A stretch of DNA of 49,531 bases, filler included, from Catajapyx aquilonaris (GCA_000934665.2; 2 parts of 2 records of this genome joined end to end with filler, not necessarily neighbours in it); one strand, 5' to 3'; shown: positions 1-49,531, numbered from the whole stretch's first letter. The notes: generated from the sequence alone by a model not told the origin. Numbers and translations: made by a program.

Positions 1-2527
1 TTGGAGACCTCGTGAGCCCTAACCAGGCCTCGTAAAGCAATATGACCTTCACTTCCATATACTGGTTTTTCACAAGGAATCTCGCTACCTGAAGCTTGTC
101 CGCCATTTACCGACCACCCTGTATAACTGGCCAATATACAGAGGGACAATTTCCGGCACGTGTTCAGAGCAGCCTCCTGACACCTCCACCTTAGCATTAT
201 GTACACCCATGTGCCATTAGCTCATCTCCCCCATCAAGGGGGAGTTTGCGCGTCAGAGCTTGTCTAGTCCCAACTGGGAGCCTTTGATCGTGACAGTGCC
301 AGTGGTGGACAACTACAACCTGAAGCCTCCCAAATAAGGAGAAGAATGCAGGCTTCTTATGCCGGCATAATACACAATAATAGTGCAGTGCTGCTGAGGC
401 CTGAACACATTAAAATCATGCTTGAATTTTGCTTGAATTGAAGAGAGTGCTTCTCTGCCACTGGGACTGCCGCTGTCTAAGGCCCCTGGTTGTGACTACA
501 CCAGCACCAACTTGGCAACTCCCCCTGGATGGCGGGAGCATGCTAAGATCACACAAAATGGCAGAGAGTGTCTGGACTGGAGTATAAGACCGTGTTTAGA
601 GCTATCTGACCCAGTGAAAGGTTCACTTCAACCATTGAATGTATGTAATCATCACTGATGCCAATGACTGAAATTAAATTGATTCAAAAGTGAATTTCAG
701 CAGTACTGGTGAAGGAACAACACAAATCTGTTTCTGGGATTTGGATAAGGTGTTTGGAAAGTGTGATGCAAGCACCTTCTTGTTGTATGTTAATACAATT
801 GTGTGTCGTAATTGTGTTAATATGTGTAGGCCCTACACTTGGACAACACTTTTAGCACTTTACATAATATGTAATCAGCACAAAGGGTGATAGTGCATGC
901 ATATTAACTTTCCTGTTTCTTTCTGGCTATGTACCTTCACTGTTCTTTTTCATTCAGAGTTATAGGTACACTGGAATGGCTATGGGTGAATTCCTTTATC
1001 CAACTCACCAAGGGAAAAAACTCAGTATAATTGGACTTTGGTCCTATCTTCTTGCTTATATGTAAAGGAACATCAACAGGGTCATCAAGTGAGGAGAGAG
1101 TCAAAAACTTGGAAGTGACTAGGCTACATTGGTATAGTTTTTTTTTTTTTTTTGCTAAATTATATTTATTGATTTGTGTTTGGTTAAAAGTAGTAGCAAT
1201 GCCAGCACCATATGAATAGTTTTGCAATTATTTTGTAATATGCTACGCACTCTTGGATGTGCTAGTGCTCAAAATTAATGCATGAAGCATTTAAAATTGA
1301 CAGATAATTATAGTGGTTTCATATTCAGATCCCAAAGTGGTAGGTTCTAAGAGTCAATAATGTATTTAATTCTTCCATGTTGTACCCTTCTTTTCACTAT
1401 TATAAAGTTCTTGTGATCAAAAAGTATATTTGTACCTCATTAGCTCACAACACTACTATTCTCTGGTTTTAAAAAGTTGTAAATGACATCACCCATGATG
1501 ACATACACTCTCTTATATTGGTGCACTAGGCAAAAGGGAAATGATGTGGTGGTGATTACCTGAGAGTACTAAGAGAAATTATTAAAGTGACAATTAACAT
1601 CTAATGAAGGCATTGTCATTTGCAACATCTGGTCAGATTTTGACCTCTGTGGGGATTTGATGGGCACATTCAGCACATCGCATTAGTGAGCTTTATGGGG
1701 ATGACAGCCCCTTTCAGGGGATTGCATGCAGTATTCATTTAGCAAGCATCAGCTCATTAATGTACCATTTTAATGGTTCATGTTGAACCTCCTACATGTT
1801 TGCCACACTACAGCAATAAGTATTAATTATTTAAAAATATAGCTATGCATTTTAATACCATTTACATTAGTTGGAGTACTTGGTGTGATATATTAAATTG
1901 CAGACTTGAGAATCCATAAAATTTATTAAGCTTCATTAGCATAACTAACAGCTTGGGATAATAATAAATATATTTTCTCTAGATAATTTGAAACATCTCA
2001 GCAAGGAACCTCGGCAATCAATTAAAAACAAAATAGCTCTACTTACTGAGAACAATGTGAGTCATTAAACTTTCTAATCAAAACAACAAACTAGAAAACT
2101 CTAATGAAAGAACAATATGAACACTATCAACTGGCTTGAAGCCATAAAACCATTTTATAATTAGAGAACAAACTGGAAAATGCTCTATGAAATTAACACC
2201 ATAAACTTCAAAACAGCTATCTTGTCATGGAACAACACAAATAATAAAGCAAGAGATAAGAGAATGAAATGAAATATTTAGCAGTTCTTATTAGGGAACA
2301 TTAATAGCTCAAGAGAGAGGCAAAGTTCATTGCATTGCTCATGAAGGAACATAAATATCAACTCGGTCTTATCTGTGAATAACATTATGAACTGTGAGGA
2401 ATGGAACCCATGAAACTCTTTGAGAACTGTTTAAGATGATATTCACTGGCAACTATAAATAAAAATATGTTATTTTGGTTATATGCCCAAGCGAAACAAA
2501 CAGCAGCATTCCTATCTGCACATATAA

Positions 2528-5500
2528 TTAATACGGTTTGATTTTGAGGCCAGGGTGAAGGGGCTTGAGCTTAACTCGCCTAGAAAGCCCAAGCCGTAAC
2601 TTGCTTGCAGTGCTTCCTTCTTCCTCTTGAACAGTGGGTTGGAGGTCCGTCGACCATTGAAATGTATTTTTAGACATTTCTTTCAAAAGACAAAAAAATG
2701 TGTTATTTTCTACTTGGACAATTATTCTAAGTACTGCTTTAAAAACCCACCTTTTCTAGGAAGCGGATTGCAAGCATCAGTCTGGCCACCACTGGATGTG
2801 GAATGATGGGGGGAATCCAAATTCGTGACACCTGGGGAAGTGGAAAATATGATTTGTACCATCAGATAGGAGGATGTACTATAATGCTCAAAAAGATGGA
2901 GGTGATTTTGCATTTGAGTTCAATGCAAAATTGTCTCCCATCTTTTTGAGTGATATACATAGTACAGTAAAACATCTAATTATCACATTGCAGATATAAC
3001 TACTAATATGTGTAAGCATTGCTCATAAATGTACTAATTCCAACTAATTCTGTAGTGTAATTTTGTTACTCTTAATGAGAGCATCTGAAGCAACTTCCTT
3101 GTTACTTCCTGGATGTCATTCAGGCTAAACTCAAAAGAAATATCGTAACTTTTTCAAGACATAACGAGATTATTATCCACCTTCCCCTTCTACTGCCCTT
3201 GCCAAATACCATTACATTAACTCACTCTTCCCACTTGGGGTGATTTATGCCTATTGAGCATCAGATTAATTTATGTAGAGAAATAATAATTTGCAACCCA
3301 CGTCTACAGTGAAGTGCAGTGTTTGAATTAACCATGATAACAATACCAGTGTCAGGACTGTTGGTGTGCGATTCTTGATCATCATGATTGATGACGATGT
3401 TCCTAGCTGGGACTGCTTGATCTTTCTGTTGCAGCTGAGCAGACTGTAATGTTCCTTCCATCCTTTCCTCTGTGTTGGTCCATGCATCTTTGTAATGAAC
3501 TCTTATCCCATGAAGATCTAGTGCATCCAGCAAACGTTCATCTTTGTCGGCAGAATTATCTGATGGAGTTGGTGTCTTCTCTACAGGCACAATTTGCTCA
3601 TGATCTCTCTCTGAGATCAACTGGGAATCTACCATATGGTCTATGTAGAGATCCAGGTGTATGTCTTCATCATATTGATGTGACCCTGGCATGAAAGCTT
3701 GAGTTTGGATGGTGAATTCCTGCATCTTGTGGTTTTCCTGTTGGTTTTCTGAATTGATGGAGTCATCCACATCTGATAGGTCTTCAATATCTCTAAGGAC
3801 CTCCACTGTAGAAATATAATAAATTTGTTTTGTAACAACTGATCAGAGATATAAGTGTGCGTACATGTACTTTCACAGTTTAGTTGTCATTGTCCTTCAA
3901 TTTAGGAAAGTGATAATCTGATTTAACCCTACGATGGTGATGTGGGAACTTCTTGTGACCGAGTCACATTTTTTGTTATAACTTGGGAAATATAGCACAT
4001 TTGGACTTCATCTTTTAAACAATCTTGGGTTGATTCCTTCTGAGATGAATGACATTTAGTTTATAAATTTTGAGCAGATAGTAGGCTACAATCGTTAAAA
4101 AATAAATTATGCACTGATGCGTATTTGGGGCCATAATGGGGCCCACGTCACTGTTGGAGGGTTGAGAGAGCCTTAGCCATATTGATTTAGTAGTTTTGGC
4201 TACAGAAAATGAAAGTAAGAGAGCCTTATCGTTCTGTTTTTACTCCATTGAAAGATCTATCATTCACTCGATCCAATATACTGCATGTTCTTAATTTAGC
4301 AGTTTCAATTTGTGGACTTCCACTTGTCAAGTTGGAACTCCTTTGGCTGTCACGTTTTAGTTGGTCAGAAGAACTAATGGCTAATCTTCCATGGTAGTGA
4401 TATCTCAAGACTTTAAATGTTAGTTTCATTTTTGGAATTGCTGAGTCATTGTTGCGTATGGTGAAGTCACTACTATTTCTGGGTGCATCAATAATAGTTT
4501 ACTTCAGTTACCCTCAGTATTCTTTGCACAAGAAGTATGAAGGGGTTAGTGCCATAACGTGCTAAGCCACACTTTTGTGTTTTTTGAGCTTGCACGTGTC
4601 TGAAAGTCCCACCATCGTGCTTCACAAGTGGGCATCACGTAGTTAGAAAAATTCCCCATAGATCACGAGAAAATCACGAATAATGTTCCTTGTTTTGTAT
4701 GATTTGCCATGTTAAGCCAAACTTTTGAAAGCCCATATCTCAGAATGAAGGTTTTGTGGCTTAGCACGTTATGGCACTAACCCATTCATATGCTTCCATC
4801 ACATGAATGTATTCACAGGCATCACTTTCAGGGCAGGTGGTTTCTATGTCAATACCTGTCAAGAAAATATTAACTAGGCAAAGTTGAGAGAATAAAAATA
4901 CATTTCACATACCGGTACTTGACTGGTTCTTGCTAATGTTCTTAGCTTCCTGTAGAGAAGATGCAGTAACTAGTCCTGGTGAAGCAAGTACTTCTTCCTT
5001 TGCTGGTGTCAGCTGACTGCCTTCATGCACATTCAATACACCCTGGGTATTGTTGGGTCCTTGAGGCATTGGAAATGTGGAATTTATGACTGAGACATCT
5101 TCATATTGCATTGGTAATTGCATCTCTTGTTCATTGGATGGCATGGGGAGCATGTCTTCTGCCATTTCTAAGGCAGGGGTACTTTTAAGTGCAATATCAT
5201 GAGGCATGCATGTGTTGTCAGGTGAAGCTGTAATGGTTAACTTGGGAAGTACCAAATCAATGTCTTCAATTTGGTTTTGTTTTCTGTTACTGTCCTCAGA
5301 AATGGGCATGGACATGCAGTAACTCTCAAGTTGGCTGGTGGTATTCAGCTGAGTTTCTTTGGTAGCATCACAGGTGTTTGTATTGCTTGGCAGGCATTTC
5401 ATATTGTTAAGATTAGCATAATCTTCCAAACACGTTTGATCTGTTCCTTCTAGTTCATTTAAGTGATGGATGATATCATTACAAGTTGAAGTATCACACT

Positions 5501-8500
5501 CTGGGTCAGTAGTGACACTTGGGCCACTGTCAGTGGATGTCAGCATTGGTACTGAATGTTGAGTGACAAGAGTGGCAGGACTACGCTGAGTCACTATGTA
5601 TGTGATTTCTTCCAGTATAGAAATTACCACTTTCTCAGTGCTTGCTCTGGTGTGTTCTTCCTGGTTCATATTCATCTTTGTAACATCTTCCTGTTGTGAG
5701 GATACTTCCGTGGATTCCAGAGATAAATCTGTTGCTTCATCTAGGAGTGCAAAATCTCTCAGATCTGCACTCACCTCATGGTGGTCATTTTTGTCAGTAC
5801 CAGCTTCCATACCAACAACTTGACTACCATCGGGTTGCACTGTTATGGTAGAATGGTTTTCTGGTTCTTCATTATTTACTGACAAAGTTTTCTTCGAGGA
5901 GTCCTGCACATTGTCTTCTCTCTGTACATTTCCTGATTTTTCAGGTTCTTCTTGAAAACATGCTTCAATTATAGGAGTGTCACTCTCGTAAGGACAGTCT
6001 GTGCCCATATTCACTGCTTTTGGAAAAGAAATCGAGGGCTCAGTAGTAGTCAGCATCTCTGTTACTGCATTAGGCCCATTGCCGTTATTTTCCACAGCCA
6101 CACAAGCAATGTCCTGCATGGGAGTAACGTCTGAGCACCTTCCTACACTCACTTCTGGAAAACATGAGTGTTCTTCCTTGCCTACATAAGGCAGGCTCAC
6201 TCCGATGTGGGTATCTTCTGAAGTGCTGTCGGTTCCTGCAGCAGTTGATTTGACATCGCTAATGTCAGTGACTGAAACTACTACGTCATTTTCCTCTTTT
6301 TTGTTAGCTGCAACTTGAATGGTTTCAGCATTGATTTGGTTTGTGCAGGAGGCTGGTGTAGCTTCATCTGGTTGCGTAGTACTGGTACAAATATTTTTGT
6401 CTTCTTCATCTAAGTCATTAGTTTCACAAGGTGAACTGTGAGTCTCAGCAAGCCTTTTATCATCAATCAATTCACTGTCTAGTAACACAGAATCTGTGAC
6501 ATTTTCACATCCATTCTGTAGGGCAATACCATTATCTTCTATTTCCATGTGGCTCATATTTGGTACCATTTGATTGGTCAAGTTACATAGTGTGCCAGGA
6601 GTCTTGAACATGCCCATTTGCAGAGCAGTTGCTAATTCAGATATGTTTTGATCGGTTGTACTGTCACATTCTGCACCCATATTCATATCCTCCTTTGGCA
6701 GGGCGTAAGATTCATTCCCTGACATTGCATAATTGAAAGTGTCCTCAACTTCTGAACTTGGCATGTTGGAGGTGGTGCTTACTTCTCGGATCAAGAATGG
6801 TGGTACATCTCCCACTTTTTCGCTAAGAATCAGACAACGATGACAGTAACATTATTTAAGTAATAATAACAACATTCATAAGATAACATAACATAACATA
6901 ATAAGAAGACATTGCTATGCTGTATGTTTAACCATTTAGCTCACACCCAAATTGCCTGAAATGTCATGTAGTACAGTACAACCCCAAGTCATGTTGCTGG
7001 CCTGAGGCAGGGAAGAAAAGGAGAGGAGGGAGTTCTATAAATGGTTAGGCTTTTTTCTGCTTCTCATCATCTCACATTTTATGGGTGTACTTGGGATCAG
7101 GAGTACCAACTTGAGACAGGAATGTCCATACCATTTCAACATGTTACAGAGATGTGAGCTAAATTATGAAGCATATGGTGTACATGTATTATGTTGTCAT
7201 TGAATATATCATATTTATGTATGTCATTTTCTAATCCTCTGTTATTAGAGGAAAAAAAGTCTTCTCTAAGGTGATATAAGGGATGCTTTCCCAAACAATC
7301 AGCTCACGTCATGATAATTTTTAATGAGATTGATTCTAATAATATTAATGAAAAGTGAAACTCAGTTTTTGCGTATTTGACCCGAAATCTGGTTTGGATG
7401 ACATGGTCTACATGTCCTTATAAGCTTGGTCAGGGATTATTTGATTAACTCTTATAATTCAGCACAGTTATTTATTTTATTTTATTTTATTTTTTACCCT
7501 GTGATAAGGCTGAGCCTTTTGAGGGGGGTGGAATACAACCATTTCACTCCATTTTCCTATATTAACTTCATTCACCGGTGCAAGGAGTCAAGGATGTAGG
7601 GTAGGGATAGGGATTTTTGGGGAGGGAACATTGGTACAAGTGCAATGTCGATAAAGGGGTCATGTGCTGTTCCCCAGGAGGTTAGGTTGCCAGACACCTC
7701 CTTGGTGCAGGTCAGAGACCCTCCTGATGCAGGTGAAAGGAAAGTTCCCCAGGCAGGGATCGAACCTGGGGCCTTTCACTCAGCAAGCCGAGACGTTACC
7801 ATCTCGGCCATCTACACCTCCCCAAATATTCCAAAAATAATTCAGCATAGTTTTGAAGTTTCATTGCTACCTGTGAGAAATATTGATTTCCCAAACAACT
7901 GGACAACCCATACCCATGATCTACACTGGTCATCTAACATAACTAACCTGAAGCATTTCATTCGTTTGAGAGGGGGCATCATATCTCCAGACTCATCATC
8001 ATCATCACTGAAGTGATGCTTAGGGATGCTAGAAGGGAGATTCTCAGTCTTCTCACTACAGAAATCTGGAATGGAGAAGAACAGCATAATTATTACCAAC
8101 ATTATTTTGCTCCAGTTCCATTCAAATTAGAACTTTTTGTGGAAGCTAATATTTTATGATGCAATACAGACACAGTGTGTTAAAAATTAATTGTTCATAG
8201 CGGTTAGCAATTTTGAGTCACTAGTAAAGTGACTTTTAAGCATTCTTAAGGGTTATCAAGAATACAGTATTTGTTGGTGACCTTAGGCCTGGAATTGCTA
8301 TATTTGAGATTATGATGCCTTTGCAGGGAATATCCCATTTAGAAGCACTGCTGTGGTATTTGGTAGCTCAGTTATTTGCCTCATGTGTAGCTATAGGCTG
8401 ATTTAGGTTTAACATGTCAATGATAAATGCAATATTATTTTGCAGTGTGTGCAAGCTATGTTACAGAGGCTCTTATGAAAAGAAAAAACTGGCTAGAATA

Positions 8501-10777
8501 AGTTTAAAAAAAATAGTTACCCATTGGAGAGAACGGAGCTCTATTGGGGGGGGCGGGGGGGACCACCGTAATTGCCTTTTTTTTTTAACTAACACCTGTG
8601 CAATGACTAAAGGACATGGTGTAGGGATGGGTATTTTTGGGGAGGGGGGTGCAGGTGCAATGTCAGTAAGCGGGTCATGTACAGTCCCCCAGGAGGTTAG
8701 GTTGCCAGATACGGCAGAGACCCTCCTGACGCAGGCAAAAGGGAGCTCCCAGGCGAGGATCAAACCTGGGACCTTACACTCAGCAAGCGAAATGTTACCA
8801 TCTCGGCCACTACACCTCCCTGATACAATAAGATATTGTGATAAGAGTGGTGCACTTTCAAGTCCCCAGAGGATATGATCTATGGCAAGAAGTTATAGAA
8901 AATAATTTATTGCATGAGCCATCACATTTTTAAAAGAGACCCATTGGAATCATAAATCAGGGTCACATACGTATGCATACACATCCTAGGATTTTGTTGT
9001 TTCTCTTAAGCTAGTGTAAACAAGCCATAACTTATTTGCCTACACCAGCCCACTTCAAATGGGGATTTATTTGTACCTGCAGTTTCCTGCATTCAGACTA
9101 CCAACATATTATAATGATATTAATTGAAAAAATATGGGAATCAATTAAGTAGTAACAGTATTGAAGTAGTAGTGATTGTAGGAGTACCAATACTAATATT
9201 TAAAATAGTATTTTTTAATCATGGGTACTAATTTTGGTACAGTACAGTACCATACATCACACAGACCTTGTGTTGCACAGGGACCTTGTATATATTGGCT
9301 GAGTCCATGTGTGAAGGAAGGGTGATGCCGTGATTGGTGGGGCAATTGCAATGTCAACACTGGGTGATGTATCCCACCGGAAAAGATGAAACTATAGAAA
9401 GACTCCAATTCCACTTAAAAACCTGAATTTAGGTTTAGTTTGGTTTGTTGGAGGCAGAGGGTAACTGCAGGCTGTCGGTGAGCAGTGCCTTACTAGTTAC
9501 TAGATCACTATGCCATTCTTGGAAGTCACATGGTATATGAGTGTCAATGAGGACAATTTGTCAGTAGGCTACACTGGGCATCTGACCATGGCACTGATGT
9601 TAAATACTGCTTGCTGTGCCCTGTGCATATTTCTTTTTTTTTATTATTATTTTTTTTTATTGTACCCCGTTGGGAGTTAATTTCCATTAGGGGGGTGGAA
9701 TTACCACCATTTGGGTGGAACTGGTGTACTGTGTGATAGTACTTAGTGTGTTCCAAGGGTAGGTAGGAGGGGATGTGCAAAGTGCGTGTGCACAGACGTT
9801 GTATTTGCCGTTTTGTGAACTCCCCCGGGTGGCTTATGTGCAAGGATCGCCACCCGAAACGAAGCCAGAGACGGTCTCACTCTGCACGAAAGAAGGTGGG
9901 ACCCCGGGTGGGGATTGAACCCGGGACCTTAACTTCCGTGGGCGCACGCGTTACCACGGCGCCACTCCGTCTCCCGCCCTGTGCATATTTCTCACGTGTT
10001 ACTTGAGTTAAATCATTTACTCAAACACATGAAAAATATTCCACCAATTTTGTTCATCTGCTCCTTGTGACTCATGGCAGCTGTGGTCCAGCAAGTCTCC
10101 AAGGTGAGCACTTCATCTTGGACCCAGGTTTCTTTAAGATATGATAATACGAAATTACCTTAATTGATGCGCTTTGCCTATTTCTAATCACTACGGAGAT
10201 AATGTGTTAAGATTTAACACCTGCAGTACATAATACGGGTCATATATCCTGTGTATCGGATGACCTAAGTAAATAGCAATGGAGGTTGGCGTGACCCACG
10301 GCATGAGCTACTGCTGACAGTGAGAGGGGGGTTTCAGTTTCCAAATGAAGGCGAAGAATGACTTGGCGTGTACAGACATGTGTGTGACGTCATTCGAACG
10401 ATATGGGGTCAATGACCTCGATCTCCGCGCCTTGGTGTAGCAACCCATCTAATAATTATAATCTGCATCAATGAAATGGCGACACAACACACTGTACCTT
10501 GGTCTGTTTGGCTATCCGGATGGGCTGTTGCCTCATGGCCTCCCAGAAGCACATCGTTGGCGGCTGTGGTATAATGATTCTTCTCCGCTTCCCTCGGCAG
10601 CTGGTGGTAGCCATCATCAGTACGATCAGTCTGGATGACACTTATCATTTGCCTGGAATGATCAGGAATGTCTTGGTCGTCCGACGCTGGTGGGAGAGGC
10701 GTCGGGACGTGTTGCGACTTCGGTGTCATCAGGGTGAAGCCTCCCTTGTCCGCCACATCGTTTTGGGAATAGCCCAT
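2528..10777 (-). CDS. Large acidic, low-complexity protein (~999 aa) with C-terminal RAD51-interaction motif (RAD51AP1/RAD51AP2-like); exons 10777-10498, 8065-7948, 6822-4913, 3805-3347, 2831-2751, 2679-2528
   Basis: Six exons with GT-AG boundaries and consistent phases (1,2,1,1,1) sum to 3000 nt with no internal stop. The last exon reads EMSKNTFQWSTDLQPTVQEEEGSTASKLRLGLSRRVKLKPLHPGLKIKPY*, matching the remembered RAD51AP1 C-terminal motif LRLGLSRLARVKPLHP. Start codon uncertain. Confidence 0.75.
3927..4161. mobile_element. Degenerate piggyBac-like MITE
   Basis: TTAA|CCCT...AGGG|TTGA ends with imperfect ~20-bp TIRs (ccctacgatggtgatgtggg vs ccctccaacagtgacgtggg). Confidence 0.5.
4226..4855 (-). 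pseudogene. Degenerate (pseudo)exon of the RAD51-motif gene, interrupted by a MITE
   Basis: In-phase acceptor ttcttgacag|GT after a 57-nt intron gives GIDIETTCPESDACEYIHVMEAY. Then come the MITE, several stops, and a same-frame coding-like stretch ending ...NGVKTER* with no canonical donor. Confidence 0.45.
4539..4787. mobile_element. Sola-like MITE
   Basis: 33-bp TIR GAAGGGGTTAGTGCCATAACGTGCTAAGCCACA (1 mismatch). Flanks GTAT/ATAT are consistent with a 4-bp AWWT-type TSD. Superfamily inferred. Confidence 0.65.
7468..7823 (-). mobile_element. tRNA-derived SINE, family 2
   Basis: Minus-strand A box TGGCCGAGATGG and B box GGTTCGATCC, AT-rich tail at 7468-7495; close paralog at 8577-8820. Confidence 0.8.
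8577..8820 (-). mobile_element. tRNA-derived SINE, family 2
   Basis: A box TGGCCGAGATGG, B box GGTTTGATCC; aligns with 7600-7823. Confidence 0.75.
9635..9978 (-). mobile_element. tRNA-derived SINE, family 1, full length
   Basis: A box TGGCGCCGTGG, B box GGTTCAATCC, A-rich tail; flanking direct repeat GCCCTGTGCATATTTCT at 9618-9634 and 9976-9992 (TSD). Confidence 0.88.
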
Positions 10778-12859
10778 CGCGGAGGCTGTGTCGGGCGATG
10801 ATATGGGCGGAGTGGTCCAGAGAAGAGCCCGGCAGAGTATGCAACCCGCCGCGCTCTAGTGCTGGATGGCAGGGTTGCCCACAGGGGTTGCCCCTCGAGC
10901 CTGACCGAACTGTACCCTGCGGGCAGCTGGTTTGAGGGCGGGAAAGGAGGGAGGGCCGAGAGGTCAATGTACGACGGATGGAACGTTCTGGAAGGATATG
11001 GGGGAGGGAAAAGGCGCCAAAATGTCATACCCCATCCATCCGCAGGAGGGCAGCACTGGGCGGAAGCTTCCAATGTCGTTGCTGAGGTAGGATGACGTAT
11101 AGGGTAATTGGGTTGCCATGTTTCATACGGTCGGAATCTATGTCTCCGAAAATTCCGCGGGAAATTCGCGTCTTCGGCCACAATAAGTTGTCCTCAGTGA
11201 ATTAATTTGGTAGGATATTTTCTGTCAGAGATTTTCCTCCTCAAGGGAGTAACCATATACATAACACACAATTTCCAGATAAACAAAATCGCTATGACTA
11301 GAATCTAGACCACAAAGCAAACTAATGAAGTCGGGTTTCAATGAGCTGGACCGTCCCAAAGTGGGGTGGGGGAGGGGGAGGGGAGGGTAAAAGCAATTTG
11401 GGAGGATGGGAGGGGGAGGTAACGGGAGAATCCCGAGAAAACCGCACGAATACGGAAATAACCTCTTGAAACTCCTGATCATGCAAACTCCAGCACATTA
11501 CAGACAAATAATTAAAGTTAGTGTATTTAAAAAACGTTCCCCTAAAAGGCCCAAGGATGCCTATCACGCGGTACTCAACATACCAGTTCTTATTTCAGAA
11601 AACACACTCATATGGAGTGGCTAAAGGAACTATTTTCAAAAAGGAACTTTAGGAGCTGAGTAAATTGAGAATTGCTTGAGTAAGACCTGTGGTACAGCTT
11701 AAATCAATTGGGGAAGGTCTTACGTGCGCCTGCCTTGTTTCGGTACTTTCATTTCGCTGCGCCGCGGAGGTCTTACTACCCGTTTTTTCACTGAAGGGAA
11801 TGTTTTTGATCTAATTACATACAATAGCACATCTGTTTTCTGTGCCATGCTGTGTTGTACTGATTAGTGATGTACACTATTTCTGTTCTGTAATCACTGA
11901 ATTACTTAGCAGGTTAGCGATGAAAATCACAGTAGTGATGTAGTCCAATTACTATGCTACATTATTACTGTAATAAGTTACATTACCAAATAGTATAGCT
12001 GCATCCAATTTTGGGGGACAGAGCAATGATGGATTATAGAGCACAATATAAGTATGGCCAAGTTTTCATTGTTTATTTGTAGAGTTCACTTCACTTCCAA
12101 TAACGCCTGTACTCCCTGCCGTGCAGATTGTTCTCTGTTGCATGTGTAGCCTACTATAAAGTCTGATATATTTTATGTACTGTATTACAGTATATGAATA
12201 CATGACTACTGTTTGCTCGTAATAAGACTCAAGTATTGCATTGTGTGATTTAAATTGCACTCAACATTCTTTATTTTATATGTACAGTACATTATAATGA
12301 TCGGAAATGAGTATGCAATGTATGTTGCAGCCTGTAGGCCAATAGATAGTAATACGTACATAGTACAACAGTATATAATTTCTTCGATGTGCGCATTCGG
12401 GAAGCAATACAGGATCAGGATTTGAAACAGTAATGTAGTATTGTAAAAATAATCGGCAAGTGCATAACCATGTTGTTTATTACGAGCTTGCTCTGCTGAA
12501 CGTTTCAATAGGTATTTGGTTTTTAACTCAATAAAAAATGTAATTAATGAAATCACTCAGAGATTTTTCTCTGCAGCATCTATATACCTTTACGCCAACA
12601 CACCCACAGAAATCGTAGTATCGATTCGTATCTCTATCTCTGTGCAACACACCCCTTTGAATAATGTCGCGCACATTTTACGTAGTACAGTATTAGACTA
12701 CTTTATAATGCATACGTAGTCAGCCCAGGTCAGCCTTAGAATAGAAAAGGCCCTACTGATGTCACAAGTTTTTAAATTTTAATAATGGCACTGTTTAATT
12801 TAGTTGACATTCAATGTTTCTCATTATGGCACCAGAGCTATTATGATGCTGAATTGCAC

Positions 12860-12865
12860 TTTATT
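12860..12865 (-). terminator. Candidate polyadenylation signal of DHDDS
   Basis: AATAAA on the minus strand ~165 nt downstream of the stop codon. Confidence 0.45.
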
Positions 12866-13028
12866 AGTGCACTACAACTGATGCCATGGATATTGCATTG
12901 CAACATGAAACCTGCATTGGTATGTATGCCATTTTATTTTTTATACTCACTACAATGTAGACATTTGTAGGTGTGTCATTAAAAGTTGGCTGAAGTTGAG
13001 GCTTTAGTTTCTTGGCGTATAAAAATTC

Positions 13029-15078
13029 CTACATGGCACCGTGACACTGGCCTCTGGCCAACATATTTACAAGCTCACTTCTTTTTTTCGCCAGATTCTT
13101 CAGGAATGAATGAATTCTAACTACGCTAGACTCGGCTTCTTTCTCCTTCATATCTTCTTGTCCAGTGCATGTTGATGGTTGATACTGCGTTTGTAAAAAT
13201 GTATCATCACATTAATGCCCACTGACTGCGTAATGTTTTCGTTACGAAAGCATCTCATTACCTTTGAATAGTGCTTGTGCAGCTGATACTTCAGAAGGAC
13301 GCCCACAAAAGCCCAAAATGAGTACACTGGCCACATCAGTTTGGAAAAGCACATGTAACTGTAAGAAGTCTGAAAAGAGACGAAAGTGTGTGTTATTGTT
13401 GATTTCAGCAATTTTCCAGTCAAAAATATTTACCTGCCACAACATATAGTCTGACAATCGCATTTCTCCAGAGGTCCTGACAAGGACGTCGACAGGAGGT
13501 AAGTCTCCAGTTAAAAGTGTGCGTTGCAGGAGATCTTCAGATATGTCAGATGATTCAATAAGGCCCAAGGATAATCCCTCTTTCAACTCCTGCATGGCTT
13601 GTATAATATCATAACGCCCTGTGGATAGTAGGGAGAAATACCAACCATAGGAGAGTACTTTATGATAGTCAAATGATGGAGGTAATCTTCAAACTGCAAA
13701 CTTATTAGATTCGTACCAGTGTAGGCGATCAATAGAACTAAAGTGAAAGTGGAACATGTAGTTGTTTCCCTCATGACCTGACCAATAAGCTTTTGAATGT
13801 CGGCAGGCAGAAGATCCATCTTGCCAAGGACAAGGAAGCGCACGCCTCTTCCTTGGTAATAATTTCTGAAATTGGTGCAAAAGTGAAATTTCGCTTTGTC
13901 ATTTCTATACTGCAGAGATACATGCAATGAAGGATAGTTACATGTTTAGGAGTATTTCGCGAAAGCTTGTCCGAATGAGGTCCAGCAGCACCTCAAGTTC
14001 TCTAGGGGATCTTTTGAAGTTTTCGATACTTAAGGCATAGGCGGAGCAAATTTTGACATTGGCTGCCAAGCACCATTCCACCAGCTCCAGCAACTTTTCG
14101 TACCTGTAAAAGATGAGGTATTTTGTATTTTATACAGGTCGAATTTTACGCGAGAAAACCGTAAAAACTTTTGAATTTTAAAACTAGGGGAAAAGATTGT
14201 GGAAACCTCTCCAAAAGTATAATGAAGCAAATATAGGGAATTTTCTTAGAAATGGATGCGGAAAAACTATAGAAGGCTGAGATCGACGGAAAGCGGGAAT
14301 TTTGTGTTCCTGTAGATGTGTATATGACATTTATTTTGTTACGACTGAGAGAGCTTCGCTTTCGTAACTCTGCGGTGGGTTACATGGGCAACAACAAACA
14401 TCCTTGTTCAGTCACCAAGTTTTCCCGCCTCCAAATCCTGCCTGTTAAATTTCGGAAAACTGCTCCATATATTATGCTAATGATGATGCAAATGGAATTC
14501 AAGTGTAGCGAAGGAAATCATGAGCCTACTCTCGTTGCCTTATATACTCTCCGCTCAATAGAAAGTAATTACAAATTCCTTAAATAGCAGCTGAAGAAAT
14601 TGCGAAATATGTAAACATCCCCTGCAGAATTTTAAGGTTTGTTGGGGACAGTGAAGGAAATGATAAAATACCATAAATGTACCGTTATTTTGCAATCAAC
14701 TTTCTAGAATTTACCGCAACTACATCTTACTTTCCTGACATATTTTCCGCAATTAAGCCCTCAAATGAAGGGCTCCATGGAAGAAGGGGGTAACTAGATG
14801 GGAATTCCCATCTACTTACCCCCTTCTTCCATGGAGCCCTTCAAATGTTCTGTGATTGACAGTGGTTTCTTATGCGATAAACACGGAAGACATAATAAAA
14901 ATGTAGTATACCCCTGCTTATGGCCGTAAGTGCAATCCAGGCCTTTGCTTCTAGCGAAGCGCCGATTTCCATCCATGATGAAACTGATATGTCTCGGTAT
15001 TTCCCCCTGGCGCAGGATCTGGAGGGCTGCTTCTTGCAGCCACGTCAAGGGTTTCTTCTCATTGGAATGCTTCTCCAT
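13029..15078 (-). CDS. DHDDS: Dehydrodolichyl diphosphate synthase (cis-prenyltransferase), 308 aa; exons 15078-14912, 14103-13942, 13865-13717, 13618-13434, 13369-13262, 13184-13029
   Basis: cis-PT motifs PRHISFIMDGNRRFA, GHKQG, YALSIENFKRS, AYTGR, DVLVRTSGEMRLSDYMLWQ, WP and C-terminal RIHSFLKNL. All introns are GT-AG, phases consistent, 927 nt. An acceptor at 15084 implies an upstream 5'UTR exon. Confidence 0.93.
14767..14842. mobile_element. 76-bp hairpin MITE (Sola-like) in DHDDS intron
   Basis: Near-perfect palindrome GAAGGGCTCCATGG...CCATGGAGCCCTTC (1 mismatch) flanked by a perfect AAAT duplication. Confidence 0.75.
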
Positions 15079-18000
15079 GTCATCTGAAAATGCAACAGAA
15101 TTCCGGTTATGCGTCAAACGTGGATGCGCAGACAACCACTGGAATGCAGAATAACACTTTAAAATCACTCTACCCAAGAGGCGCATACGTAGTTGAAGCT
15201 GACTTGAAAATTTTTGATTTCCCTATAAATGCAAACTATTGCTTCGATTGAGCGTACAGGCAGCAAGAACTGAGCGACTGTGTGTAGTGAATGGGCCAGG
15301 CAGTAATTTGTGTGGGATCTCCCCAAAAATGATTGATGACGCGGGTTATTAGGTTCACGTGTAAGTGTTTTTAAATCTACAGCATATAGGTAACACAGTG
15401 TCCCAATATGCAACTTCAGAACATTTCACTGGCATCTACGCTATAATAATAATAATACGAGTACTTATTACTTATTACTACCACCACCATTACTAATTAT
15501 TCCCAAAAACATGAAATGACTGGATTTAACTACCGGTACTGTATTTTTCTTCTCTCAGGAAATGATAGTTTACTCGTGAGATTGCGCCATATACCTGAGG
15601 CAGTTCCTGTCTCTGTGTAACTTCCAGTTCGCAAATCCAATGCAAATATCCTCCATCAGACATGTGAAATAATAATGTGAGAATGCCCTACTTTTTATAT
15701 ATTGAGTTGTACAGTACTAACACTAGGCAAAATGTATTCTTCATTTACGCCCTGCAGAAGAAACCATTAGAAACATGGCAAATTTTTTAAAGTTTGTATC
15801 ATTTCTGTAGTTACTACTTACAGACTCAAACATGTTACTTCGTGCATAAAAATTGTAGGCGTTTTAGTTGGAAAACAGTTACTAATTACTATACTAATGA
15901 AAACTGACAATACCAGTGCTCAGTGGTTCACTTGTGCTTATCCTGTGTCCCGCACTATATCCTCAGCCAGACGATCCTCTGGACCAACTGGTTGGGCAGG
16001 AAACCCTTCACTACCATGCAGCACTGTCGGCTCAAAGAGAGAGGCTGTAGGGGTGGGGGTAGGGAGAGCTTCCGGGACATAAAAATACATGTAGGTGAAC
16101 CGTCCCACGCTCAAAGAACTCTCATCTGTAAAGGGCTCTTCCCGCATTTTTTTGCTGACCGAGTACCGTTGCAATAGGCAGCCGGCCATTTCACCTTGAC
16201 CGAGAGAATGTACGGGTCCGTATATTGCAAGTGCTAGATGCGCCTCATAACCCCAATGCTCTCAAGTTTGTTCTAAGGTTTGTTTCAACAAACTTTCCCT
16301 CTCGCAATTTTTTCTTTCGCGGAATTTCTCTTGGGCTCGCGAAAGTAGAAAAGATTTTATTGCAAAAAAATATGTGCAAGCTGTAAACAATGTCGCTGCA
16401 TCATGCTGCTGATCAATGCATGTTATCATATTTGGTATTATTAATTAACCGAAATTCTCCATGCATTGGGCAATACTAATAGTTTATAAATCCTACATTG
16501 GCAGCATGTTTTATGGCCATCACTAGTAGTGTATGGGAATATACCGCAAAAATTAAGGACTTTTTTTCTTGCATGGGACATAACGGAAAGCTTCATACCT
16601 GTTTGGGGCTGGCTGTGGGATATCTGGGTGAGTGGTGTGACTCACAGGTGCATAAAGGATAATGGACCGCCTCAGTGAATAAACCGATCGGTGAGATTTG
16701 TGATTCATTGCCGTGTAATTTAGAGGTAACACAGCCATTTCCATCAAATGCAAGTGAAACTTTCATAATAATTATGGATTATAGGAAAAGCTCAGATAAT
16801 TTTAGAAAAGGTGAAACATTCTTCATCGCCTCATACTCGTATAGGATGTTTGCTTATTTTTGGATTAAAGTATTCAAATAACAAATTTAAACAGTCACTA
16901 GGATAGTCGACGTAGCTTGCATTGTGATATATGGTTATGCACAAAAAGGCGGTACACTTTGAATATTTGATATCCGAAGTCCTGCCATAAGAGAAAGAAT
17001 ATAAGCAGAAACATGTTATAGAGGCTTATTTACAAGGAAAATAACAACTTCTATCATTAACTAAAGGTAGCATTTCAGTACAAGAAATGTAAATTTTCAT
17101 TCTAATGTATGATGACAGCGTCACACACAAGTTGTGTTATACGTGTGAACGTGTCACAAATTGGGTTGATGCAATCAGCAATGAGGAAACCGTGCCATGA
17201 CATCGCCTTGCCCATTACGTGCTCCACCTTTTTCTACATGGTTGCATATGCTGTATAACATGGCATGGCGAGTCGCAATCTGGTTTGTCCTAAGCATTTT
17301 GACATATTATTCTGTTACGCGGGATTTCTGCCATGAGGTAACCGGATATGCGAATGTACCATACGTAAAAGAAAGGCCGATTCGCACGGTCACACCATTG
17401 TCTGTTGTGAGATAAGGAGAGATTACTGGAGGGATACAGTCCTTAAGGGCGTATTTTGCTCTGTACAGCGACTAGTGAGACCATCTGGGAGGCTTGTATA
17501 CACGTGGGTCAAGTTACATGGAGGAAAATCCTTGTTCTGATGTAGCAAGAAGACGTTCATTTTCCTAAGTTGAGCAATTGTTCCACTGTGCAATGTCGCA
17601 TGAAGAAAAAGTCACTTACCAACCTTCTTAAGCTCGGCCACTTTGAAAATTACTGTGTTAGCCACGTGTGCTGTTTTATAGCCGTAATTTTATGCAATAT
17701 AATTACTTTGGACTTAACTTATTCTGACAGCATGTGTCAGATTATACGACGAAGTTTCGTCAACGTATAATTAGGTAATAAGGATTGCGTGTTTCATAAT
17801 ATTTAGCTAATGTCCTACAGACGAAGATTTCGCGGATGGTCCCCCCCCCCCTTTTTTTTTTAATGGGAAGGAACCAGTGCAGCAATTATTCTTCTGGGCT
17901 AAGATGGATGGATGGCCAGGTAGAAGTGAAGAGAGTAATTTGAATTACAAATTAGTCCGTTAAGAGCTTTCCAATAGCGTGTGTTACTCACTCTACACTA

Positions 18001-18775
18001 GCAGGTGAGGCGAAAAGATTCAGTGGAAATTAGCGTTCGTGAGATTTTCACCTATGCGGATATGAGCTACATTCCGGGACACACGGTATATTCGCGTATA
18101 CGTATTATACTTTGCAGGTTATTGCGAAAAACATGTACACATTTTCGTATCATTTGTACGGTTTGTAAAAGGATAAACATTCACATTGTCATGTTTGCAA
18201 CATTGCTGATCCCAATTCGCACATAAATTTTCAGCGTTACGAGCATGCCAACTGATGCCAACCAAGCAAGAAATAGACTGAAAGTAACAGACCCAAAAGG
18301 TGACCTATAGAATCTAGTTATATAATGTTGCTTAACTCATTGTCTGGTGTTACTATTGTACTGCAGATTATTGAGCTATTCCATCATTTTGCCATCATTA
18401 TTTTACTGTACGAGTAGGCCTATAAGACCGTGACCTCATCCATTGGCACTTTATTTATCATGCTGCATATACGGTGAAAAACATGTGTAAAAGGCTTGAA
18501 CTTGGACACATTCAAATGGAAATATGCAAAACTGTAATTCCAATGTATGACAGTGAAAATTGCCTTCTTGTAACTAAAGAGTGGTGGTCTTGCCTCCATA
18601 GAATCATAATGTAGCCTACCACGCCTGTGAGTGAATTTTTGCCATCAAAGTTATGAAAAGCTCTTGGCAAAAATGGTTATCCATATGCATAAATGAGTGT
18701 AAGTCGCTTCAGTTTCTAAATTCCAGATTCTATGCTGCTGGTACTCAAAATGTGATAGCCTGCATATCAGAATAA

Positions 18776-18777
<2 letters not shown>

Positions 18778-18821
<44 letters not shown>

Positions 18822-19085
18822 TTAATTTTCATTTTAAAATATTTAAATATTTAAATACTGTACCCCATTATCGGGCCTTTTACACCTACCTACACTATTA
18901 CTTTACACTATTACCTGGGCCCTTGATAGGGGAGTGAGATACCACCATGTTTGGAACCATACTTAATGTGTATGTTTTATCCAAGGGTGAGTAGGAGGGG
19001 ATGTGCAAAGTGCAAGTGCAATGTCGTATATTGGTCATTTTGTGAACTCCCCCGGGTGGATTACTCCAGCGGAAATTTACACCCG
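18778..19085 (-). mobile_element. 5'-truncated SINE family 1 with adjacent (TTA)n tract
   Basis: Core GGAGGGGATGTGCAAAGTGCAAGTGCAATGTCG...TTTTGTGAACTCCCCCGGGTGG shared with the 9.8 kb and 26.6 kb copies; (TTA)n at 18778-18822. Confidence 0.7.
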
Positions 19086-22000
19086 AATAACTTATTGCCA
19101 GTAGGCCTACTGTGGAACAAAAATCCAATGACCTGGCTTTTCCATTGCATCCCTAATTTCTCATTCTGGTATTCCTAGTCGTATTTCCAGTGATGTTTTA
19201 TTTTATTTGTATGATTAATATTGTCTCATGCAAATTAAATTTTTCGAGATAGCATGACAATACGAAAACAGCAGTCTTGGTTGATTTGCTGACTCAAAAA
19301 TTACTTAGAATTTGGTGATTGTTCTCATACTTACAAGGCTGTCATTATTTTCCCAATAACAATGGTATGCAACTAGCTTGGTTAAATTAGAATGAAAAGA
19401 TACTACTATTTACCTGTGTGACTGACGGTTACGAGTGGGTACACCAAAAGACAATATGTAGATAGACTCAGAGTATGCATTTCTGAGGATGATTATGACA
19501 ACAACGGAATACAGAATGAAAACAGGATGTGGAGTGGAAGAAGGATCAGGGATCAGGGATGGTTGACCAGAGCGACTGCTAGGACAAGGTGTTGGTAGGG
19601 AATGACCAGGGCGACTGGTCCCGAATCAAGGTAGGGCCAGGTCTTATAATTATAGTCGCTGGCGCAATGCTTGATGGGATTGAAGTCTGGAGGTTCAAGG
19701 TCTCAAAGGAGGACATTTATGATAGAGGATATAAAGCAGATAGAACCGGATAAGAAGGGGTAACAGCATGACGCATCCCAATACACAAAGTCAAACAACC
19801 TGTACACAAGGGTAAAATCAAAAGACATGTTACAATGGGCATATAACCAGTGAATGCTGTAATGATAGTATGAGTGATAACATTAAATGCTGCCTAAAAC
19901 TGTCACACCTGCTTGTATGAATACTTACTCGTATTTCTATGCATTCCATCGTCATGATCCGGCGTTAACTTTTCCGAAAGACAAAAAAAAACCCAGTGGG
20001 AGAAGTACGAGTACGTAATTGATAGGTACAGTATTATGCAGGATGATCTGTAACTTACCAATAAGCTCAATTATTCAGATGATAAAAATATTCTCCATCA
20101 CACTTGGCATTAAAGCATCATTATGGCCTAGGGTGACAATTAAGTTTATGCATGTTACATTACTGAGTGAGCTATATCCTATGTGTCACACTATATGCAT
20201 AGCAACCCTGCTTGATGGGGATATTCCAGGGAATGCAATAAAATAGTAATTTCTGTACACACCTTAATTACGACTCAGCTAAGATCTATTTGGTCTTAGA
20301 ACAGGCCAAGGGGCAGCCATACAGAAAGATAATGTGGGAGTTAATAACCACCTAGTTCTAACCAACTAACTTTTCTCTCTCTAGCAAATCAGAATAATAT
20401 TTCCCTATTATTACTGTACATACAAGTTCAGGCTGACCATTGCATGGGTATGTGGCTTTGTAATTATTGCAGTAATTATCACTCATTTGGATATGTGAGA
20501 GTTACTTTACGGTAAATGTGCTTTCACTTTTTAAAGTAGGCCATAATTATGTCACGAGTAATAAGACTGCCTTGCCTATAGTAAGAGGAAAGCAGCATTT
20601 GTATGTACATGATGGGATGGCAGGGACTTCCCCAAAGATGGAACTTTTGGAATTTCAAGCATTTTGAAATAAATTCCTAGGCAGTTCTAACAAAATAGAC
20701 ACATCACTGGGAGGCAATGTAAAAGTGCTGATGTGGAACTTGTCAGGTTGTGTATTAGAATTCAGCTTGCATTAGTATTAGGTGATAATGTGTGTTCACT
20801 CAGGGTAGTATACACACAATACACTATTGGTGCCCTGATTCCCCAATGAGGGGAAGTGTGTGGAAGGGAACAATGCAGCTTTGGTTCTACCCATGCATGT
20901 GTACCACCTTCACGCAGGAGTGTTGGAGGAGAATTTCCACTTACATAACTGCAAGTTGAATTTTGTCAATGTCAAAGTGAGAATTTCAATCATCAAAATT
21001 TCATAATTTCGAGGTAGTGATGAGAATAATGGATACTTTATATATGGTACTGACAGCAATTACTGTTATTGTGTACTACATGTGGCAAAATCACAGTGCT
21101 GCTAATGTTACTGTGGGTTGTTGCTTACCTTTGCAATTGGAAGAAATGAGAAATTGGTGAAAGTCAAGATGTACTGGTTTACAATACAAGTTCATAGACC
21201 CCCAGAAATCCACACAGCCAGTTTATAGTGGTTTTAAAAACCGTTATTTAGTCGAATTTTGTACTTTCGCATAATTTTTCCCTGTTCTAGTTCTATTGCA
21301 TACTGTACTCAATAATTTACCGTACACGTTTTAAGGCTTTTATATGCACTAGCAAGAACAAAATACCTGTGATTTGCTTCATGGAGGTGGTCTGGAACTG
21401 AACCTGCCATATTAGTCTGCACTTTAACAGCCCTATAAATATATGGGTGGACTGCAGCTCAGTTAGGTCGTTATTTAAACACCCTCTCTGGTGGATGAGA
21501 CACGGTGTTAGCCTGCCATAAGTGAAGATATGACATCAAATGTGGAGCAAAACAATACTCCAGAACAAAGGATTCTATCACAATCCACAGAGGATTAGAA
21601 AACAAAATCACTAATTAATTAATTTTGATCATGGTTTTGACAGTGGGAAGGAACAGAACCCAGAGAAATCCTATGCAACTAATTCCATCCGAAGTCTTCC
21701 CACTTGAAAAAGTCTGCTGACTGACCAAAAAATGGTACTCAGGAATGTCAGGATATTGCCAGTCAGATGTGGTATGGCCATGGTCTTAACCAAAACTGTA
21801 TGCATGGCCGCATGCCACATGGCCTTTTAAGGCGACCTTCTTTGAAATCACATCTTCACTCAAATACTGCTCTGTTGAGTATTTTTATTATTGTGGAAGG
21901 AAACAAAACCCCAAGAAAACCTATGCAAACAGGGACAGAATCCATCGGAAACCTTTCCACATGAGAAATTCTTGTCCCTTCTGGGATCTAACTTTGCATC

Positions 22001-22147
22001 TAAGAGGAAGGTTGTGACACTAACCACTGTGACTCACAGATGGGCTATATGACTACCATCTACAGCCACTTCAACAAGAGAAGATATCACTGGTAGTTGA
22101 CCTGGAGAGGCATCCTGTCAAAATCTTCCAATTTCATCCTGCCAAAC

Positions 22148-22429
22148 CAGCCCCCCGCAATTCCCACGATATGGCAGTGTAATTAGAGGGTCCCCACCAG
22201 CCTGGAATTTGGCGCTCACAGGCATCTTACGATTCAGGCTGATGCCTGAACCTACCCAAACCACCCTTTCCAATGCAGCTGGGTCCGGAGGGCATTCCCA
22301 GATCGCCAGTGAGCCACCCGAATCATAAGATGCCTGTGGAGCTGCACCAGCGCCAAATTACAGGCTGATGGAGACTCTTCAATTACACTACCGCCACCAT
22401 AGGTCTAGGTTGGGAGTTGCTGGGGGCTG
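22148..22429. mobile_element. hAT-type foldback MITE
   Basis: CAGCCCCC...GGGGGCTG termini, long imperfect internal inverted repeat, perfect 8-bp TSD TGCCAAAC (22140-22147, 22430-22437). Confidence 0.85.
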
Positions 22430-22550
22430 TGCCAAACTAACAAAATCAATAAGCTCCAGTCCCATTAGACCTCAGCAAGACCATTTCTTTGCAGATATTT
22501 CCGCCACAGCTTAAACCATGGCCTTAGAATACCTAGGTCTGGTCACTACC

Positions 22551-22790
22551 TCTTATCGCCTGACGGGGTGTTTTGCCGGAGGTGCTCACTTGAGAGAGCC
22601 TGTCTCTGATACAAATGCATGTGGAGACCCTACCGGACCGCGCTGAACATAGGTAGAAGTGCTGGTCAAAATTAAGAATCTCATACGAGTAAGTTCAGCG
22701 CGGTCCAGTAGGGTCGCCACATGTATTTGTATCAGCGACAGGCGCTCTCAAGTGAGCAGCTCCCGCAAAACGCCCCGACAGGCGATAAGA
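22551..22790. mobile_element. Foldback element/MITE, family unassigned
   Basis: ~97-bp imperfect inverted arms TCTTATCGCCTG...CAGGCGATAAGA; no clear TSD. Confidence 0.65.
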
Positions 22791-23157
22791 ACTGATTATA
22801 GGGGGAGTGTGCAGGGCTGGCTTAAACACATCTAGTTAGGAATCTCACCCTCGCAATCCATCCAACAGTTCACAAGTAGATCAACATGTTGACTTTTGCA
22901 CTGAATAAGGTAAACCCATGTGTTAACTAATTTCCTATAGTGAGGTTTTATTAACAATTTGTGGGTATGAACTTGGCTGTCACTACTATGTCATTTTTTG
23001 GGCCTCTAAACAAGAGTATTGTACAGAGTGGCAAGGCAATCAAATTAAAGTACAATTCTTAAGTCAAAGGTATTCCTTTGCTGCTTAGTCTTTAATTCAG
23101 TGTCAGTTTTCCATGCACAAGCTTGAGTATTTAAATGTAACTTTGCCAAAACAAAAA

Positions 23158-24200
23158 TCACTCTCCAGCATTGTCCACAAAGGAATGGGCCATCCTGATA
23201 ATCTCCAACTCACACTTCCTTCTAACAGGAGGCGGCATCTGCTTCATTATGTCTGCTAAGTAGTTGCAGAAGGCATTCACCGAACCCTGCTGCTGGTGAT
23301 TTTGTGATGATGCCTTGCTTGTGGCTAGAAAATGTGCAGAGTTTGGGGGAGGGGGAGAAATGGGAGGATGGTAGTTTTCCTCTGGGGCCTCTGCATCAGT
23401 CTCATGATTATCAACTTCTAGCTTGGTAGTTCCTTGTAACATGTCCCCTGAAACCGAGGGTGATGATACCTCCATTTGGAGGGTGTCCTGACTCATTTTG
23501 CTTCCTGACTCATCATCTTCTGGGGCACATACAGTCCCACTGCTGCTTTCCTGCAAATTTAGTTAGACTGTAAAAACTTGTGTTTAAAAATGTGAAAAAA
23601 TTTGGCATGCGAGGTGATTTAAGATTACAGGGATGTTTGGAACACAATTAGAGAAGATTAATGCAGATTGTTTTCAAATAACATTCAAAGTGCTGTTCCA
23701 AATGGATATCACACACAATGGATATCATGCCCTAGCAGGAATGTCAATCTGTTGGGAACTTGTGCATGGGATCTATTTATGATTAGTGTCTTCTGTATAG
23801 CTATACCCTCTACGACTCTACGTCTAATTGAAATCATTTACACATTGTTTACATGCCTAGGAAGCATCTGGATTGTCATGTGCAACACATCTGGGTAAAT
23901 CCAGGACAAATCAGCAAAAAAAATAATCCAGTTGTCAACCTACTTGTTTTTTTTTTTTTTTTTTTTACAAATATGGGCACACATGTAGGAATATTTTGAA
24001 GTTTTAGAGATCAATAGGCCAGAAAAAATTTGTGANACAGGAACTAGATACTTGGAACACACTGCACATCTAACATTCCCTGGCATACAATATAGCCATC
24101 AAAGCTGACCTGAAGAAAGATGTAGTCAAATCCACCTGCGCTGCCATTGTCAGGTGTTGAGGTTGATAGCCTTGACATGCTCGAGCTTGGCAGTGACTTC
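23158..24200 (-). CDS. BESS-motif protein (probable MADF-BESS transcription factor), 3' partial; exons 24200-24110 and 23550-23158
   Basis: C-terminus VNAFCNYLADIMKQMPPPVRRKCELEIIRMAHSF fits the BESS pattern. Phase-compatible upstream exon (KSLPSSSMSRL...DYIFLQ). The 5' exon was not found and probably lies beyond the gap. Confidence 0.7.
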
Positions 24201-24716
24201 CTAAAAATAAGGGGGTGGGGGTCAAGTAATTAGTGAGTGTGTGCATGTGACGAATAAGACTCAAAATGACCAGTCAAATACAAGTATGACAATTTATAGA
24301 CTAAAAATCTGACTAGGCTACTCCATATGTGTAGGCTTCAGTTAAACCTTTCAAGATTCGGACAGAGAAATTGAAGTAATTTAATTTGCTCCATGTAATG
24401 GTTGGTATTAAGGTTATTGCAAAAAAAAAGTAATAATTCATTTTTCAAGCAGGAAATCTCATCAGTCACCAAAAGGAAATGTGATGACATAAATCCAGTA
24501 ACATACTTGCTCTGATCTGAAAATATTGGGACACCCCCAAAAAATGGAGTGGTGGGGTTATACACAGGATGTGATAAAAAGTTTCCATTAAGATTATCTG
24601 GACTTTAGAATGGATAATAATGGATAGTAACAATTGAGCTAGGAGGATACCAAATTTGAAGTTCATTTGACAGTTAACAACTGAAATAAATACGATTATA
24701 CCTTGGACAGTGAATT

Positions 24717-24816
24717 NNNNNNNNNNNNNNNNNNNNNNNNNNNNNNNNNNNNNNNNNNNNTTAATTAATTAANNNNNNNNNNNNNNNNNNNNNNNNNNNN
24801 NNNNNNNNNNNNNNNN
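24717..24816. other. Assembly gap with artificial linker
   Basis: 44 N + TTAATTAATTAA (stops in all six frames) + 44 N = exactly 100 bp. Confidence 0.95.
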
Positions 24817-25086
24817 CAGCAGTCTCCCAGGCGACGGTGTATTGGCCATGATGGAGCAGGAACACCCAGAACTTGCGACTGTTCAGACGGGCAGCTGGTC
24901 ACTGACTCAAATACTGCATATACTGTATTATATAATACAGTTTAAGTTACACATAAACCATTTAGGTAGTTTTACATCAAGGATCTGGCACTGTCATCTT
25001 TATGGGAAATGGCTTTCGGCTAAATTCTCCATTTTTTATGTTGTAGAAAATAAGATGGTAATCAATTCTTAACATAGCGCCAAGAC

Positions 25087-25220
25087 CTATCCTGACAGGT
25101 ATGGAGACATGCCTGCATTGGTGGTTGTCGGGGTCAGGCAATGGTCGAGGAGTGTGAACACCTGGCCCCCACAACCAGCAATGCAGGCATGTACAGGGAT
25201 ATCCATACCTGTCAGGATAG
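25087..25220. mobile_element. Small foldback/MITE
   Basis: Inverted arms CTATCCTGACAGGTATGGA..ACATGCCTGCATTG / CAATGCAGGCATGT..TCCATACCTGTCAGGATAG. Confidence 0.6.
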
Positions 25221-25952
25221 ACATCGTCGACGTCAAAGGTTGACATCTCCAAAACGGATTGTTGACGGGCTTTCAAGCCCACGCCATGCCTGTGTACCAT
25301 ACGCACCTCCCTACCACCCCCATTTTGGCGAACAAATTTGGGAATACCTTGTTGATAGTGATTTTTGGCATGCCTGCATGGAAAGCCATGCATCGGAGTT
25401 AGGCGCAGATGTCCTGCTTCGGAATTGTTATCTGTTGGTCTTTCTCATGCCGTGCTGAGCTCCGCAGTTTTAGACGTACAGTGCACTGCTGCACACGTGA
25501 TAACTACTGATCATGTTTGCCCTCCATGCTCGGAACTTATTATGCTTCTTTTTCATCACATTTCAAAAATGGAGACACGATGCTCCATTAATATTTTATA
25601 ACCTCAAGAACATTGATGTATCAGGTCCAGCAACTGTCTGCGGATTTAAAACATTACATAATTTCATGAAATACTGGCACTGCACACCCTTATTTGGGCC
25701 ACACCAGGTCTTGCTCATGTGACTACAGTCATGTTCGAAGCCACCACTCCCTTGAGTACAGAGCATTTACAATCTCTCTAACTTCGCTGACTATACAGTA
25801 TTATGCAGGCTTCTTTCTTTAGATGCAACAAAAAATGACTTCCTTAGGCATTCTTCCTCGAGATGTAATGGTGGGTACAGCGGAGAAAGCAAATCAATCA
25901 AAATGTATTTTCTGCTATCAGTTTTAACAAGAAAATTTTCAAGTGTTGATTA

Positions 25953-26399
25953 TTATATGGGTAAATCAATACTTCCACAGTCTTGTGATCCATGCTTTTG
26001 CCTGAAGTGCTTCTGGAAGGCTTTGTAGTCAGCATAGACCTTCATGCAAATGTGGCAGGAGAAGATCTTCCTCTTCTCCCTAGTACGGGTCTGCTTGCGC
26101 TTTGATAACAATTTATTCTCGCCAATTGTCTTAGGGCACAAGTCACACTGAAAGTTTCGCTCCTTATTGTGGTTGAAACTTTTGTGATGCTGTAATCCAA
26201 CAAGCCATGCAAATGTCCTTCCACATATGTTGCATGCGTAGGGACGCTCTCCAGTGTGGATCCGCTCATGCTCCACTAAAGTGTTGCGATAACGGAACCG
26301 CATGCGGCAAGTGGAGCATTTGTGCGGCTTCCCCACAGCGTGATCCACTACGTGGTCGACATCACGGTCTTGCTCCACGCAAGTGGCACTGCCACTCTC
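25953..26399 (-). CDS. Terminal exon encoding a C2H2 zinc-finger array (3 intact fingers and 1 lacking His ligands); probable alternative last exon of ZF gene A
   Basis: Phase-0 acceptor ctcgccctgcag|GAG; fingers CSTC..HERIH, TGERPY linker, CNIC..HKSFNH, degenerate CDLC, CHIC..HFRQKH; no ATG-bearing first exon of its own was found. Confidence 0.8.
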   Translation of the reverse strand, partial: ESGSATCVEQDRDVDHVVDHAVGKPHKCSTCRMRFRYRNTLVEHERIHTGERPYACNICGRTFAWLVGLQHHKSFNHNKERNFQCDLCPKTIGENKLLSKRKQTRTREKRKIFSCHICMKVYADYKAFQKHFRQKHGSQDCGSIDLPI

Positions 26400-26479
26400 C
26401 TGCAGGGCGAGAGAAATATTTCCAATGCATACAGTATAGTCATAATGCGTTTTATTCCAAAAACATGCTTCTTCAGTAA

Positions 26480-26836
26480 TAAATTATAATAATTATTATT
26501 ATTATTGGGTTAGTGCACCTCCCATTTGTGGGCATTGGGCACGGTACCTTTATTTGCCTTTTCAGTTTTACAATGTACTGAAGGATTTTGGTCCTTTTCC
26601 TTAACGCCCGGGTACCACAAACGAGGGGGATGTGCGAAGTGCAAGTGCAATGTCGTTGCTTGGTCATTTTGTGAACTCCCCCGGGTGGTTAGTCTAGAGG
26701 AAATCCCACCCGAGGCGAAGCCAGAGACGACCCAACTCTGCACGACATGAAGGGGGGAATGCCCGGGCTTGGGATCGAACCCGGGACCCTTACATCCGTG
26801 GGAGTGTACATTTCCGCAGCACCACTCCGCCTCCGC
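26480..26836 (-). mobile_element. tRNA-derived SINE family 1
   Basis: B box GGTTCGATCC, shared core, (ATT)n tail. Confidence 0.8.
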
Positions 26837-26930
26837 TGCTTGAGTAATGAAACTGCCTTCCCCGTGGGAAACACCACCTATTGTGTTTCCGAAATGCACT
26901 TGAATCGCTAAACTTTTTTTTTCCCATATA

Positions 26931-27491
26931 CAGGGTGTTTATTGTAACTCTGCAAAGACTTTCAGGGGTAATAGAGGGGACCAAGACAAGTATTTTTGAC
27001 ATAGGAACCCGTGTCCGGAAACGCCATCTAGAGGGGGTTCATAGACAAGGAACGGGTGCGCTCAGACGAGCCAGGCGAGAGGCACTAGGAGAGCGGACTG
27101 TTTTGTTGATAGATGGCGCTCGGATAGTAACCAACGATGCGATGTGCCATAACCTGGCAACAGCAGAGCCATCTAGCAACTAAAGTAGGCCTCCCAGGAG
27201 ACGCGCGGATAGTCAACAGCGGTTCTGTTGTTGCCAGGTTATGGCGTATTGCGTTGTTGTTTACTAACAACGACGCGATACGCCATAACCTGGCAGCAAC
27301 TGTGTGCCACCTATCAACAAAACAGTCCGCTCGCCTAGCGCCTCTAGCGTGACGCGTCTGAGCGCACCCATTCCTTTCTATGAACCCCCTCTAGATGGCG
27401 TTTCCGGACACGGGTTCCTATGCCAAAAATACTTGTCTTGGTCCCCTCTATTACCCCTGAAAGTCTTTGCAGAGTTACAATAAACACCTTG
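26931..27491. mobile_element. Tc1/mariner-type foldback MITE (561 bp)
   Basis: TA|CAGGGTGTTTATTGTAACTCTGC...GCAGAGTTACAATAAACACCTTG|TA with near-perfect inverted arms of more than 130 bp. Confidence 0.9.
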
Positions 27492-27550
27492 TATATCAAT
27501 GTATCATATTCATGTGGGTTTTTTTTTCTCAGTATGTAATCTCACATGTA

Positions 27551-27903
27551 CAGTACCATTCATCAAGAATGGTATGACTCTGTATGTTCTCAAACCATGG
27601 GTGGCCAGCATGTTTTTAGGGGTCACGAGGAACCGGGAAAATGATATCAAAATAAAATAAAAAAGATAAGAAAAATAAAAAGCAAAGTAGGAAAATTTTA
27701 GGGGGGAAATTCACATCAAATCTATGTAAGCATTGCACCTGGTGGAACATTTTGGTAATTAAAATTTTTATTTAAAAATCGGGCTTTGTCGGGTACGAGT
27801 CACCAGAGGTACAGAAAAGGTTGTCCGTAGGGTTGGGGAAAATGCTGGATAATCAGGATAAACACTTCGTCCAGAGTCATACGATTCTTTATGAACGAGA
27901 CTG
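27551..27903. mobile_element. Tc1/mariner-type MITE
   Basis: TA TSD; ~32-bp imperfect TIRs CAGTACCATTCATCAAGAATGGTATGACTCTG / CAGTCTCGTTCATAAAGAATCGTATGACTCTG. Confidence 0.8.
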
Positions 27904-27951
27904 TACCTTCATGTTACTCAAATCCCTGAATTTCTCTCCACATTATGTACA

Positions 27952-30900
27952 TTAAAAAGGCGTTTCTCTATTATGGATCCTCATAATATGCTCTTTCACA
28001 GTTAACTTCCGACTAAATAATTTCCCACATTCTTTACATTCATAAGGTTTCAATCCAGAATGCACATCATTGTAATGTCTTTTCAAATTGCATTTTTGTA
28101 AAAAGTCCCTACTGCAAATATTACACGTGTAAGGCCTGTGTGAACTAGTGTGAACTGGAAAATGCCTGTTCATATGCCCCTTGCGTACAGATTTGTATGA
28201 ACACAAACTGCATGCATGCAAAACCTTCTTCTTTCTTTTGCCAATTTTCCTGGCGAGTTCTGGGTTTTCCTCGCCATTCGCTATTCCAGTTGGATGGTTA
28301 TCACTATTCTTTTCATTCAGGTTTGCCGATCTTCTTGCAACAACAGGACTACATTTTTCCTCGTCTTCTCCACTAGCAGGTCGTTTCTTTCTAGAAGTAT
28401 GTTTGGGCATCACACGTGTGTGTGACTCCAAATCTGATGACCCAGCCAAGTGTTGATCAGTTACATCATCATCCTGAAAATTTGAAAGCTCATAAGTTCA
28501 GGAAATTTCCAGGGCTGGATTTTCTTCAACTTAAAAAAAAAGGGGGAGCGTTATTATTTTGTCCATGGGACTTCATTGTCATTGTTCCTTAGGTCACTCG
28601 TAACTCATATAATGACATTTCATCTTGTCTGACCTTTGTTATTGACCTAGGGGCATTCCAAAAAACAAAGTCCGTGAAATATTGGTGTCATTCTGAATCA
28701 AATGGGCCGAAATTCGGCTAGACCATCTCGGATTTTTGTGAAAAAAATCACAGCTGTTCACACCTATGCCAGCCTATTTCATGATGTTTAATATCTAGTT
28801 TCAGCGATATTTTGCAATACAATGAGGAAGGGAAAAATCGCGAACTTTGGAAAGGGCCTGAAATGAGGCCTTTTTGGAGATTTTTTTCCGGTTCGTGGAA
28901 GTGGTCAAAGTCCAATAAACATAATATAATTCTATCAAATGAAAAGGAAAGACGAGGATAATGCGCCTATGGAATTAGTTTTCCTTAAAAATGTAACCAG
29001 AATAATGGACTTGGCATTCCGTCGGTCACATGTCCACAAATTTAGGCCCCTAAAAATTAGTGGGTAAATCTGCAAATATTTTCTTGCGAGACATGGATGA
29101 ACCACACTTAAAACTGAACATATTAAACCCTGTGTGGGGCACAACTCCTGTCATCAAAGATGGCTGCTCTTACGCAAATATATTGCTAATTGTTGTGGTC
29201 AAATTATTTGGACATGCGACTGAGCATGTGACCAATGGAATGCCGCGCACATTTTTCTGGTCACATTTGAGAGGAAAACAAATTCCACAGGCGCATTCTC
29301 CTCGTATGTCTCTTTCATTTGATGTATATGTTGATCGGTTTTTGACTATTTCCACTAGCCTAAAAAATTGTTCCAAAAAATACCTAATTTCCAGCCCCTT
29401 CCAAAATTTCGCTATTTCTTTTCGTCCCATGGTATTGTGCAATATGTCTGAAACTTGACCGGCTATATTTAGAGTACTGCGGCTTTCTGACTGCCCCAAG
29501 CTAAAAAAAGAAACGTTCAGAAAAAATGAAAGGTCATTATGAGTTACGAGTGCCCTAAGGAACATGGACATGCTATGAATACCTGTGGACAAAAATGTGA
29601 TTTTTGTTACGTAGTGTAAATCAGATCATACATCTAAAGAAATTATACGAGGCACATTCAGAAATGATTTACACGCTTTCTTTTTCCCGCTGAAGAAGTG
29701 GTCCTAGAAGTTCCATTATTCACCGCTAGATGGAACGAAACCTTCCCGAGCGTGCCACAAAAAATTGGACACCATTCGTCTCAGTTGCATCGTCACAGTG
29801 CGAAAGTAGTGCCCGTAACTATCGTCATGGACAACGTTGCAGGAGACTCCATGATGCGGATTCTGACACTTTCTTTGCACGACTCGTCACTGGCAATGAA
29901 TCGTGGTTCCACCATTGCCCTTCTCCAGCCAGTCCACCAGTAGGATGCCATTTTCATCACAAAAACACACCCCATCTGCTTGCCAGCGGATGGTGCCGCC
30001 TTGAATTTTTTTGGCCGTGGACTTCCATCGTGCTTCCACTGCATGGACTGTCATTTCTTCTCGCGCATGTGATGGTAGAACCACGATTTGTCTCCAGTGA
30101 TGAGTCATGCAAAGAAAGCGTCACTGATGAGTCATGACCTGTATTTTCACCGCCATCCGAATATAGCATTGCTCATTGACTTTAACAGAAAGTGCTCAGT
30201 GGTGCCCTCTTCAAGTGGTGCCCAGGGCACGTGCCATACTTGCCATACCCTATGCCTCCGAGGTATATGCACATAGAAAGTTATGCATTTTTCCTGCTCT
30301 TTTACAAAACACATGCATAAGCTTCAAAGAGGAAAAAAAAATCAAACCTTCTTTCCTGTCTGGATCATGAACTGATGATCTTTTAACTGCAAATCTTCAT
30401 TATCCTTCTCCATGTTGCTTCCATATTGCATGAGACTTTCTCTATCCTCTTCATCTTCACTTAACTCCAACTGCAGCTTCCAATCCTCCTGCAAATGGGA
30501 AAAACCTGATTAATGCCACAACATTTACCAATCCACAAGGCGCATAATATATGGCAAGCTATCCATAGCATTTTATCACATAAAGGATGTCTTCCAGAAC
30601 TAATTTTGCATTAACAATACTTACACTACATGCTTCATTTGCAGATACTAATCAAAAGTACGTGTAGTTCAGAAACACATCTTCACCAAGTATGAAATCA
30701 TTTATTAAGAATGAAGATCACAATGTACTTATAATCAGAGGTCCAACACTGACTTCTTCCCCTTTTTGAAGCAGAGTGACGTAATCAACTGTGGCCTTTA
30801 TTTATTTATCCAACATGACACTGGGTGGACTTAAAGGTACACGCCCACGTGAATTTCGCAAAGTGGTATTTTTTTATCCTGTCTCCAACCTAAATCAGCC

Positions 30901-32774
30901 ACAGTTCAAATATTCTTCCGGTCCCTCAGAGAATCAACTTGAAGCTCAGTAGCAAAATTCATACTGCTGTGACAAAATCCCAGCTATTTTACAAAACATT
31001 AGCTTCAAATAACTGAAACAATCAAACCGTGTTTTCTGTCTGGATCGAACATTGATGATCTTTTAACTGTAAATCTTCACTATCCTTCTCCATGTTGCTT
31101 TCACATTGCATGAGATTTTCCCCATCCTCTTCATTGTCCATGGCTTCCAACTGCAGCTTCCAATCCTCCTGCAAATTAAAGTCACATTAGTCAGATTAAA
31201 GTCACATCATTTACCAATCCGCAAGGAACTTTGGGTGAGCTATCCATAGGGCTTTGTCATAAAAATGTCGTAACTTCCATTTCTGACAATATTTTACTGA
31301 AATTTCCAACCTACAGCAGCCTGAGAACTGGCTGCACACTCTTGCTACTGTATAGTAGCCACCTACAATTAAGGCAGGGTTGCACTGCCTCCCGGAAAAT
31401 TTGCCTGGCTGAAGAAGAGCCAGGATAGTTTGTTATTCTTTGTTGTCATTGGGGCCGTGCAGACGGGCAAAGCTTAGCCGCGGCTGGCCGTGGCCGCGAC
31501 GGTTCACACCTAGCGGCCCCCTAGCAACGCCACGGGCCAACTTCCTGGAAGTTGGCCAGGGCCGTGGTCAGCCGCGCCCAAGCTTGGCCTGTCTGCACGG
31601 TCCCATTAATTCTGTCAACAAACTATCCTGGCTCTTCTTCAGGCAGGAAAATTAATTTTAATTAATTTTTAAATGTTTTTAAATCTGCTGCACAGGCATT
31701 ATACCTTCACATATTTTCAAAAACGATTTGATGCAAATAAACTATACCTAAATAATTTTAATGATCCCTTTTTTAAAATTATACCCTCAACCAAGCACCT
31801 TTTGAACTAGGTCAAAGTAATGACTTTGTGGGGGGAAAACTTGTATGGATAACAAGACTTCCCATGAATATTAATGCATGACCCTTCAGCACACACTGGT
31901 CTTACCGAGAATTCAAAGCCATCATTAGAGTCTTCAATCTTCACTTCTACTTGTCCTGGAGAAGCTGTTATGACATATGTCGATGAATCTGAATTCTGCT
32001 GTGATAGAGTTTCATGGTATTCCTCAGGTGCTGGATGAACTTCGCTTTCGAAAACACTGCATCCATGATGAACACCTGCGAAGCATAAATAAATCAGATC
32101 ATGAAATTATTCAAATTACTGAATTCCGGAAGTACCGACTAACCTGTAGGACAATCATCCAAGCTGCTCTGTGCCTTCTCTGTGCCAGCTATTCTACTCT
32201 GAAATTACATTTTTCATTACGACAGAAAACCTCAAACACATTTCATTTTATCACATTAATCTTGCATGTTTCCACAACAACTTCACTGACCTGTTCTGCC
32301 TGAAGAGAGTCTTGATCCTCAGTGTCTACTTCCCCGGCCTCTTCATTCACGTACAAATTAACTTCAGGACGCACAAGAAAGTCTGCATCTTCATTAACCC
32401 TGGCCTCATCGACTCTTTCAAGCTTGACTTCAGGGGCATACCCAGGCGGGAGAACTAAAATGAAGGAAATGACACGTTCAATGAAATTTCAGATATTACC
32501 ACATTTACAATATTTCGTGTTCTCCCTCGACTTGTTTCGGAAAAAAATATCCACTGAACTTACTTTTTCCTTCTGCCATTCTTCGAGTCCATTGTTCCAT
32601 CATTGCCATTCTCCCTTCCATTCCCTTCATCCATCCCTTCATCTCCTTCATCTGCCCCTCCATCTCCTCCATATGCACCTCCATCCTTATCAGGATTTTC
32701 ATCAGTACTTTTGAATCCATTCCTCTGCCTACCTTCTTGACCATCTGAAGCAAGTTCAATATTTCTGGTTGCAT
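27952..32774 (-). CDS. C2H2 zinc-finger gene A (~467 aa): Met-heptad N-terminus, acidic linker, 3 fingers; exons 32774-32564, 32454-32291, 32198-32144, 32075-31906, 31168-31028, 30488-30348, 28473-27952
   Basis: All junctions GT-AG and phase-consistent (1404 nt); exon-by-exon homology to gene B; fingers CSLC..HFPVH, CNIC..HYNDVH, CKEC..HIMRIH. Confidence 0.82.
28555..29597. mobile_element. Non-autonomous DNA transposon with ~70-bp imperfect inverted repeats
   Basis: GTTCCTTAGGTCACTCGTAACTCAT..AATGACATTTCAT (~28583-28623) is inverted at ~29526-29565; boundaries approximate. Confidence 0.5.
29648..30290. mobile_element. Rearranged mariner relic
   Basis: TA|CGAGGCACATTCAGAAATGATTTACACG end; catalytic-domain fragments on both strands (+: FFARLVTGNESWFHH; -: MQWKHDGSPRPKKFKAAPSAGKQMGCVF). 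Confidence 0.75.
31404..31647. mobile_element. Nested palindromes: outer foldback containing an inner MITE (31451-31604) with GGG(G/A)CCGTGCAGAC termini
   Basis: Outer arms CTGAAGAAGAGCCAGGATAGTTTGTT and its reverse complement; inner arms GGGGCCGTGCAGAC..AAGCTT flanked by ATT on both sides. Confidence 0.7.
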
Positions 32775-33029
32775 TCACTATCTTCTCTCAACCTGCAAGG
32801 CAACACATAACTTTAGATTTCTATAATTTCATTCAAAGACATGAGCCTACATGGTGTCCAAATGACTCAATTCATAGTCATACTATCTACATTCTAAAAC
32901 CTGTCCATGGCGTCTGGAGCAGATATTGCTGAACAGATGGACTCGACACCACAGCAAGACCATCACCTAACCGCATGGGTAAGAGTCTGCATGCATCTAC
33001 TGTACCACGCATGCTGCAGACGACATCCC

Positions 33030-33455
33030 AAGATGACGTGCTCCTTGTCCCGCATGACCAAGCAGGATCAGCGTATTGTGATTGTATTTTTGATGGCCGA
33101 GGGCAATAGACCTGCGGAAATCCATCAGAGGATGCTGAAGATGTACAGTGTCAGCTGCGTGGCAAAAACAATCATTGCAGAGAAGTGCTGGCTATTCCAA
33201 GGTGGCAGACAATCCGCAGGTAACTAACCCGACCAAGCCAGGTTTGCCACGCAGCTGGTGCTGTGCACCATAAGCATCCAACTATGGATTTCCATAGGTC
33301 TCTTGCCCTCAGAACCCGTCAGAACAACATGCAGATCATGCTTGGACATGTGCAACAAGGGGTATGCCATCTGGGAATGTCTGCTGCAAGGGGCATGGTA
33401 TGTGCATGAAGACTTTTATCTTCAGCGGTAAGAGTGTGGAAATGAAATTGCTTCG
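33030..33455 (+). mobile_element. Internally deleted mariner (N-terminal HTH fragment plus right end)
   Basis: MTKQDQRIVIVFLMAEGNRPAEIHQRMLKMY..KCWLFQGGRQS resembles the mariner HTH; the end ...CTTCAGCGG..GTGTGGAAATGAAATTGCTTCG|TA is homologous to the 29648 end. Confidence 0.7.
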
Positions 33456-33551
33456 TAAGAAGTAGTTTTTTCCACACTTCTTTAATCCAAATTTTCCACA
33501 CCTTTTTTTTCATGGTTCCTCGGTTATTCAAGTATCAAGTCTGCCACTGTA

Positions 33552-33713
33552 CAGTACTGGCCAATAATCGAGGCAACGACTAGCGACATTTTCCCGAAGC
33601 GGCAGAAGAAGGAATCGAAGATAAGCATACTTCAAGCCGGGCGAGCAAGATTCCTTCTTCTGCCGCTTCGGAAAAATGTCGCTAGTCGTTGCCTCGATTA
33701 TTGGCCAGTACTG
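33552..33713. mobile_element. Tc1-like MITE
   Basis: TA|CAGTACTGGCCAATAATCG...CGATTATTGGCCAGTACTG|TA; ~65-bp near-perfect arms; terminus resembles Tc1 CAGTGCTGGCCA. Confidence 0.85.
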
Positions 33714-33902
33714 TACTAACCCTTCATACAATGTATCCTAATAATAACCCTTTCTGACCCTGCTCCAGTGCTGCTGTAAGCCATACAAATCATCAAACAA
33801 GGTTAGCTGCCATAACATCCACTAACCTAACCTACACTCCAATGCCTGCAAACACACCTTAGTCTGGCGGCTTACTGCAAGTTTTACACACTTTGAGCTT
33901 AA

Positions 33903-34081
33903 GGTGCGTTTACATGTGATCGATTTAACAAGCAAAGCCTTCGCCAAGCAGTAACATCGCTGAGTAACCCAAGTAACCAATATTGTTTGAGGCGAAAGTC
34001 GATTGTTACTGTCACCTCAAACGAACATATTGGTTACTTCGTTCCGCTTCGTTTGTCAAATCGCTCACTTGTAAATGCGCC
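33903..34081. mobile_element. PIF/Harbinger-like MITE
   Basis: TTAA|GGTGCGTTTACATGTGA...TCACTTGTAAATGCGCC|TTAA; related copies at 35934-36069 and around 40.6-41.4 kb. Confidence 0.7.
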
Positions 34082-35518
34082 TTAAAAGCAATTTCATTTT
34101 TACCCAGCATTCCAGGCACCTCATGGAGTATTTTGGGGGCTGGAACCACCACCAAATGTTCCAGGTAATTTTGGTACAGGGAACACAAAGCTTTAAACAG
34201 GGCGTAAGTGAAAATTCCATGTGATCAGCACATATCTTTCGGGGCTGCCGTGGTTGTCGCTAAGGTTTCAAGGTCGGGTAACACAGTTGCGCACCAAACT
34301 TGGCCTGCCATCAAAATGGCGTCTTTAGTAGGGGATCGGCAGGAATCTTGTATCCCTGCCCATGTTAAATGGACTCCGCTTGCTCGCGTCTGCATGTCTG
34401 GCCCCGGGGCAGATCTTGTTGACAAAATTTTTTTTTTGAGTGAGGAGGTTCCTGCGCTGCCCTCACCAGATGCCACAAGTTAATTCGCCAAGTGGCGGAC
34501 TGCCCCCGGTGTGATTTTGTTAGCGGTAACTGCGCGTTTCTCACTATTATCCGCCCTCTTATTGCTCTGGTTGTTTGACTGCTGAGGATGAACCCTTTTG
34601 ATTATGTGTGTGTAAGTTTGGTTAGAAGAGTCATGCGTACTGTACTTCAGAAACGACAAAATGTTTCCATGCAGTGTTGGAATTACCCTATCTTATCCTA
34701 GCATAATTATAAATATTGTCCAGTACACACGACGCTTCTAAGTTCACGAAACATTAATAATAAGTGTGTTAGAGATACGCAGTGGTCAATAATATTCAAA
34801 GAACCACGAGGGACAATGGCAGTGGACGATCGGAACCACGATCGCAACTTTGATATCTACACAGTACAAGTTTACCTTCCAGGTGTTCCAACCACCCTGC
34901 CCAACACTCCCTGGACTCTTCCACGCCTGTCCTGTCCCGACTGAAGGAAGGAAAAGCGGACGGGGACTGCTCAGTGTCCACGGAAGATGAGATTTTTGGA
35001 GAAGAGACGCCGCCGGCCGATGGAAGGCGTCAGATGATACTATCGCTCGATGGTGCTATCGACACCCTTTTAATGTGCAAAACCGATACTATAACGATGG
35101 AGCCTACTTCCTGTGCATCGAACGGGTTGTTCGAAATGGGCTGGAAATTTTCCAGGTTTTTGGAACCAGGGGCGGCCCTCGGGTCGAACACATTGGCAAA
35201 CCCACTGTTTAGCTGCAGCTTCTTCTCCGTTTGGCAACCCAACACTGCAAACAGACATTGGAATCTCTTTTCCTTCCTGATTATTGTGGGGCACCCTGTA
35301 CAGAAGGAAGGAAGGACTTTCTGCTTTACAGACACACATTTAATAGCCAGTGGAAAATGATACATAATGTAGGCTATAACGCTCAGAATTTCACAATCAG
35401 GCATAAAAAATACTACATGATCATCGAACAGTAATTTTACAACGAGTCAGCAGTGTTCCAAGAAGTTTTATTATTAAGGAAATAATCTTACAGTGTGAAA
35501 GACTCTAGAAATGATTAA

Positions 35519-35645
35519 CCCTGTAATGCCCCTTGGGTCACATCTGGCACACCATTTAGTGCAATTTGGCACTTACAGGAAATATAAAAATTGCAAAAAT
35601 TGCACTAAATGGTGTGCCAGGTATGACCCAGTGGGCATTACAGGG
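35519..35645. mobile_element. piggyBac-like MITE
   Basis: TTAA|CCCTGTAATGCCC...GGGCATTACAGGG|TTAC with ~50-bp arms. Confidence 0.75.
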
Positions 35646-35933
35646 TTACACATATCTCAATTGAATGGAGTACTTGCCTGGTGTTGTAATTTCTACAAAC
35701 TACGTGAGAGAAGCTCTCGTCCCTCTGAAATGATGAGAAAAAAATAAGCAAGTCACAGCATAAGCCACTTATTTACATGTATCCGCCAACATCAGTGAAA
35801 ATAATTGATTTTTTTGGGCCTTATACTGGTGTCATAGTAAAATACAGTATTGTCATGGATCCATTAGCACGACCTAAGGTCACAGATTGAATCTTACCAC
35901 ATTCCAGGCCTATCTCCTCAGACCACATGTTAA

Positions 35934-36069
35934 GCAGCGTTTACATGTGAGCGATTTGTCATCGCTGAGTGACATAACCGATATTGTTCGAGGTGAAAGT
36001 AACAATCGATTTTCGCCTCAAACAATGTTGTTATCGCTGGCGATCAAATCGCTCACATGCAAACGCACC
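35934..36069. mobile_element. PIF/Harbinger-like MITE (same family as 33903-34081)
   Basis: GCGTTTACATGTGAGCGATTTG...CAAATCGCTCACATGCAAACGC. Confidence 0.65.
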
Positions 36070-36524
36070 TTTAAGAAAAATCATTCTCATGCAACGAAAT
36101 ATTCACACATGTTACAGAGCCACTTCAAGTAATTGTTCCAAAGTTACTCCTTGACACACTGATTAGTGGCAAAGAATTGCTTCCGATTACATACACTTCA
36201 ATTGAACCATTGCATGTGTATGCGCTATTTTAATGGCAAGTCACATCACCCTGCAGTCAAAGCAAGTATTTTGATAAAGAATAACTGTTGCATATTGCAC
36301 TAAGAATTCACCTCTTTTAACTTCACATGTGGAAGTCCGCCAGCTTGAGTCCCTAGGCACCTTCTACAGGCGGAACTGGTGTAACATTTGTTTGTGCCAC
36401 ACCAAAATGTGGCCAACAATTACAGCAAGTACCACGCTTCACCAAATTAGTCTCTCCATATTATGTGCTCTCGTCCAAAAAGTCCTACTCAAATTCACGG
36501 CTTCAGTAGTGAAACTGGCTTTCC

Positions 36525-38883
<2,359 letters not shown>

Positions 38884-39111
38884 TCAGCTCTCAACCTGCA
38901 TGACAACACATTACTTGAGATTTCTAAGAATTTCATAACAAGTTTTGAGACAACATGGTGTGCAAAATGACTTAATCAAGTAACATTTTTGCATAGCTAG
39001 TGTCTGTAAAATATTTCTCAGTGAAAGTAATCGCTGATTTGATATTATTACTTAGGCGAATATCTCAAGCTCCGGCTTATGAACCCGGCAATGTTTGAGC
39101 ACCGTTCTTCA

Positions 39112-39727
39112 TCAATAATCACTACGCACACTGCCTGTTTCAGACCATCTCTTCGATGTCTTCATTTTGGCACAGTCGTCCAAAATTCTTCGTGGCTCGC
39201 GGACAGGAAAACCTTGAATAATCTGCGGATCCGCGAGTTCCGGGAGCATGCAGTCCATGTAAAAATCGCCGATCTTTGGAATGATACTGTCCATGAATTG
39301 TGCGTCTTTTTGGACAGTAATGATGGCGATGTCACTAGGCAGCCGCACCCCAATGTCACATCGATCCAATTGGGCGCAGTGCATCTGGACTTGCACTTGC
39401 ATGTTTCCTGTCCAAATTGAAATTCCCGGAGGAGAGGGAGGCGTCCTTGTGCATTAGCGTACTCGATTGCCGGACAATACCTCGCACTGTAAGGCCGTGT
39501 CCTGCCTTCTGTAGTTCTGTTCACAATATCGTCTGGTGATGCTCCGAGAAAGGGATTGTCCACATCAATAAACGGTCCGCAGTCATGGACTGTGACACCC
39601 ATACTGCTTCATACTCGGCTTTAGCGTCGGTCTCCCTCTCTTTCCCCCACATCATGGCCGCAGACACTTTGGCTGCGGATTCTGATGCGGCGCTGTTGCA
39701 ACCAAGTGGTACCATTTTAGATGGCAT
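39112..39727 (-). pseudogene. YqaJ/lambda-exonuclease-like transposon nuclease relic
   Basis: Motifs spread over three frames: AMMWGKERETDA, GPFIDVDNPFLGASPD, QVQVQMHCAQLDRCD, IPKIGDFYMDCMLPELADP. Confidence 0.75.
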
Positions 39728-40627
39728 TGTTTGTTTTGAGTTTCTCCTCCCTCCCTTGGCTCCGTGTGTTGACTTCTATTTCAGCTTGCTTCTCTGCTGA
39801 TACACTTGTTTTTGGTAGAAGTTGTCGCACAGGTCCGCCAGCTGCCCATCTGTTGCGTCGCATGCACCGTAATCTAAGTCGGGCTTCTTTCTCTTGACGG
39901 AGATCACACCTGATGTCGATGGTTGTCGTCGTATCCTAGACTCTGGGTCTGCGGTATATGTATTTTCCTCCTGCAGTTCGACACTTTGTTATTCTTCAGC
40001 ATATTCACTCCCCTGGTCGTCAAGCGTGACAGAGGTGAGAGAGGATTTACCCCATACAGTTTCTTATAAGGTGACGTGTGCCAAGCCAGTCCGGGTTTGT
40101 TGTAAGGCACGTTTCTCAGGGCGACCTTCAGCTTATTGGCATCTTCCGAATCACAGCTGCCAGAACTCGAGGATTCTTCGACGTTTTCCTACCAGCGAGC
40201 CTCAAAGAATTTTGGACGCCCGCCCGAGCCAAACTGAAAACACCGAAGGAGAGATTTGAAACTGGAATATTGTGCGTAGAGAATGATTAATGGAGAATGG
40301 TACCCAAACATAGTGCGGATATAGTGATTAGCGGTTAGGGGAAGGAGGCAGACATTGGGCCAAATGTGGAGGGTGCGATGTCCATGCGATGCGATACACA
40401 GAGCTTGAGATATTCGCGGATAATTGAGGACGATGCGACTTGACTCACTTGACCCGGCAGTGAAAACTTTATTTTTTGCGGATGGGGCGTAACATTATCT
40501 GGGAGTGAAATCCTGTACTGTGATGGCACAGGATGATGCAAGTGCGATCGCTTATGTTGTGAAGTCCGAACCGCTACAGCTTGCATCGGTCAGTCATGCC
40601 CATTGCTGATCAAATCGCTCATATTAA

Positions 40628-40790
40628 CCCCTTCGCTACCAGATAGGCCTTACCCACATAGATTTCGGCTTACGTGGACTCCAAAGATACGCCCATAGCT
40701 GTTATTATTTGTAAAATATATTGTGCGCATCTTCGGAGTAGGCGTAAGGGAAAATCTATGTGGTTCGGGCCTATCTGGTAGCGAAGGGGG
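40628..40790. mobile_element. piggyBac-like MITE
   Basis: TTAA|CCCCTTCGCTACCAGATAGGCC...GGCCTATCTGGTAGCGAAGGGGG|TTAA. Confidence 0.8.
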
Positions 40791-40997
40791 TTAAACACGG
40801 CCTAACGCCATTCCAGCCTCTTTGGAATGCAGCTCACCAATTAATTCAGCTCGCATTAGATCGGCAGGAATAATACCATGCTTACATGCGAGCGATTTGA
40901 TCAATAATGTGTAGTGATGTACACCCACGAGCATAAAGTTGGAGACAGCAGGGTGCTCTGCCAATCTCAGCTATTACGGTATCAAATATACTGTTGT

Positions 40998-41194
40998 GTC
41001 GTCTCTTACTTCGTCTCGGGTGGAATATCCACAGACTAATCCACCCGGGGGAGCTCACAAAACGACCACATGCGTCCTGTCATCCCTTCCTGCCCGTGCG
41101 CCCGGGTGCTGTATAAATAGGAACCAATTTGTATCTGACTATTAATAAAGGTCCGGCAAGACCCCAATAGGGGTACGCCTGTACCCAATTAATT
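40998..41194 (+). mobile_element. 5'-truncated SINE family 1, inside a Harbinger-like MITE (~40875-41376)
   Basis: Core CCACCCGGGGGAGCTCACAAAACGACC; perfect 14-bp TSD AAATATACTGTTGT (40984-40997, 41195-41208). Confidence 0.8.

Positions 41195-49531: not shown

Follow-up and report, generated by a model that had tools for sequence, protein, structure and literature searches.

A predicted long acidic protein of Catajapyx aquilonaris with a C-terminal RAD51AP1/RAD51AP2-type RAD51-interaction motif

Can a protein be placed in the RAD51AP1/RAD51AP2 family when a short peptide at its extreme C-terminus is all that resembles that family? The question is raised by a locus of Catajapyx aquilonaris (GCA_000934665.2) that lies in a stretch of 49,531 nt, filler included, hereafter the window, in which two parts, not necessarily neighbours in the genome, are joined end to end with filler. 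The gene most likely represents a very divergent new member of the RAD51AP1/RAD51AP2 family. With moderate confidence, we read it as a real gene for a largely disordered, acidic, nuclear protein of ~999 residues, the sole recognisable functional element of which is a C-terminal docking peptide of the RAD51AP1/AP2 type.

Exon chain of the predicted gene

Six exons on the minus strand were rebuilt from the window by coordinates (Table 1). The joined exons comprise 3000 nt, which correspond to 999 codons and TAA, and all are in phase with no internal stop. Translation would begin with an ATG at 10777-10775 and end at 2530-2528, and each of the five introns is of the GT..AG type with a pyrimidine-rich tract ahead of its AG. 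The six phase-consistent exons described by the first-pass annotation were thereby recovered, together with its predicted junctions 3347/2831 and 2751/2679. The proposed ATG is flanked by G at -3 and +4, and the GC content of exon 1 by codon position is 0.65/0.42/0.58. Exon 2 encodes an acidic run (DDDDE) and a basic cluster (PPLKRMK), brings exons 1 and 3 into frame with each other, and gave no Pfam match at E<=0.01.

Table 1. Features of the predicted gene and its product in the window; a slash marks the exon boundary in splice sites.
Feature	Position	Strand	Size	Acceptor	Donor	Remarks
Exon 1	10498..10777	-	280 nt		AAG/gtacag	Predicted; proposed ATG; next intron phase 1
Exon 2	7948..8065	-	118 nt	ttctccattccag/	CAG/gttagt	Predicted; next intron phase 2
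Exon 3	4913..6822	-	1910 nt, 636 whole codons	ctgattcttag/	CCG/gtatgt	Large acidic body
KVGDVPPF	6795..6818	-				Only xVPP in the protein (motif scan); start of exon 3
Exon 4	3347..3805	-	459 nt, 153 codons	atatttctacag/	CTG/gtattg	Flanking introns both phase 1
Exon 5	2751..2831	-	81 nt, 27 codons	ccacttccccag/	AAG/gtgggt	Flanking introns both phase 1
Exon 6	2528..2679	-	152 nt = 2 nt + 49 codons + TAA	tttttttgtcttttgaaag/		Whole RAD51-interaction motif
LRLGLSR	2579..2599	-				Counterpart of RAD51AP1 Site-M (human 332-338); 7/7 residues identical
KPLHP	2552..2566	-				Counterpart of RAD51AP1 Site-C (human L345, H346); 5/5 identical
AATAAA	1922..1927	-				Candidate polyadenylation signal; ~600 nt past stop; read from sequence

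The splice chain is predicted from GT/AG signals, phase and open frames only, exons 1 and 2 included, and the body matches no protein in either large collection searched. These points would suit a model in which the long frame and the tail exon belong to separate transcripts, with two genes present or other upstream exons in use, or in which the locus is silent. Such an error in the gene model is unlikely. No open frame in the window is longer than the one around exon 3, which runs for 648 codons and whose probability of staying open is ~4e-18 per start at this base composition; the corresponding value for the 193-codon frame around exon 4 is ~6e-6. Chance does not account for frames of such length. 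Within 2000-11500, the tail exon is immediately preceded, on its own strand, by the two longest minus-strand frames, which would join it in phase via canonical sites. The open frames inside introns 3 and 4 do not exceed 90 codons. Coding sequence usually has a higher GC content at codon position 1 than at position 2, and exons 1, 3 and 4 follow this order. Three of four control open frames, intronic or 3´, do not follow it, whereas the fourth (8473-8892) does, and codon-position GC is therefore weak support for coding.

The C-terminal RAD51-interaction motif

Exon 6 encodes the motif LRLGLSRRVKLKPLHP at 2599-2552 (minus strand), followed by GLKIKPY and the stop, which agrees with the distance of seven residues given at first pass. 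The motif starts 26 codons into the exon. It is near the extreme C-terminus and wholly within a short last exon, a layout that is reported for both human genes and recurs in 20/20 of the metagenome loci described below. The Pfam profile PF15696 (RAD51_interact), against which the first-pass annotation had proposed to check the last exon, scores 30.9 bits (E 3.2e-7) on its 49 residues, above the curated gathering cut-off of 25 bits; the scores on the 75-residue open frame and on a 43-residue piece are 29.5 and 31.3 bits. The match spans only profile positions 21-38 of 39. In a phmmer search of the PDB, only human RAD51AP1 chains match, namely 9qnc_B (E 0.0097) and 9qn8_B, which belong to RAD51AP1 peptide structures solved on RAD51 filaments. 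The alignment to these chains also bears out the human RAD51AP1 motif string quoted at first pass.

All 12 core positions are identical between human RAD51AP1 and the window tail, and the spacer between LRLGLSR and KPLHP is four residues in both. In RAD51AP1, LRLGLSR constitutes Site-M and L345 with H346 constitutes Site-C; RAD51 binding is lost when RLGL is mutated and is weakened by H346A, according to the available part of PMC12704761. R316A, L319Q, L328A and H329A, in the 335-residue numbering, are reported to lower RAD51 binding in the accessible text of PMC1636435, and the counterparts of all four residues are present in the window tail. A degenerate DNA pattern for LRLGLSR, four codons and KPLHP has a single match in the window (2553-2599, minus strand), and none of 100 dinucleotide-preserving shuffles matches it even with two mismatches allowed. 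Profile score, alignment to the human RAD51AP1 chains and retention of every critical residue support the tail as a true RAD51AP1/AP2-type RAD51-interaction motif, as far as sequence can tell, in line with the first-pass assignment. The presence of every critical residue and of a near-terminal stop argues for purifying selection on the tail, which also speaks against an error in the gene model.

The SVKSP stretch that precedes the motif in RAD51AP1, and that forms the first half of the PF15696 profile, is replaced in the window protein by an acidic stretch ending GSTASK, in which one Ser aligns. This missing half and the partial profile coverage were counted against the main reading.

A motif scan of metagenome contigs without assigned taxon revealed 20 further terminal exons of the RAD51AP type (L001-L020), which indicates that the tail itself is widespread. 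The stop follows the motif by 5, 6 or 13 codons in 20/20 of these loci and by 7 in the window. All 15 tails scanned (14 loci and the window) match PF15696. At positions that the pattern does not fix, the window tail resembles the metagenome tails, with a Lys as the third spacer residue and a hydrophobic fourth one; after HP, also not fixed, it reads x-L-K-I versus NLKV and SLHV in metagenome loci. An SVKSP-type half (S-x-x-SP-x-x-G) precedes the motif in the other 14 aligned tails, the short L013 excepted, and is missing in the window. RAD51AP1 and RAD51AP2 are described as vertebrate proteins in the literature found. The first-pass remark that they are characterised mainly in vertebrates fits this literature; it needs amending in that such tails turn up commonly in metagenome contigs, and in that a RAD51AP1 gene is already listed in a paper on a sea cucumber.

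Protein body and family relationships

The 999-residue model has a pI of 4.3 and a net charge of -112, with 177 D+E versus 65 K+R (6.5%) and only two basic clusters, and the charge-hydropathy line places its body on the disordered side. Exon 3, folded by AlphaFold2 from a single sequence, has a mean pLDDT of 34.7 with 0/636 residues at 70 or above, and such folds are often poor for any orphan protein. No Pfam family was matched by exon 3 at E<=10, and no relative of it was detected among 7813 word-sharing candidates or 1.84 billion protein representatives. Exon 4 likewise matches no Pfam family, nor any PDB entry at E<=1. The gene has no entry in the protein collections searched, although these may lack the Catajapyx aquilonaris genome. 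The long acidic body described at first pass is borne out by its length of ~1000 residues and its pI, and these searches show it to be without relatives. A motif scan found no [FWY]xPP (Site-N type) anywhere in the model. KVGDVPPF has VPPF in common with the BRCA2 PhePP peptide (PMC11229353) and was rejected as a BRCA2-type FxPP motif, because the defining aromatic anchor is missing. The lack of a Site-N motif, the failure to find an orthologue and the single-sequence origin of the pLDDT values were likewise counted against the main reading.

Vertebrate RAD51AP2 is meiosis-specific (Kovalenko 2006, Ma 2022) and matters for XY crossover and male fertility. In the available part of its description, human RAD51AP2 has three coding exons, a very large one and then two of 27 and 49 residues. 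The whole RAD51-binding region lies in the third, and the C-terminal 33 residues suffice for RAD51 binding; the protein has 1159 residues in human and 976 in mouse, and its body is without relatives. As far as that description goes, the predicted gene resembles it in the very large exon, the small exons of 27 and 49 residues and the motif in the last one, and the last 55 residues are basic in both proteins (7 K and 4 R in the window). The equal sizes are probably in part a coincidence, since, in the same description, mouse, rat and chicken lack the 11 C-terminal residues at the end of the human last exon. The window motif also comes only after 26 codons of its exon, whereas the last 33 residues are enough in the human protein. 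With its long body without relatives, two small exons and motif wholly in the last exon, the architecture resembles meiotic RAD51AP2 more than RAD51AP1, by analogy. The resemblance in exon layout covers the large exon and the two small last ones with the motif in the final exon; the window model differs in an additional 153-codon exon and two 5´ exons, which bring it to six coding exons compared with three in human RAD51AP2. These three extra exons were also counted against the main reading. The motif itself reads SRPI in mammalian RAD51AP2 and SRRV in the window tail.

It is rather improbable that the gene is instead the RAD51AP1 orthologue of its lineage, with a body that has grown and turned acidic. 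The tail is closest to the RAD51AP1 type, as a profile built from the window and 14 metagenome tails matches human RAD51AP1 at E 7.9e-14. The human RAD51AP1 motif likewise lies close to the stop, in a last exon that is short. A phase 1 intron (2 nt before the first whole codon) precedes the last exon in the window as in L001, L007 and L014, the three loci with a clear acceptor visible. No similarity was found between the body of the window protein and that of human RAD51AP1; bodies in this family evolve fast, and the RAD51AP1-like locus L001 also lacks a PDB match to the human RAD51AP1 body. At a further recombinase site, WVPP (Site-N), human RAD51AP1 binds DMC1/RAD51; this site is missing from the window model. 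This absence is not disqualifying, because a basic [FWY]xPP occurs in 0/10 non-vertebrate-type loci with at least 1.7 kb upstream, and only L007 has one.

Several features point away from such an orthologue. The window protein is about three times as long as the 364-residue chain of human RAD51AP1, and in all seven metagenome loci whose upstream sequence reaches 2.8 kb or more (L001, L002, L003, L005, L007, L011, L018) no upstream open frame exceeds 194 codons. The core motif and near-terminal stop are common to the window and the metagenome tails; none of these loci shows a long upstream open frame like that of the window. The acidic-then-basic upstream exon of L001, L002, L005, L009, L011 and L018 is absent from the window gene, and in tblastn searches against the metagenome loci only exon 6 matches, the other exons giving E >= 0.16. 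RAD51AP1 is a DNA-binding protein with basic regions, to which the charge and the two basic clusters of the window protein are poorly suited.

Predicted docking to RAD51 and its implications

As a divergent family member, the predicted protein, if expressed, would dock on RAD51 through its tail: LRLGLSR would enter the hydrophobic pocket formed where the RAD51 N-terminal domain meets the adjacent protomer, and the docked tail would tether the long body to RAD51 filaments and may stabilise them, with a putative role in recombination. The RAD51 surface bound by RAD51AP1, the deep cleft included, is also the one that yeast Hed1 and Rad54 engage (available part of PMC13748634), and Hed1 is a competitive inhibitor of Rad54 binding (available part of PMC12452912). 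Like the window tail, Hed1 and the N-terminal Rad51-interaction motif of Rad54 are each a short peptide in a disordered protein; as far as these sources state, the two yeast peptides are unrelated in sequence and bind in opposite orientations, and Hed1 inhibits. BRCA2 PhePP/TR2, FIGNL1 and RAD54B FxPP are likewise short recombinase-binding peptides, but with an aromatic anchor that is absent from the window protein. That the same gene and docking serve a Hed1-like brake, occupying the RAD51 surface for RAD54-type motors instead of stimulating, is quite unlikely: the shared surface, the Hed1 competition, and a docking peptide without an FxPP-type second site on a body that appears far too acidic to bind DNA would fit a brake, whereas the human RAD51AP1 peptide C29 alone stabilises filaments and improves RAD51 binding to ssDNA (available part of PMC12704761), so that docking as such is stimulatory in the one case studied, and RAD51AP2 of mouse favours crossovers rather than blocking them.

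A wider reading is speculative and, in our estimation, improbable. The long-body, RAD51AP2-like use of the docking exon would not be a vertebrate invention; a short RAD51AP1-like gene and the long acidic gene would both be present in the genome; and the division between a somatic stimulator that binds DNA and a germline factor that tethers its body would predate the protostome-deuterostome divergence. The long form might then be a Hed1-like occupant of the RAD54 docking surface in meiosis, because it is without a DNA-binding or FxPP site.

For annotation, the only conserved part of the gene is the 16-residue motif (~23 residues with the C-terminal tail) in a 49-codon terminal exon, a kind of exon that is easily overlooked by gene finders and homology searches. 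If the main reading is true, a genuine tail would be joined to a long, unrelated and acidic body in a genome of invertebrate type, which would make the docking exon an old, portable module that lineages attach to fast-evolving bodies. The gene would then offer a non-vertebrate system for studying the function of such bodies after their tethering to RAD51 filaments.

Gene model and C-terminal tail

A match to the RAD51-binding motif lies in an open, splice-consistent gene model on the minus strand of the window. In the last exon, the codons for LRLGLSRRVKLKPLHP occupy 2599-2552 (-), and those for GLKIKPY lead from there to the stop codon. This exon matches PF15696 (RAD51_interact), the Pfam family for the RAD51AP1/RAD51AP2 tail, with 30.9 bits (E 3.2e-7), which exceeds the curated cut-off of 25 bits and upholds the terminal RAD51-binding motif proposed in the first-pass annotation. 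The 75-codon open frame around this exon scores 29.5 bits on the same family. When the last exon was compared with all PDB chains, only the chains of human RAD51AP1 in 9qnc and 9qn8 matched; in both structures a RAD51AP1 peptide is bound to RAD51 filaments. LRLGLSR and KPLHP are identical in the window tail and these chains, and the spacer comprises four residues in both. A degenerate DNA pattern for the motif has one match in the window and none in 100 shuffles. In a homologous-protein search with the last exon, none of the 11 candidates reached E<=0.01 or even E<=10, and the ESM Atlas returned nothing usable for it.

The four RAD51AP1 residues that are critical for RAD51 binding (R316, L319, L328 and H329) are all kept in the window tail. 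The substitutions R316A, L319Q, L328A and H329A (335-residue numbering) are reported to have reduced RAD51 binding, and R321A, K326A and L322S are reported to have caused no reduction (PMC1636435).

The six exons put forward in the first-pass annotation were rebuilt exactly from their coordinates and, joined by script, form 3000 nt in phase, with 999 codons, a terminal TAA and no internal stop. All five introns are GT..AG, and their acceptors are preceded by pyrimidine-rich tracts. Exon 3 is contained in the longest open frame of the whole window, which has a chance of remaining open of ~4e-18 per start at the window base composition; for the frame around exon 4 this chance is ~6e-6 at the same composition. 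GC at codon position 1 exceeds that at position 2 in exons 1, 3 and 4, which is the usual coding bias. Of the four control open frames taken from the introns and the 3' region, three lack the bias and one (8473-8892) has it, so that it argues weakly for coding. The model is weakest in exons 1 and 2, whose basis is limited to splice signals, phase and open frames. The gene would be expressed as a transcript spliced at these sites.

Features of the window, with coordinates and strand
Feature	Position	Strand	Details
Exon 1	10777-10498	-	splice signals, phase and open frame only
Exon 2	8065-7948	-	splice signals, phase and open frame only
Exon 3	6822-4913	-	636 codons, inside 648-codon open frame
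Exon 4	3805-3347	-	153 codons, inside 193-codon open frame
Exon 5	2831-2751	-	27 codons
Exon 6 (last)	2679-2528	-	2 nt + 49 codons; encodes RAD51 motif
AATAAA	~600 nt 3' of stop		read in sequence
DHDDS-type cis-prenyltransferase exons	13242-13688, 14812-15222	-	Pfam Prenyltransf 56.7, 26.3 bits
C2H2 zinc-finger open frames (three)	25953-26483, 27952-28497, 36694-37329	all -	
Transposase frame	44116-45492	-	uninterrupted, 458 codons; DDE_Tnp_4 (145.8 bits), HTH_Tnp_4
tRNA-like SINE (three copies)	7573-7788, 8593-8788, 9903-9943		introns 1 and 2

The DHDDS-type gene is the upstream neighbour of the RAD51-motif gene on the same strand. The SINE-like copies carry a tRNA T-arm-like box of the GGATCGAACC type and are 66-88% identical over a 41-nt core, with ~120 nt more common to two of them. 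The second and third C2H2 frames resemble each other in their N-terminal parts and appear to be paralogues. The transposase frame is predicted to be of the Harbinger/PIF type, either as a transposase or as a domesticated copy.

Acidic body and proposed mechanism

The model protein is strongly charged, with a pI of 4.3, 177 Asp and Glu against 65 Lys and Arg residues (net -112) and a Ser plus Thr content of 19%. The charge-hydropathy plot puts it on the disordered side, with a mean hydropathy of 0.419 where the boundary is at 0.454; of 949 windows of 51 residues, ~235 are above the line. The AlphaFold2 prediction of exon 3, made from the single sequence without alignment, has a mean pLDDT of 34.7, with every residue below 70. 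This result is consistent with disorder without proving it, and is weak evidence because exon 3 is an orphan sequence.

Exon 3, exon 4 and the exon 1 frame match no Pfam family at E<=10. For exon 3, a homologous-protein search yielded 7813 word-sharing candidates, none at E<=0.001, and none of 1.84 billion protein representatives matched in a full HMMER pass. Against the PDB, exon 4 has no match, and exon 3 matches two MtrB chains at E 0.4, which is not meaningful. An ESM Atlas cluster of BRCA1 fragments found with exon 3 was set aside at 0.76, under the level that counts as a lead. The model protein contains no aromatic-x-PP motif. Its only xVPP is KVGDVPPF (6795-6818, -) at the start of exon 3, which shares VPPF with the recombinase-binding BRCA2 PhePP peptide quoted in PMC11229353. 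Since the aromatic anchor is missing, KVGDVPPF was rejected as an FxPP motif; it may have arisen by chance, or be a P-motif that has decayed or varied.

The structures 9QN8-9QNC are described in PMC12704761. In human RAD51AP1, Site-C (L345/H346, the Leu-His of KPLHP) occupies a shallow RAD51 groove, and Site-M (LRLGLSR) enters a hydrophobic pocket at the interface between protomers. Mutation of RLGL abolishes binding, filament protection and strand-exchange stimulation, and the 29-residue C-terminal peptide remodels the filament on its own (PMC12704761). The C-terminus of mouse RAD51AP2 is required for RAD51 binding and meiotic-axis loading, and RAD51AP2 is reported to be co-precipitated with RAD51, not DMC1 (PMC8754306).

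By analogy, the window protein would bind RAD51 and have a role in recombination. Its tail would dock on RAD51 filaments like the human peptide, anchored by Leu-His and with LRLGLSR inserted in the pocket at the interface, and docking would tether the long, acidic and presumably disordered body to the filament. Such a protein may possibly occupy the surface used by RAD54-type motors, after the example of yeast Hed1, which engages the same RAD51 surface as RAD51AP1 (PMC13748634) and competes with Rad54 (PMC12452912). Stimulation or stabilisation of filaments, as by RAD51AP1 and RAD51AP2, appears more likely than this occupation, because the human peptide by itself stabilises filaments.

Related tails in metagenome contigs

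A degenerate motif pattern applied to metagenome contigs identified 20 loci (L001-L020); a protein-based metagenome scan with the last exon gave 599 pattern matches, none of which was confirmed. In all 20 loci a stop follows the motif, after 6 codons in 16 loci, 5 in two and 13 in two. All 20 are terminal exons of one kind. The tail alignment comprises the window and 14 loci, and the six left out are identical or nearly so to aligned ones (L009 to L001, L015 to L013, L016 to L002, L017 to L008, L018 to L004 and L020 to L012). The 12 invariant columns of the alignment are fixed by the search pattern itself; at free positions, the window agrees with the loci in a spacer Lys followed by a hydrophobic residue and in x-L-K-I after HP. 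PF15696 is matched by all 15 aligned tails, and their profile matches human RAD51AP1 with E 7.9e-14.

In tblastn comparisons of the window gene with the loci, exon 6 matches all 20 at E<=0.004, whereas every other exon has E>=0.16; at the nucleotide level, blastn between the window and these loci gave no match. Before the motif, the loci have S-x-x-SP-x-x-G, like SVKSP in the human protein, whereas the window tail has an acidic stretch. A poly-Asp exon lies 1-2 kb upstream of the tail in L001, L002, L005, L009, L011 and L018. In L001 it runs on into a Lys-rich stretch. The window gene has no poly-Asp exon of this kind. An upstream frame of L001 (902-1186, +), a RAD51AP1-like locus, contains ELQMALALSQSE; its best PDB match is the ubiquitin-interacting motif peptide 2d3g_P, which is not significant (E 0.58). 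Seven loci have 2.8 kb or more of upstream sequence, and in none of them does an open frame exceed 194 codons. L007 alone has an upstream KKPKWIPP, which resembles Site-N (WVPP in human RAD51AP1), and its spacer, LARV, is that of the human protein.

A clear acceptor of the last exon is visible in three loci (L001, L007 and L014). In these and in the window, the first 2 nt of the exon complete a codon split by the intron, and this common phase 1 intron gives a weak hint that the tail exon may be one old unit. In L013 (629-718, +) and L015 (678-767, +), the motif stands directly after an intron, with one open codon upstream. These two loci have a 13-residue tail after HP and an exon layout unlike that of the other 18 loci and the window.

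Place in the RAD51AP family

Human RAD51AP2 has 1159 residues and is described, its tail aside, as without similarity to anything; its gene consists of a very large exon and, after it, two small ones that encode 27 and 49 residues, the last of which holds the whole RAD51-binding region (PMC1636435). The window gene, in which a 636-codon exon and a 153-codon exon precede those of 27 and 49 codons, agrees with this layout in general, in line with the RAD51AP2-like protein of ~1000 residues that the first-pass annotation had envisaged. The equality of the two last exon sizes was rejected as a proof of orthology. The exact sizes are not relied on, because the human last exon includes 11 residues reported as absent from mouse, rat and chicken (PMC1636435) and because the motif lies at a different depth in the last exon of the window gene. 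The reading of the window gene as a plain RAD51AP1 is spoken against by the length of its protein, which also lacks a basic DNA-binding-like region and Site-N. RAD51AP1 and RAD51AP2 cannot be told apart by the similarity of their bodies, since even L001 does not resemble human RAD51AP1 in its body; two L001 upstream frames did not match RAD51AP1 in the PDB. The bodies of this family diverge very fast, and missing similarity decides nothing.

RAD51AP1, RAD51AP2 and NUCKS1 are treated as vertebrate proteins in the literature found. The literature searches turned up no paper on RAD51AP1 or RAD51AP2 of arthropods or of other protostomes. Among the matches listed for RAD51AP2 or for the name variants, only vertebrates or human disease are concerned, and a search on the Pfam family names gave nothing relevant. 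A tick paper names RAD51AP1 in its reference list only, and a sea cucumber genome paper includes a RAD51AP1 gene among positively selected genes. RAD51AP proteins thus form an established family, whose tail is evidently also present outside the vertebrates. The novelty lies in a single long, acidic and highly divergent member, predicted from sequence in the genome of Catajapyx aquilonaris.
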